Of a stretch of 35,486 bases of DNA, positions 1-35,486 are shown in pieces. How positions within the stretch are numbered: position 1 is the first letter of the stretch; each line of letters opens with the position of its first letter. The notes beneath the pieces were generated by a model. That model was given only the letters and a program-made list of their open reading frames with translations. It ran no database searches and was not told the DNA's origin. The stretch is from a virus (lineage: Duplodnaviria; Caudoviricetes), in the IMG/VR virus record IMGVR_UViG_3300020043_002456, positions 1-35,486 of that record; one strand, given 5' to 3'. The translations under genes and the position numbers were made by a program.

Positions 1-780
1 ACCTACATCAACCCTTACCTCTGTTGTTACCCACTTGATGAGGTACGTTCCTTGGCGCTCTGTGAACTTCCAACTGTCAACAATGGCATAATCACCGGGT
101 ATCATTTTCGGCTCTAAAAACGTTTTGAAACTGCCATAATAACCTGTGTAATTCGCTTGCTCTAAAAACGAATTGCACTTAACATCCAAATCGGCCTTCG
201 TTCCACCATATTGAAACACCGTGCGAATATCACCTGTGGGGTCGCCATAGGTAAACTCCTCACGGTCATTGTTTTTAATCAATATGCCTTTGACTTGGAC
301 TTTAACATCATCCTTTTTTAGATAGGTTAACTCCATGCCATCGTATATCATTTTCTCAAACAAAAAAACTGCGGATTGCGCTGTATCTTTATAGAATGGC
401 AACCCGACCTTTAACACGCCATCAACAAAGAATGAATATAAACCGTATTGGTCACGTAATACTTGCAACACCTTGCCGATGCTCGCCCCTTGTAACCGTA
501 TCTGCCCTAATTCAGCATTGATGGCTTTAAATGGTGTTGAGGTGTTTTCAAGCATCTTGGCAATAAACGTGCGCAAATTAACCGACTTAAAAGTTAAGTT
601 CGGTGCTATGGCCTGCTTCAATAAAAACATTTCATCTTCGCACAATAATTCGATAGGTACGTTGTTGTTAATCTTTGCAATGTAACCTGTGAATATAACT
701 GTTTCATTTGGGTAATATGCGCCAATGATTGTAACCTTATCGCCCCTGCGCATCAATGCGTTTGCGCCCTCGTAAATGTT
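1..780. repeat. Left copy of imperfect terminal direct repeat (pairs with 34707-35486)
   Basis: Ungapped alignment to 34707-35486; hand count about 65 mismatches in 780 nt (about 92%), about 50 at third codon positions of the minus-strand ORF. Confidence 0.95.
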
Positions 781-945
781 CTTGCTGTTGTATATCACAT
801 TACGCGGTAACGTGATTGATGCCGTTTGTGTTTGCTTGTCAAATGAGCGTGTTACCGTTACCTTGTTGACCTTATCAAAGATAAACGTTTGATTGCGGCC
901 ATTGCCCTGCTGTTCTAATATTATACGGCAAACTATTCTAAACAT
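1..945 (-). CDS. Baseplate hub / late control D-like protein (5' part, runs off left end)
   Basis: ATG at 945 overlapping the stop of the upstream gene; MFRIVCRIILEQQGNGRNQ...ALMRRGDKVTIIGAYYPN continues in frame with the protein at 34668-35459; position after tape measure/DUF6046-like gene. Confidence 0.7.
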   Translation of the reverse strand, partial: MFRIVCRIILEQQGNGRNQTFIFDKVNKVTVTRSFDKQTQTASITLPRNVIYNSKNIYEGANALMRRGDKVTIIGAYYPNETVIFTGYIAKINNNVPIELLCEDEMFLLKQAIAPNLTFKSVNLRTFIAKMLENTSTPFKAINAELGQIRLQGASIGKVLQVLRDQYGLYSFFVDGVLKVGLPFYKDTAQSAVFLFEKMIYDGMELTYLKKDDVKVQVKGILIKNNDREEFTYGDPTGDIRTVFQYGGTKADLDVKCNSFLEQANYTGYYGSFKTFLEPKMIPGDYAIVDSWKFTERQGTYLIKWVTTEVRVDVG

Positions 946-1627
946 TCTTTTTTTCGGCTATGGTGTAATCAACTGTACTTGAACAGTTAAGTTGAAAGTA
1001 TTGCACATTACGCATCCCTTGTTGCTGTTGCATGTTTAAGCTATCAACAACTATTTTGTTTACCCCTAATATCTCATTCAAAAATCTTGATGTTACATTC
1101 AATGCCACAGGAGCCGATGCGTATGCCTTAATCAACCTCGCTTCAACATCGGGATATTCATCGGGGTTTTGTGTAGCCACGTAGCCACGTATAGTCAAGT
1201 CAATATCACCTTGTCCGATATACTCCTTAACCGTTCCAACGTGGTCGATTAATTCTGTTTTAATGATATTCTTTACAATAGTTGCATCAATAATAACACC
1301 GTTAAGAAATAGGCCAATAGTGCTATCTGGCGTGTCATTAGTTATGGCCTGCCCTGCGGGTTTATTATAGTCAAGTATGTTAACAGTTTCAACATATTGG
1401 TTTGTAAACTCATTAAACTCGTATGTAGTATAATTAGGCCTTTCAATGAATAGCGTATCGTAAACAGGTGTGCCCAATAAACTTGTTGCATCTGGTGGGT
1501 CTGTTTTAATATTGAAATTCCTTGCTTCAACTATCGCACGTTGCACCAATGGAAGTCCAAAACCCTTTGATAAGGTACGAAAATTTGTCTTTGCTGCCGG
1601 TGATGGTATGTAAAACTTTAAACTCAT
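938..1627 (-). CDS. Tail tube initiator-like protein (DUF6046-like)
   Basis: KNIIKTELIDHVGTVKEYIGQGDIDLTIRG motif; lies between tape measure and hub genes. Confidence 0.6.
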   Translation of the reverse strand: MSLKFYIPSPAAKTNFRTLSKGFGLPLVQRAIVEARNFNIKTDPPDATSLLGTPVYDTLFIERPNYTTYEFNEFTNQYVETVNILDYNKPAGQAITNDTPDSTIGLFLNGVIIDATIVKNIIKTELIDHVGTVKEYIGQGDIDLTIRGYVATQNPDEYPDVEARLIKAYASAPVALNVTSRFLNEILGVNKIVVDSLNMQQQQGMRNVQYFQLNCSSTVDYTIAEKKNV

Positions 1628-3033
1628 TTTGTTGCCATAAGTTGGAAGTCATTAACCGCTTCGATTAACGCTTGTGTTATTGTTTCTTTGATTTGTGTTG
1701 CACCCTCTTTGATGTTGGTAGTGTTCAACACAATATTGCCAAACTCTTTGATTGATATGTTGAAGTTTTGCACTCCCCTACTTTCAACAACGGATGTCGA
1801 AGTGCCGCCTTTGGCTTTGGGAGCGGTTGCGCTTGTTTTAGCAGCATTGGCGGTATTGCCGCCTGCCATTGGGTTAAGTGCTTTGTTAGCAGCACCAACA
1901 CCACTTTCGGCTGATTTGTTTAACTTATCATAAGCATACTTGGCGGCCATTACGCCTGTTGCCAATGCTGCTGCTCCTGCGGCTGCAACGGCAAACAAAC
2001 CAACACCTGTTAAACCCGCAAAGAAAGCCGATGCGGTATTTAGCAACCATTGTGCAACGGTTACCCCATCCAATGCGGCTGCTAATGACCAAATGCCCCA
2101 AATGAATTTAGCACCCGAATAAATAGCTGCTATTTTCATGTATGAATTGTAAATAAATATAGCACCTGCAAGTGCTGTAAATGAGCCAACTAAAAACGAT
2201 ATAGCAACTGCATGTTCTTTAACAAAATTAGTAAGTGAACGTATTGCATCAATTACGGTAAGTATAACAGGCATTAATAATTCACCAAGTGTTAACTTGA
2301 TTTCTAAAAATGCGTTGTTCATTCGGTTTAAATTAGCACTTAAACTTTCACTTGCTGCGCTCATACCGCCTGCAAATTCTAACTTTAATTGCGCTGCAAA
2401 CTTTGGCAAAAAATCTTCACTCATTAATTTGCCTTGGCTCATAAACTTATCTAATTCGCTTGTAGTCATTCCCATTGCTCTTGCTGCAATTTGAAAAGCA
2501 CCTGGTATTCTTTCACCTAATTGCCCACGTAATTCTTCTGCTTGTACTTTGCCCTTAGATAGCATTTGTTCTAATGCCCTAAATGCGCCCTCTGATTGCT
2601 CTGCTGTTAAGTGCATGACAGTTGATGCCATACCAACGCCTTCAAATATATCACGTAACTTTTGCCCCTCAATTGATGTACCTCTTGCCGCCCCACTAAA
2701 CTTTGCAAACGCTGTGGCTGCAACATTAAAATCCAACCCCATTTCTTGCGAAGTTTTACGCAAGTAATTAAAATCTCTTGCCCCTTGTTCGGCTGAACCA
2801 CTCGCAAAGTTTAATTGATTTTGCAACCCTTCCATTGCGGCTGTGGTGCTTATTATCTCTTTTATCCCAAGTCCAACGCCAATAGCAGCAAGTGCTGTTT
2901 TTAGCCCGATTGCCGACTTTTGAGCCATGCCCATAGCACCGTTTAACTTTTCAGTGTTAGTAGTCGCACTCTTAATACCACTGCTAAACTTATCCTTTAA
3001 ACTTAATATGTATTCAACTGAATTGTTGCTCAT
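1624..3033 (-). CDS. Tape measure protein (short, 469 aa)
   Basis: QMLSKGKVQAEELRGQLGERIPGA tape-measure N-terminal motif, Ala/Gly-rich helical, hydrophobic segments; follows tail chaperone. Confidence 0.9.
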   Translation of the reverse strand: MSNNSVEYILSLKDKFSSGIKSATTNTEKLNGAMGMAQKSAIGLKTALAAIGVGLGIKEIISTTAAMEGLQNQLNFASGSAEQGARDFNYLRKTSQEMGLDFNVAATAFAKFSGAARGTSIEGQKLRDIFEGVGMASTVMHLTAEQSEGAFRALEQMLSKGKVQAEELRGQLGERIPGAFQIAARAMGMTTSELDKFMSQGKLMSEDFLPKFAAQLKLEFAGGMSAASESLSANLNRMNNAFLEIKLTLGELLMPVILTVIDAIRSLTNFVKEHAVAISFLVGSFTALAGAIFIYNSYMKIAAIYSGAKFIWGIWSLAAALDGVTVAQWLLNTASAFFAGLTGVGLFAVAAAGAAALATGVMAAKYAYDKLNKSAESGVGAANKALNPMAGGNTANAAKTSATAPKAKGGTSTSVVESRGVQNFNISIKEFGNIVLNTTNIKEGATQIKETITQALIEAVNDFQLMATK

Positions 3034-3205
3034 TTCTTTTCTTGAATTGTACCATTAAACTTTAATACAAACATAATTTCCTCAAAGCGCATTGCCCATT
3101 CATCATCCGTTAACGTGTCGGGGTCGACTTCTAAATAAAAACGGATGAGTGCATTTTGACGCGCAAACTCATCCGTTTCCAATAACTTTTTTGCGGTGTC
3201 TAATT
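3030..3205 (-). CDS. -1 frameshift extension of tail assembly chaperone (gpGT-like)
   Basis: Slippery A AAA AAA at 3212-3206; -1 frame open (KLDTAKKLLETDEFARQNALIRFYLEVDPDTLTDDEWAMRFEE...QEKK) to a TGA overlapping the tape measure ATG. Confidence 0.85.
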
Positions 3206-3502
3206 TTTTTTTAATTCACCTGCTTCCGATGTCAACATGGGTAAGATTGTCATTGCTGCGCTGCGTAACGCTTTAAAGTCATTGATGATAGCGTTAACAT
3301 CGCCCTCAACGCAAAGTGTTCTTAAAAAAGACTCCACGCCCATCAATTCATCTTTGGCAATTAAACCGCTAACGGTTTTGTAAGCAATCCTATCCATTTC
3401 ACGTAAGTAAACCGTGATGGGTGCGCCTTGCCTGTTGTTTACGGTTAAGGTGTAGATTTCAACACCTGGATACTTTGATTTTAATTCTTCAATATTTGTC
3501 AT
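3200..3502 (-). CDS. Tail assembly chaperone (gpG-like)
   Basis: 100 aa ORF between tube and tape measure genes ending ELKKN on a poly-A slippery run. Confidence 0.8.
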   Translation of the reverse strand: MTNIEELKSKYPGVEIYTLTVNNRQGAPITVYLREMDRIAYKTVSGLIAKDELMGVESFLRTLCVEGDVNAIINDFKALRSAAMTILPMLTSEAGELKKN

Positions 3503-3524
3503 TTGTTTATTGATTTGGTTTGCG

Positions 3525-3532
3525 CAAATTTA
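3525..3532 (-). promoter_or_regulatory. Bacteroidota-type -7 promoter box TAAATTTG
   Basis: Matches TAnnTTTG, about 22 nt upstream of chaperone ATG. Confidence 0.5.
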
Positions 3533-3961
3533 CTAAACAAATTCGATATGTGAAACAATTAAATCTAATTCCATTGGTATTGAAGTGTCACCTGTTGCCG
3601 AAGCAATCATGTTTTTCATAAATCTGCAATTGCGGATCTTATGGACCACTGGCAACAAGTTAACATCGGTAAAGGTAACAATGATGTCAAATTCGGGAAT
3701 GTCTTGTATGCGGCCATTTGGTGCCGCTGATACAATGTTCATTACCTCATTCATCAATATTGTAACCTTTGCGCTCGGTGTAATTTGACCGTAACCACGC
3801 GATACAGGATAACGCCCTGTTGCATAGATATTTTCGGTAGCATCTTCTTCACCGTATTCGATTGCGGTAACACCTATGATTGGTGTTCCAAGTATGATGC
3901 AAGTAATGTCTGCAAACTCATACGCTTTGCCGTTAATTAACGGAAGTCCATTTTGTGCCAT
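3533..3961 (-). CDS. Tail tube protein
   Basis: LINGKAYEFADI N-terminus, GRYPVSRGYG motif; 142 aa directly after sheath. Confidence 0.8.
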   Translation of the reverse strand: MAQNGLPLINGKAYEFADITCIILGTPIIGVTAIEYGEEDATENIYATGRYPVSRGYGQITPSAKVTILMNEVMNIVSAAPNGRIQDIPEFDIIVTFTDVNLLPVVHKIRNCRFMKNMIASATGDTSIPMELDLIVSHIEFV

Positions 3962-3965
3962 GTTT

Positions 3966-5513
3966 TTATACTGATTTTACAAATCCAACATTAATTTTAA
4001 TAATTCTTGCAACGCCCAATGGTACATTCTGCAATGTTAATTCCAATGTGCTTGTTGCAAGTACATCCTGCGCAGGATTGATGATAACTTTATGCGCTGA
4101 TAACTCGCCATCGGCTTCCATCTGTACCAATGGGTTATTCGCCAATGTTTCAAAGTACCCTATTGTAGCTGCGGTCAACGTGCCATCTGCATTCACTTTT
4201 AATGGTGAACTTAAAGCAGGTAACATATTGGCACGAACTACACGTGTAATCTTTTGGTAAACACGGTTATTCTCAATAGTTGCATAGTCACTTGTAGGTG
4301 ATACAGTTGTTTTGCTATCGCTCCAATAACTGCCCGTGATGCCTGTTAGCTTGCGCAAGAACACATAAGAGTAATTGTTTAAACTCTCAAATTGACTATC
4401 TGCAAGGGCTGTGTAAACTTCACCGTTGCTGAATGCAATCGTGTCTAACTCTGCACCCAAAGCCATGTTAAACTTGCTCACCCATGCGATTGACTCGCTT
4501 ACAACTGCTAATGAAACAGCACCTAACATTGCACCGATAGCGCCCACTGATTTGTTAGTTGCTTTGTAGATATAATATCCGTTGTTTGCGCCATCCTGTG
4601 CAATACATACCGATACATTTGGAGCAGTTGAGGTAGATAGGTCAACCAATGTTGCCACGCTTGCTGTTGCGCTGATTTCAGCATTCAACATGATTTGCAA
4701 CGGCTTGTAAACGGCTTCGTTAGCGTTTGAGATTGCTTGTAATGCCGATAGTTGAGCGGTGCTAAATGCAACGTTTTTCTCAAATACTGAAATCTGCTTA
4801 ATTGAGCCACTTGCGTAATTCTGCATTGATGTTATTGCAGCAAAGGTATAAGTAGCTTCCTCAACGTATAAACCAACGTACAACTCACCTTTTGGCTGAA
4901 TTCTAAAATACTCGCTAATGTGGTAGTAAAGCGTGTCAATCCATGATGCAATACCTAATACGGTTGAACCGCTGCCTGTTGGCTGTGTCCATGTAGTTGT
5001 AACACCACCACCTGTTACAGTTGATGCGTAAGGAGTGCCACTGTTTGGAAAAATACCCTCACCTGCTTTGGTTGCAATTAATAAATCGGTAGTTGAACCC
5101 GATGCAATGAAACCATGTGTTTGTGTTCCTGCATTGATTGCCGCCCTTAATGCTGTTGCTGCGGTTGTCGCACTTACTGCATCGGCAGTTGTTAATGTAT
5201 AGGTATCAAGCACGGTTTCAACTCCTAAAATGCCTGTATAGGTTATCTTAACGGTGTTGCCTGCTGCAGGTGTTCCACCGATAACCGCCTTTGCAACGGC
5301 TGCCGTTTCGCCCAAGTGATTGCCTGTGATGCCCAAGTTCTCGGCATCTGCTACGGAAAAAATCTTCTTTATTCTGTCGTTTGCTGTGAACCCTGTTGGT
5401 AGTGTTGCACCCGAAGCGTAGTAATGAAGCATCCCGCTGACGTAATCAGTGCCGGGTAACGCTCGGCCTAAACCGCTTGTTGATTTTACAAAATTTATAT
5501 TTGGTAATGCCAT
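3966..5513 (-). CDS. Contractile tail sheath protein (DUF2586-like)
   Basis: MALPNINFVKSTSGLGR start, SDYATIENNRV and VPLGVARIIKINVGF sheath-like C-terminus. Confidence 0.85.
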   Translation of the reverse strand: MALPNINFVKSTSGLGRALPGTDYVSGMLHYYASGATLPTGFTANDRIKKIFSVADAENLGITGNHLGETAAVAKAVIGGTPAAGNTVKITYTGILGVETVLDTYTLTTADAVSATTAATALRAAINAGTQTHGFIASGSTTDLLIATKAGEGIFPNSGTPYASTVTGGGVTTTWTQPTGSGSTVLGIASWIDTLYYHISEYFRIQPKGELYVGLYVEEATYTFAAITSMQNYASGSIKQISVFEKNVAFSTAQLSALQAISNANEAVYKPLQIMLNAEISATASVATLVDLSTSTAPNVSVCIAQDGANNGYYIYKATNKSVGAIGAMLGAVSLAVVSESIAWVSKFNMALGAELDTIAFSNGEVYTALADSQFESLNNYSYVFLRKLTGITGSYWSDSKTTVSPTSDYATIENNRVYQKITRVVRANMLPALSSPLKVNADGTLTAATIGYFETLANNPLVQMEADGELSAHKVIINPAQDVLATSTLELTLQNVPLGVARIIKINVGFVKSV

Positions 5514-5527
5514 TATTATTTGGTATT

Positions 5528-5563
5528 AAAAAAGCCCCACCCATTTGTTGAGCAGGGCTTTTT
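5528..5563 (-). terminator. Rho-independent terminator after major capsid gene
   Basis: AGCCCTGCTCA-ACAAA-TGGGTGGGGCT stem (G:U pairs) followed by T run on the minus strand. Confidence 0.75.
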
Positions 5564-5582
5564 AGTTAAACGATTGATTTTA

Positions 5583-6518
5583 TTAAGATACCCAAGTTTG
5601 AACAAGAGCGGCAACACCTTTCATGTCGGCTCTTAAAATAGCAGAACCTAACATTACTTCCATGTTGAAGATTGAACCTAAATACTCTGGCTTACCGTTA
5701 CCGTTTGAGCCACTATCGTACAATGGGTTCATGCTTCCAAGCGCACGAGCAACAGTTGTTGAATGGAATGCGATGCAAGCCAAGTTATCAGAGGTTGCAG
5801 TTGCAGCACCGAATGCCTTTGGTGAAGTTGTGCTGTTTGCGTAAACAGACACCACTGGGCGCATCATAATGTCAAAGCCATACAATTGAGCAACGGTACC
5901 TGTTTGCAATACATTGCCTTGATTTTGGAAGCCATTGTAAGAAGCACGGATAACATCACTGATTTGGAATAACTCCCAAAACATATCAGTTGACATTAAC
6001 AACTTTCTGTTACCGCGTGGTACATTGTCCTTATCAAGTTTAGAAGCCAATGCTGCGATGTCGGCAAGTGCTACCTGTTTACGTGTTCCTGTTGCGCCCG
6101 GTGCTAAAGCAGTTGCAGCAGTTGAACCCGAAGTGCCTACGATGTTAGCAGCACCTGTGGCTGACCAACTGATAGCAACCTCATCACCAATTCTTTGTGT
6201 AAGTGTGCTGATTTGTTGACCAAGTACAGATTGACGCTTATCATAGCTGATTTGTAACTCATCCAAGTTAGTAATCAATGTCGGCTCTAAAGCGAATTGA
6301 TTAAGTGAATAAGTACGGTCTGTATCGGTTCTTTCGCTAATTGTAAGCGGGAACGTTGCAGGGTTCTTTAATACTGTGGGGTTCGCTCCCGATTGAGGAA
6401 CGTGTACAATTCCGAATGCGATATACGCAGAGTGGTCAACGGAGTATGGTAAAAAGTCCGCATTTCTGTTCAATGCTTCTTGAACATCTTGTACCCAAAT
6501 TTCTTTTATTAGTGCCAT
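5583..6518 (-). CDS. Major capsid protein
   Basis: 311 aa, MALIKEIW start, SYDKRQSVL, LDKDNVPRGNRKL, GFDIMMR motifs; downstream of protease/scaffold and followed by terminator. Confidence 0.85.
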   Translation of the reverse strand: MALIKEIWVQDVQEALNRNADFLPYSVDHSAYIAFGIVHVPQSGANPTVLKNPATFPLTISERTDTDRTYSLNQFALEPTLITNLDELQISYDKRQSVLGQQISTLTQRIGDEVAISWSATGAANIVGTSGSTAATALAPGATGTRKQVALADIAALASKLDKDNVPRGNRKLLMSTDMFWELFQISDVIRASYNGFQNQGNVLQTGTVAQLYGFDIMMRPVVSVYANSTTSPKAFGAATATSDNLACIAFHSTTVARALGSMNPLYDSGSNGNGKPEYLGSIFNMEVMLGSAILRADMKGVAALVQTWVS

Positions 6519-6542
6519 TTTATTTTAGTTGTTTTTTAGTTA

Positions 6543-6878
6543 TTAATCAATTTGAATTTTTGCTCCGCTTGGTAAAAACACAGTTCCGTCAAACCAAAAA
6601 GATTGACACCATGTTTTACCTGCAACACCTGTAACAACGGGCGCATCAATGCCTGTTCCAAAGGTAAATGTTTCAGTTGCGGTGGTTTTTACTTTAATGT
6701 GCAATTGTGCGCCTGCTTTCAACTCGCTTGATAAAGTCAAGTCAAGTGTGGCATTGCCTGTAAGTGTTGTTAACGAAGATACAACGGTTTCGTTGTTGCT
6801 GATGGTTGCGGCTGTTGTGCCGGTTGCAGCAATCGTTAACGTGCCTGCTGCGCCAAATGGGTTGTTAATAGTTGCCAT
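6543..6878 (-). CDS. Putative head decoration protein
   Basis: Thr/Ala-rich beta-type 111 aa protein directly upstream of capsid gene. Confidence 0.45.
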   Translation of the reverse strand: MATINNPFGAAGTLTIAATGTTAATISNNETVVSSLTTLTGNATLDLTLSSELKAGAQLHIKVKTTATETFTFGTGIDAPVVTGVAGKTWCQSFWFDGTVFLPSGAKIQID

Positions 6879-6880
6879 TG

Positions 6881-7072
6881 TTATTTATTTGATTTTTTAG
6901 TTGGTTTAGTTTCGATTTGTTCTTCACCCTCTGTCGGTCTGCTCACTTGCTTGTAAGTTGCACCTGTTGTCTTTGCGTAACTTGCTGCATCACCATGTTT
7001 TACAAAGCAGTTGCCATCTTCAAAGCAGAATATCGTGTTGATGTTCGGGTTTGCGTTCCAAATTGCTTCCAT
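6881..7072 (-). CDS. Hypothetical protein (head module)
   Basis: 63 aa ORF tightly packed between protease and decoration genes. Confidence 0.6.
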   Translation of the reverse strand: MEAIWNANPNINTIFCFEDGNCFVKHGDAASYAKTTGATYKQVSRPTEGEEQIETKPTKKSNK

Positions 7073-7074
7073 GA

Positions 7075-8181
7075 TTAGAATTTTTTATCGGTTGCAGGGT
7101 TATAATTCGGTGATAAGTTGCTTGGTAACTTGCTGATTAAAGCACTGAAAGCAACTGCATCGTTTTCTTTCATCTCCAAAAGTCCTTTCGGGTCATTCTT
7201 TGACCAATCATTGAATGTCCAATTCTCACGACCAACAACCGCTTCGGGTTTCTTTGCGTTGTCAAATATCGGAGTGTATGCAGGTTTCAATTTGCCAATA
7301 AGGTCTTTCAACTCTGCATTTGACTTGTTGCTTGTCAAGTAAATTTCTTTGGTTGCAGCATCAATCTTGCCCTCTTTAACAGCGTTCTCGATTAGTTCCG
7401 CTTTGATAGCGTTTTCGGCTTCTGTGGCGGCTTCTTTTAATGCGTTCAACTCTGCTGTTTGCGCTTCAATGCTTGCTTCTAATTCAGCAATCTTTGCATC
7501 TTTAGCCGATACTGCTTCAATGATAGCTTCTTCTGATGCTTCATTGGTTAGCTTTAATAAATCAGTTAATTTATTCATTTTGGTTTCTGTTTTGATTATT
7601 ACTTTATTGTAGATCGCATGCAATTCACGCACAGTTGCGTTCATCGCTGGCTTTATTTTCTTTGTTTGTATAATTTCATCAACAATGCCTAAACTCATAC
7701 ATTCATCGGCAGTCATCCATGTTTCTTTTGCCATCAAATCTTTGCACTTATCAAGTGTGAGGTAGGTATTGCGCTCAAATATCTTTGCTAAACTGTTGGT
7801 GATTAAACCTAACACTTCTTCATCACTGCCACCGTTAGCGTTGTGCATCATAAACGTACCGTAATCGGCCATGTATTTCTTTTGTCCACAAATAGCAATC
7901 ACACCCGCCATTGAATAAGCCATGCCATCAATGTATGTGTTTACAGGTATCTTTGAATTTAGTATTGCACTCACAATAGAAAGTCCATCGGCAACACTTC
8001 CACCAATTGAATTGATGCGTACATTGATGCACTTTACTTGCTCTGCATAGTTATCATTTAAGTATTGAATATCCTCAGCTATCCAAGCACCGTTGATGCC
8101 CATGCCCATATCGTCAATGTCACCAATATGCTTATAGATAAGCATCGTTGCCGTGTCGTTAGATATGTTTGTGATTTTCAT
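7075..8181 (-). CDS. ClpP-type prohead protease fused to scaffold
   Basis: INSIGGSV, DGMAYSMAGVI (Ser), FMMHN (His), ETWMTADEC...GIVDEI ClpP motifs; C-terminal coiled coil from MNKLTDLLKL. Confidence 0.9.
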   Translation of the reverse strand: MKITNISNDTATMLIYKHIGDIDDMGMGINGAWIAEDIQYLNDNYAEQVKCINVRINSIGGSVADGLSIVSAILNSKIPVNTYIDGMAYSMAGVIAICGQKKYMADYGTFMMHNANGGSDEEVLGLITNSLAKIFERNTYLTLDKCKDLMAKETWMTADECMSLGIVDEIIQTKKIKPAMNATVRELHAIYNKVIIKTETKMNKLTDLLKLTNEASEEAIIEAVSAKDAKIAELEASIEAQTAELNALKEAATEAENAIKAELIENAVKEGKIDAATKEIYLTSNKSNAELKDLIGKLKPAYTPIFDNAKKPEAVVGRENWTFNDWSKNDPKGLLEMKENDAVAFSALISKLPSNLSPNYNPATDKKF

Positions 8182-8221
8182 ATTGCAAAAGTGGTAACAT
8201 ATTTAGGGTTTAATCCAAATA

Positions 8222-8250
8222 AGTTACTAATTTTGACGTGTTTAGTAACT
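8222..8250 (+). promoter_or_regulatory. Inverted repeat operator overlapping a TAATTTTG -7 box
   Basis: AGTTACTAA-N11-TTAGTAACT; TAATTTTG at 8228-8235; sits in the divergent gap between protease and RHH genes. Confidence 0.55.
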
Positions 8251-8261
8251 AATATCTAACA

Positions 8262-8441
8262 ATGGCTAATCCAAAAAGTGATATAAACACAAAGAAACAA
8301 GCTGCCAAAGCACGCGTTACTGCTCACTTAACAGGCGAATTAAAAAAGAAATTCTTTGATGAAGTGGAACGTACAGGCACTAAAGAGTCATATCTGCTCA
8401 AAGAGATAATCTCGGAGCATTACGGTAAGCATAGGTTTTAA
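8262..8441 (+). CDS. Ribbon-helix-helix-like regulator (59 aa, below ORF-track cutoff)
   Basis: MANPKSDINTKKQAAKARVTAHLTGELKKKFFDEVERTGTKESYLLKEIISEHYGKHRF: strand RVTAHL then two amphipathic helices; fills the gap exactly, own promoter box. Confidence 0.7.
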   Translation: MANPKSDINTKKQAAKARVTAHLTGELKKKFFDEVERTGTKESYLLKEIISEHYGKHRF

Positions 8442-9247
8442 GCTATTTCAGCTATCAACTGCCCTTTAAGGTCTAATGTGTTTGTATATGTTCCGAAAGT
8501 TGAACCTATACGTGTAAAACGCACTGTGTTAGTAGCACCAACCGCTTCAACTAACACCCATTCCGTTGCCCCTGTTGTGTTAAAGTAAGCAAGGTTAAAT
8601 GATGTTTGCTTAAAATTACTTACCCCTGTTACAGTCATTGATAGCGTGTTGTTACTGCCGCCTGTTGATGTGTTGTTGATTTCAAACATTATTGTTACTT
8701 TCTTTGACTCAACTAATATACGCAAATCAACTGAACCTGTGCCTAATGTCCATGCGTTTAAATCACCTGCTAATGTTGGTGAAATTTGGTCAAAGTTGTT
8801 TCTAAAATATAAATCATTGTAATCAAACGTGCCACTACCACTTGCACCACTTGACCAAACTATCTTACGAATTTCATGCACGTTGTTTAATGTGCTGTCG
8901 CTAAATTCAACAGGGTCGGCATCTGTTGCAGTTAAGTATGTTGTTGTTATCGTACCTACTAACACATCACCAAAAGCAACGGTTACTGTTTGAGCATCGC
9001 ATCTAAACACCTCTGCATAAGTATCAAGCATTACAGCGCCTGCACTTATAATGAATGTTGAACCTGAACCTGTGTTGATACACCCATGTAAAGCCATTGG
9101 CTGTGTTCCTGCTCTATCACCTGCCCAATATGATTTGTTTACATCTTGTATTGTTTCAATGTATGCCGCTTGCAAATGGTCTAAACTACCTTTCTTAATA
9201 GGCATTGCACTTGAACTTGTTATGTCTGTTGTTTTTATTTTATTCAT
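8438..9247 (-). CDS. Tail fibre / baseplate-attached protein
   Basis: LDHLQAAY N-terminus, beta-rich Ser/Thr/Gly C-terminus; follows wedge genes. Confidence 0.55.
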   Translation of the reverse strand: MNKIKTTDITSSSAMPIKKGSLDHLQAAYIETIQDVNKSYWAGDRAGTQPMALHGCINTGSGSTFIISAGAVMLDTYAEVFRCDAQTVTVAFGDVLVGTITTTYLTATDADPVEFSDSTLNNVHEIRKIVWSSGASGSGTFDYNDLYFRNNFDQISPTLAGDLNAWTLGTGSVDLRILVESKKVTIMFEINNTSTGGSNNTLSMTVTGVSNFKQTSFNLAYFNTTGATEWVLVEAVGATNTVRFTRIGSTFGTYTNTLDLKGQLIAEIA

Positions 9248-9252
9248 TTTGA

Positions 9253-9954
9253 TTAGTATGTGATAACTTGATAATTAATTCCTGCGTATGTGTACAAATC
9301 GGCTATCTGCCTAATGATGTTTTCTCTGTTTTGGCTTATGCTTGGTGCTGTATCTGGTGGCTCATTTGTTAATGCGTTGGCTGTTGCAATTGGAACGTAA
9401 ATATCAAACTCGCTTCCTGTGTTGGTTATGTTTAATGCTTGCACAAATCTAAATGCTTCACCGTTGGCATATACTGCTTCGCTACTATCAACAGAAGCTA
9501 AACCAACATAAAACACATTGCTTCCCGAAGCGAAATTGTCAATATAAATATCACTCGCTCCCGGCACATTTACAAACGTAGTACCAAACCATTCGTTTAA
9601 CGCCCATTCAAACAACAAGTGCTGTGCGTTGTACTTGCATCGTGGTTCAATGCCTACGAATTTATCTTGTATCTTAAACCAATAATCTGTGTTGGTCGGC
9701 AACTCGCCTGTGTTCGCTACCCAACATTCATACACCGATTTGTCCTCATATTGCACTTGGTCACCAACTCCATACGCTGTGGCTGTTACCCATAACGGTG
9801 CTGTGTTGCCATCTTTGAACGTTCCAAACATGGTATTGTATAGCACTTGCAACGGTTTCACAAGTGTTTTAACCCATGCCTTGTATATCGGCAACCGCTT
9901 CTTTGGTGGCAGGAAGTTGACCGCAAACGAGTCTGTATTTATTATGCTACTCAT
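9253..9954 (-). CDS. Baseplate wedge (gpI-like) with carbohydrate-binding-module-like insert
   Basis: FLPPKKRLP...YNAQHLLFEWALNEWF, terminal YAGINYQVITY; internal WVTATAYGVGDQVQYEDKSVYEC...YW. Confidence 0.6.
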   Translation of the reverse strand: MSSIINTDSFAVNFLPPKKRLPIYKAWVKTLVKPLQVLYNTMFGTFKDGNTAPLWVTATAYGVGDQVQYEDKSVYECWVANTGELPTNTDYWFKIQDKFVGIEPRCKYNAQHLLFEWALNEWFGTTFVNVPGASDIYIDNFASGSNVFYVGLASVDSSEAVYANGEAFRFVQALNITNTGSEFDIYVPIATANALTNEPPDTAPSISQNRENIIRQIADLYTYAGINYQVITY

Positions 9955-10790
9955 TGCACAATGTAAGTTAATGTATCATCAAAGGTGTGGTTGGTAGTGG
10001 TTTCCTCAACAACGTAACCTGAATAGGTATCATAAGTAACACTATCCACACCTGTTGATAGGTTAAACAATGTTACACCTGCACCATAAGCAACGGTATC
10101 ACGCCTTACTAATATACGTGTCAATGATGCTGTGATAACGCCCTCTGCGCCTTGTATTGCATCGACAACGGCCTGCGTAGTTATACGGCCATTGAAAGGC
10201 AAGTTAGCCATGTATGCGTTCAATGCTGCTTTAACGTTGGCATCTATCACTGATGAGTATTGACCGTTAAAGTATATCGTTGCTGCCACTTCCATTTTAT
10301 CGCTATCCTCATTGATTAACGTAAACGCTATGCCTGCGGGGTTGAAAGTTTCAACATACGTTTGCAATTCGGCTAATTCACCAACTGATACAGGTTCGGG
10401 TGGATCATTCTTTGCAACCTTAATCAATACCGTTCTGTTTGGTGCTGTTACCACTGCGCATCGTGTTAAGATTTGATTGGCCACGTTCACCGTTGGATAT
10501 TCAATAACGAATGTAGTTGTGTTTAACTCGGCCACATCGCCTGTTTGGAATTTCAATACCTTGTTACGTGTCCATTGTGGTGTGCTTGGTGCTGCGGTGC
10601 TTGCTATGGCTTCTAAATCAACCTTGAACAAGTCCTGCAACTGCTCAAACACTGCAATACATGATGCCACAATGAAGTAGTATAAGTTCCACTTTGCGGT
10701 TTGACTTGTTGAGGTCAAAGTTGATAATGTCGGGTCTGCGTTTTTTGCATCCAACATTTGTTGTTTGATTTGTTGTACTGTTCTGGCCAT
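9951..10790 (-). CDS. Baseplate wedge protein (gpJ-like)
   Basis: MARTVQQIKQQM, YMANLPFNGRITTQAVVDAIQGAEGV gpJ-like C-terminus. Confidence 0.75.
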   Translation of the reverse strand: MARTVQQIKQQMLDAKNADPTLSTLTSTSQTAKWNLYYFIVASCIAVFEQLQDLFKVDLEAIASTAAPSTPQWTRNKVLKFQTGDVAELNTTTFVIEYPTVNVANQILTRCAVVTAPNRTVLIKVAKNDPPEPVSVGELAELQTYVETFNPAGIAFTLINEDSDKMEVAATIYFNGQYSSVIDANVKAALNAYMANLPFNGRITTQAVVDAIQGAEGVITASLTRILVRRDTVAYGAGVTLFNLSTGVDSVTYDTYSGYVVEETTTNHTFDDTLTYIVQ

Positions 10791-10999
10791 TATACTATTG
10801 CTGTTATTAAGCCATTGGTAACTGTTACTGTCTTGTTATCAACGGTGGTAAAGGTGCCACTAACACCTTTTGCCAATGTATAGGTAACAATTGCATCTAC
10901 ATCGGTTAACGATGTAACACCGTTTTGGTTTAACGGTAACTGCTCTGTTCCATCAAGCGGTGTTGCGTTTGGTAACTCTGATATTTTTTGCTCTGCCAT
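10790..10999 (-). CDS. Small fibre-like structural protein
   Basis: MAEQKISELP...GTEQLPLNQNGVT N-terminus shared with 31800-33392; C-terminal TVTVTNGLITAI. Confidence 0.55.
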   Translation of the reverse strand: MAEQKISELPNATPLDGTEQLPLNQNGVTSLTDVDAIVTYTLAKGVSGTFTTVDNKTVTVTNGLITAIV

Positions 11000-11000
11000 T

Positions 11001-11576
11001 TTATTGTTGTATTATAAGATTATAACCTATTTCTGTTGTTAATGTATATCCCAATTCACTTGCCAATGCCACCGCTTCGGGTATCGCTCCGCTTCGGATA
11101 GTATCATCCTCTAATTGCGGTGCGTTGTTGGTGATTAATGTTGAAACCAATGCTTCGGTTGTCGGTAAACTTGATGCCGAATAATCAAAGCCCTGCAATG
11201 TGTACGTAATGATAAATTCTTGTATGTTGGTATGGTCAAATGATTGAATTTCACTGCGCCTTAAGAACCTGCTATTATACGGAGTTGACCAATTATGTAC
11301 AAGTGCGTTAAGGTCTTGTTTTAGTTGCAATACTGCCGTGTCCTCGGTCTTATAGCTCTCAAAACCTAAATGCAATGCAATACTTAACGTGCCTTGTTGC
11401 TGACCTTGTAAGTTTTCGATATAGTCGGCATTGGCAAACTCAATGAAGCAACAAGGATAATTAAACGGTACGTTTACATCCTCACGCTCAAATTGATTAT
11501 TCCACAAGGCAACATACTTCAATGCTGCAAGTGTTTCAATTCGTGCCTTTAATTGATTATAAATTGCTAATTGCAT
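11001..11576 (-). CDS. Tail terminator (Mu gp37-like)
   Basis: LKYVALWNNQF...YPCCFIEF motif; neck gene position. Confidence 0.65.
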   Translation of the reverse strand: MQLAIYNQLKARIETLAALKYVALWNNQFEREDVNVPFNYPCCFIEFANADYIENLQGQQQGTLSIALHLGFESYKTEDTAVLQLKQDLNALVHNWSTPYNSRFLRRSEIQSFDHTNIQEFIITYTLQGFDYSASSLPTTEALVSTLITNNAPQLEDDTIRSGAIPEAVALASELGYTLTTEIGYNLIIQQ

Positions 11577-11751
11577 GTTTGCTTTCTAACCAAGTTTGTT
11601 GACTAATGTACTTTAATTCATCTATTATTTCGGCACTTAATAATGAACCATTGCCACCTTTAATGCCAATAAATATGCCAAATGTATCATAAACTAATTC
11701 ATAATCGTTTACAATTAAATATTCTATTATTTCGGCTTCAATTATGTTCAT
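11557..11751 (-). CDS. Hypothetical protein (AT-rich insert)
   Basis: 64 aa ORF overlapping both neighbours. Confidence 0.5.
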   Translation of the reverse strand: MNIIEAEIIEYLIVNDYELVYDTFGIFIGIKGGNGSLLSAEIIDELKYISQQTWLESKHAISNL

Positions 11752-12215
11752 TTAAAAATCTTATCTAATCGTTTAACAATCACTTTCTTTACTTGCTCAT
11801 TAAGGTTGTAACTATCCCCCATGAATTGGCGTTTGGGCATTTTAAACGTATGCCTGCCCCATGCCCTGCCCATCAAGCCATCATTATGTATTTTCGCATA
11901 GTCTAAATCTGTATGTATCTTAATACTCAACGCTGCTCTGTTTGCGGGGTCACGTATGATTGAACGCTTTAAATCACCCTCTTTAACTAATATTGCCCTT
12001 GTTGTATCATCAACCGTTTTACCGCTTTTCGTTTTATACGTTTTTTTCTTTCTCGGCTTCCACTTCTCAACACTCTTATCATCCCATCCCTGCTTGCGAA
12101 ATGATGACACAAAGAACACCTTGGCCGTGTTACCAACATCAACAATAGCCGCTTCCATTGCCTTGCGGGCTTTCTGCTCCGCTTGTTTTAGGTTGAATTT
12201 ATTGCTCTTTGCCAT
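11748..12215 (-). CDS. Virion morphogenesis / tail completion protein (Mu gpG-like)
   Basis: FRKQGW...KWKPRK, ILVKEGDLKRSI, YAKIHNDG, MPKRQFMGDS motifs; likely start MAKSNKF. Confidence 0.85.
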   Translation of the reverse strand: MAKSNKFNLKQAEQKARKAMEAAIVDVGNTAKVFFVSSFRKQGWDDKSVEKWKPRKKKTYKTKSGKTVDDTTRAILVKEGDLKRSIIRDPANRAALSIKIHTDLDYAKIHNDGLMGRAWGRHTFKMPKRQFMGDSYNLNEQVKKVIVKRLDKIFK

Positions 12216-14038
12216 TATGTCGGTATCGGTAAATTCCAATTCTTTTTAGCCGCTTCTTTGTCACCCTTTGCAATGTCAAAGTAGGGGTGTTTTCCCTTGC
12301 CCCTTTCTTTAAAAACATAGCCATCAATGCCCGCATTCATACGAAACAAGGGCGGTACATCATCGGGCGGTGTAAAGTTGCTCATATCGCTTAATTCCCC
12401 CTCGGATAGTTGTATTACGGTACAACGGCAGTTGCCACACCAATAAATCTTACCATCTCTCATTACAAGCAATGTATTGTGCTTTAAAACCTCAACACAA
12501 TATACCATGCCATAATAATCAATTTCATTTACATGATTTGATTGTATATTGTAATAATTTGAGTGTAAAATATTAATTCTATACATATCGTGATTTGCAG
12601 CGTAACTTCCGTTACGATGCTTAGTTACTTTCCCTTTTGTTGGCACTTTTCTTATTGTGCATGATTTATGTGATTTAATTATTACTTCAGTTAAATCATC
12701 ACACATTTTTTTGGAGCTTGTGTGAATGCAAATATTTTCTTTTCTCATGTAGCCGCTTTCCATAATCTTAGATGCAGTAATATTTCCATCTCCTTTTACA
12801 TACCTGTCCAAAAATAAATCTAAATAACATTTATCGAGTGCCTTTATTTCATTAGGTATAAATTTTTCATAAGATTTACCAAATTGGCTCAAATATAACC
12901 CCAATTCTTTTGAACTTATACCAATATAATCTTTTGCTAAATATGGCGTAAATGGAAAATCTTTTAAGTCATCCCATATTAATACTAAGTGTTTTTTTTC
13001 TGATTGTGATATTTTTATAGCATAAGCATTTTCACTTCTTTTGGTGGTACTTCCCTCTGATAAATACCACCCCATAAACTTTGCAAATTGTTCAGTTCTT
13101 ATGTTTTTGCCCGCTATTTTTATAAAGGCTTTACCGTTGCCCTTCCACTCAGTTGATTTATATACTTGGTCTGATATGGCAACACTTTCAGCATCAATCA
13201 ATTTTAATGTTTTTCTTTTTTTGTGCCTATCCCAACTTTTTCTTACCAACATCTTATGCCCTTCGGTAACAACACAACTAAAATTATTTGCTTTAAATTC
13301 TATCATTTTTCCATCATGAGGGTAAGCAATATAATTTATGGGCTGCTGCCATTCGGGTTGCAATGTTTCTGTATTCAAAGTATAAACTAAATCAGTTTGC
13401 TCCAATTCGTTAAATAACTTCCACCCGTTATTAGTGTAGATACTTGTTTTTTCATCGTAGCAACGCCAACCGTTAGGTGGATAGTATTGCTTCCAAAAGG
13501 GGTCATTGATAGGTCTTATAATGTTGTCAAGTGCTTGATGCGTTGGCCTTACTCTGCCATCACCAACGGTTTGATACTGCAACAACGGCAACACATCGGC
13601 ATCGGCTTCTATACGCTTCCAATCGGATGCCATACGTGCTGATGCTTTCGCAGTTTGGTATTCGGCTTGCAAGTAATCTTCATTGTATAGCTTAAACATC
13701 GGCTTAACTGCTTCTTTAAACTTATAAAAGTTCGATTTCAATTCGGGATCTGCTAACATCGCAGTCATTGTCCGTGTCTGTTGGTACGTTTTCGCTCCGC
13801 TGAATATGTAAATGTTATTGGTTAAGTCCGCAGTTAATACCTCATCAACAACAGGTGCTAAATCAATGCCATCACGTAAGTATTTCGCTGTTTTTAGATA
13901 AATCCCCTCTGGCAACACTTGATTATTAATCGCACCAATCCAAACATCATTCGCAAAACGATTAAAATCATTTTCATCAAACGGTGTTGGTGGGTCAACT
14001 TCCTTATCTATATTCAATATGTCGCAGTAACCGCACAT
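12215..14038 (-). CDS. Head morphogenesis protein (MuF / SPP1 gp7 family) containing an intein
   Basis: YQTVGDGRVRPTH...DPFWKQYYPPNGWR | CRCTV motif split by a 344 aa insert; spliced product 263 aa. Confidence 0.92.
   Translation of the reverse strand: MCGYCDILNIDKEVDPPTPFDENDFNRFANDVWIGAINNQVLPEGIYLKTAKYLRDGIDLAPVVDEVLTADLTNNIYIFSGAKTYQQTRTMTAMLADPELKSNFYKFKEAVKPMFKLYNEDYLQAEYQTAKASARMASDWKRIEADADVLPLLQYQTVGDGRVRPTHQALDNIIRPINDPFWKQYYPPNGWRCYDEKTSIYTNNGWKLFNELEQTDLVYTLNTETLQPEWQQPINYIAYPHDGKMIEFKANNFSCVVTEGHKMLVRKSWDRHKKRKTLKLIDAESVAISDQVYKSTEWKGNGKAFIKIAGKNIRTEQFAKFMGWYLSEGSTTKRSENAYAIKISQSEKKHLVLIWDDLKDFPFTPYLAKDYIGISSKELGLYLSQFGKSYEKFIPNEIKALDKCYLDLFLDRYVKGDGNITASKIMESGYMRKENICIHTSSKKMCDDLTEVIIKSHKSCTIRKVPTKGKVTKHRNGSYAANHDMYRINILHSNYYNIQSNHVNEIDYYGMVYCVEVLKHNTLLVMRDGKIYWCGNCRCTVIQLSEGELSDMSNFTPPDDVPPLFRMNAGIDGYVFKERGKGKHPYFDIAKGDKEAAKKNWNLPIPT
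12431..13462 (-). mobile_element. Intein with LAGLIDADG homing endonuclease
   Basis: C1 (CYDEKTSIYTNNGWK), block B VTEGH, endonuclease blocks FMGWYLSEGS and FLDRYVKGDG, block F VYCVEV, C-terminal WCGN followed by Cys+1; visibly more AT-rich than flanks. Confidence 0.92.
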
Positions 14039-15270
14039 TAGCTGTATATGGCTCTTAATCGTTTGGCAATGTTTTCAAGTTGGCTGTCGGTGTCCGTTTT
14101 GATGTCCGTTTCGGTGCCCATTTCATCCTGCAACTCAATGCCATATTTATGCTCCAGGTACTCATGGTCAAACTTAACGTACGGCATGAATGAAGCATCA
14201 ATCTTGGCCTGCTCTGCTAATGGTAAACTTTCACTATCATCGTACTTGAATGTGCATCCTGCAAGGTCAAAACCATTTCTAATCATCATCGGCACAAGTT
14301 GATTTTCAATCACAAACTGCATCTTTAACGTGTCCTGTTTGGCTATCATATCGGCCACGTTCTCGTGTACGTTTGCACTGCCCGAATACGCCTTTTCATC
14401 GGTTGTTCCTGTTTGCCCTAAAATTATCTTGCTAATCTCACTATTACACCTTTCAACCATGTTATCAAACACTTGATACGCATCTGTCCTGCTTGCTTGC
14501 ATCAACTCAATGTTATCGTTAAGGTCCAACACTGCCCATGAAGCTACACCCATGTTTTTAAGCATGTTTTCCATGTTCTTGCGGGTCATTTCATCCCTTA
14601 CATCGGTTTTGCCTATTCTAATAGGTGAGCCAAATACCTCTGCAAACTCTGCCCATGCTGCCATTGCGTTTTTCTTCCAAATAACGTATGGTGCAAGGTA
14701 CATCATTAAACCAAGGTCTCTTTTCTCGCCAACTCCAATACACCAATTGTTATACGGTGCTTCATCAAAGTGCTTGCCCTCGGTAACGGTTGCTGTGTTG
14801 GTGCGTACCAAGCTAAATTCGGGTACTACGTATATTCTCGGTATCAATTCAACACTTGAATACTTATCGTTAACGATCGCGCCAAATTGTACGCAGGAAA
14901 ATCCCCAAAAGATACTATCAAGTGCTAAGTTTTGAAAGTCATAAAACCACTTTTGATTGAACAACGCTGTTTTCGCTTCATCACATTCACCATCTGGGCC
15001 ATAAACCATAAACTTCTTGCACAATATCTTTGACTTACGTTGCAACATTGCACTTTGAACCTGCCCATCTAACACGATTTGTTGATACGTTTGCATCAAC
15101 AGAAATCTGTTAGGGTACATCGGTGACTCTGCTGATTGCAATGCAATGTTAAAGCGTGTTGCATCTTGCCTAACACGTTGCAACTGCTGCTCAAAGTCAA
15201 TCGTTTTACGGATGTTGGCCTTTTGAGGTTGAGGTTTATTAAAGTTGAATATATCGTTATACCAAGCCAT
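14038..15270 (-). CDS. Portal protein (DUF935 / Mu gp29-like)
   Basis: WAEFAEVFGSPIRIGK, CNSEISKIILGQTGTTD, GSANVH motifs. Confidence 0.9.
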   Translation of the reverse strand: MAWYNDIFNFNKPQPQKANIRKTIDFEQQLQRVRQDATRFNIALQSAESPMYPNRFLLMQTYQQIVLDGQVQSAMLQRKSKILCKKFMVYGPDGECDEAKTALFNQKWFYDFQNLALDSIFWGFSCVQFGAIVNDKYSSVELIPRIYVVPEFSLVRTNTATVTEGKHFDEAPYNNWCIGVGEKRDLGLMMYLAPYVIWKKNAMAAWAEFAEVFGSPIRIGKTDVRDEMTRKNMENMLKNMGVASWAVLDLNDNIELMQASRTDAYQVFDNMVERCNSEISKIILGQTGTTDEKAYSGSANVHENVADMIAKQDTLKMQFVIENQLVPMMIRNGFDLAGCTFKYDDSESLPLAEQAKIDASFMPYVKFDHEYLEHKYGIELQDEMGTETDIKTDTDSQLENIAKRLRAIYS

Positions 15271-15944
15271 TACTTAAAGAAATTATCTTGTTTATCTAAA
15301 CTGTTACCGTAACGGATGCTAAAGCCCTCACTATCTGCTGTGTTAATGTTCAACACCTCGGCAGTATCTGTACCGCTTGCCCATCTATCAAGTTGGTCCA
15401 ATGCTTCACGGTTGCGCTCAATTCTTAAATCGGGAATGTTACGCGGGTTAATACGTGCGTGCAAGTTATACAAGGTCATGTCCATTGCCAACTCAACAAA
15501 CATTGGGTATCTGTTATCACCAACTGTCCAATAGGTTGCGTTAGTTGTGGCATATCCTATCATCGGTGTCCAGAATGCTGTTAAGGTCAATGCCTTGTTT
15601 GTGTTGGCTACTAATGCTGTGTAAACAAAGCCGTTGTTATCGGTAACAATATCATCCTTTGCGTATTCGGTTGTCTTATCCCATCTGTTGAAGTCCTTAA
15701 CGTGTGTAATCACTTCGCCTGCTATCACTCGGTCACGTGTACGGTAATGGCGGCTGTTTGAATAGGCATCCATCGTGCCAAGTTCAATGTCAACCATGTA
15801 CCTTTGGACTAATTTTGTCCTCATTCTACTTATGGCCTTAACCTCGCTATCGTACAAGTTCTGCGGGTTATTCTCGGTAATTTGATTGAGGTCAACCGTT
15901 TGAATTATTGAAAGATAGTCGGAGGTTTTAAGAAATCGTGCCAT
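15270..15944 (-). CDS. Head-tail adaptor (Mu gp36/DUF1320-like) with CBM-like insert
   Basis: MARFLKTSDY start; DMTLYNLHARINPRNIPDLRIERNREALDQL C-terminus; internal WDKTTEYAKDDIVTDNNGFVY...FW. Confidence 0.75.
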   Translation of the reverse strand: MARFLKTSDYLSIIQTVDLNQITENNPQNLYDSEVKAISRMRTKLVQRYMVDIELGTMDAYSNSRHYRTRDRVIAGEVITHVKDFNRWDKTTEYAKDDIVTDNNGFVYTALVANTNKALTLTAFWTPMIGYATTNATYWTVGDNRYPMFVELAMDMTLYNLHARINPRNIPDLRIERNREALDQLDRWASGTDTAEVLNINTADSEGFSIRYGNSLDKQDNFFK

Positions 15945-15989
15945 GATGCGAAATAATAAATAAAAATTCGATATTGGGCAAATATGTAA

Positions 15990-17359
15990 CTAAAATCTTG
16001 ATGCTGATTTGTATTCTGCATCTCTACCAACAACAACAAGCGGTTTGATGATGCCTGTTTGGAAGCGTGTGTATTGCGATGGGAATACGGATGTGATTAA
16101 GTAGCGTGTTAAGTCAACAATGTGGCCAAATGGCTGGTAACTTACTTTTGTAACAGGGTCAGTAACGGTTTTCTTATCAACCTTACCATTCTTATCTTCT
16201 TTGGTATTCTCAAAGTCAAGTATTGCCACTCTGCAAGTTTCATCAACGGTAAACGATATGCCCTGCTCATTGTAGGCAAGTATCGCATTGAAGAAATCTG
16301 CACTTGGGCGCACATTCGGGTTTGACTTGGCCACGCGCCTTATAGGTTTCACTTCATCAAGTTCGTTAATCAGCAATCGGAATAAGTCGAATCCCTTTTC
16401 TTGCTTAACGTCATCCTTTTGTGATGTGCTATCTCCACACACATAAACATGCCCTGTATGCTTCCAATGTCTTAACCGTTGCATTATAGCCCTGCCCATT
16501 GCTTTGACCGTATTGTCTGGGTTCTTTAACGCAATGCAATCAATCATTCGTATTTCGTTTTCATCACTCACTTGGAATACACCACAAGGGAAGTATGGGT
16601 TAACGTTTTCATCAAAGGAAAGCCAAACGGCAAGTGAGGGGTCGTAGGTTACAATCCCGGTATGCTTAACAGTTGACCAACTTTTTAAAAACTCGCCACC
16701 GAAATCCACCTTGCCCCATTCGCCAAGGACATAAACTTTGTGCAAGTTCGGGTTGGCTTTTACGCGCTCGGTTAAGTGCTTAATATAATCAGCATCTAAG
16801 AAAGCATTATCCTTGTACGTGGTATGCAACACATAAGTATCATCATCGGGCGCATCAAAGAACCTGCGCTTTAACCAATGCTGTTCACTTATTGGGTTGA
16901 ATGTAATTATGAATTGTTTGTAGTTACTTGTTTCGCCTCGCACCCTTAACTCTAATTGATTAAAGTCCAATTCATCTAACTCGGTTGCTTCCTCACACCA
17001 AACCGAAGTAATACCTGCAATAGATTTGATTTTTTCGGCATCATCCATACCTGCACAAAGTATCTCGTTACCTGTTGGTGTATGAGTAAAGCGCATTTCG
17101 GACTTGTTGATAGTAAACTCTGAATAAATATCGTATTCAAGTAGCTTATCAATCAACAACTGATATATTGAATTACGTATCGTAGTGGCTACTTTACGGA
17201 TGCACAATATACGATGATTGCGCTCTGTTGTGGTTCGCAGTATTATCTTTTGAATAGCTGCGATTGATTTGCCAGAGCCAATCAGCCCGCCCCGCCTTTC
17301 AATACCAAGTATCTATGTTGGCTTAAAAGTGCGGGGCGATAGCAGTTATTTATTTTCAT
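15990..17359 (-). CDS. terL: Terminase large subunit, discontinuous (17359-17285 joined to 17276-15990; about 453 aa)
   Basis: MKINNCYRPALLSQHRYLVLKGGAG* in one frame, SGKSIAAIQKII... in the other; Walker B VWCEEATE, FNP coupling motif, C-terminal nuclease. Confidence 0.88.
17288..17338 (-). promoter_or_regulatory. mRNA hairpin ending at the putative take-off codon of terL
   Basis: CGCCCCGC/GCGGGGCG (8 bp), CUUUUAA/UUGAAAG (7 bp), GCCAA/UUGGU (5 bp), 9-nt loop. Confidence 0.7.
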
Positions 17360-17612
17360 TGTCTATAAATTCAACTTTCCAAAGGCGTAACTTCTCGCCT
17401 TGTGTTGTTAAATCAGCGTTAACCGATGTCGGTATTAACTTTGCAGCTAACTTGTAAAACTCGGTTGTGTTTTCCTTTGCCCATGTTGCAAGGTTCGCAT
17501 TCTTATCACCTTGCAATTCATTAAACGCAATCTCAAATGCTTCCTTTACTGATTTGGTCAGTTTGTTTTGCGCTCCTTTCGGTTTGCCGCTATTTCCTTT
17601 AGTAAAACCCAT
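17346..17612 (-). CDS. terS: Terminase small subunit
   Basis: MGFTKGNSGKPKGAQNKLT GxPKG-type motif; directly upstream of and overlapping terL start. Confidence 0.75.
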   Translation of the reverse strand: MGFTKGNSGKPKGAQNKLTKSVKEAFEIAFNELQGDKNANLATWAKENTTEFYKLAAKLIPTSVNADLTTQGEKLRLWKVEFIDNENK

Positions 17613-17655
17613 TTTTAAGTGTATTTTCGTGTATTTTTCACGTTTTTCACGTTCA

Positions 17656-17663
17656 CAAAGATA
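17656..17663 (-). promoter_or_regulatory. -7 promoter box TATCTTTG upstream of terS
   Basis: TAnnTTTG match at head of packaging operon. Confidence 0.55.
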
Positions 17664-17667
17664 CAAA

Positions 17668-18015
17668 TTATTTTAGAATTGCAAATATCAGTGTTTGAAA
17701 CTCGGTAATCGAACGGATAATGTGATATTCAAACCCTTGATTGCAAATTAGCAACTCCCATTCACGTTGCCCTGCTGATTGCACACCATCTTCAGTTTTA
17801 AACTCAATCATGTACGCTTTTGATTGATAGTAAAGCACCATATCACTTCTACCTGCCACCAATCCCTTTGCTTTGTTTCTTGCGCCATCAATTCGGTTTT
17901 TGCTATTGTTGAGGTTATAGCACAGTAACCCACGTAAATTTGGGTAGGTGTTATGAAACCAAACGTAACAATCACTTTGTATTTTATCCTCCGATAACTT
18001 TTTTTCGTTTTTCAT
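17668..18015 (-). CDS. VRR-NUC family nuclease
   Basis: SEDKIQ, GLVAGRSDM, IEFKTEDGVQSAGQ PD-(D/E)xK motifs. Confidence 0.88.
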   Translation of the reverse strand: MKNEKKLSEDKIQSDCYVWFHNTYPNLRGLLCYNLNNSKNRIDGARNKAKGLVAGRSDMVLYYQSKAYMIEFKTEDGVQSAGQREWELLICNQGFEYHIIRSITEFQTLIFAILK

Positions 18016-19474
18016 TGAGCAAATTTATAACAAAATCTTGATGCCATTTATTATTTTGTTTCTTGTACTTCTTGCACCAAATAGACAACTGTTCCCCCGC
18101 CATCTTAACTGAATGTTCGTGGTTAGTGATAGGCAAATGTTTGAATTCATATTGAATAATATGGTCGCAAATTTTGTGCAAAACTGCGTAAGGTTTCCAA
18201 CTGCGCTCCTCGGCTAATTGGAATAGGTGTTCTGTTGGTATATTCATTGGTTTTTCTCTTGTTAGTTTAACGAGTTGTTGTATCTTTTCTTCTCCTTCTT
18301 GTGCTTTTCTTTCTTGCTCAAAATCATGTCCGCAATTCTCACATTGCACTTTTCTTGTGTGTTGCAAATGACCACAATTTGGACACTCTTTAACAGGTGA
18401 CATTCCTGCACTTGAATTTTCTTTTTTAGTGCCTTTTCTAAAATATGTTTGCCAATCAAAATAATCTGTGTATTGTCCATGTCTTATGGTGTTTTTGCCC
18501 AAATCAATCACGGTAAATTTATCCTTATCTGTGTGCAACCGTGACCCTCGGCCAATCATTTGCAAGTATAATGACAATGACTTGGTGGCTCTGTTAAGTA
18601 TTACCGTTTCAATACTTGGCTCATCAAATCCAGCGGTCAACACACCTACATTGCAGATGATAGCATCACGTTCCAATTTAAAATTCTGCAATATCTCGGC
18701 ACGTTCTTTTTTTTCTGTTTCGCCTGTTAACTTATACACGTTCAATCCTTCCGAAAGTAAGGCATAGTAAACGGCATCATTGTGTTTTAGATTAACGTTA
18801 AATATCAGCGTTTTTTTGCCTGCCGATAATTTCCAATAACTTTCAATCACATTTGCAACCATTTTCTCGCTTGAATAAAACTCCTCCATTTGTGCTTCAT
18901 CAAAATCACCGCCCTTGACCTTAAATTTTTGCGCACCAACCAAATCACTGGCAAAACCATAGGCATCACAATTCAATAAGTAATTATCATTAATCAAATC
19001 AGTAATGGTCACAGGTTGCAATAATTCAGCGTAATAGTTAGCCAATGGATGTTCAGCAATGGGAGTCGCAGTAACACCTAATACTTTGCAATGTTCTTGC
19101 TCAAAAAATGGCATCTTTTTAAAATTACCGATGTGGCACTCATCAATAATGACCAAACCAAATTTAGGCATTATTTTCAACCGCCTGTTCACCGTTTCAA
19201 CCATCCCCACATAATAAGCATAGTCACCGGGTATTGACTTAATGCCTGCCTCAATTAAAAAACAACGCTCTCCTAAACTTTCTTTAGCTTGTTGTAATAG
19301 TTCTTGCCTATGCACTAAAATAAGCACGCTTGTGATGTTTACAGCATAGTGCCTTTTAGCGACCTCGCAAAATGTGTAGGTCTTGCCACTTCCTGTTGGC
19401 ATTTGGAGTGCAACATTCTTGTTTTGGTTGCTCTCAATTAACGTAATTGCTTTTTTTTGGTATTCTCTTAACAT
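17984..19474 (-). CDS. SF2 DEAD/DEAH-type helicase with C-terminal zinc ribbon
   Basis: LREYQ, MPTGSGKT, DECH, TATP, GFDEP, QMIGRGSR; CPNC...CENC. Confidence 0.93.
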   Translation of the reverse strand: MLREYQKKAITLIESNQNKNVALQMPTGSGKTYTFCEVAKRHYAVNITSVLILVHRQELLQQAKESLGERCFLIEAGIKSIPGDYAYYVGMVETVNRRLKIMPKFGLVIIDECHIGNFKKMPFFEQEHCKVLGVTATPIAEHPLANYYAELLQPVTITDLINDNYLLNCDAYGFASDLVGAQKFKVKGGDFDEAQMEEFYSSEKMVANVIESYWKLSAGKKTLIFNVNLKHNDAVYYALLSEGLNVYKLTGETEKKERAEILQNFKLERDAIICNVGVLTAGFDEPSIETVILNRATKSLSLYLQMIGRGSRLHTDKDKFTVIDLGKNTIRHGQYTDYFDWQTYFRKGTKKENSSAGMSPVKECPNCGHLQHTRKVQCENCGHDFEQERKAQEGEEKIQQLVKLTREKPMNIPTEHLFQLAEERSWKPYAVLHKICDHIIQYEFKHLPITNHEHSVKMAGEQLSIWCKKYKKQNNKWHQDFVINLLNEKRKKVIGG

Positions 19475-19718
19475 TGTTACACTTGTTACATTTGTTTCAC
19501 TTAATTTTTTCATGCGTAACATTGACTTCTATTGATTTGTTACAGATGTTACACATTATTACACATAATTTACTACATATCATACACACACACGCACACA
19601 CGCACACACACGCACACATATTTTTATTCCTATAACATTTCAAAAACGATGTGTAAACACGTAACGTGTAACATTTATAATATATCATCTTGAATATCAA
19701 TAAAGTAACTTGTTACAC
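19475..19718. repeat. Putative replication origin: GTTACA/TGTAAC repeats around a CA-rich microsatellite
   Basis: Multiple TGTTACA then inverted GTAAC/TGTAAC copies flanking catacacacacacgcacacacgcacacacacgcacacata (19581-19620), between primase and helicase genes. Confidence 0.55.
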
Positions 19719-21795
19719 TTCCTTTGATTTTTACCTCATACGCCCTAATTATTTTATTTCCGCTTCTCAAAATATGCTGTTCATACCCACATTTTTTTAA
19801 TGCCTGCCCCATTCGTTTAGAGTTTGTTTTAAAACTTGGGTGCAATTTTTGGATTTCAAGCACGATGTCTGTATTGGTCATTTTTGATATAGGGTCTGGA
19901 GTCAAATACTTATTAATAACCTCAACCTCCCCCATTACTTCAATATTCTTTTCATTGGCTTTGTTCAAGTATTCAATTTGTATTTTAGTTAAAAACCATC
20001 CCTCTTTATCGGCTTTCCATTCGTTATAAAGTTCGATAAATAGTTTATCCTTATCAATGGCTAAATACGCATCAAAATCAAAGCTAATCAAATTTATGGG
20101 TATTATACGCCTGTTCCCTGTCGGGTCATTAATTACCTCGGCATCATTTGATGTTCCACCCAATACTGCCAACCTCAATAGGTCTTCACTTACTCGGCCG
20201 TATGGCATACGGATGCTAAATGTTTGTTGACTGCTCAATCTTTTTAATTTAGTAGCATCTTTTTTTGACTTCCCGCCAAACTCATCATCAACAATTAGCC
20301 ATTTCTTTGTCATTAAAATTTCACTGTCTTTGCCCTCATCTAAATTGCTTTCGGCATAAAACTTTCGCAAGTCTTTCGGTAAAAGATTTCTAAAAAATTC
20401 AGTTTTCTTGATGCCCTGCTCACCGGCAATGACCAAAATCATCAATGAGTAAGTTCCATAAGCCGACCCAATCAAACCAAGCAACCACTTTTTTAGATAA
20501 ATATCAAGGTATTGGTCAAAATTGTACACACCATCATTTTCATAGATTAACTGCTCAATCTTAAAGCACCTCTTTAACTTCTCAAATTCATTGTCGGTTT
20601 GCAAATGACTATTACTTTCAAACCAATCACGGATGGGGTTGTAGCTTATTGAATTATCCCTATTTTGTATCAAAGTAAATATCTTATCCTTGCTTATACC
20701 ATCATCAATCTTTTGCCACACCTTTGTGTAAAAATTTGCAAGCACACGGTCTGTCATTTCCTCACCATTAAATTCAAAGTTACGTGTGATTTCGTTAAAT
20801 TTAACACTATTCAATTTTATTAGTTCAACAATTTGGTCTATTTCAGTCGGCTCGCCACGTTGCTCATTTTTGATAATAAATGGCTCGGCATCCGTCAAAG
20901 GAATATTTAATTTTTCAAGTGCTTCTTTTGGGTTATCGGCTAACTTTACAATTGACTTAATTTTCTCGGTTCGTTCCGATGTTGTTTGAATTCCTGCCTG
21001 CTTAAAGATATAATAAACTGATGCAATAGAAACACCTGTTTGGCTTCGTGTCAAAGCAATGTTATAATCACGCTCGGCTTGCCTCTCATTGTACTTCTGT
21101 GATGCTTGGCATAAGGTATGAAAGTACCTGCGACCGCTTTCGCTAAATTCCGTAGCCAAGGCGAATGCAAGTCGAATGTAGTCGGCATATTCATCAAACA
21201 AATTCATCGGTGCTGCCTTGACCACCATTTCATCAAAATCAGTTTTAACAACCACCGGCTTTGGCTTCGGTTTGTCTTTTTTCTTTAAGTAGGTTTTGAA
21301 CGTTTTTGCTTTTTTGTTGATGTAAATGTCGGGGTCATAAGAAACGAAACGTAATCTGCTTGTGTCCTTGCAACTTTTATCAAGCACAATCGAATAGTTA
21401 AGCATAAAGTGATGCTCCAAACCTAAATAAGCATCAAGGTGTCGCTCACCATCTATGCGCACAAATACGGCAAACCCATTTCCCGAAAGTGAACGATGCA
21501 CGGCATACACATAAATGTCGGATTTTATTCGCTCAATGTCGATGGTTGCAATTTGGTCTTTCGCATCAATATCTAAACAAATAAAACCCGAATGTTGCAA
21601 AAGTTTGTCGGCTTTTCTTTGAGTAAACGCTCCCGAAATTGTCACGCAAGTAGTCAATTCTTTTTGCCTGCGCCCAGCACGATAGTTCAATACCTCATCT
21701 TGCCATAGGCCATTTTGTATGCCATCAAAGTAGGCATCTATTTCAATATTTTTTTCGGATTGCGTACTTTTAGCACTTTTAAAAACTGAAATCAT
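19675..21795 (-). CDS. Primase-helicase (VirE N-terminal, PriCT-2, VirE/VapE ATPase)
   Basis: SGFICLDID, RSLSGNG, KDTSRLRFVSYD; GEQGIKKT, IVDDE, RMPYGR, DPTGNRR. Confidence 0.9.
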   Translation of the reverse strand: MISVFKSAKSTQSEKNIEIDAYFDGIQNGLWQDEVLNYRAGRRQKELTTCVTISGAFTQRKADKLLQHSGFICLDIDAKDQIATIDIERIKSDIYVYAVHRSLSGNGFAVFVRIDGERHLDAYLGLEHHFMLNYSIVLDKSCKDTSRLRFVSYDPDIYINKKAKTFKTYLKKKDKPKPKPVVVKTDFDEMVVKAAPMNLFDEYADYIRLAFALATEFSESGRRYFHTLCQASQKYNERQAERDYNIALTRSQTGVSIASVYYIFKQAGIQTTSERTEKIKSIVKLADNPKEALEKLNIPLTDAEPFIIKNEQRGEPTEIDQIVELIKLNSVKFNEITRNFEFNGEEMTDRVLANFYTKVWQKIDDGISKDKIFTLIQNRDNSISYNPIRDWFESNSHLQTDNEFEKLKRCFKIEQLIYENDGVYNFDQYLDIYLKKWLLGLIGSAYGTYSLMILVIAGEQGIKKTEFFRNLLPKDLRKFYAESNLDEGKDSEILMTKKWLIVDDEFGGKSKKDATKLKRLSSQQTFSIRMPYGRVSEDLLRLAVLGGTSNDAEVINDPTGNRRIIPINLISFDFDAYLAIDKDKLFIELYNEWKADKEGWFLTKIQIEYLNKANEKNIEVMGEVEVINKYLTPDPISKMTNTDIVLEIQKLHPSFKTNSKRMGQALKKCGYEQHILRSGNKIIRAYEVKIKGSVTSYFIDIQDDIL

Positions 21796-21812
21796 ATAGG
21801 TAAAATTAAATA

Positions 21813-21894
21813 AACCCCTACCAAAGTACGCCACCCGCCAAGGGGCAATACTAAGATAGGGGTTATGTTGTTAAATCGTTTCAATTTGGCGGGT
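21813..21894 (-). promoter_or_regulatory. Structured 5' leader of primase (hairpin plus loop-pairing pseudoknot)
   Basis: Stem 21813-21832/21844-21864; loop 21833-21841 (acccgccaa) perfectly complementary to 21886-21894 (ttggcgggt). Confidence 0.6.
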
Positions 21895-21905
21895 TATTTG
21901 GTATG

Positions 21906-21913
21906 CAAATATA
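21906..21913 (-). promoter_or_regulatory. -7 promoter box TATATTTG upstream of primase leader
   Basis: TAnnTTTG match. Confidence 0.6.
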
Positions 21914-22540
21914 CTAAACAGAAATCAATTTTCCAAGTTTACTTTGCACCAACTCATGATATTCATCCAACCACTTCCGGCACTCAATCACTCTAGCAAT
22001 GATTTCTTCTTCAATGGTAACATCGCGCTTGATGTGGAATGCACCCCAACGTAAATCATCGGGTATATCATCGTAACTGATTTCAGTTCCATAGTTAGCT
22101 TCTTCTGGAGTGGTAACAAGTCCGTAAAACAGTATGAAATTCGGCTTGTTGTATAACCTCATGTAACCGCGACCTTGTAATTCGTAGTCCTTGCTGATTG
22201 GCGAAGTGATGCTATCATGTAATGACTTCATATCCCACGGTGCTTTGACATCAATAATAGTATCATGTAAATCAATATCGCACGTACCTTGGAAGTATTC
22301 ATCATGCATGCTTACAATGTTTTTCTCTGCCATCCCGAAGCCAAGTTTATCGGCTGCCATTTCTATAAGTTCGTTTTCGACCATGTTGCCTTTATCAAAG
22401 TACTTGCTGCGTATTTCTTCACGGTCATTGGCATACCATTCTTTGAGATAAGTTTGGCATGTGAGCGGTAAATTACCGCCCTTGCCGTTGCCCATAATCT
22501 TACCGATTTGGGAGCATCTGATTTTAAATAGTCTATCCAT
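21914..22540 (-). CDS. Lambda-exonuclease/YqaJ-like exonuclease
   Basis: IRCSQIGKIM, KGNMVE, GTCD...IIDVKAPWD, YELQGRGYM. Confidence 0.8.
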   Translation of the reverse strand: MDRLFKIRCSQIGKIMGNGKGGNLPLTCQTYLKEWYANDREEIRSKYFDKGNMVENELIEMAADKLGFGMAEKNIVSMHDEYFQGTCDIDLHDTIIDVKAPWDMKSLHDSITSPISKDYELQGRGYMRLYNKPNFILFYGLVTTPEEANYGTEISYDDIPDDLRWGAFHIKRDVTIEEEIIARVIECRKWLDEYHELVQSKLGKLISV

Positions 22541-23021
22541 TGGTTAATAAAGCGGCCTCCACTTCCGCTGATAAAATGTATTTTTTCTTGATTTGTTCAA
22601 CCGTTGCTGATTTCGTTTCGATGGCTTTACGCGCCTTGTCGAATGTCGGTGTGTTCAGTTCCAATGTCGGTTTAACAACTGGCTTGTTTGACACCCGAAT
22701 AGCATCGTGCTGTTCACCAAATGCTTTAACTCTTTGCACGGTTAAGATGATTTGCTTGCCTGCCCACTCCTCAATGAATGGAGTGTTTGCAAGTTTGGCT
22801 ATCTGCTTTGCATTGGTTGAATTGCATACCATCGGCTTGCACTCGGCAAATGCCACGGTCATGCACTCGGATTGGCCACCTTTGCCATCGTGTACCATTT
22901 CTTTCTTTACGCCCGAAATGGTAACTACTTTATCATTGTAGCTGCCATCTGGGTTGATTAAATCCCAACTGCCAATGTAGTTTGGATTTCTAAGAACTTT
23001 GTAGTGTGTTTTTGTTTCCAT
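22533..23021 (-). CDS. Putative single-strand annealing / recombination protein
   Basis: NYIGSWDL, KPMVCNSTN, EEWAGKQI motifs; located between exonuclease and SSB-like genes. Confidence 0.5.
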   Translation of the reverse strand: METKTHYKVLRNPNYIGSWDLINPDGSYNDKVVTISGVKKEMVHDGKGGQSECMTVAFAECKPMVCNSTNAKQIAKLANTPFIEEWAGKQIILTVQRVKAFGEQHDAIRVSNKPVVKPTLELNTPTFDKARKAIETKSATVEQIKKKYILSAEVEAALLTNG

Positions 23022-23040
23022 AGGTTATTGTTTTTAGTTG

Positions 23041-23358
23041 TTAAAATAAATCATTATTCGATGTTGTAGTCAACGGCACATTCTCTGTCCTGTCAATCTT
23101 CCAACCCTCAATGGAGTTGAAGTACTTAACGCTGCCATCCTTGCCTTGGTATTGTTTACCTCGTAAGTTGTAGCATACGGTCACGTTATCGCCAACCATG
23201 TACTTGTCAAGCATTGGGCATCTGTCCTGTGTGAATTGCACCGTAATGTGTTGTGGGTACTTGTCGGCTACGGTGATGACCATCTCACGCTTTGCGAAGT
23301 TGTCGCTAACTTGTTGCGTGTTGTAAAGTTCTCGGATTGTTCCTGTGATTGTGTTCAT
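23041..23358 (-). CDS. SSB-like OB-fold protein (DUF3127-like)
   Basis: FAKREMVI, KYPQHITVQFTQD, YFNSIEGWKI, acidic tail NDLF. Confidence 0.85.
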   Translation of the reverse strand: MNTITGTIRELYNTQQVSDNFAKREMVITVADKYPQHITVQFTQDRCPMLDKYMVGDNVTVCYNLRGKQYQGKDGSVKYFNSIEGWKIDRTENVPLTTTSNNDLF

Positions 23359-23363
23359 TGTTT

Positions 23364-23633
23364 TTAATTGTTTAAATTGATTAGTATTTCAGTTAGTAAT
23401 GCTTCGGGTAACGCATCGAATTGTTCCGATGTATATTTATACTCATGCTCTGTCCATTGCTCACCATTTGGATTGCTGTAATGCTTTGCAACCGCTTCGT
23501 AGGTGATATTGATGTCATTGTAATTAAAATGCTCGCATATCGCATCTAATAACGCCCACGGTAATGACTCGGCATCATCGGACAATTCAATGATTTCATT
23601 GTCGCTGTTGAATTTGATTATAATTTCTTTCAT
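23364..23633 (-). CDS. Hypothetical acidic protein
   Basis: 89 aa ORF, ATGA overlap with upstream gene. Confidence 0.65.
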   Translation of the reverse strand: MKEIIIKFNSDNEIIELSDDAESLPWALLDAICEHFNYNDINITYEAVAKHYSNPNGEQWTEHEYKYTSEQFDALPEALLTEILINLNN

Positions 23634-23890
23634 GGCTTTACAAGTTCGTTAAATTCAACAATAGTCTTAACTCCGCACATATTAATTCTCATGAGCTCAC
23701 GCTCGGTCAGTTCCTCAACGTTTTCGTGTCCGATTTCAACGGCCTTGTAAAGAATATTGATTAATCGTCTGCTCATTCTGTGCTTGTTGTACTCGATGAA
23801 TGATTTGAGCGGTGTTACGTGCTGTTGTGCTTTGTACTGTTGGCATATTAATAATGCCTTGTGGTATTGTTTATCGGTTATTGGTTTCAT
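23630..23890 (-). CDS. RNA polymerase alpha-CTD-like protein
   Basis: MSRRLINIL...ELTERELMRINMCGVKTIVEF resembles the alpha-CTD HhH pattern. Confidence 0.6.
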   Translation of the reverse strand: MKPITDKQYHKALLICQQYKAQQHVTPLKSFIEYNKHRMSRRLINILYKAVEIGHENVEELTERELMRINMCGVKTIVEFNELVKP

Positions 23891-24323
23891 TGTGTAGTTT
23901 TAAAGCGTTTAAGATAAAATTATTGTATTGGCTTGGCCACGATGCTTCAATGTTGGTGTCTTTTCTTAGATATGTCGTATCATCATCATCTATGAACATA
24001 CCTAATTCTTTGTTTGCCAATTCGTACCTCATTGTGCTTGTAGTGTGTCTGCTTGCCGTTATAGCAAGTACTTTATTAGTTAATACAAAGTGAACGAATT
24101 TAGGGTTGTCAATGTAGTCTTTGCCGGGAAGATGTACGGTTTCAACACCGCTTGCACATAGCTTAATGATGTCATCGTTATCTACGCTATCCCACGATGC
24201 TGTGAGTTCGCCATTGTGGTCGTAAAAGTAATAAGCATCAGTATCGCTTTCGTACTGTAATTTCTCTTCCGTGTCTGCATTGAGCCACGTTGTTAGTGTT
24301 GTTGTGATTGTTGTAATGTTCAT
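23871..24323 (-). CDS. Hypothetical protein
   Basis: ORF with A-rich leader ending CCTATG and near-consensus CATATTTG box upstream. Confidence 0.65.
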   Translation of the reverse strand: MNITTITTTLTTWLNADTEEKLQYESDTDAYYFYDHNGELTASWDSVDNDDIIKLCASGVETVHLPGKDYIDNPKFVHFVLTNKVLAITASRHTTSTMRYELANKELGMFIDDDDTTYLRKDTNIEASWPSQYNNFILNALKLHNETNNR

Positions 24324-24396
24324 AGGAATTTGGTTTTTGTTAGGGTGCAAATATGGGTTTTAATTTAATATGTATTTGTTAATATTTGTTAAAAGG

Positions 24397-24717
24397 TTAA
24401 TTTAAAACTATACCTGCTTGCAATAAGCATTGCTCAATTTCATCAATTCCTTTTTTGCCAATATGCCTAAAATTGCGCAAATCGGCTTTCGTATAATTTT
24501 TTAAATCACCAAGTTTATTAATATTATTTTGTTTCATAATATTAGTAATTTTAGAGCACAAACCTGCGTCATAAATATAAGTATTTTCATCCAAAATCAA
24601 ATGAGTAAACTTCTTATCATCCAATGCTGCTTTCATTCTATCAAGTTGCAAATAAACTTGTTTTTTATAATTGTTAACTGTTTCTATTGCTTTTAAAAAT
24701 TCTTCTTCTGTTATCAT
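24397..24717 (-). CDS. RNA polymerase alpha-CTD-like protein
   Basis: GLCSKITNIMKQNNINKLGDLKNYTKADLRNFRHIGKKGIDEIEQCL matches the alpha-CTD pattern (LSxRxxNxL...I..IGDL...DL......GxKSxxEI). Confidence 0.8.
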   Translation of the reverse strand: MITEEEFLKAIETVNNYKKQVYLQLDRMKAALDDKKFTHLILDENTYIYDAGLCSKITNIMKQNNINKLGDLKNYTKADLRNFRHIGKKGIDEIEQCLLQAGIVLN

Positions 24718-24737
24718 TTTTTATTAATTTTTAAAGG

Positions 24738-25079
24738 TTACACCTCACTCATTATAGTCACCACTCGTCTACCCGACAACATTGCCAATTCAACATTCTG
24801 CTTTATCCTGTTTCGGAACGCTTCGGCTTGGTGTACGCTTGTGAAGTCATCATCTAACTTTGACACTTTGCGCTTTAACCTTTCGACAACATCGCTGATA
24901 ATATCAACTACATCGTGAACAGTTGTGTTGTGTACCATTGCGATTTCAGTGGTAGTTAATCCGTTGTTGTATTGAAGCCACATATCCCAATGTTGAGGTT
25001 GAATGGTTGCCGGTCGGATGCTATCCCGGTACGCATCGGACACCACTCGGATTGCTTTCCTTGTTTTAGGTTTAGCCAT
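24738..25079 (-). CDS. HTH DNA-binding protein (sigma region-4-like)
   Basis: YNNGLTTTEIAMVHNTTVHDVVDIISDVVERLKRK. Confidence 0.55.
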   Translation of the reverse strand: MAKPKTRKAIRVVSDAYRDSIRPATIQPQHWDMWLQYNNGLTTTEIAMVHNTTVHDVVDIISDVVERLKRKVSKLDDDFTSVHQAEAFRNRIKQNVELAMLSGRRVVTIMSEV

Positions 25080-25266
25080 TGGCCACCTCCTTTCTCCAAT
25101 TAATCAAGTGCTGATGCAACTCATTAAAGTTGTGGCATCTACCTGGTTGTGTTAGTTTCGCACCTGCTTTTGGTTTAGTAGCTGATGCCGTTGGAATGTG
25201 GAAGAAGATAGCTTGCATCCATTCCTTTGCGCTGAATTGAGCGCGGATTTCTGTTAGTAGGTTCAT
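25072..25266 (-). CDS. Hypothetical protein
   Basis: 64 aa ORF, ACCTATG leader, overlaps next gene. Confidence 0.6.
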   Translation of the reverse strand: MNLLTEIRAQFSAKEWMQAIFFHIPTASATKPKAGAKLTQPGRCHNFNELHQHLINWRKEVANG

Positions 25267-25325
25267 AGGTTTTATTGTTGTATAAGCGTTAATAATTAGC
25301 GGGTAGCGGGTAGTTAGCGGTAATA

Positions 25326-25989
25326 CTACCCGAAATCAAGAACTGTCTGCGAAATAAAATTTTTGAACCTTGCTTCCTGTGTTTCATAGTATCGTTTATC
25401 TATTTCACATCCCACAAAATGCAACTTTCTCTTGTGTGCTGAAATCCGACTGCTTCCGCTGCCCAAATGGGTATCTAAAATCAAATTTCCACGCTCACAA
25501 AATCGGTTAAAAATCCAGTCGTATAAATAAATCGGCTTTTGCGTTAGCACCAACCCAACTCTTGGTTATTTTTCGTAACGCTCCATTATAACTTGTCCAA
25601 GCCAATTCACCGTCTGCAAAGTCATTATCGCCTGTTCCTTTATCCCAAAATAACCAAGCTCCTGTTGGCTTAAGGTATTCAGTCATATAATTTCCACCCC
25701 ACACAATTTGATTTTTAGATACCCGAAACAACTGCTCCCAATATTCAGCAGTCGGAATAGCATTATCCCAATCGTTTTCGCCTCTGTATATTTTCTTCTT
25801 ACCATTGCCAAGTTGCATTTTGTTTGCTCCAATTCCATAAGGAGGGTCAACAACAGCAAGGTCAAAAATTTTATCAGGGTACTGTTTCATAATAGCGATA
25901 CAGTCGTAATTAAACACCGTACTACCGCTAACATCGGGTATAACCAATAGCGGGTTTTCTGCTGTGTTCAAAGTTTCGTTCTCGTTCAT
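25326..25989 (-). pseudogene. N6A/N4C DNA methyltransferase (beta class), frameshifted
   Basis: DLAVVDPPYG in 25507-25989; TQKP..LY, ILDTHLGSGSS, GCEID in 25326-25553; frames meet at AACGCAAAAG (25536-25545) and the usual HP before TQKP is missing. Confidence 0.85.
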
Positions 25990-26056
25990 ATTTTTATCTA
26001 TATTTTTAAATTTGTTCTTCGTATTCCGCTACTGGTCATACCCGCAGCCGTTATGC
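25926..26056 (+). repeat. attC-like site 1
   Basis: TAAC-AT-CGGGTATAACCAATAGCGG ... CCGCTACTGGTCATACCCG-CAGCC-GTTA. Confidence 0.85.
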
Positions 26057-26062
26057 GAGATG

Positions 26063-26959
26063 CTACGAACCACACTCCGAAAAGACCTCACAGCTATCAC
26101 CACCGAGTAAGTCAATTTGATATGAATATTCATCAGCATCATTTTTTATTATTCCATTCCAATTCTTTGCTTCTTCAAGTATCTGTTTTGCACTTCTGTT
26201 GTTTCTAAAAAAAGTAATGTCTTTTGGTAGTTCCTTTCCTTCTTTTATCCATTTTTCAATTCTTTGTGGTGGGAAAAAGTTTCCATACTTTTCTTCCATC
26301 TTATCCATAAATTCAAAAAACTTCGGTGTTTCTTTCGCAATTTGGTATAGCTTCTTATCTGCTTTTTTCCAACAAGTCTTGCAGTTCCCTTGATAGCCTT
26401 TCAACTCTAATCTAAAAGGCATTGAACGCCAATAAAAATTAATCATCGGCTTTGAAGCAGGTATCATTTTTCTATTTATCAACGGATAAATAAACCCCAT
26501 TTGTTTAGCCTTTGCATTCATTCTATCTGCTTCATCAATCCTTATTCCTATTGCGGTGTGGTATTTTTCGCCATTAAACCAATCTTTACCAAACGCTGAA
26601 ATAGGAGCACCTTTTAATTCTCTTGTGCATTGTGGGTTGGCTTGGTTTGGTATTCCATACTTTGAAATCATTTGCTCAAATGGTTCTCCATTCCTACTTG
26701 CATTATCAAAGTCGGTTCTATAATACCTTGTGCCTTTTCTATATTCGTGTATTACATCGGCTTCAATCCATTGTATGTTTAGTTTGAAATGCTTATCACA
26801 TTGCTCTACAAATTCAAGAGTTTCCTCGTTTTCTTGTCCTGTGTTTGCAAATACAAATACTATGTTTTCATAGCCATATTCCTCATAGTGGTTATTAAGC
26901 CATTGAGCCATAAATGCTGATGTTTCGCCACCAGAAAACGATACTAATAAATTCTTCAT
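26063..26959 (-). CDS. PAPS reductase / adenine nucleotide alpha-hydrolase family protein
   Basis: VSFSGGETS PP-loop, FANTGQENEETL, CTRELK, GIRIDE, YPL, GNCKTCWKK. Confidence 0.85.
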   Translation of the reverse strand: MKNLLVSFSGGETSAFMAQWLNNHYEEYGYENIVFVFANTGQENEETLEFVEQCDKHFKLNIQWIEADVIHEYRKGTRYYRTDFDNASRNGEPFEQMISKYGIPNQANPQCTRELKGAPISAFGKDWFNGEKYHTAIGIRIDEADRMNAKAKQMGFIYPLINRKMIPASKPMINFYWRSMPFRLELKGYQGNCKTCWKKADKKLYQIAKETPKFFEFMDKMEEKYGNFFPPQRIEKWIKEGKELPKDITFFRNNRSAKQILEEAKNWNGIIKNDADEYSYQIDLLGGDSCEVFSECGS

Positions 26960-26994
26960 CCTAATTAAAATTTGAGTTAAGAAAGAAGCACCTC

Positions 26995-27126
26995 GCATAA
27001 CAGCACCTAACCAAAAGCAGGGGTTTACTGCTCCTAAGAAAGTTTTGTGCTATATTTAAGTTCTGTATTTCGTTCATAATTTTGTGGTTAAATTCCCTGC
27101 CTTCGGTTAGCTGCATCACGTTATAA
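26995..27126 (+). repeat. attC-like site 2
   Basis: TAAC-A-GCACCTAACCAAAAGCAGGG ... CCCTGCCTTCGGTTAGCTGC-ATCAC-GTTA. Confidence 0.85.
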
Positions 27127-27130
27127 GAAA

Positions 27131-27217
27131 TGGGGGGTGTAGCGGATTCTCGAGCCTCCCCAGCTACAGTCGGAGTTACGGTTGCGACCCGTTCAGTTTG
27201 CGTTCTAAATCCCCCCA
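27131..27217 (-). ncRNA. Candidate structured ncRNA forming the whole body of cassette 3
   Basis: GGGGGG/CCCCCC closing stem ending CCA, inner stems TTTAG/CTGAA, CGG/CCG, TGTAGC/GCTACA; GC-rich; no credible ORF. Confidence 0.5.
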
Positions 27218-27222
27218 CTATC

Positions 27223-27345
27223 TTATAACAGCAAATATGCGAAATAACCAGTACAATAACCAACTTCCTCGTCTAACCCCGAACATAGGTTATTATTTTT
27301 CGGGTTTGGCGGTCGGTTACTTCGCATATTTGCAAAACGTTATAA
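27223..27345 (+). repeat. attC-like site 3
   Basis: TAAC-A-GCAAATATGCGAAATAACC ... GGTTACTTCGCATATTTGC-AAAAC-GTTA. Confidence 0.85.
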
Positions 27346-27351
27346 GCAACC

Positions 27352-27564
27352 TTACAAAGACTGCAACTCCGACTTGACATCATTCCAATATTTATTATAT
27401 TCAAATTGACTATCTGTTATAGCAGGTCTTGAATTTATGATTTCTTTGACAGCTATTAATGCACAATTTTTAGCAAATTCTTTATTTATTTTGCCTCCCC
27501 AATAACCACCGCATAATGGTTTGTATTTATCTACTAATTCAGTAGCTTTTTCTTTTGCGTTCAT
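27352..27564 (-). CDS. Hypothetical protein, cassette 4 cargo
   Basis: MNAKEKATELVDKY...AKNCALIAVKEII...YWNDVKSEL; stop codon about 10 nt from the GTT boundary. Confidence 0.75.
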   Translation of the reverse strand: MNAKEKATELVDKYKPLCGGYWGGKINKEFAKNCALIAVKEIINSRPAITDSQFEYNKYWNDVKSELQSL

Positions 27565-27601
27565 ATTATTGTTTTTAAATTAAATTAGTAATAAAGGCAG
27601 C

Positions 27602-27656
27602 GTATAACAGCACCTATGCGCCATTAAAACGACCGCCAATCTGCAATCCGTTACCT
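27602..27656 (+). repeat. attC-like site 4 (short, arms mismatched)
   Basis: TAAC-A-GCA...TGC-AATCC-GTTA outer frame present, inner arms CCTATGCG vs CGCCAATC do not pair. Confidence 0.65.
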
Positions 27657-27673
27657 GTAATTGTAAATTTTTA

Positions 27674-27898
27674 TTAAACATTTTCCCCTCCAAAAATCAA
27701 ATAAATTTTAAATGATACTTCCTGTTTTTCACTATATTGGTATCTTCCAAATTCTCCAAAAATTTCATCTCCAAATTTAGATGCAAATTCGTGCTTATCA
27801 TTATCATCAATTGGCGGTGTTATCAATCCAACTTTTGTACAATCTTCAATAAATTTTACGATGCAATTCACTTCATCGTTTGTCATTCCATTTTTCAT
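27674..27898 (-). CDS. Hypothetical protein, cassette 5 cargo
   Basis: 74 aa AT-rich ORF filling the cassette. Confidence 0.65.
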   Translation of the reverse strand: MKNGMTNDEVNCIVKFIEDCTKVGLITPPIDDNDKHEFASKFGDEIFGEFGRYQYSEKQEVSFKIYLIFGGENV

Positions 27899-27981
27899 AT
27901 TAATTAATTTAAAATTTGCCTACGCTAAAAATGTTTAATAAAAATTTACAACTGGCTTACGCTAAAAATCCCACCGCACAC

Positions 27982-28055
27982 AGGCAACAGCACATACACG
28001 CTATTTCCCCTCCCTCAATCCAACGCTCACAGCGTGTATCTGCATCACGTTAATC
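27982..28055 (+). repeat. attC-like site 5
   Basis: CAAC-A-GCACATACACGCT ... AGCGTGTATCTGC-ATCAC-GTTA. Confidence 0.8.
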
Positions 28056-28224
28056 AATCCCCATCCTCATCATTTATCCGCTTTACAACCGCCTTGTATT
28101 CGGCAGTTGCTTTGAGTTTTTTAACGTATTGTTTTATTTGCGCTCGGTACATTAGCGGTATTCGTATGCGCACGGCAGGCGGCTCCAATTTGCGGCCTTG
28201 GTTTCGATCGGAGTGTGGTCTCAT
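28054..28224 (-). CDS. Small basic protein, possibly DNA-binding (56 aa, not in track)
   Basis: MRPHSDRNQGRKLEPPAVRIRIPLMYRAQIKQYVKKLK...; ATGA-coupled to upstream peptide. Confidence 0.6.
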   Translation of the reverse strand: MRPHSDRNQGRKLEPPAVRIRIPLMYRAQIKQYVKKLKATAEYKAVVKRINDEDGD

Positions 28225-28304
28225 TTCTTTGCGTTATTACGTTGTGATGTTGCTGCCCAAGTGAGCGTTGCTGTTGTGAATATTAGTAAGAGTATTGATG
28301 CCAT
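28221..28304 (-). CDS. 27 aa membrane peptide (not in track)
   Basis: MASILLLIFTTATLTWAATSQRNNAKK with A-rich leader AAAACAAACAAACTATG. Confidence 0.5.
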   Translation of the reverse strand: MASILLLIFTTATLTWAATSQRNNAKK

Positions 28305-28361
28305 AGTTTGTTTGTTTTAAAAGTTAAGCAGTGTAGGATGCTGCGCCCCGTGGGGTTGGTT

Positions 28362-28580
28362 TTAGTTGCAAAATTCTGCTTTTATTAATTTGCCAAATGT
28401 GTTTGGATAATGCATATCCCAAATTTGTTGACCCCATATATTTAATAGATATGGGAATTGTTTTGCCAACTTAGTTCTTTCTTCATTTAATTGAACTTTT
28501 AATGTTGATGGCTTGCACATGATTGAGTAGTTTTCGTTTACTTCATTGTGGCTTACTGTTAATTTGATTGTTGCTTTCAT
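28362..28580 (-). CDS. Hypothetical protein, probable first early gene
   Basis: 72 aa ORF after terminator and near-consensus GATATTTG box (28606-28613). Confidence 0.65.
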   Translation of the reverse strand: MKATIKLTVSHNEVNENYSIMCKPSTLKVQLNEERTKLAKQFPYLLNIWGQQIWDMHYPNTFGKLIKAEFCN

Positions 28581-28663
28581 AGTTATTTGTTTTAATTTGT
28601 TGGCACAAATATCAAAATAAAAACAATACCAAAACTTACAAAATTGTAAAAATTTGTTAAAAC

Positions 28664-28688
28664 AAAAAAAGCAGCCATTGCTGACTGC
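28664..28688 (-). terminator. Rho-independent terminator ending the late/lysis operon
   Basis: GCAGTCA-GCAA-TGGCTGC followed by T7. Confidence 0.85.
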
Positions 28689-28732
28689 CCTTTAAAACAA
28701 ATTTAACGCCTATGAAAACGTGGTCAAATATA
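28664..28732 (-). ncRNA. Candidate antisense sRNA (promoter box 28725-28732, about 55 nt, ends at terminator)
   Basis: TATATTTG box, then sequence complementary to the start region of 28362-28580, then terminator. Confidence 0.45.
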
Positions 28733-28736
28733 GTAA

Positions 28737-29177
28737 TTAATTCAATACCGACAAAATAAATATCATTACCGCCCCCAATACCGCAATGCGCTTGTGCCTG
28801 CGCTGTTTTCTAATCTCTTTATGTTGCGCTACTATGAGCGTGCTGTCGGCAACAATTACGCTATCTTTAACGGCAATCTCAACTTCTTTTATCTGTATCA
28901 ATGTATCGCATTCTTGGACCACCAACTGAATGAATGTATCACACTCTGCCGGTGCAATGGTGCGAATATACTTTACCCTTGTTACATAAACAGTATCTCG
29001 TATTCTACTTTTGGCCTCGGCCATTCTTGCACGTTCCCTTAACACTTCGGTTTGGTTCAATAAACTATCAATGTTGTGATTAACATTAAACGGCTCAATG
29101 TTCGTTCTGTGGCACGTACGGTAAGTCATGGCCACCAACACAAGTAACAAGGCGGCAAGTTGCAGATATACTCTCAT
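28737..29177 (-). CDS. Putative spanin-like lysis protein
   Basis: N-terminal hydrophobic helix, coiled coil, C-terminal hydrophobic helix; end of lysis cluster. Confidence 0.45.
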   Translation of the reverse strand: MRVYLQLAALLLVLVAMTYRTCHRTNIEPFNVNHNIDSLLNQTEVLRERARMAEAKSRIRDTVYVTRVKYIRTIAPAECDTFIQLVVQECDTLIQIKEVEIAVKDSVIVADSTLIVAQHKEIRKQRRHKRIAVLGAVMIFILSVLN

Positions 29178-29596
29178 ACTACTATAATGTTTTCAACTTT
29201 GACCTTGAATGGGATGCGCTTATTGGTATGATCTTCCTCTGCATACGGCTTCAAAGTATAACCGATTGGCAATGTTCTACGGCTCGGAAACGAAAACCCT
29301 TGTGTCATATCATTGACAATGCAATAGTATTCATAACGGCTCATTTTCAATGTTACGTGGCACAACTCCCCTACTTGCACCTCGCCAATGTACTTGCTTA
29401 TTTGTTTGCCGTTCAAGTACGTGTAAAGAAACAATCTGCAAGTGCTTGTATCTTCGCTTCTATTGATGCCTATGCGCACGCTGTCAACATGATGATGCCC
29501 GCGTGAAAATCCTGCAATCTTTTGAATGCCCTCGCTCGGTTGCATGTCCGGCACGGTAAACTTAAAGGTCATTATTCGGGGGTTGAGTATTAGCAT
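29174..29596 (-). CDS. Hypothetical beta-rich protein
   Basis: 140 aa ORF coupled to neighbours; KIAGFSRGHHHVDSVRIG. Confidence 0.55.
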   Translation of the reverse strand: MLILNPRIMTFKFTVPDMQPSEGIQKIAGFSRGHHHVDSVRIGINRSEDTSTCRLFLYTYLNGKQISKYIGEVQVGELCHVTLKMSRYEYYCIVNDMTQGFSFPSRRTLPIGYTLKPYAEEDHTNKRIPFKVKVENIIVV

Positions 29597-29853
29597 CCTG
29601 CCCCCTCTTCTCTCATGTCTACTTTGGTTGCCGGTGCTTGCGTGTTGCTCCGTAAGTTAACTATCTGCTCAACCGTTACAATTCCCATACACACGGCTGC
29701 GAATATCAACCAAGCATAAAGCGCATCGATTTGAGCGGCTTCGGGTATCAACCTTGCTGTGATGTATATCGAAGTTGCAACAGCTACGAATGAGCTCAAC
29801 TTACGTGCTGAATAGTTGCCCTTTATATTCTTAAAGCTATCAAGTATTTTCAT
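29590..29853 (-). CDS. Holin-like membrane protein
   Basis: GNYSARKL then two hydrophobic segments; lysis cluster; likely start MKILDSF. Confidence 0.5.
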   Translation of the reverse strand: MKILDSFKNIKGNYSARKLSSFVAVATSIYITARLIPEAAQIDALYAWLIFAAVCMGIVTVEQIVNLRSNTQAPATKVDMREEGAGC

Positions 29854-30052
29854 GTTTGTTAATTTCATATTGTAAGTACCACAATGCTTTTTGCAAATCT
29901 TGTTTACGGTTGCCCTTGTTATCGGCACGTAACACGTATTTAATTAAGTTGCCCAATTCAAAGTTTAACTTGTAATGATTGATGATATTAATGACTTCGA
30001 GCGGGTTGTCCTTGCCACCGTAATGCTTTGGATGATTAACCGCTTCGCTCAT
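29840..30052 (-). CDS. DUF3310 (SaV-like) protein
   Basis: AVNHPKHY, FELGNLIKYVLRA, QDLQKALWYL. Confidence 0.9.
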   Translation of the reverse strand: MSEAVNHPKHYGGKDNPLEVINIINHYKLNFELGNLIKYVLRADNKGNRKQDLQKALWYLQYEINKHENT

Positions 30053-30225
30053 ATCACTTCTTGTAATTTCAACCGTTCAAACTCCTTTATGGTCATGGTA
30101 AACTTAGCACCGCTTTCGGCCATAAACTCCATGTGTGGCATCATGTGTCCTGCAATGGGTATAGTTACCAATCTTAGGTAAGTAATGACCTTGCCCGAAT
30201 AGTTGTATCGTTTGCCTTTAATCAT
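30049..30225 (-). CDS. Hypothetical protein (58 aa, not in track)
   Basis: MIKGKRYNYSGKVITYLRLV...; ATGA overlaps at both ends. Confidence 0.65.
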   Translation of the reverse strand: MIKGKRYNYSGKVITYLRLVTIPIAGHMMPHMEFMAESGAKFTMTIKEFERLKLQEVI

Positions 30226-30653
30226 AATATTGTCAATGTAAATGGTTTCTTACCGATAACTGCAAGCATCTGTTTTAGTGTTGCATTTGACCTTGTTAGT
30301 TCAACTATCCCATCACCGTTCAAGTCAGCATATCCCCTGCCCACACCTATACACCCAAGCAAATCGGGTTTATGCGTTCTTGGGTTCTTACTGCCTACAT
30401 AGTTGGCTTGATGTATAAGGATAAAACTTCTATTGGGCACGTCTAACACATGATAGTGCCTTGGGTACTTTGCGCTTTCTCTATACACCACTTGATAAGC
30501 ACCTTTTGGTATGCAACTCACTTGTGGCTTGTTGTTCAAGTATGGAAGTTCAATGGTATCGCATTCGAATATAACTGCGTTGTTTTCCCTCACGATTAAT
30601 TTACCGAGCATTTGACTTGGCTGCGGTATGCGTGTTAGTGTGGCTGTTATCAT
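30222..30653 (-). CDS. Putative endolysin (DUF5675-like)
   Basis: DTIELPYLNN...SCIPKGAY, VPNRSFILIHQAN, GCIGVG motifs; lysis cluster. Confidence 0.75.
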   Translation of the reverse strand: MITATLTRIPQPSQMLGKLIVRENNAVIFECDTIELPYLNNKPQVSCIPKGAYQVVYRESAKYPRHYHVLDVPNRSFILIHQANYVGSKNPRTHKPDLLGCIGVGRGYADLNGDGIVELTRSNATLKQMLAVIGKKPFTLTIL

Positions 30654-30868
30654 CCCTTTATACTTTTATACCAAGTGAATAATGTAATAGGTAACGTAGC
30701 AAGCACGGCAATTAATGACAAACAGCAGAATGCTTGAAGCAATCGGCTTTCCATTGTAATAATCTCTAATATAATAATCTTAATGTCATGCAACACGGCT
30801 GTGTTCATGACTACTGAAATGACCGCAAAAACGGTCGATTGGAATAATTTTCTTTGATTTCGGCTCAT
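30650..30868 (-). CDS. Membrane protein
   Basis: 72 aa with two hydrophobic segments. Confidence 0.55.
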   Translation of the reverse strand: MSRNQRKLFQSTVFAVISVVMNTAVLHDIKIIILEIITMESRLLQAFCCLSLIAVLATLPITLFTWYKSIKG

Positions 30869-30886
30869 AGGGTTTTTGTTTTAGTT

Positions 30887-31201
30887 TTATTTACTTGCTT
30901 TCCTGCTTTTGGCTTTACGTGCCTGCGCTCGGTAAGTTTGTTTGGGATGATAGTAAGGAATGTAGATTGGCGAAGGATAGGCCATCATTCTTGTTGTTGA
31001 GAAATCAAGGCCACCTGTTTCGTTTGATATTGAAATACCTTGTTTTTTGCCTAAACGATTGATAGTTGCTTGTTTGTTTGCTCCTGCAACTTCATTCTGT
31101 GTTGTAGCTTCCATTGCTTTGGCTTGCTCTGGTGCTGAAATCATACTCATTGCAGCCATAAAGGTTGCAACGGTTTGTGTAAATCTCGATGCCTTTTTCA
31201 T
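30887..31201 (-). CDS. Hypothetical protein with signal-peptide-like N-terminus and basic C-terminus
   Basis: MKKASRF...AAMSMISAPEQAKA; TATCTTTG box at 31226-31233; flanked by 15-bp direct repeats. Confidence 0.6.
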   Translation of the reverse strand: MKKASRFTQTVATFMAAMSMISAPEQAKAMEATTQNEVAGANKQATINRLGKKQGISISNETGGLDFSTTRMMAYPSPIYIPYYHPKQTYRAQARKAKSRKASK

Positions 31202-31243
31202 AACGTTTTTTGTTTTAGTTTGCCGCAAAGATAGTAATTAAAT

Positions 31244-31393
31244 TCAATCTCGCAAACCTAACCAAACCAACACCGCCCCAAGCACCGTTTTAACTGCCTT
31301 TCGATACTCCGCGCGCATAACGATTACAAAGGCAACGGCTACAATTACAACCGCAATGAATGGCTTAACTATTGTTATTAGTTCGTTGCTCAT
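31244..31393 (-). CDS. 49 aa membrane peptide (not in track)
   Basis: MSNELITIVKPFIAVVIVAVAFVIVMRAEYRKAVKTVLGAVLVWLGLRD. Confidence 0.5.
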   Translation of the reverse strand: MSNELITIVKPFIAVVIVAVAFVIVMRAEYRKAVKTVLGAVLVWLGLRD

Positions 31394-31643
31394 TCTGCAA
31401 TTTAGCTAACTCGATTTTGTTCTTCTTGTACGCAAGCCAACCGTTAACAATACCGAGAATAACTACGATTAGCGAACCAATCTTAATTGCCCACTTGGTA
31501 AATTCATCCATATCAACTCCCGATGTATAAAGTTCAACAAATAAAGTAGTTGTGCCTATAATTACTTGCAGTATAGCACCCATAATAGTACCGCCAAATA
31601 AGTCGGTAACTGTGCTATGCGCTTGCGCTATGTCTTGGTTCAT
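31365..31643 (-). CDS. Holin-like membrane protein
   Basis: Two hydrophobic helices then charged C-terminus; first gene of lysis cluster. Confidence 0.55.
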   Translation of the reverse strand: MNQDIAQAHSTVTDLFGGTIMGAILQVIIGTTTLFVELYTSGVDMDEFTKWAIKIGSLIVVILGIVNGWLAYKKNKIELAKLQNEQRTNNNS

Positions 31644-31798
31644 AAAGTTTCAACTGCTTTTTTAAGTTCTTCCATTGTTCTATATTCGGTATCGGCAAGG
31701 TAAACGAATGTTACACACCCATCTAATTCAATGTGGCAGCCCAATTCATCTATTTGCTCAAAAAATGTGCTTGTTACTTGCTTGTTGTATATTGTCAT
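31640..31798 (-). CDS. Small protein after tail fibre (possible fibre chaperone; 52 aa, not in track)
   Basis: MTIYNKQVTSTFFEQIDELGCHIELDG...; fills gap with ATGA overlap. Confidence 0.55.
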   Translation of the reverse strand: MTIYNKQVTSTFFEQIDELGCHIELDGCVTFVYLADTEYRTMEELKKAVETL

Positions 31799-31799
31799 A

Positions 31800-33392
31800 T
31801 TAAGTTATTGATAAAACGTTACACACTGAACTATCGGATGCCGAACCATTTTGTATTGCACAAATCAAATAACTGTCTACTGTCCAATCAAGTGCAAGTG
31901 TTGATAAAGCAGCCGTTGACACTCCAAAATCAGCTGTTGCGAATGTTGTTGCTGTAAACATTCTCGTTCCGTTACCCGTTCCATTTGCCACCTCAACAGG
32001 TATCCATCTTGACATTTGTGAGAATACACTACTTGCTGCGTTGGCTGTTGTTGTTGCTAATAATATTGCACCTGTTAATGATGCAGTTGTATTCCAATAT
32101 AATCTTAATTGAATAGTGCCTGCCGTGCCTGTCTTTGCTGCCCTTGCAATCAAATTAACAATTGAATTTGCTTTGAGCGTATTTGCGGGAACAAGTAAAC
32201 TTTTTGAAAGCGTGTTTGCTGTTGTTCCTGTAACTGCCGTTCCATTTGTGTTATCGCTTATTCTCAATGATTTGGCTTCCCATAAACCGTTTGATGAATT
32301 GTAAACCAATGTGTTACTGTCGGCAGGCGTTTGTGCACTTACATCATGCAATTCATCAAGTTCATAACCATTCTGCACTTTCACGTACATACGCCCCGCT
32401 GAACCTGCGCTTGCAGTTGTTACCGTTGCAACATAAACTAAATGATTTGGTGCAAATGGCTTTGTTCTTGTTATCGCTCCATTTGTTGCTCCCAAGTAAA
32501 CACTATCACCGTCAACAAATGGTGAACCTAATATGCTTAACCCCTCAATTAAACCTTGCAAAATAATTATACCCTTTTGATTAGCTGCTATACTTGCTGA
32601 AAACACAACACCAACTGTTCTTGCTGATGTAGCATCACTTGTATTGTTTGCTAACTTAACGGTCATTCTATCACCTGTACCACCAAAGGCATACACTACT
32701 TGCCCCTTTGTAATTGTAGTGCTTGTTTCAGCATTGGTAACATACGCGAACAAGCTATTAGGGGAAGTTCCGATACATTGAAATCCGTCTAATGTTGTGT
32801 TGAATACACAAAGCATTTCAGCACCATCCCATATATCGCCACCAATCAAAGCACCATCGTTATTGCGGAATAGTGATTTAGCCCCAAGCGTGTTAATGTT
32901 CAACGTTGCTGCCGTTGTGTTGCCGTTGGTAAATCGTATCAAGTAGGTATCGCCATCGGCATAACCTGTAACGCCCACTATTGTTGTTGTGTATGTATCT
33001 GTACCCGCTGCCGTTGCCTTTGTGATACCGCCACTTGTTAAATCACTCAACATTGCAAAGGTTTCTGTTCCTGCGGGTTTGTCGGGTAGTTCAAAGGTAA
33101 CATTTTCATCTAATGTTGGTGAACTAATAACCGCTACACCGCCTAATAATGCGTTTTGAATAACTACTCCATTCTCAACAACTGATGTTCTATTTCCTAA
33201 ACCATCATCAATACTCAATACCGTTGTCGATATATTTCCCGCATCTAACACTTGTTGCAAGTCTGGGGTGGCAAGGTCTGCAATATCCTGCACGGTTGTT
33301 TTAACCGTTACACCACCTTGCACAATTGGCACTGGCTCCGTGCCTGCTAACGCACCTGCGGATGTTAAGCCACTTATCTTTTTATCAGCCAT
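31800..33392 (-). CDS. Tail fibre / receptor-binding protein
   Basis: MADKKISGL anchor, PDLQQVLDAGN, NTTAATLNINTLGAK, LDELHDV modules; Thr/Ala/Gly-rich. Confidence 0.8.
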   Translation of the reverse strand: MADKKISGLTSAGALAGTEPVPIVQGGVTVKTTVQDIADLATPDLQQVLDAGNISTTVLSIDDGLGNRTSVVENGVVIQNALLGGVAVISSPTLDENVTFELPDKPAGTETFAMLSDLTSGGITKATAAGTDTYTTTIVGVTGYADGDTYLIRFTNGNTTAATLNINTLGAKSLFRNNDGALIGGDIWDGAEMLCVFNTTLDGFQCIGTSPNSLFAYVTNAETSTTITKGQVVYAFGGTGDRMTVKLANNTSDATSARTVGVVFSASIAANQKGIIILQGLIEGLSILGSPFVDGDSVYLGATNGAITRTKPFAPNHLVYVATVTTASAGSAGRMYVKVQNGYELDELHDVSAQTPADSNTLVYNSSNGLWEAKSLRISDNTNGTAVTGTTANTLSKSLLVPANTLKANSIVNLIARAAKTGTAGTIQLRLYWNTTASLTGAILLATTTANAASSVFSQMSRWIPVEVANGTGNGTRMFTATTFATADFGVSTAALSTLALDWTVDSYLICAIQNGSASDSSVCNVLSIT

Positions 33393-33889
33393 TATAGTAG
33401 TAATTTATTATCGTTTTCCTGCAACAAGTAAAACCCATCTTCCATTAGTATATAACCCACCACTTGTTCCTCAAAAAACTGTGTGGCAAATATACTATTA
33501 AGAGGTAAATTATTAGGCAATTTAGTAACTTGAATTATTTGTCCGCCCACGCTATCCGAAGTAATATTTAACCCTGTGAGTTGACAAAAATTGGCAACTT
33601 CATCAATGCCGTAACCAAATTGCAACGCTAAATCATAAACAGATTGAGTTTGCTTAATATAATAGCTGTTATCGGGTTGCTGTGGTGTGTTCTGCTGCTT
33701 TATCGCTGCGGCTATGATGTTCTTCTTTATAAATTCATCATAAGTCAATGTAAGGCCCTCAATTGAGTCGGTTATCGTTATGTTGTTATCCGTACATAAC
33801 TTAACCGAATATTGAGCATCACCGTAAAGTTGCACGGCAACATCGTAAATCACTTGACCTTGTTTAACTACGTATTGCATCGACCTCAA
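33392..33889 (-). CDS. LysM-like baseplate protein (two repeats)
   Basis: YVVKQGQVIYDVAVQLYG and YYIKQTQSVYDLALQFG; C-terminal ILMEDGFYLLQEND. Confidence 0.75.
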   Translation of the reverse strand: MRSMQYVVKQGQVIYDVAVQLYGDAQYSVKLCTDNNITITDSIEGLTLTYDEFIKKNIIAAAIKQQNTPQQPDNSYYIKQTQSVYDLALQFGYGIDEVANFCQLTGLNITSDSVGGQIIQVTKLPNNLPLNSIFATQFFEEQVVGYILMEDGFYLLQENDNKLLL

Positions 33890-34169
33890 AGTTAGTTGAA
33901 TTGTTATCGCTGAAGTTAACCGTTATTGATGAATACCCATCCTGCGCAAGTTGTGATAGTATCTGTTTCTTTAATTGCAACTGCGCACCACTGCTGTTGA
34001 GATAGTTATCAATATTCACACCACAAAGCACGTATTCCTTCCAATCGCCCTGCGCTGAATTGATAATGTCAACAATGTGGTCTTCATCACTGTTGCCGAT
34101 AACGAAATCGTTGTTTTCAATTAGCAAATCGTTATCGTTGTTTTGCAAGAAATCTTTAGCCGTTGCCAT
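33864..34169 (-). CDS. Baseplate wedge / sheath initiator (gp25-like)
   Basis: DLLIENNDFVIG, GDWKEY..GV, QLAQDG; position after spike. Confidence 0.6.
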   Translation of the reverse strand: MATAKDFLQNNDNDLLIENNDFVIGNSDEDHIVDIINSAQGDWKEYVLCGVNIDNYLNSSGAQLQLKKQILSQLAQDGYSSITVNFSDNNSTNFEVDAIRS

Positions 34170-34671
34170 GTTTGACTGTGTTGTTTTCTATTTGTGAAAT
34201 ATTTATTTGTGGTAATACAAGTGATGTAAACACCCCAAGCGCAGCACCGCCATCAATAGGAGCATAACCTGCCATAAGTGCCGTTATTGCTATTTTTAAC
34301 GTATTAATCTCTGTTTGCAAGTTATTCAATGCAGCATTCAACACTTGCACCTTAACCAACCCACCATTCGCATCGCCTGCCAAATATATTTGGTCAACCT
34401 TGCTCACCATGCTAACGTAGGCCGTTGCTTGTGATGTTTGTTGTACGATTACAACGCTTCCATCTTTGGGTATCAATGTAAATCCTTTGTCGGCATCGGC
34501 ATTGAGTAGCACATCAAAGAACTCTGCATCTCCGTTAATTGGGGTGCATGTGCAAGTGAACGTAGCCAAATCAATGTCGCTCACCTTGCACGCTACACCC
34601 TCATAAGTTAATTCAGTGATACCGCTTAACGCTTGTATTGCTTGCCTTATGTCCGTTACTTCCTTACTCAT
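34156..34671 (-). CDS. Baseplate spike / gpV-like protein
   Basis: OB-fold-like N-terminus, NGGLVKV, C-terminal IENNTVKHG; follows hub. Confidence 0.6.
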   Translation of the reverse strand: MSKEVTDIRQAIQALSGITELTYEGVACKVSDIDLATFTCTCTPINGDAEFFDVLLNADADKGFTLIPKDGSVVIVQQTSQATAYVSMVSKVDQIYLAGDANGGLVKVQVLNAALNNLQTEINTLKIAITALMAGYAPIDGGAALGVFTSLVLPQINISQIENNTVKHGNG

Positions 34672-35486
34672 AATATTCTACGTTCTAATTCAATTGTCTG
34701 CTTGCCACCTGCATCAACACTTACCTCTGTTGTTACTGACTTGATGAGGTACGTTCCTTTGCGTTCTGGGAACTTCCAACTGTCAACAATGGCATAATCA
34801 CCGGGTATCATTTTCGGTTCTAAAAACGTTTTAAAACTGCCATAATAACCTGTGTAATTCGCCTGCTCTAAAAACGAATTGCACTTAAGATCTAAATCGG
34901 CCTTCGTTCCACCGTATTGAAACACTGTGCGAATATCACCTGTTGGGTCACCATAAGTAAACTCCTCACGGTCATTGTTCTTAATCAATATACCTTTGAC
35001 TTGGACTTTAACATCATCTTTCTTTAAGTATGTCAACTCCATACCATCGTATATCATTTTCTCAAACAGAAACACGGCCGATTGCGCTGTATCTTTATAG
35101 AATGGCAAACCTACCTTTAAAACGCCATCGACAAAGAACGAATATAAACCATATTGGTCACGTAATACTTGCAACACCTTACCGATGCTTGCTCCTTGTA
35201 ACCTAAATTGTCCTAATTCAGCATTGATGGCCTTGAATGGTGTTGAGGTGTTTTCAAGCATTTTCTCTAAAAACGTGCGCAAATTAACCGACTTAAAAGT
35301 TAAGTTTGGTGCTATGGCCTGCTTCAACAAAAACATTTCATCTTCGCATAATAATTCAATAGGTACATTGTTGTTAATCTTTGCAATGTAACCTGTGAAT
35401 ATAACGGTTTCGTTTGGGTAATATGCGCCAATGATTGTAACCTTATCACCCCTGCGCATCTATGCCTTTGCGACCTCGTATTCGTT
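34668..35486 (-). CDS. Baseplate hub / late control D-like protein (3' part, second allele)
   Basis: FTGYIAKI, IELLCEDEMFLLK, GYYGSFKTF, GTYLIKSV; N-terminal 64 aa present only in copy at 945. Confidence 0.7.
34707..35486. repeat. Right copy of imperfect terminal direct repeat
   Basis: Aligns without gaps to 1-780. Confidence 0.95.

What the first reader, a model, noticed from the sequence alone, without database searches (positions are those of the whole stretch)
17265..17359. Candidate programmed ribosomal bypass inside the terminase Walker A motif
Seen (minus strand): AAA GGC GGG GCG GGC TGA TT GGC TCT GGC AAA TCA. Codon 25 GGC (17287-17285) is followed by a stop, 2 nt, and an identical GGC (17279-17277). 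Take-off and landing on the matched GGC gives LVLKGGAGSGKS, a canonical terminase P-loop, and a 453 aa protein; otherwise only a 25 aa peptide and a P-loop-less ORF exist. Established: matched codons plus an adjacent stop define T4 gene 60 bypassing; from memory a bypass has also been proposed in a Streptomyces phage terminase (verify). Inference: an 8-nt stop-hop limits TerL level or timing. Alternative: a -1 slip on the G-run giving GGGLIGSGKS.
Basis: partly seen in the sequence, partly recalled or inferred. Interest (0 to 1): 0.9.

Follow-up and report, generated by a model that had tools for sequence, protein, structure and literature searches.

The report
Hairpin-led ribosome hop in phage terminase
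The only DNA-packaging motor gene found in this uncultured freshwater phage is cut inside its ATP-binding loop by eight extra bases containing a stop codon, which about half of its wild relatives share together with a predicted upstream RNA hairpin, so ribosomes likely hop over the gap, a way of reading a gene known from very few natural cases.

Summary
Confirmed. The terL Walker A reads GGC TGA TT GGC, and skipping 8 nt gives the 453-aa wild-type enzyme. It is not an assembly error: 40 of 73 scored relatives carry the gap, always with an in-frame stop and no second lesion in ORF2.

New features: a long hairpin ending at or just before the first base of the take-off codon is predicted in 17 of 17 distinct gap alleles but 1 of 21 continuous ones. 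The gap is scattered at random over the terL tree. Two gap alleles have a NUMOD4-HNH gene directly upstream. A second terL subfamily has 5-, 6- and 8-nt stop-led gaps in 38 of 77 alleles, with unrelated hairpins ending at the same base.

The matched codon is not strict (GGC to GGA in 15 of 41); landing always allows at least two of three pairs. Best reading: a hairpin-assisted ribosomal stop-hop, likely spread as a homing-endonuclease cassette (0.72). A regulatory role is unsupported. There are no expression data. This scan noted similar Walker A gaps in other phages before; I found none in print.

The parts
17346..17612 (-). Likely terminase small subunit (88 aa); its 3' end overlaps the terL start by 14 nt. 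No HNH gene lies between it and terL in this genome.
   Evidence: weak PHROG 11043 hit of unknown function; identity inferred from position
17282..17359 (-). terL ORF1, 25 codons plus TGA; encodes the strand before the P-loop and its first half
17318..17339 (-). 5' arm of the predicted hairpin
17287..17308 (-). [quoted passage not shown]
17285..17287 (-). Predicted take-off codon GGC (Gly25)
   Evidence: GGC or GGT in 41 of 41 gap contigs
17282..17284 (-). In-frame stop TGA next to the take-off codon
   Evidence: TGA 38, TAA 3 of 41
17277..17284 (-). 8-nt coding gap (stop, 2 nt, landing triplet); net 8 extra bases against continuous alleles
17277..17279 (-). Predicted landing triplet GGC (GGC 23, GGA 15, GGT 3 in relatives)
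15990..17276 (-). terL ORF2 from the resume codon (428 codons): rest of the ATPase and the nuclease domain, PBSX-type

Best explanation
The terL gene is split by an 8-nt stop-containing gap and is likely decoded by programmed ribosomal bypassing: the ribosome would stall with peptidyl-tRNA-Gly on codon 25 and the stop in its A site, the predicted hairpin would refold behind it and push or hold it forward, and the tRNA would re-pair 8 nt on at GGN, giving the wild-type P-loop. Shown: the gap, the conserved stop, the allele-specific folding potential, intact ORF2, and the scattered distribution. Inferred: the hop, the hairpin's role, landing on two of three pairs, and the origin as an immunity insert of a NUMOD4-HNH homing cassette whose nuclease gene most carriers, this genome included, would have lost.
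For: (1) Real and common: 40 of 73 scored loci carry the gap (80 fetched, 7 lacked enough flank). (2) The stop is always kept and changes only between TGA and TAA. (3) ORF2 has no second lesion in 40 of 40 gap alleles (37 of 429 aa, 2 run off the contig, 1 has an intein); median dN/dS among gap alleles is 0.02-0.05. (4) Hairpin: MFE -29 to -35 kcal/mol and z <= -4.5 in 17 of 17 distinct gap alleles, against mean -12 and z -0.8 in 21 continuous alleles, of which only L052 folds similarly. (5) An independent terL subfamily has stop-led gaps of 5, 6 or 8 nt in 38 of 77 scored alleles. 14 of 14 distinct ones have a hairpin (z <= -2.9), against 1 of 25 continuous below -2. (6) Same geometry for three unrelated hairpins: base 1 of the take-off codon is paired in 28 of 32 and 23 of 23 distinct sequences. 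The helix never extends to base 2. (7) The residue is always encoded before the stop, and the landing triplet keeps the take-off codon's middle base in 78 of 78 gap alleles. With standard or extended wobble (recalled rules) at least two of three pairs are always possible. In this family +2 and +5 offer 0-1 matches, +8 offers 2-3. (8) One mechanism covers in-frame 6-nt and out-of-frame 5- and 8-nt gaps. (9) The P-loop length is invariant in 101 of 102 full-length homologues; the other starts inside the motif. (10) Gap state needs 19 changes on the ORF2 tree (shuffled mean 19.7), and HNH_3+NUMOD4 genes sit directly upstream of gap alleles in both subfamilies. (11) Precedent: T4 gene 60, where pairing of exiting mRNA is proposed as the driver, and Hau3 terminase.
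Against: No RNA, ribosome or protein data. Strict or wobble codon matching, found in all gene 60 homologues, fails in 15 of 41 contigs here and at base 1 in 37 of 38 alleles of the second subfamily. The conserved middle base could partly be ancestry, since the 3' flank is exchanged with continuous alleles. Covariation within the family is weak: one pair changes on both sides, in 3 related sequences; 13 of 500 shuffles reach the paired percentage. Low dN/dS may have been earned in continuous backgrounds, since the cassette is unlinked from the gene body. In most GGC-to-GGA alleles a perfect GGC lies at +14, which would delete two P-loop residues. The stem would end only 8 nt from the landing site, against 26 nt in T4, so the push geometry is not T4's. 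HNH linkage is thin: 7 of 71 gap alleles against 0 of 64 continuous (p 0.014), but 4 of 68 (p 0.12) without the 3 found through the HNH itself, and L368 has a related HNH beside a continuous terL.
Confidence: 0.72

Rival explanations
1. A -1 ribosomal slip at the stop (GGC to GGG), or one G added by RNA polymerase in the G run, gives a P-loop three residues longer.
For: The -1 frame is open and reads G-L-I-G-S-G-K-S or G-L-N-G-S-G-K-S, itself a GxxxxGKS motif. The -1 triplet GGG matches two of three bases in 36 of 40 gap alleles. This would leave the third base of the 'landing' codon free, as seen. A sub-threshold Rfam frameshift-element hit overlaps the site (18.8 bits against 53).
Against: In the 4 GCT alleles the -1 triplet is TGG (one match), and their slippery heptamers give W-G-W-L-I. 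The Leu codon follows automatically from GGY plus stop. None of the 120 listed homologues has a lengthened P-loop. The structure lies upstream, whereas -1 stimulators lie downstream (established knowledge). It cannot explain the in-frame 6-nt gaps or the Ser-type 5-nt gaps. The run has only 4 G.
Confidence: 0.09
2. The 8 nt are removed from the mRNA (micro-intron excision or polymerase skip) with the cut at the base of the hairpin, after base 1 or 2 of codon 25.
For: The stem ends at base 1 of the take-off codon. Joining base 1 to bases 2-3 of the landing triplet gives the right residue in all 78 gap alleles and leaves bases 1 and 3 of that triplet free, as observed across both subfamilies.
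Against: It does not need an in-frame stop, yet 78 of 78 have one next to a complete codon for the right residue. It needs only one of the two middle bases, yet both are invariant. No Rfam family reaches its threshold. I know no enzyme or ribozyme that removes 5-8 nt from bacterial mRNA.
Confidence: 0.07
3. The ribosome hops only 5 nt without re-pairing and decodes GGN as an extra Gly, giving a P-loop one residue longer.
For: Same frame as +8; explains the free third base; 5 nt is the commonest gap in the second subfamily (33 of 38).
Against: The +5 triplet (ATT or AAT) lacks the middle-base match that all true 5-nt gaps have. P-loop length is invariant in homologues.
Confidence: 0.06
4. No full-length TerL is made from gap alleles: the phage relies on co-infecting intact relatives, or on re-initiation at CTG/ATT/TTG with the 25-aa peptide supplied separately.
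For: Gap and continuous alleles occur in the same samples (loose ends at 17273-17274 in X1, X3, X5) and recombine freely. Gene callers list products starting L-I-G-S-G-K-S or M/L-N-G-S-G-K-S (P0015, P0018, P0019).
Against: No second lesion in 40 of 40 gap alleles; a conserved stop and hairpin; the same design arose with three unrelated hairpins; CTA in the TAA alleles is no start codon; a split through the P-loop is structurally implausible (inference).
Confidence: 0.06

Closest known systems
Phage T4 gene 60 50-nt bypass with the MobA homing-endonuclease cassette and its homologues (bioRxiv 2022.08.31.505936; bioRxiv 2024.12.09.627546; PMC11194080)
   Same: Essential phage ATPase gene; Gly take-off codon followed by a stop; mRNA structure that can refold behind the ribosome; HNH nuclease gene upstream in some alleles and absent in others; horizontal spread.
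   Different: Gap of 8 nt, not 50; no conserved hairpin in the gap or A site; the take-off codon closes the 3' arm of an upstream stem instead of lying in the 5' arm of a take-off stem; codon match relaxed beyond wobble; gene is terL, not topoisomerase; no sequence relation found.
UUA-triggered bypass in the terminase of Streptomyces phage Hau3 and two prophages (PMC10732093)
   Same: Large terminase split by a short (7-10 nt) non-coding block at a conserved junction; bypass shown by mass spectrometry in E. coli for one site.
   Different: Trigger there is a rare sense codon with a proposed life-cycle role; here a true stop; no mobile nuclease reported in the parts read; different phage and host group; that paper's main text mentions 'Walker' only in a reference.
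Synthetic 'stop-hop' of Weiss et al. as reviewed in PMC5009743
   Same: [quoted passage not shown]
   Different: Shown in constructs; the 2016 review says no natural in-frame stop-hop was known. Here natural, with a conserved hairpin; the 6-nt gaps of the second subfamily would be exactly such in-frame hops.

Membership tests
T4 gene 60-type programmed bypass | [quoted passage not shown] | tested here: met
   41 of 41 contigs
T4 gene 60-type programmed bypass | Take-off and landing codons identical or read by one tRNA through wobble | tested here: not met
   Met in the window and in 26 of 41 contigs; GGC to GGA in 15 of 41
T4 gene 60-type programmed bypass | Take-off (A-site) stem-loop with the take-off codon in its 5' arm | tested here: not met
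   Consensus fold gives only 3 pairs there; a weak local hairpin in the window is not conserved
T4 gene 60-type programmed bypass | 5' stem-loop able to refold behind the ribosome | tested here: met
   Predicted only; 17 of 17 gap alleles against 1 of 21 continuous; position differs from T4
T4 gene 60-type programmed bypass | Mini Shine-Dalgarno 6 nt before the landing codon | tested here: inconclusive
   GGG at that spacing in 36 of 40 alleles, TGG in 4; it is part of the stem and the codons
T4 gene 60-type programmed bypass | Nascent-peptide signal | not testable with these tools
   ORF1 has only 25 codons and its first residues vary
T4 gene 60-type programmed bypass | Linked homing endonuclease | tested here: inconclusive
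   Absent in the window; present in 2 of 36 gap alleles and 0 of 31 continuous alleles of this family with 600 nt or more upstream
T4 gene 60-type programmed bypass | Single polypeptide from unspliced mRNA | not testable with these tools
   Needs RNA and protein data
Hau3-type terminase bypass | Rare UUA sense codon as trigger | tested here: not met
   Trigger position holds TGA or TAA
PBSX-family terminase large subunit | Terminase_3 domain with GGxGSGKS Walker A | tested here: met
   PF04466 164.9 bits against cut-off 23.2; continuous relatives up to 99% identical in ORF2

The most novel reading that the evidence does not exclude
The 5-8-nt gaps are not hopped by ribosomes but cut out of the mRNA at the foot of the upstream hairpin, which would make them the shortest introns known in bacteria or phages, removed by an unknown route. 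The fixed stem end and the free first and third landing bases fit this and no RNA data exclude it.
Probability: 0.07. Interest if true: 0.95.

Novelty: new variant of a known kind. Interest (0 to 1): 0.77.

Why it matters
Natural translational bypassing rests on T4 gene 60 and its homologues, the Hau3 terminase candidates and yeast mitochondrial byps. If right, about half of the alleles sampled in two common freshwater terL subfamilies use a compact version (one hairpin, one stop, 5-8 nt) that arose with at least three unrelated hairpins. The elements fit in about 70 nt and come as a natural allelic series. They would allow a direct test of the open question of whether mRNA refolding behind the ribosome drives forward sliding, and how little codon pairing landing needs. 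They also mean that gene callers truncate these terminases (14 of 120 listed homologues lack the N-terminus, 3 of them starting exactly in the gap).

Tried and rejected
Assembly error: rejected.

Other gap lengths in the window's own family: none found. The variable-gap viral scan gave 38 hits, 37 at 8 nt and 1 chance match in another gene (L161). The metagenome scan covered 40 of 64 parts and gave 117 hits, of which 7 were this terL, all 8 nt; 110 had no hit to six terL queries. L121 was a chance match.

More distant relatives: my Walker B filter failed on many of the 71 loci it was given, so they were not scored; among those scored no new break appeared.

Precise DNA-level excision: 0 of 33 continuous alleles carry the gap alleles' GGG-GCG/GCT codons. 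L052 keeps the 5' arm but has continuous-type codons, so it looks recombinant.

Expression: no RNA holder listed; X19 did not cover the site and X21 gave no reads; no evidence either way.

Host: not settled. Most of the 18 genome hits are Bacteroidota at 27-42% identity; an 87% hit lies on a 2.8-kb contig of a Planctomycetales MAG and may be mis-binned. The recalled Bacteroidota promoter motif occurs before terS but is not enriched (59 against 50.7 +/- 7). No cultured phage exceeds 60% identity.

Rfam: nothing at threshold. No terminal repeat at the contig ends. only returned the loci.

Literature: six searches found no report of stop-led Walker A gaps in terL. The library lacks most subscription papers; supplements were not read, and those of PMC10732093 hold the Hau3 gap sequences and folds. 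PMC8300805 was irrelevant. The hairpin coordinates in notebook entry 1 were wrong; those given here are correct.

Full report
Observation. The window is an AT-rich phage contig with portal, capsid, protease, tail sheath, tape measure and helicase genes. On the minus strand a 25-codon ORF (17359-17282) ends ...AAA GGC GGG GCG GGC TGA, and 2 nt later a 429-codon frame starts GGC TCT GGC AAA TCA. The second frame is a PBSX-type terminase large subunit, the only one in the contig. Removing 8 nt gives the family's P-loop and 453 aa.

It is real. The exact 22-mer occurs in 20 IMG/VR contigs. A degenerate pattern gave 42 hits, 41 of them this gene. Of 80 related loci 73 could be scored: 40 have the 8-nt gap and 33 are continuous. 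Contigs from four other public runs bridge the site without a gap, and continuous alleles join the window sequence right at the landing codon. Gap alleles differ by up to 21% in ORF2 protein, none has a second lesion, and dN/dS is 0.02-0.05 as in continuous alleles. That last point is weakened by free recombination between cassette and gene body.

What is conserved. The take-off codon is GGC or GGT, the next codon is always a stop (TGA 38, TAA 3), the spacer is TT or AT, and the landing triplet is GGC 23, GGA 15, GGT 3. The strict codon match seen in the window is therefore not a rule.

All 17 distinct gap alleles fold this way (-29 to -35 kcal/mol); 20 of 21 distinct continuous alleles do not. 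The 21 pairs are kept in 95.5% of cells, against 36-57% when slid, but only one pair shows a two-sided change, in three related sequences. The case rests on the allele contrast more than on covariation. [quoted passage not shown]

Mobility. On a tree of 59 distinct ORF2 sequences the gap needs 19 changes, no fewer than shuffled labels (19.7). The same cassette follows at least five different terL N-termini. Two gap alleles (L032, L038) have a 168-aa NUMOD4 + HNH_3 gene between terS and terL; the window has none.

An independent test. Searching with that nuclease led to 47%-identical homologues directly upstream of a different terL subfamily, also broken in Walker A. Of 80 loci of that subfamily 77 were scored and 38 are broken: Ser-stop-2 nt (22), Ser-stop-3 nt in frame (4), Gly-stop-2 nt (11) and Gly-stop-2 nt-Gly (1). 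They use two hairpins unrelated to the window's. All 14 distinct broken alleles fold strongly, against 1 of 25 continuous, and in 23 of 23 longer sequences pairing includes base 1 and not base 2 of the codon before the stop. [quoted passage not shown] The HNH is found upstream of 7 of 71 gap alleles and 0 of 64 continuous ones over both families (p 0.014), or 4 of 68 (p 0.12) without the three found through the HNH. L368 has an HNH beside an unbroken terL.

Mechanism. Translation-level features (a complete codon for the right residue, then an in-frame stop, then a partly matching triplet 5-8 nt on) and one shared hairpin register point to peptidyl-tRNA take-off and re-pairing. In the window's family the in-frame options are -1 (GGG or TGG), +2 and +5 (0-1 matches), +8 (2-3 matches) and +14; only +8 restores the P-loop, whose length is invariant in 101 of 102 full-length homologues (the other 18 of the 120 listed were read and none has a longer loop). 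I infer that the stem zips up as mRNA leaves the stalled ribosome, sequesters the take-off codon and keeps the P site at least 5 nt beyond the stem end. That spacing resembles a Shine-Dalgarno helix (recalled). The insert likely arose as protection against the HNH, as described for T4 mobA. The -1 slip, RNA-level removal, a +5 hop and helper dependence remain possible and are weighed under rivals.

Comparison with print. PMC10732093 (abstract, sections 3.4, 3.6, first part of the Discussion, passages) confirms the Hau3 terminase precedent: 7-10-nt gaps after a rare UUA codon, with mass spectrometry in E. coli. bioRxiv 2024.12.09.627546 (abstract, first part of the Introduction, one Discussion section) proposes pairing of exiting mRNA as the driver in gene 60 and names only gene 60, that terminase and Magnusiomyces byps as cases. 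bioRxiv 2022.08.31.505936 (12 of 20 passages) finds gene 60 homologues always with identical or wobble-compatible codons and has no mention of terminase. PMC5009743 (7 passages; first 300,000 characters held) describes synthetic stop-hops. PMC11194080 (7 passages) supports refolding behind the ribosome. Smith et al. 2013 and Bonocora et al. 2011 were seen only as citations. Six searches found no report of these gaps. The element works like gene 60 but fails two of its defining features, so it is filed as a new variant, not a member.

Earlier scan notes. Word searches returned nine findings of stop-led Walker A gaps of 3-51 nt in other phage genomes, some linked to homing nucleases or an RNA helix. 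Sequence and place look-ups found no look-alike of this locus. These are unchecked AI notes; they agree with my reading and are not counted as evidence.

Verdict. A real, conserved, mobile 8-nt coding gap with a predicted hairpin of fixed register; likely programmed bypassing (0.72); untested at RNA and protein level; new variant of a known kind; interest 0.77.

Noticed in passing
L441-L520 (e.g. L364:2610-2640, L462, L463, L471, L481): A second freshwater terL subfamily has 5-, 6- and 8-nt stop-led gaps at two different P-loop codons in 38 of 77 alleles, each behind a hairpin ending at the take-off codon; 5 have an HNH gene upstream, 3 of them found through the HNH search.
   Followed up: yes
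L032:918-1424 and L038:918-1424: NUMOD4-HNH gene inserted at the terL start; terL would then begin at a TTG inside the nuclease's last codons. A Bacteroidota-type promoter motif (recalled) precedes the nuclease in L032.
   Followed up: partly
L089, L090, L095, L290 (after ORF2 codon 398): An intein-like insertion of 324 aa near the terL C-terminus, in both gap and continuous alleles; P0024 and P0047 carry intein Pfam PF14890.
   Followed up: partly
L052 versus L057: Nearly identical ORF2 and upstream DNA, but L052 keeps the hairpin's 5' arm with a continuous P-loop: a likely recent recombinant.
   Followed up: partly
L423:300-620: A terL near an HNH homologue appears interrupted just before G-G-G-K-S by structured, non-coding sequence that looks like a group I intron end.
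   Followed up: no
window 12215-14038: 607-aa protein with a Phage_Mu_F head-morphogenesis domain followed by a region with weak PHROG hits labelled thymidylate synthase and ribonucleotide reductase, possibly an inserted intein or nuclease.
   Followed up: no
window 26063-26998: Phosphoadenosine phosphosulfate reductase-like gene (PHROG 424, E 2e-44).
   Followed up: no
window 17668-18015 and the same slot in relatives: The gene upstream of terS is a VRR-NUC-like nuclease that is swapped among several unrelated versions across relatives.
   Followed up: no

What the first reader, a model, noticed from the sequence alone, without database searches (positions are those of the whole stretch)
17288..17338. 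About 20-bp hairpin ending exactly at the take-off codon, with an alternative pairing to the landing site
Seen: CGCCCCGC-A-CUUUUAA-GCCAA[CAUAGAUAC]UUGGU-A-UUGAAAG-GCGGGGCG immediately before GGC UGA; AGCCAA can alternatively pair with UUGGCU spanning the landing codon. GC-rich arms stand out in an AT-rich genome. Established: stem-loops refolding behind the ribosome drive forward sliding in T4 gene 60. This independently supports the interruption being functional rather than an error.
Basis: partly seen in the sequence, partly recalled or inferred. Interest (0 to 1): 0.7.

Follow-up and report, generated by a model that had tools for sequence, protein, structure and literature searches.

The report
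Hairpin-driven ribosome hop in terminase
The only DNA-packaging motor gene of this phage is broken inside its ATP-binding loop by a stop codon and 8 extra bases, and a strong predicted RNA hairpin just in front of the break, carried by all the broken relatives found and by almost none of the intact ones, likely pushes ribosomes over the gap, a rare decoding trick that is still untested here.

Summary
The hairpin is real (minus strand 17338-17288, 20 bp, -27.5 kcal/mol, z -6.3). It ends one base before GGC-UGA-UU-GGC, an 8-nt frame-breaking insert in the Walker A of the genome's only large terminase. Of 80 close relatives, 40 carry the same gap, 36 are continuous and 4 could not be classed. All 19 distinct gapped cassettes fold at -25.6 to -30.0; 21 of 22 continuous ones fold no better than -14.3. 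Gapped genes stay open, with dN/dS 0.043. A second terminase lineage (~32% identical) repeats the design with a different hairpin and a 5-6-nt stop gap. In both lineages some gapped alleles have a NUMOD4-HNH nuclease gene directly upstream (8 loci); no continuous allele in these sets does. Best reading (0.65): the hairpin refolds behind the stalled ribosome and drives an 8-nt hop, and the gap spread as homing-endonuclease protection, a miniature of T4 gene 60/MobA. Rivals: coupled reinitiation giving a split protein, or -1 frameshifting. The proposed alternative pairing to the landing site is not supported. No protein evidence exists. New variant of a known kind; this scan has noted similar gaps before.

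The parts
17288..17338 (-). Predicted 20-bp mRNA hairpin (5' arm 17338-17318, loop 17317-17309, 3' arm 17308-17288) inside terL codons 8-24; its basal helix is 8 G-C pairs
17285..17359 (-). terL ORF1, 25 codons, ending in the first half of Walker A (YLVLKGGAG); its ATG overlaps the end of the upstream gene
   Evidence: matches the N-terminus of continuous relatives
17285..17287 (-). Putative take-off codon GGC (Gly)
   Evidence: GGC in 47 and GGU in 4 of 51 gapped loci
17280..17284 (-). 5-nt gap UGAUU: stop codon plus two bases
   Evidence: variants UGAUU 44, UGAAU 4, UAAUU 3 of 51 loci; spanned without an indel by contigs of DNA runs X1 and X4
17277..17279 (-). Putative landing codon GGC, the first downstream triplet that pairs with tRNA-Gly(GCC) at positions 1 and 2
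   Evidence: third base C 33, A 15, U 3 of 51
15990..17276 (-). terL ORF2 from the resume codon UCU (SGKS...), 428 aa, Terminase_3 (PBSX type); first in-frame TTG at 17207 would leave out Walker A
   Evidence: PF04466 E 2e-48; only terminase in the record
17276..17281 (-).
17346..17666 (-). Upstream gene, likely terminase small subunit (by position; no Pfam hit). In relatives L018 and L026 a NUMOD4-HNH gene lies between it and terL; the window has none

Best explanation
The hairpin is likely the driver of a programmed 8-base ribosomal hop that would restore the Walker A loop (GGAG-SGKS) of the terminase. Shown: an in-frame stop and a frame shift split Walker A of the only terL; the hairpin goes with the gap in two lineages; gapped genes are under purifying selection; the cassette is scattered over the terL tree. 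Inferred: the ribosome unwinds the stem while reading codons 8-24 and stalls with peptidyl-tRNA-Gly on GGC and UGA in the A site. At that point the G-C-rich 3' arm is still inside the mRNA channel. Zipping of the basal helix behind the ribosome pays for a forward slide, predicted at about 19-21 kcal/mol if 8-10 nt are hidden. The drive runs out where the next GGN, 8 nt on, reaches the P site, and decoding resumes at UCU. Also inferred: the gap arose and spreads because it destroys the target of a NUMOD4-HNH homing endonuclease that sits just upstream in some relatives and has been lost in this genome, as for T4 MobA and gene 60.
For: Hairpin and gap go together: 19 of 19 gapped cassettes fold at -25.6 to -30.0 and 21 of 22 continuous ones at -3.3 to -14.3. 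In lineage B, 5 of 5 gapped fold at -17.1 to -19.7 and 34 of 34 continuous at -2.5 to -11.8. Covariation: lineage A has 95.5% of cells paired, 1 pair changed on both sides and 5 pairs with one-sided changes involving G-U on the mRNA strand; lineage B has 99.1% paired and 2 double changes. The synonymous difference fraction is 0.137 in the hairpin codons vs 0.385 in the body (lowest of 411 body windows 0.229); continuous alleles give 0.448 vs 0.404. No premature stop in any of the 40 gapped bodies, as far as each locus reaches; dN/dS 0.043 vs 0.041 for continuous. The +8 triplet is the first downstream one with two Watson-Crick pairs in all 13 junction types. The Walker A loop is 8 residues long in 138 of 150 diverse terminases, none has a 1-3 residue insertion, and 2 have an intein at this same junction. 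HNH upstream: 2 of 39 gapped vs 0 of 34 continuous in A; 6 of 15 vs 0 of 55 in B. The gap label needs 17 changes on the body tree (shuffled mean 17.8) and one clade is rejected. Published: upstream hairpins promote forward slips and attenuate -1 slips in 70S ribosomes (PMC6321510); pairing of exiting mRNA is proposed to drive gene 60 bypassing (10.1101/2024.12.09.627546).
Against: No protein or ribosome-profiling evidence. Landing is unmatched at the wobble base (GGC to GGA) in 15 of 51 loci, whereas gene 60 homologues keep identical or wobble-compatible codons. In lineage B landing would be on ACN after UCN take-off, a first-position mismatch, and the predicted gain from a 5-nt slide is only 3-10 kcal/mol. 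Covariation in A rests on a single lineage split (14 of 500 and 9 of 500 shuffles reach the pairing and covariation scores). Low synonymous diversity may partly reflect recent homing rather than structure. The HNH link in lineage A alone is not significant (Fisher p 0.50), and the loci are related, not independent. A 40%-identical HNH (L252) precedes a continuous terL of another lineage. No conserved A-site stem-loop like that of T4 was found.
Confidence: 0.65

Rival explanations
1. Split gene with coupled reinitiation. Ribosomes terminate at UGA and restart at an overlapping near-cognate start in the ORF2 frame (C-UG-A, U-UG-A or UG-A-UU). The 25-aa peptide and the large fragment reassemble with a nicked P-loop. 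The hairpin hides the initiation region until an ORF1 ribosome opens it.
For: Every gapped junction in lineage A offers an in-frame CUG, UUG or AUU. In lineage B two loci (L507, L511) have a true in-frame AUG overlapping UGA. UGA is used in 48 of 51 A loci and 15 of 15 B loci, though it ends only 7 of 42 window genes. Endonuclease-split proteins that reassemble are published (Topo2L, NrdA). This would explain the poor landing matches.
Against: An in-frame NUG follows automatically from any N-UGA-NN gap. The synonymous GGA that would give AUG is the commonest codon here in continuous alleles (15 of 24) yet occurs in 0 of 28 gapped ones. L498 has a 6-nt in-frame gap whose overlapping AUG is out of frame, while its UUA re-pairs well with the take-off Ser tRNA. 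The published splits keep added terminal extensions; none is seen here.
Confidence: 0.17
2. -1 frameshift at the shifty stop, giving a Walker A with 2-3 extra residues (GGAG-LIG-SGKS).
For: The -1 frame is open across the gap. The -1 codon re-pairs at two positions in 47 of 51 A loci and well in lineage B (UUC). A weak Rfam hit to a frameshift element lies here (E 0.1, 18.8 bits, far below its cut-off of 53).
Against: The -1 codon is UGG (one pair only) in 4 of 51 A loci. No P-loop insertion in 138 of 138 intact Walker A loops. An upstream hairpin attenuates -1 shifts in 70S ribosomes (PMC6321510).
Confidence: 0.08
3. The gapped allele makes little or no terminase and persists as a selfish, homing-protected allele complemented by co-infecting phages with continuous terL; the hairpin is a hitch-hiker of the cassette.
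For: Gapped and continuous alleles occur in the same sample (run X4) and recombine freely, which could keep bodies looking conserved.
Against: About half the population is gapped (40 of 76 classed), no premature stop was seen in any of the 40 bodies, and dN/dS equals that of continuous alleles. Two unrelated hairpins show pair-preserving changes.
Confidence: 0.06
4. Hop of 5 nt onto a non-matching triplet (AUU), giving GGAG-G-SGKS with one extra Gly, the same distance as in lineage B.
For: It would unify lineages A and B (both have stop plus two bases) and frees the third base of the second Gly codon, which does vary.
Against: AUU/AAU pairs with tRNA-Gly only by one wobble. No one-residue P-loop insertion among 138 loops.
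Confidence: 0.04

Closest known systems
Phage T4 gene 60 50-nt translational bypass with the MobA HNH homing-endonuclease element (10.1101/2022.08.31.505936: abstract and discussion sections read; 10.1101/2024.12.09.627546: abstract, introduction and one discussion section read; PMC7026636: passages)
   Same: Gly take-off codon, stop codon directly 3' of it, Gly landing codon; frame-breaking insert in an invariant motif of an essential gene; link to an upstream HNH nuclease that can be lost while the gap stays; a stem forming behind the ribosome proposed as driver.
   Different: 8 nt instead of 50; terminase Walker A instead of topoisomerase. The conserved stem lies wholly 5' of take-off inside coding sequence, whereas in gene 60 homologues the take-off stem is conserved and the 5' stem is not. 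No conserved A-site stem; landing not always wobble-matched; no split with added terminal extensions.
Streptomyces phage phiHau3 and prophage terminase bypassing, 7-10-nt gaps (PMC10732093: abstract, sections 3.4 and 3.6 read)
   Same: Short frame-breaking non-coding block in a large terminase gene at a conserved junction; bypass shown by mass spectrometry in E. coli for a UAA version; local RNA structure predicted.
   Different: Triggered by the rare sense codon UUA and proposed as regulatory. Here a true stop, a covarying upstream hairpin, an HNH link, and a common gapped/continuous polymorphism.
Synthetic stop-hops and upstream-hairpin-stimulated forward frameshifts (PMC5009743: passages; PMC6321510: abstract and section 2.1; PMC3639245: abstract)
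   Same: Matched codons flanking a stop; a refolding hairpin behind the ribosome biases movement forward.
   Different: Those are laboratory constructs, low-level or 1-nt shifts. This would be a natural, essential 8-nt use.

Membership tests
T4 gene 60-type bypass / MobA element | [quoted passage not shown] | tested here: met
   UGA 48, UAA 3 of 51 gapped loci
T4 gene 60-type bypass / MobA element | Take-off and landing codons identical or wobble-compatible | tested here: inconclusive
   Met in the window and in 36 of 51 loci; GGC to GGA in 15 of 51
T4 gene 60-type bypass / MobA element | About 50-nt gap in a topoisomerase gene with conserved terminal extensions | tested here: not met
   8-nt insert in PF04466 terminase
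T4 gene 60-type bypass / MobA element | Conserved take-off / A-site stem-loop within the gap | tested here: not met
   The 24 nt from the stop fold at only -1.0 to -6.6 kcal/mol with changing structures
T4 gene 60-type bypass / MobA element | Adjacent homing endonuclease gene | tested here: inconclusive
   Absent from the window; NUMOD4+HNH_3 directly upstream in 2 of 39 gapped A loci and 6 of 15 gapped B loci, none in 34 and 55 continuous loci; cleavage not testable here
T4 gene 60-type bypass / MobA element | Mini-SD before the landing codon and nascent-peptide signal | not tested
   The gap is too short to hold a mini-SD at the T4 spacing; the peptide effect needs an experiment
Programmed translational bypassing (general) | One polypeptide from two ORFs, junction shown at protein level | not testable with these tools
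   No proteome data
phiHau3-type terminase bypass | [quoted passage not shown] | tested here: not met
   The gap opens with a stop codon
Intrinsic terminator | Hairpin followed by a U tract | tested here: not met
   Not called on either strand
Known Rfam RNA family | Score above gathering threshold | tested here: not met
   Only fiv_FSE at 18.8 of 53 bits, E 0.1

The most novel reading that the evidence does not exclude
A minimal, repeatedly evolved bypass device: one hairpin inside the coding sequence, ending at the take-off codon, works as a spring whose basal-helix length sets the hop distance and can force landing even on a poorly matched codon. It lets NUMOD4-HNH homing endonucleases immunise the invariant Walker A of terminases with a 5-8-base scar and so spread through lake phage populations. 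Programmed bypassing would then be common in phages, need no T4-type A-site stem, and be easy to evolve.
Probability: 0.45. Interest if true: 0.85.

Novelty: new variant of a known kind. Interest (0 to 1): 0.7.

Why it matters
The papers retrieved here describe natural programmed bypassing for T4 gene 60 and its homologues, yeast mitochondrial elements and Streptomyces phage terminases. The force that drives forward sliding is called a main unsolved point in 10.1101/2024.12.09.627546. This cassette is only 62 nt, has natural gapped and continuous alleles of the same gene, natural compensatory variants, unmatched-landing variants and an independent second lineage. That makes the 'refolding mRNA pushes the ribosome' model directly testable in its simplest form. 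It also means many terminases annotated as lacking Walker A may be intact. Earlier notes of this scan describe similar gaps, so the class is not unique to this genome.

Tried and rejected
Alternative pairing to the landing site: rejected. Assembly error: rejected; 40 of 80 related viral contigs have it, and contigs of DNA runs X1 and X4 span the junction without an indel. Pseudogene: rejected. UGA read as a residue: does not help, that frame stops 12 codons later. Terminator: none called. DNA cruciform: disfavoured; the plus strand folds worse (-22.2 vs -27.5) and one-sided changes involve G-U on the mRNA strand. Small stem starting at the stop codon: weak and not conserved. Other gap lengths after GGAG-stop: a 0-30-nt variable scan gave 38 hits, 37 with 5 nt and 1 unrelated. 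A scan without the 3' half gave 44 hits, 41 known and 3 unrelated. A relaxed Walker A scan gave 46 hits, 41 known and 5 that I judged by eye not to be terminases. The metagenome scan gave 36 hits, 9 terL and 27 chance matches that were dropped. A second scan from a distant member returned almost the same contigs. No RNA holder listed; the two possible RNA runs laid did not cover the junction. No close cultured relative: best GenBank phage 32%. In genome contigs 4 loci were found; L241 is continuous, L243 and L244 show continuous Walker A loops, L242 lacks the region. Paper searches gave nothing relevant; 10.1101/672428 (passages) was irrelevant.

Full report
Setting. The window is a whole 35,486-base virus record, estimated complete, with one terminase match. 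Portal, head and helicase genes lie on the minus strand around it. The host is probably a Bacteroidota species. This is inference: a BT4734-like primase domain (its Bacteroidota link is recalled), a 41% terL match in a Hanamia genome bin and 31% matches in Flavobacterium phages. An 87% match on a 2.8-kb contig in a Planctomycetales bin points elsewhere and may be a binning error. Runs that hold the stretch are mostly lake-water DNA.

Observation. On the minus strand 17338-17288 folds into the hairpin described: 20 pairs, -27.5 kcal/mol, z -6.29, 0 of 200 shuffles. It is the second most stable 51-nt minus-strand window of the genome, and 0 of 5000 synonymous recodings match it. It lies in codons 8-24 of a 25-codon ORF ending GGAG-stop. 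After UGA-UU comes GGC and then SGKS and a 428-aa Terminase_3 body in another frame. Its outer pairs are broken in 8 and 5 of 19 cassettes.

Relatives, lineage A. A protein-based scan kept the best 80 of 352 viral loci: 40 gapped, 36 continuous, 4 unclassed (three lack the upstream DNA; L032 has an odd 2-nt shift). With the window, L082 and 9 metagenome hits, some being the same contigs held twice, there are 51 gapped loci. The gap is always 5 nt: UGAUU 44, UGAAU 4, UAAUU 3. Take-off is GGC 47 or GGU 4; landing is GGC 33, GGA 15, GGU 3. All 19 distinct gapped cassettes fold at -25.6 to -30.0; 21 of 22 continuous ones fold at -3.3 to -14.3. The exception, L059 (-21.7), has the 5' arm and a body only 8 of 1284 bases from gapped L045, so it is probably a recombinant or a chimeric contig. 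Over the 20 pairs, 95.5% of cells pair; one pair changes on both sides (C-G to A-U) and five change on one side, each involving G-U on the mRNA strand. Middle pairs slip register in some variants, and 9-14 of 500 shuffles reach the covariation and pairing scores. Synonymous differences are 0.137 in hairpin codons vs 0.385 in the body of 28 distinct gapped alleles, and 0.448 vs 0.404 in 24 continuous ones. Some codons just upstream (codons -4, -3 and 0: 0.42-0.52) and the landing wobble base vary freely. No gapped body has a premature stop as far as each locus reaches. Median dN/dS is 0.043 (295 of 378 pairs usable) vs 0.041 (198 of 300). On a tree of 53 distinct bodies the gap needs 17 changes (shuffled 17.8) and one clade is rejected, p-AU 1e-31. 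The cassette therefore moves between bodies. This also means recent spread may add to its low diversity.

Origin. Two gapped loci (L018, L026) carry a 168-aa NUMOD4+HNH_3 gene between the small-subunit gene and terL; 0 of 34 continuous loci and not the window do. A scan with this nuclease (best 80 of 352) found 47%-identical relatives directly upstream of a terminase only about 32% identical to ours. Among the best 80 of 571 relatives of that terminase, 14 have a 5-nt gap (UGACG, UGACU) and 1 a 6-nt gap (UGAUUA) between GG[AT]RS and GKT; 63 are continuous and 2 too short. Each gapped one has its own, unrelated 13-14-bp hairpin ending at the take-off Ser codon: -17.1 to -19.7 (5 distinct) vs -2.5 to -11.8 (34 distinct continuous). 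It shows 99.1% pairing and two double changes. Bodies are open, pN/pS 0.074. HNH lies upstream in 6 of 15 gapped and 0 of 55 continuous loci; these are related contigs, so the p of 4e-5 overstates independence, and lineage A alone gives p 0.50. One 40%-identical HNH precedes a continuous terL of a third lineage (L252). Two of 150 distant terminases carry an intein at the same Walker A junction, which marks it as a homing target. For T4, the insert is reported to protect against MobA and to persist after nuclease loss (10.1101/2022.08.31.505936).

Mechanism. With GGC in the P site, the basal helix cannot form because its 3' arm is in the ribosome (the hidden length of about 8-12 nt is recalled, not measured). 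The predicted fold of the exposed RNA goes from -7.0/-4.0/-3.2 at take-off to -27.5/-25.4/-21.9 after 8 nt for 8/9/10 hidden bases, and levels off one to three bases later. The +8 triplet is the first downstream one that gives tRNA-Gly(GCC) two Watson-Crick pairs in all 13 junction types. Only the 8-nt hop rebuilds the 8-residue loop seen in 138 of 150 terminases; 10 others lack the N-terminus and 2 have inteins (nearest solved structure 4idh 'Gene 2 protein'). Published work shows that upstream hairpins favour forward and oppose backward slips on 70S ribosomes (PMC6321510), and proposes exiting-mRNA pairing as the gene 60 driver.

Against. There is no product evidence. GGC-to-GGA landing in 15 of 51 loci departs from gene 60 homologues. 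Lineage B landing (ACN for UCN) is poor and its predicted energy gain is small, 3-10 kcal/mol. Every 5-nt UGA gap creates an in-frame NUG, and two B loci have AUG, so coupled reinitiation with a split P-loop remains a real rival (0.17). It is weakened by the absence of the AUG-making GGA in 0 of 28 gapped vs 15 of 24 continuous A alleles and by the in-frame 6-nt L498. A -1 shift fails in 4 A loci and would lengthen the loop.

Known systems and novelty. It works like T4 gene 60/MobA but is not a member: gap size, host gene and A-site stem differ. It differs from phiHau3 (UUA-triggered; PMC10732093). A review passage mentions an unconfirmed 29-nt hop in Prevotella loescheii (PMC5009743). Seven searches of the held library found no paper on a stop-gap with an upstream hairpin in terminase Walker A. 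Subscription papers are not searched and I read no supplements; the supplement of the Manning and Atkins preprint could bear on this. Earlier AI notes of this scan describe 5-59-nt terL Walker A gaps, some with HNH or upstream hairpins. I did not test them and they are not counted as support; they show that the class recurs. Verdict: real, selected, probably a hairpin-driven hop (0.65); new variant of a known kind; interest 0.7.

Noticed in passing
L451:571-1210 (also L452, L469, L496-L499, L503, L507, L508, L510, L511, L514, L525, L529): Second terminase lineage with a 5-6-nt stop gap in Walker A, its own covarying upstream hairpin, and a NUMOD4-HNH gene directly upstream in 6 of 15; the landing codon is poorly matched.
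   Followed up: yes
L018:918-1424 and L026:918-1424: NUMOD4+HNH_3 endonuclease gene inserted between the putative terS and the gapped terL; the two copies are 96% identical although their terL bodies sit in different clades.
   Followed up: partly
L040, L049, L070, L241, near terL residue 390: An insertion of about 324 aa that begins with C and ends HN, intein-like by eye, in the nuclease half of terL, in both gapped and continuous alleles.
   Followed up: no
P0030 and P0126: Distant terminases with an intein-like insertion right after GSAG, the same junction as the gap.
   Followed up: partly
window 21814-21864 (minus strand): The most stable hairpin in the genome (-28.6), just upstream of the likely start of the primase/VapE gene and overlapping its called GTG; possible translational control or replication signal.
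   Followed up: no
L059:1009-1068: Continuous Walker A that keeps the hairpin's 5' arm and upper stem; body nearly identical to gapped L045. A recombinant, revertant or chimeric contig.
   Followed up: partly
L032, Walker A region: A different 2-nt frame break in Walker A with a partly kept 5' arm; seen once, perhaps an error.
   Followed up: no
window 19530-19640: CA/GT dinucleotide-rich stretch between the primase and helicase genes, seen as low-complexity ORFs.
   Followed up: no

Follow-up and report, generated by a model that had tools for sequence, protein, structure and literature searches.

A phage array of exchangeable hairpin-ended cassettes behind a fixed entry site, probably served by an Xer-like recombinase in trans

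The window analysed here, a 35,486-nt stretch of viral DNA, carries five units that each end in their own hairpin. It is probable that these are swappable, phage-borne cassettes lying behind a fixed entry site and served in trans by an Xer-like recombinase, most likely a chromosomal one from Bacteroidota. Judged from its sequence, the array functions like an integron, yet it is not a canonical integron. The Xer-like tyrosine recombinase would insert and excise the cassettes as circles. On excision, pairing between the two ends of a cassette would give a minus-strand (bottom-strand) hairpin with a predicted outer stem of 15 bp containing one fixed mismatch, an asymmetric bulge of 3-4 nt, and an inner stem often carrying a G.G mismatch; the partner of this single-stranded site in recombination would be either another hairpin or the double-stranded entry site. 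Cargo and hairpin cores may in addition be reassorted to some extent, by homologous or second-side recombination.

Array layout and cassette contents

The GTT boundaries of the five-unit array lie at 25313, 26050, 27120, 27339, 27650, and 28049, all six where an earlier note on this DNA had placed them, and the units are closed by AAC triplets at 25930, 26999, 27227, 27606, and 27986. An AAC…CGTT hairpin ends every unit, confirming that observation of the note, with the fourth site probably a damaged hybrid. The note had also reported that the left end of each cassette is complementary to its own right end, and this holds: the own-end matches number 10, 11, 10, 9, and 6 of 13 nt in cassettes 1-5, compared with 4, 6, 6, 3, and 2 of 13 nt beyond GTT/AAC when each right arm is set against the start of the next cassette. 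At least 10 matches are reached by just 8 of 22,647 GTT/AAC pairs genome-wide, and three of these eight are cassettes 1-3. The long complement quoted for the ends of cassette 5 was a misreading of an internal, perfect 24-bp inverted repeat (27661-27684 and 27928-27951), and the true arm adjoining its AAC matches at only 5 of 7 positions. Our hairpin detector found four sites in the window (site 4 was missed) versus one site in total in 20 block-shuffled windows; the sites did not stand out in a naive fold-energy scan.

With cassettes and sites given on the plus strand and all genes on the minus strand, cassette 1 (25313-26049, 737 bp) holds a DNA methyltransferase gene (25326-25989) in two pieces that lie in different frames, 25507-25989 and 25326-25553. 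Its identity comes from the Pfam N6_N4_Mtase and PHROG DNA methyltransferase assignments, and single homologues align to the two pieces in succession. The gene starts inside the loop of attC-like site 1 (25930-26052, 123 nt), which folds better on the minus strand. Cassette 2 (26050-27119, 1070 bp) carries a PAPS-reductase-like gene (26063-26998, an ORF of 311 aa; Pfam PF01507, phrog_424) and ends in site 2 (26999-27122, 124 nt). Cassette 3 (27120-27338, 219 bp), ending in site 3 (27227-27341, 115 nt), has no ORF of its own; its 110-nt cargo adopts a multi-arm fold on the minus strand (z = -3.7), with no tRNA by ARAGORN, no Rfam match, and no match among viral contigs or GenBank phages. The search with Rfam covariance models gave no hit at the gathering threshold and three weak matches far below it.

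Cassette 4 (27339-27649, 311 bp) contains an ORF of 70 aa (27352-27564, phrog_21441), and a related cassette occurs at locus L035. Its site 4 (27606-27652, 47 nt) has mismatched inner arms and a weak fold (-3.6 kcal/mol). Because only the right arm fits the intact core of relatives, and the left arm does not, site 4 is probably a hybrid. Cassette 5 (27650-28048, 399 bp) contains an ORF of 74 aa (27674-27898) bracketed by the inverted repeat, and ends in site 5 (27986-28051, 66 nt), whose core accompanies other cargoes in relatives. The right flank (28049-28224, minus strand) comprises the remainder of the original target and a conserved upstream gene (28054-28224). To the left of the entry site is a conserved 64-aa gene (25072-25266, minus strand), in the slot where other phages hold a small recombinase.

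All four coding cassettes of the window have their genes inverted relative to the hairpins. This is the usual arrangement in viruses (160 of 177 cassette genes inverse), opposite to that of bacteria (74 of 93 in the same sense). Genes so placed would be read by a phage transcript arriving from the right; a sigma-70 promoter scan performed at chance level. The methyltransferase cargo may help against host restriction.

Architecture of the hairpin sites

Across 40 sites, compensatory change was seen at 19 of 24 pairs, a count used in place of a covariance model and partly built in, as are the other pairing statistics, since the sites were gathered by a stem detector. The fraction complementary to the cassette's own end is 0.67-0.97 (positions 4-9 and 12-15), versus 0.20-0.59 for the next cassette (position 5 onwards). 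The register is net +4 in 34 of the 40 sites and +3 in five, with the extra bases on the R'-side arm in 39; a G.G mismatch is frequent at stem position 4. Canonical attC sites have an unpaired central spacer and extrahelical bases on the stem, and their register is near zero. As in the attC sites of integrons, R'' and R' are complementary within the circular cassette, the palindrome is imperfect, and there is a bottom-strand bias.

This bias bears on a reading in which the stems are mRNA structures, active in processing or translation and bracketing portable phage genes, rather than DNA recombination sites. It draws on the observation that phage sites fold better on the coding strand, and that 63 of the 160 inverse viral ORFs start within the hairpin. 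In 72 bacterial cassettes with top-strand genes, however, the bottom, non-coding strand is still favoured, both in wobble pairs (105 on the bottom strand versus 25) and in stability (52 of 72). The strand bias of the fold thus follows the site and not the gene, and an RNA role would leave the fixed entry site unexplained. We regard this reading as extremely improbable, while a secondary RNA role of the stems in phages is possible.

Cassette gain and loss at a fixed entry site

The left junction of the array is constant and hairpin-free, and newer units are placed in front of older ones. It appears to be a dedicated attI-like entry site (25293-25316, plus strand), a feature that the earlier note had left unnamed, with a left box TAGC at -9 to -6, a 5-nt spacer, and GTTA at 25313. 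It is conserved among relatives regardless of what follows. In one of them (L027) nothing follows it, and this empty allele, together with the constant junction and the stacking in front, corresponds to what is seen at an integron attI. Of 1040 GTT sites, 25313 scores best against a profile built from 40 entry sites in other phages. The 18-nt entry motif was found in 54 stretches of metagenome contigs; 28 matches had neither family context nor any site, and many of these are short-repeat or chance matches. The sole match near a recombinase (L336) was rejected as a GC-rich XerD-like locus without cassettes.

Gain and loss of cassettes at the boundaries in relatives had been set beforehand as a check. 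Alignments of the flanks, at 80-95% identity, stop at 25316 and start again at 28028-28054, so that variation breaks at GTTA, and cassettes recur intact elsewhere. Relatives narrow the crossover only to within the shared GTTA; breakage at the proposed boundaries stands, but G|TT as the exact point is a convention taken over from integrons. The unit gained or lost is GTT-cargo-AAC-hairpin-C. The same right flank closes 18 of 42 entry-anchored arrays, with inserts of 0 to about 3.2 kb. The units number at least 71, in 61 clusters, a lower bound since the array walker skipped some sites and merged some cassettes. Locus L358 also appears empty; it shares only ~30 nt of right flank, which is weak support.

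Cassettes with 99-100% identity occupy different places: C1 leads the array in L002 but is the second unit in L019 and the fourth in L208, C6 leads in L017 and comes second in L346, and C4 precedes C5 in L004 while in L371 C5 precedes the start of C4. These differing positions and orders suggest that the array is recently or actively remodelled. Contigs from three of four runs begin matching at 26049/26050, the start of cassette 2, and one run X2 contig lacks cassette 5 and joins a site-4-type core to the right flank. The earlier note's single hotspot does not survive the comparison: relatives hold a second array elsewhere, so the family has more than one.

Homologous or illegitimate recombination at conserved linkers could in principle swap such modules with no site-specific enzyme. 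Cores are common to several cassettes, and site 4 resembles a hybrid whose halves meet in a shared loop. Variation among the genes that lie upstream of the entry site runs through repeated leader sequences, and the phage encodes an exonuclease and an SSB. Cargo and core are also reassorted (L006, L035, and a joint at 27605-27986 in two of four runs) in a way that R-side recombination alone does not explain. Against this, the only homology at the entry junction is the four bases GTTA, and stacking, order swap, and empty allele are all precise. Cassette ends complement each other rather than their neighbours, and in chromosomes a recombinase is linked to sites of the same kind. Linker recombination is therefore a very unlikely account of the array as a whole.

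Recombinases in Bacteroidota chromosomes and phages

The reported absence of a tyrosine recombinase was upheld by Pfam (51 ORFs), PHROGs (42 window ORFs), and a six-frame PF00589 search (0 of 1). Since the two ends of the contig share an overlap of 774 bp (92% identity), the whole circular genome is covered. PF00589 is likewise lacking from all 26 related records fetched by entry motif or flank, two of them near-complete, so no intI in cis was found in either set.

The non-canonical Bacteroidota sites postulated earlier exist, since the same hairpins fill Bacteroidota chromosomes. They lie there just downstream of a co-oriented recombinase. The linked enzyme anticipated by the earlier note is thus present beside the hairpins, but it is a shorter, Xer-like protein and not IntI. 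In an enzyme-first search, a site was found within the ≤1.5 kb examined downstream in 15 of 30 loci and upstream in none. For one narrow pattern alone, we estimate about 1,600 chromosomal and 280 viral stretches. Homologues of cassette 2, alike at both ends, lie in second position in L006 and in first position in L164, there behind a host-type entry site, and the closest host entry site agrees with the window's at 13 of 17 positions; both observations support the proposed use of a chromosomal enzyme.

Other features count against it or qualify it. An insertion described in papers as essential for recombining hairpins is missing from the linked enzymes: 29 residues (L089) separate the aligned blocks that in IntI4 are separated by 71, leaving the Xer-like protein about 40 residues shorter in the region of the I2 insertion, and all seven proteins scored below the TIGR02249 cut-off (192-212 versus 265 bits). 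Of 201 Bacteroidota genomes sampled, just 29 had the recombinase at E≤1e-70. The window's entry site has no TATA left box, a feature present in 16 of 20 host sites, and the full host-trained profile does not single out 25313 (rank 24 or 19 of 1040; rank 1 only with positions chosen post hoc).

The probable Bacteroidota host seems the likeliest donor but not the sole candidate, since a small recombinase is encoded beside the entry site of some phages. The enzyme driving the same cassette mechanism could be such a small recombinase, supplied by a co-infecting phage, by a prophage, or by an ancestor of the window phage that has since lost it. Five of 80 viral loci carry such a gene (264-277 aa), head towards the entry site, in the slot of the window's 64-aa gene, and the phage-trained profile is a far closer match to the window's entry site than is the host-trained profile. 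The entry sites beside these phage recombinases, however, are AT-rich, unlike the window's, and the 26 related records without PF00589 reveal no recent loss. None of the five recombinase-bearing viral records matches the terminase of the window phage, an uninformative result, the records being mostly fragments. Near-identical stacked arrays moreover point to ongoing activity, which would need a frequent donor. A phage-derived enzyme thus appears rather unlikely, and a chromosomal Xer-like recombinase is preferred.

Relationship to known systems and significance

Like integrons, the system has YAAC...GTTR hairpins of variable sequence, bottom-strand bias, polar stacking, reordering, and an entry site that is double-stranded and degenerate in its left box. 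It differs in having no integrase in cis, in linked enzymes below the TIGR02249 cut-off, in a chromosomal entry site at the 3' end of the co-oriented recombinase gene, and, it seems, in hairpins whose R'-side arm has 3-4 extra bases net and whose own-end complementarity spans 15 bp. The phage cassette genes are inverted, unlike those of integrons, which have attC downstream and are read by Pc near attI. With five attC-like sites and no integrase, the array falls under the definition of a CALIN (at least two attC sites, no integrase nearby). CALINs have been proposed, in the available text, to be degraded, inactive remains of integrons (PMC9024848); here, 99-100% identical cassettes that have moved and been reordered suggest recent remodelling instead. 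The same source gives very few complete integrons for Bacteroidota by IntegronFinder.

Integrase-less attC clusters in phages, with methyltransferase cargo, have already been published (Qi et al., 2023; PMC9892861), and what is added here is population evidence: the empty allele, stacking, and order swap. P12002L_attC1 of that study belongs to the window's site family, sharing a loop with site 4, and was the one site of six that IntI1 failed to integrate. Two P12002L sites were tested there, compared with about a dozen found by the present hairpin detector. The available sections treat CALINs as captured components, whereas the present array appears actively remodelled, and they name no entry site, cognate enzyme, or gene inversion. 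Among the closest known systems are also archaeal XerA and an integron-like subgroup of simple tyrosine recombinases, whose insertion-less members come without described cassette arrays or hairpin substrates in the portion available (PMC8138268). In Flavobacterium phage vB_FspS_filifjonk9-1, 11 sites of the window's family bracket methyltransferase and accessory genes; where one methyltransferase is missing, plating on one host is less efficient (Nilsson et al., 2020; PMC7077304), and the terms 'integron', 'integrase', and 'palindrom' are absent from the main text as available. No description of the present Bacteroidota cassette system was found in the literature searched, with most subscription journals outside its coverage.

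There is about an even chance that a second, parallel integron system, Xer-like and without I2, is common to Bacteroidota and their phages, and that recombinase-less phages mimic the host entry site and hijack the host enzyme, stocking inverted cassettes as counter-defence. The phage-specific cassette pool would here consist of methyltransferases that counter restriction, small proteins, and structured RNAs without an ORF. The system can be tested directly in cultured phage-host pairs of Flavobacterium and Polaribacter. If the proposal is correct, cassette recombination at hairpin sites would need no IntI-specific insertion, which bears on the evolution of IntI from Xer proteins. Bacteroidota would gain a widespread cassette system, and a directed mechanism would account for some of the mosaicism and methyltransferase turnover seen in their phages.

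Boundaries and cargo of the array

The array comprises five cassettes delimited by GTT at 25313, 26050, 27120, 27339, 27650 and 28049, and these six boundaries, together with the five AAC arms described in an earlier note, were confirmed in the window. The note had also held that the left end of each cassette complements its own right end; indeed, in all five the arm fitted the start of its own cassette more closely than that of the following one (10 against 4, 11 against 6, 10 against 6, 9 against 3 and 6 against 2 of 13 positions for cassettes 1–5). The minus strand out-folds the plus strand at all five attC-like sites, and the fold of the predicted circle junction is stronger than that of the array junction. 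Site 4 is a poor-quality exception whose arms disagree; the intact form of its core is present in relatives.

Cassette 1 carries a methyltransferase gene split across two frames (25326–25989), a homologue of which sits upstream, outside the array, in some relatives (loci L002 and L006). Cassette 2 carries a PAPS-reductase-like gene, cassette 3 a 110-nt structured segment without an ORF (z −3.7), and cassettes 4 and 5 one small ORF each. Strong folds occur in two unrelated ORF-less cargoes of 107–110 nt, at 27120–27229 (minus strand) and in C5 of the related locus L004, a cassette that is mobile among relatives (also L371, L368, L344 and L032); these may be small-RNA cassettes, or merely long self-pairing empty units. 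The ORF of cassette 5 is flanked by a perfect 24-bp inverted repeat (27661–27684/27928–27951) that nearly continues the cassette end stem and is possibly a vestige of cassette formation; a direct repeat also lies here (27906–27932/27943–27969).

Gain, loss and order of cassettes in relatives

Cassette gain and loss at GTT, the comparison proposed in the earlier note, was followed in 12 viral loci retrieved with a flanking protein and in 28 viral and 54 metagenome stretches retrieved with the entry motif. In 10 of the 12 flank-protein loci the alignment reaches the entry site and ends at 25316–25325, and in 9 it restarts at 28028–28054. One locus, L027, is an empty allele, aligned to 24930–25316 and 28049–28220 with GTTA alone in common. 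Contigs of four runs from four studies concur with the cassette boundaries: matches to cassette 2 start at 26049/26050 in three of the four, one contig has a different first cassette past 25317, and another lacks cassette 5.

The same right flank closes 18 of 42 distinct entry-anchored arrays, whose 71 parsed units fall into 61 clusters, some units having been merged by the parser. Near-identical copies of one relatives' cassette, C1, stand first in L002, second in L019 and fourth in L208, and those of another, C6, first in L017 and second in L346, shifts that fit the entry of new cassettes at the left. Order is also swapped, L004 having C4 then C5, and L371 C5 first, followed by 126 nt that match the beginning of C4 exactly. 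Since the left junction is invariant and lacks a hairpin while the rightmost hairpin differs among relatives, each hairpin goes with the cassette to its left, which makes plus the top strand and every cassette gene inverted.

A second route operates as well, as shown by the reassortment of cargo and core in L006, L035, the joint at 27605–27986 (two runs) and site 4. A second array lies behind an identical entry motif near window position ~29860 in L001, L002 and L014; it was also seen in L003, L008, L010 and L026, and the window has none. Left of the entry site, at 25266–25300, L001, L002, L003, L005, L008, L009 and L010 have 0.2–1.5 kb of other genes inserted between repeated leader sequences without hairpins, a second type of mosaicism. 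In L030 the first unit past the entry motif is a 95-bp cassette consisting of a hairpin with nearly no cargo.

The site family and its entry site

The Bacteroidota affinity claimed for the sites was supported: a narrow two-arm pattern occurs in an estimated ~1,600 stretches of GTDB genomes (of the 80 listed, nearly all were Bacteroidota) and in an estimated ~280 viral stretches. Among 40 diverse sites, 89.5% of cells were paired, against 65.3% in shuffles, and both sides had changed in 19 of 24 pairs, values partly built in because a stem detector chose the sites. With free register, the R′-side arm is longer by four bases in 34 of the 40 units and by three in 5. In bacteria and viruses alike, own-end complementarity spans 15 positions, position 11 being a fixed mismatch.

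In bacteria, 74 of 93 cassettes have same-sense genes (11 are inverse, mainly from four loci with phage-like genes), and in viruses 160 of 177 are inverse, with 63 of the 160 inverse ORFs starting inside their own hairpin. With a strand-neutral detector, 105 wobble pairs fell on the bottom strand and 25 on the top where bacterial genes are top-strand, and 169 and 33 where viral genes are bottom-strand. Because this bias holds whichever strand carries the gene, it argues for a DNA strand signal, not mRNA structure.

Host entry sites (20, from 39 loci) consist of an L box that mostly ends in TATA, followed after 5 nt of spacer by GTT. That of the window retains the register and left part (13 of 17 positions identical to locus L307), with TAGC in place of TATA. 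It ranked first of 1040 by a profile of 40 other phage entry sites and 24th or 19th of 1040 by the full host profile, reaching first once host positions were picked post hoc.

The phage genome and candidate recombinases

The record (35,486 bp) is identical in extent to its whole assembly and is rated complete by CheckV. The two ends of the contig share a 774-bp overlap (92% identity); positions 1–774 and 34707–35480 are two versions of one baseplate gene, which suggests assembly out of mixed strains. Pfam identified a Mu-type portal, terminase, tape measure, primase and helicase, and the main genes are all on the minus strand. A small protein containing the RNA polymerase alpha C-terminal domain (PF03118) is encoded at 24397–24717 on the minus strand and may modulate host transcription. 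The array region matched 37 GenBank phage records, every one via cargo genes, and since 35 of them bear Bacteroidota genus names, the host is probably a member of the Bacteroidota.

As the note had stated, no tyrosine recombinase is encoded in the window, according to Pfam, PHROGs and a six-frame PF00589 search. The linked recombinase that it proposed to seek was found by scanning Bacteroidota chromosomes for sites: at several loci a co-oriented, Xer-like tyrosine recombinase (345–589 aa) stops 23–254 nt ahead of the first cassette. In an enzyme-first search, a close homologue turned up in 29 of the 201 genomes sampled, and a site lay downstream at 15 of 30 loci (within the ≤1.5 kb covered there, four loci having <250 nt) and upstream at none of the 30. 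These enzymes align best with archaeal XerA and have 29 residues where IntI4 has 71; all seven proteins tested missed the integron-integrase cut-off. The I2 insertion of integron integrases has been described as required to hold extrahelical attC bases (PMC4792948, PMC8138268). A related gene within a bacterial array (L093, 4717–7271) apparently belongs to an inserted element.

That cassettes are moved by site-specific recombination is very probable, and a host enzyme is the likelier agent. A phage enzyme is an unlikely alternative source of the activity. Of 80 viral loci, 5 encode their own recombinase of 264–277 aa (one of them truncated where the locus ends); it faces the entry site head-on, in the slot that a 64-aa gene occupies in the window phage. 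This small recombinase was absent from all 26 records retrieved with the window's entry motif or flank.

Relation to integrons and proposed mechanism

The system resembles integrons in function, but unlike them has no integrase in cis, its linked enzymes lack the I2 insertion and its cassette genes are inverted. The array is formally a CALIN, yet is not a relic. Qi et al. (2023) reported 17 CALINs in phages, with IntI1 recombining five of six tested sites (PMC9892861); the sole failure, P12002L_attC1, is a 47-nt site of the present family with a loop as in window site 4. The attC2 sequence of the same report is present in two copies, each at the left edge of a run of genes, and for this reason is perhaps not an attC but an entry site. 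In that Polaribacter phage (L163) the copies lie at ~29165–29250 and ~37200–37270, at array edges, among about a dozen family sites. One complete integron is recorded in Bacteroidetes in the IntegronFinder 2.0 report (PMC9024848). The system is undescribed in the literature found, most subscription journals lying outside its coverage.

At the level of sequence comparison, a fixed entry site, precise gain and loss of units, polar stacking, reordering and the lack of an enzyme in cis are shown, and on this comparative evidence, which backs it well, the system is real and active-looking. A cassette would be excised as a circle, its bottom strand folding into the recombination site, and an enzyme acting in trans would insert the circle at the entry site. 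The cargo would then be read off the leftward phage transcript and would give an anti-restriction advantage. The cultured phage filifjonk9-1 (L322), with eleven family sites around methyltransferase and accessory genes (1946–9372), would offer a ready-made test system.

Follow-up and report, generated by a model that had tools for sequence, protein, structure and literature searches.

The stretch of DNA considered here raises a simple question: what is carried by a gene-free element that lies between two hairpin sites in a phage genome? The window, by which the whole stretch analysed is meant, is a whole virus record of 35,486 bases, with capsid, terminase and primase genes present. Nine of the ten terminase matches listed belong to Flavobacterium phages, at 31-32% identity. 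In a blastn search of 72,556 plasmid records, one of the hairpin sites (site 4 below) was matched at 72-76% in eight records, seven of them from named Bacteroidota genera; the gene-free insert was not matched there, site 4 alone being found. Together, the terminase and plasmid matches make a Bacteroidota host likely. Elsewhere in the genome, a head-morphogenesis-like gene (12215-14038, minus strand) carries a large in-frame insertion between C and HN-rich motifs, which looks intein-like by eye.

The element forms part of an array of cassettes, whose features are as follows.

25313-28052, minus strand: the whole cassette array, with five hairpin sites, ending at a conserved TAAC motif (25313-25316)
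27985-28052, 27605-27653, 27226-27342, 26998-27123 and 25929-26053, minus strand: the five hairpin sites of the array
27352-27564, minus strand: the previous cassette gene, 70 amino acids, no Pfam family
27120-27342, minus strand: the mobile unit, extending between successive TAAC cores and made up of hairpin site 3 and the gene-free insert
27226-27342, minus strand: hairpin site 3, attC-like, an inverted repeat with a DNA fold z of -5.74; part of the mobile unit
27120-27229, minus strand: the gene-free cargo, the element singled out by the first-pass annotation, with complementary ends (a GTTA end and a TAAC end)
26998-27123, minus strand: hairpin site 4, attC-like, heading the next cassette, with an AT-rich loop and a DNA fold z of -3.04
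26063-26998, minus strand: the next cassette gene, a PAPS reductase domain protein of 311 amino acids as listed (PF01507, E 1.2e-7)

Each site spans from a TAAC core to a GTT core, and small genes with complementary ends lie between the sites. Close relatives of this region were found via a flanking protein at 88-96% identity, and 10 of the 12 loci reach the array. In these ten relatives the flanks are common (mostly 85-96% alignment) and the arrays differ, their length ranging from 385 to 3165 bases in the nine with both ends. The PAPS reductase cassette gene has a 77% DNA match within the array of locus L012. Hairpin sites with AAC and GTT cores, complementary cassette ends, matches that end at or a few bases from the TAAC cores, and arrays that vary among relatives were thus all found. 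Judged by its sequence, the array behaves in an integron-like manner; to call it an integron would go a step beyond the evidence. No tyrosine recombinase (PF00589) was detected in this record. Such a gene is present in 5 of the 50 related records, and in three of the 50 it lies within about 2 kb of the retrieving site. Scored against TIGR02249, the model for IntI with a cut-off of 265, these three neighbours of related arrays reach 136-155 bits; no IntI above that cut-off was found in the record or among the three.

The array has several other peculiarities. The region is rich in methyltransferase-like genes, as identified by motif. One cassette (25326-25989, minus strand) holds a DPPY motif, presumably that of a DNA methyltransferase-like protein, and is split into two overlapping frames that start inside site 5; intact-looking relatives of it occur in L010 and L013. 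A perfect 24-base inverted repeat (27661-27684 and 27928-27951) surrounds a 74-amino-acid gene inside that gene's own cassette. In L007 (about 4680-5200), a 129-amino-acid ORF, endonuclease-like by eye, sits inside the loop of a short site type. Other small variable insertions are seen in L007-L016 outside the main array, around window positions 24400-24740 and 23040-23400.

The first-pass annotation had described a mobile, ORF-free cassette at 27121-27229. Its letters and coordinates are as quoted, it lies between two TAAC...GTTA hairpin sites and is free of genes, and its mobility was borne out by recurrence in other contexts and by the array differences among relatives. The boundaries, on the other hand, had to be redrawn: what moves is 27120-27342, which includes the upstream site with a second ORF-free loop. 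The unit recurs almost unchanged, beside other neighbours, in three of four lake runs. It shows no differences in run X1 and two in X3, with contigs that continue into other sequence on both sides; in X4, positions 27134-27342 are present with two differences, and X2 holds a part only. Run X1 could be the source sample of the record, but its contig nonetheless has other neighbours. The unit is absent from all ten related arrays. On the strength of this recurrence and this absence, the mobile unit is site 3 together with the insert.

Small proteins were considered as cargo and rejected. On the plus strand, the 32-codon ORF of the insert is broken in homologues; the open frame of the minus strand lacks a start codon within the insert and falls out of register across homologues. 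The second ORF-free insert, the loop of site 3 (about 27251-27315), has 45% GC. By eye, a hairpin is seen on its minus strand, and pairing of the hairpin loop with bases further downstream could give a pseudoknot. It is present in runs X5, X6, X7 and X15, and no homologue of it was seen in the fetched loci or the 50 related records. Run X5 also shows the arms of site 3 around a different, 77-base loop, and a scan with these arms returned four loci, none with the site-3 loop.

The origin of the cargo can be addressed through its homologues. Within the cargo, the insert proper is delimited as follows.

27132-27216, minus strand: the insert, 85 bases, closed by a run of six G (27211-27216) and a run of six C (27132-27137)

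Its GC content is 60%, against 39% for the whole record. Homologues with 76-79% identity were found at L173/L218, L188/L221 and L223, and in each of these the sequence forms the 82-base loop of an intact site. In run X6 a copy with four differences and one gap is bordered by loose ends whose letters read as an intact site's two outer halves. A left loose end of this sort also occurs in run X7, alongside cargo-form contigs. The cargo form is seen in the window and in runs X1, X3, X4, X7 and X15. Thus, the same insert sequence occupies either slot, site loop or cargo.

The end motifs point in the same direction. A scan with the loop-form motif gave 73 loci, with 66 of the 73 in intact sites and 65 of the 73 with interiors of 81-84 bases; the earlier cargo-form pattern excluded the loop form, and none of its seven matches lay in an intact site. 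Related arrays have sites whose inner arms the ends of the insert resemble. The same end motifs enclose five further, unrelated inserts, 84-94 bases long and each lying between two sites; one of the five recurs in four arrays. The metagenome end-motif scan covered 41 of 64 parts, and six of its 118 loci showed a cassette context with a continued stem, the others being treated as chance. Half of the six matches of a further scan were chance (L219, L220, L222), and L223 was among the rest. A search of the 50 related records yielded no homologue of the insert beyond the three known. Exact probes of 16-17 bases from the insert gave only unrelated matches in IMG/VR (three and two loci), blastn against 50,697 phage records matched neither the insert nor L223, and two end-motif scans of GTDB genomes, made with the cargo-form and not the loop-form motifs, returned nothing.

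The cargo form is likely a captured site loop. The direction from loop to cargo is read from these sequences because the loop form is more diverse and because the length and ends of the insert are those of the loop class. The left end of the cargo differs from the loop form by a few letters, which a clean exchange does not explain. As a mechanism, we consider it very probable that the loop would become cargo via an exchange between the outer box of one site and the inner, L-like box of another. Such a two-strand exchange would produce a small circle composed of two hairpin tips and able to insert like any cassette, and a circle of this kind is what the excised unit 27120-27342 would be. The recombinase would act in trans and would be an Xer-like tyrosine recombinase such as those encoded next to related arrays. 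In class 1 integrons, recombination at the L box is rare for IntI1, at 1/607 and 3/642 in the accessible part of the source (PMC4792948). One 84-base cargo occurs in four arrays (L046, L062, L112 and L138) behind four different site loops, and the L138 copy has compensatory changes in the closing stem and one inner helix.

What the insert encodes, if anything, is a separate matter. In the first-pass annotation it had been taken for a tRNA-like RNA with a CCA end and a T-loop-like segment, though not a canonical cloverleaf, and a decoy against anticodon nucleases had been proposed. The absence of a canonical cloverleaf was confirmed, as ARAGORN found no tRNA gene in the insert and Rfam gave no match either at the gathering score or at E up to 10, including the tRNA model RF00005. 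The CCA end could not be upheld. Its C's pair with the run of six G and its A pairs with U, and UUUC continues into the next site; the CCA lies inside a closing stem that extends about 11 more pairs, with no unpaired discriminator or free 3' end. All four homologous copies continue past the CCA region in the same way. There is also no GG in the D-like loop and no 7/5 acceptor branch.

Some features do favour the tRNA reading. At 75% of the threshold, ARAGORN calls a tRNA-Ala(CGC) pseudogene, but 7 of 300 shuffles reach the same, and under relaxed settings the opposite strand too receives a tRNA call. The window copy has a 7-base anticodon-like loop with U33, A37 and A38; position 37 is U in all three homologues, none of which keeps the A37/A38 pair of letters. 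The T-loop-like segment is present in this copy, and a variant at 27154 turns it into the canonical GGUUCGA in runs X2, X3, X4 and X6 (not in X1 or X7), whereas none of the three diverged homologues has it. No homologue gives a sense-strand call even at 60%. The D-like arm is likewise confined to this copy, where it lies in the following segment.

27193-27210, minus strand: A-rich segment at the 5' side, forming the D-like arm here but not in L218, L221 and L223, where the pairing is lost

The segment resembles the 5' start of ordinary AT-rich loops in the same site family. The homologues, then, lose precisely the tRNA-like features, by which the tRNA reading is largely refuted at the level of sequence comparison, and a mimic or decoy aimed at anticodon nucleases appears very improbable.

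Other inserts in these arrays are more tRNA-like, namely those of L140 and L138 and a unit beside L223. The L140 insert (1513-1596, minus strand) is a degenerate long-arm tRNA-like cargo with an intact T arm, scoring 19.9 bits on the Rfam tRNA model against a gathering score of 29. In the site upstream of it, the loop contains a complete ORF of about 70 codons; a gene for a tyrosine recombinase is found at a distance of about 1.1 kb. In L223, a tRNA-like unit at 806-881 is called by ARAGORN at 90% of the threshold, two sites downstream of the insert homologue.

The folding of the insert leads to a different reading. The first-pass annotation had seen a multi-stem junction on the minus strand, and such a fold is indeed predicted, with a z of -3.64 and none of 200 shuffles as stable. 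The 73 bases inside the G and C runs, by contrast, have a z of +0.61, and 219 of 300 shuffles are as stable, in a program that cannot model pseudoknots. The folding signal therefore arises from the closing stem, which is part of the recombination-like site, the interior being no more stable than its shuffles. Within the insert, two structured elements can be proposed.

27178-27192, minus strand: conserved hairpin, the anticodon-like arm, 4 bp with a 7-base loop; one A-U to U-A swap in homologues
27139-27175, minus strand: predicted H-type pseudoknot, from four sequences, three of them close kin

The last two loop bases of the hairpin vary among copies. In the predicted pseudoknot, a 4-bp helix (27172-27175 with 27156-27159) shows a C-G to G-C swap in homologues, and the crossing helix (27163-27167 with 27139-27143) has 5 bp and is invariant in all four sequences. 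The change at 27168 in X6 and X7 breaks a sixth pair of the window's fold and is consistent with the 5-bp helix. The T-loop-like letters fall in the variable last loop of the predicted pseudoknot. The two compensated helices were matched by 329 of 20000 random-substitution controls (p about 0.02), and by 17 of 1000 in a second design, values that reflect four sequences of which three are close and so in effect one comparison, made on 4-bp helices. Three more 4-bp helices containing wobbles were listed, with no double changes. A pairing of the hairpin loop with 27169-27172 is kept in the four copies with one G-C to G-U change; it is not claimed, as there is no double change and the geometry is awkward. 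Blocks of invariant unpaired letters also run across the homologues.

The claim that this is a novel structured non-coding RNA is plausible: the insert is uncatalogued, and the homologues with compensatory changes that such a claim calls for exist, with changes in two helices. Rfam ribozyme and riboswitch models gave no match over the insert in the window, L173 or L188, and hammerhead, twister and HDV cores, compared by eye, did not agree with it. Type III antitoxins come as tandem repeats of 34-60 bases, and ToxI, which belongs to them, is an H-type pseudoknot. The insert has no Rfam match to a type III antitoxin and is a single copy in the record, with no tandem repeats; as modelled, the predicted pseudoknot fits an antitoxin mimic better than a tRNA. 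Overall, the unit is best described as a gene-free integron-like unit, and we give about even credence to the insert being a small RNA payload with a predicted hairpin and pseudoknot, not a tRNA mimic.

It is conceivable instead that the insert is a passenger at the DNA level, a captured loop with no RNA function, in which small GC-rich units recombine easily and inner pairing is kept only to avoid misfolding of the single-stranded site. The position of the folding signal in the site's stem agrees with this, as does the equal folding of both strands as DNA (-19.0 and -18.9 kcal/mol). Units consisting of a 29-base filler exist, and spread from array to array needs no benefit to the phage. The RNA-labelled runs X6 and X15, one of which may be DNA, gave the insert as contigs alone, continuing into neighbouring DNA. 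The invariant unpaired blocks and the tRNA-like inserts in the same slot speak against a mere passenger, and so does the behaviour of the site loops as a class.

These loops fall into two kinds, AT-rich ones, mostly with an ATG, and GC-rich ones of many unrelated families. A unit of at most 180 bases follows the site in 18 of 27 cases for GC-rich loops and in none of 28 for AT-rich loops (two more were too short to score), counts that are not independent, as most AT-rich loops are one family, and that depend on a simple end-finding rule. Ten of the 18 short units are the 29-base filler, found as a cassette after the sites of L145, L152, L161, L174, L187, L209, L210, L212 and L213 plus one copy. 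The middle of this filler matches the loop of the short site type (for example, window 27605-27653) and may be a second case of loop capture. Inner double changes, including some in crossing helices, were seen in five of the six GC-rich families with a diverged pair and in none of three AT-rich pairs (Fisher-combined p 7e-6). Controls reached the observed value in 17, 17, 0, 3 and 84 of 1000 in the five families, where the L151/L153 pair and the upstream loop of L112 were paired by eye; the remaining family, L150/L154, had no double change in 20 differences. Read by eye, the alignment of L152/L165 places four of its six double changes within a crossing helix. The family of L152, L165, L210 and L213 (about 401-503), with six compensatory changes in two crossing helices, is the strongest pseudoknot candidate seen here; those of its members that were scanned had no Rfam match. 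In nested folding, none of 17 GC-rich loops has a coding-strand z below -1.1, and Rfam returned nothing credible in 19 loci with GC-rich loops.

The folding of AT-rich loops is very weak, which suggests that inner pairing is dispensable for recombination. Unpaired loops thus seem enough for the sites, and conserved inner pairing would point to selection acting on the insert itself, for which a role as RNA is the simplest explanation. The sites with AT-rich loops manage in this way, and the DNA-passenger explanation is, to our judgement, a possibility of lesser weight.

If the insert does act as RNA, its production can be outlined. TAnnTTTG is the consensus of Bacteroidota-type promoters; neither this motif nor a sigma-70-like or terminator-like site is present in 27120-27342, and the nearest minus-strand TAnnTTTG matches upstream of the unit are at 27772, 28698 and 28725. 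The unit, having no TAnnTTTG of its own, would be read through from upstream. We lean slightly towards a scheme in which the insert is selected as RNA, whereby the read-through transcript would fold the closing stem of about 18 bp and be cut there by RNase III or a similar double-strand RNase, freeing a closed RNA of about 85-100 bases. RNase III is established to cut long stems in phage transcripts. The released knot could then serve as a decoy for a host RNA-binding defence protein, in the way that the repeats of pseudo-ToxI, carried by phage phiTE, act as decoys against ToxIN. A decoy for a defence protein would be the most plausible role of a knotted RNA of this size in a fast-changing accessory array with many methyltransferase-like genes, although we regard this last step as speculative and rather doubtful.

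The insert could also act in cis on the neighbouring cassette genes, whether as a promoter, a leader or an antiterminator, or as a stabiliser or processing site, a cis-acting role having been shown for gene-less integron cassettes of Vibrio and Treponema. A gene follows directly after the loop form in L173 and L188, and promoter activity, a property that in silico methods predict poorly, was found in most of the gene-less cassettes of Vibrio that were assayed (10.1101/2023.11.21.568050; PMC6557892). Three observations make a cis signal unlikely: none of the promoter- or terminator-like sites searched for occurs in the unit, GC-rich loops mostly head units with no gene of their own, and the neighbours differ from copy to copy. 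The RNA payload remains the reading that we prefer.

A wider proposal is that the site loops of Bacteroidota phages serve as a library of RNAs about 82 bases long, that inner-box recombination makes cassettes of them, and that the RNAs are anti-defence decoys. The library would comprise unrelated small RNAs, several of them pseudoknots and some derived from tRNAs. We put it forward tentatively and think the whole of it improbable as yet; if true, it would mean that a cassette system can carry RNA and would make a natural route of cassette genesis visible. According to the accessible part of one source on the subject, the birth of integron-type cassettes had no reliable model as of 2016, and inner-box recombination of attC was seen only as a rare laboratory event (PMC4792948). 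The occurrence of one insert as both site loop and cargo makes one route of cassette birth testable. If the GC-rich loops are expressed, these arrays would hold uncatalogued small phage RNAs that are discarded as spacer by annotation based on genes or attC sites.

Gene-less cassettes, branched attC loops and attC sites in phages are all already known. The open-access literature, taken without supplements, held nothing on inserts that occur both in a site loop and as cargo, nor on structured loops of fixed length in these arrays; supplements of integron surveys could list such sites. The comparisons below extend as far as the accessible parts of the sources cited. Cassette sites in a phage genome lacking an integrase are common to this array and to the phage-borne attC sites and CALINs of PMC9892861, the main text of which has no occurrence of Bacteroid-, Flavobacter-, tRNA or ORF-less; here, the recombinases near related arrays fall below the IntI cut-off. 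With allo-tRNA/selC* (PMC5389517), the insert shares a length of about 85 bases, a closed stem and, in one copy, a tRNA-like look, but it lacks an 8/4 or 9/3 branch, its T-loop and anticodon loop are not conserved, and its 3' end is not free. The Racr RNA anti-CRISPRs (PMC10651486) and the phiTE pseudo-ToxI are likewise small non-coding phage sequences in an accessory region, whereas the insert is a single copy with no tandem repeat or Rfam match, so the likeness is one of shape only.

The closest parallels come from integrons themselves. Gene-less cassettes are known in Vibrio superintegrons and in Treponema (10.1101/2023.11.21.568050; PMC6557892), and the present unit resembles them as a mobile, gene-free array unit with hairpin sites and complementary ends. 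It differs in that it is found in a phage with no IntI, with the site upstream of the cargo on the coding strand, and in that its cargo is a site loop of fixed length, with inner covariation and no promoter motif found. Branched forms of the attC variable terminal structure (VTS) are known in the VCR sites of Vibrio (PMC2727003), where, as here, a sequence sits atop the inner stem of an attC-like site. In the arrays described here, however, this position is an exchangeable slot of 81-84 bases that accepts unrelated insert families, a whole ORF in the case of L140, and whose occupant is also found as cargo.
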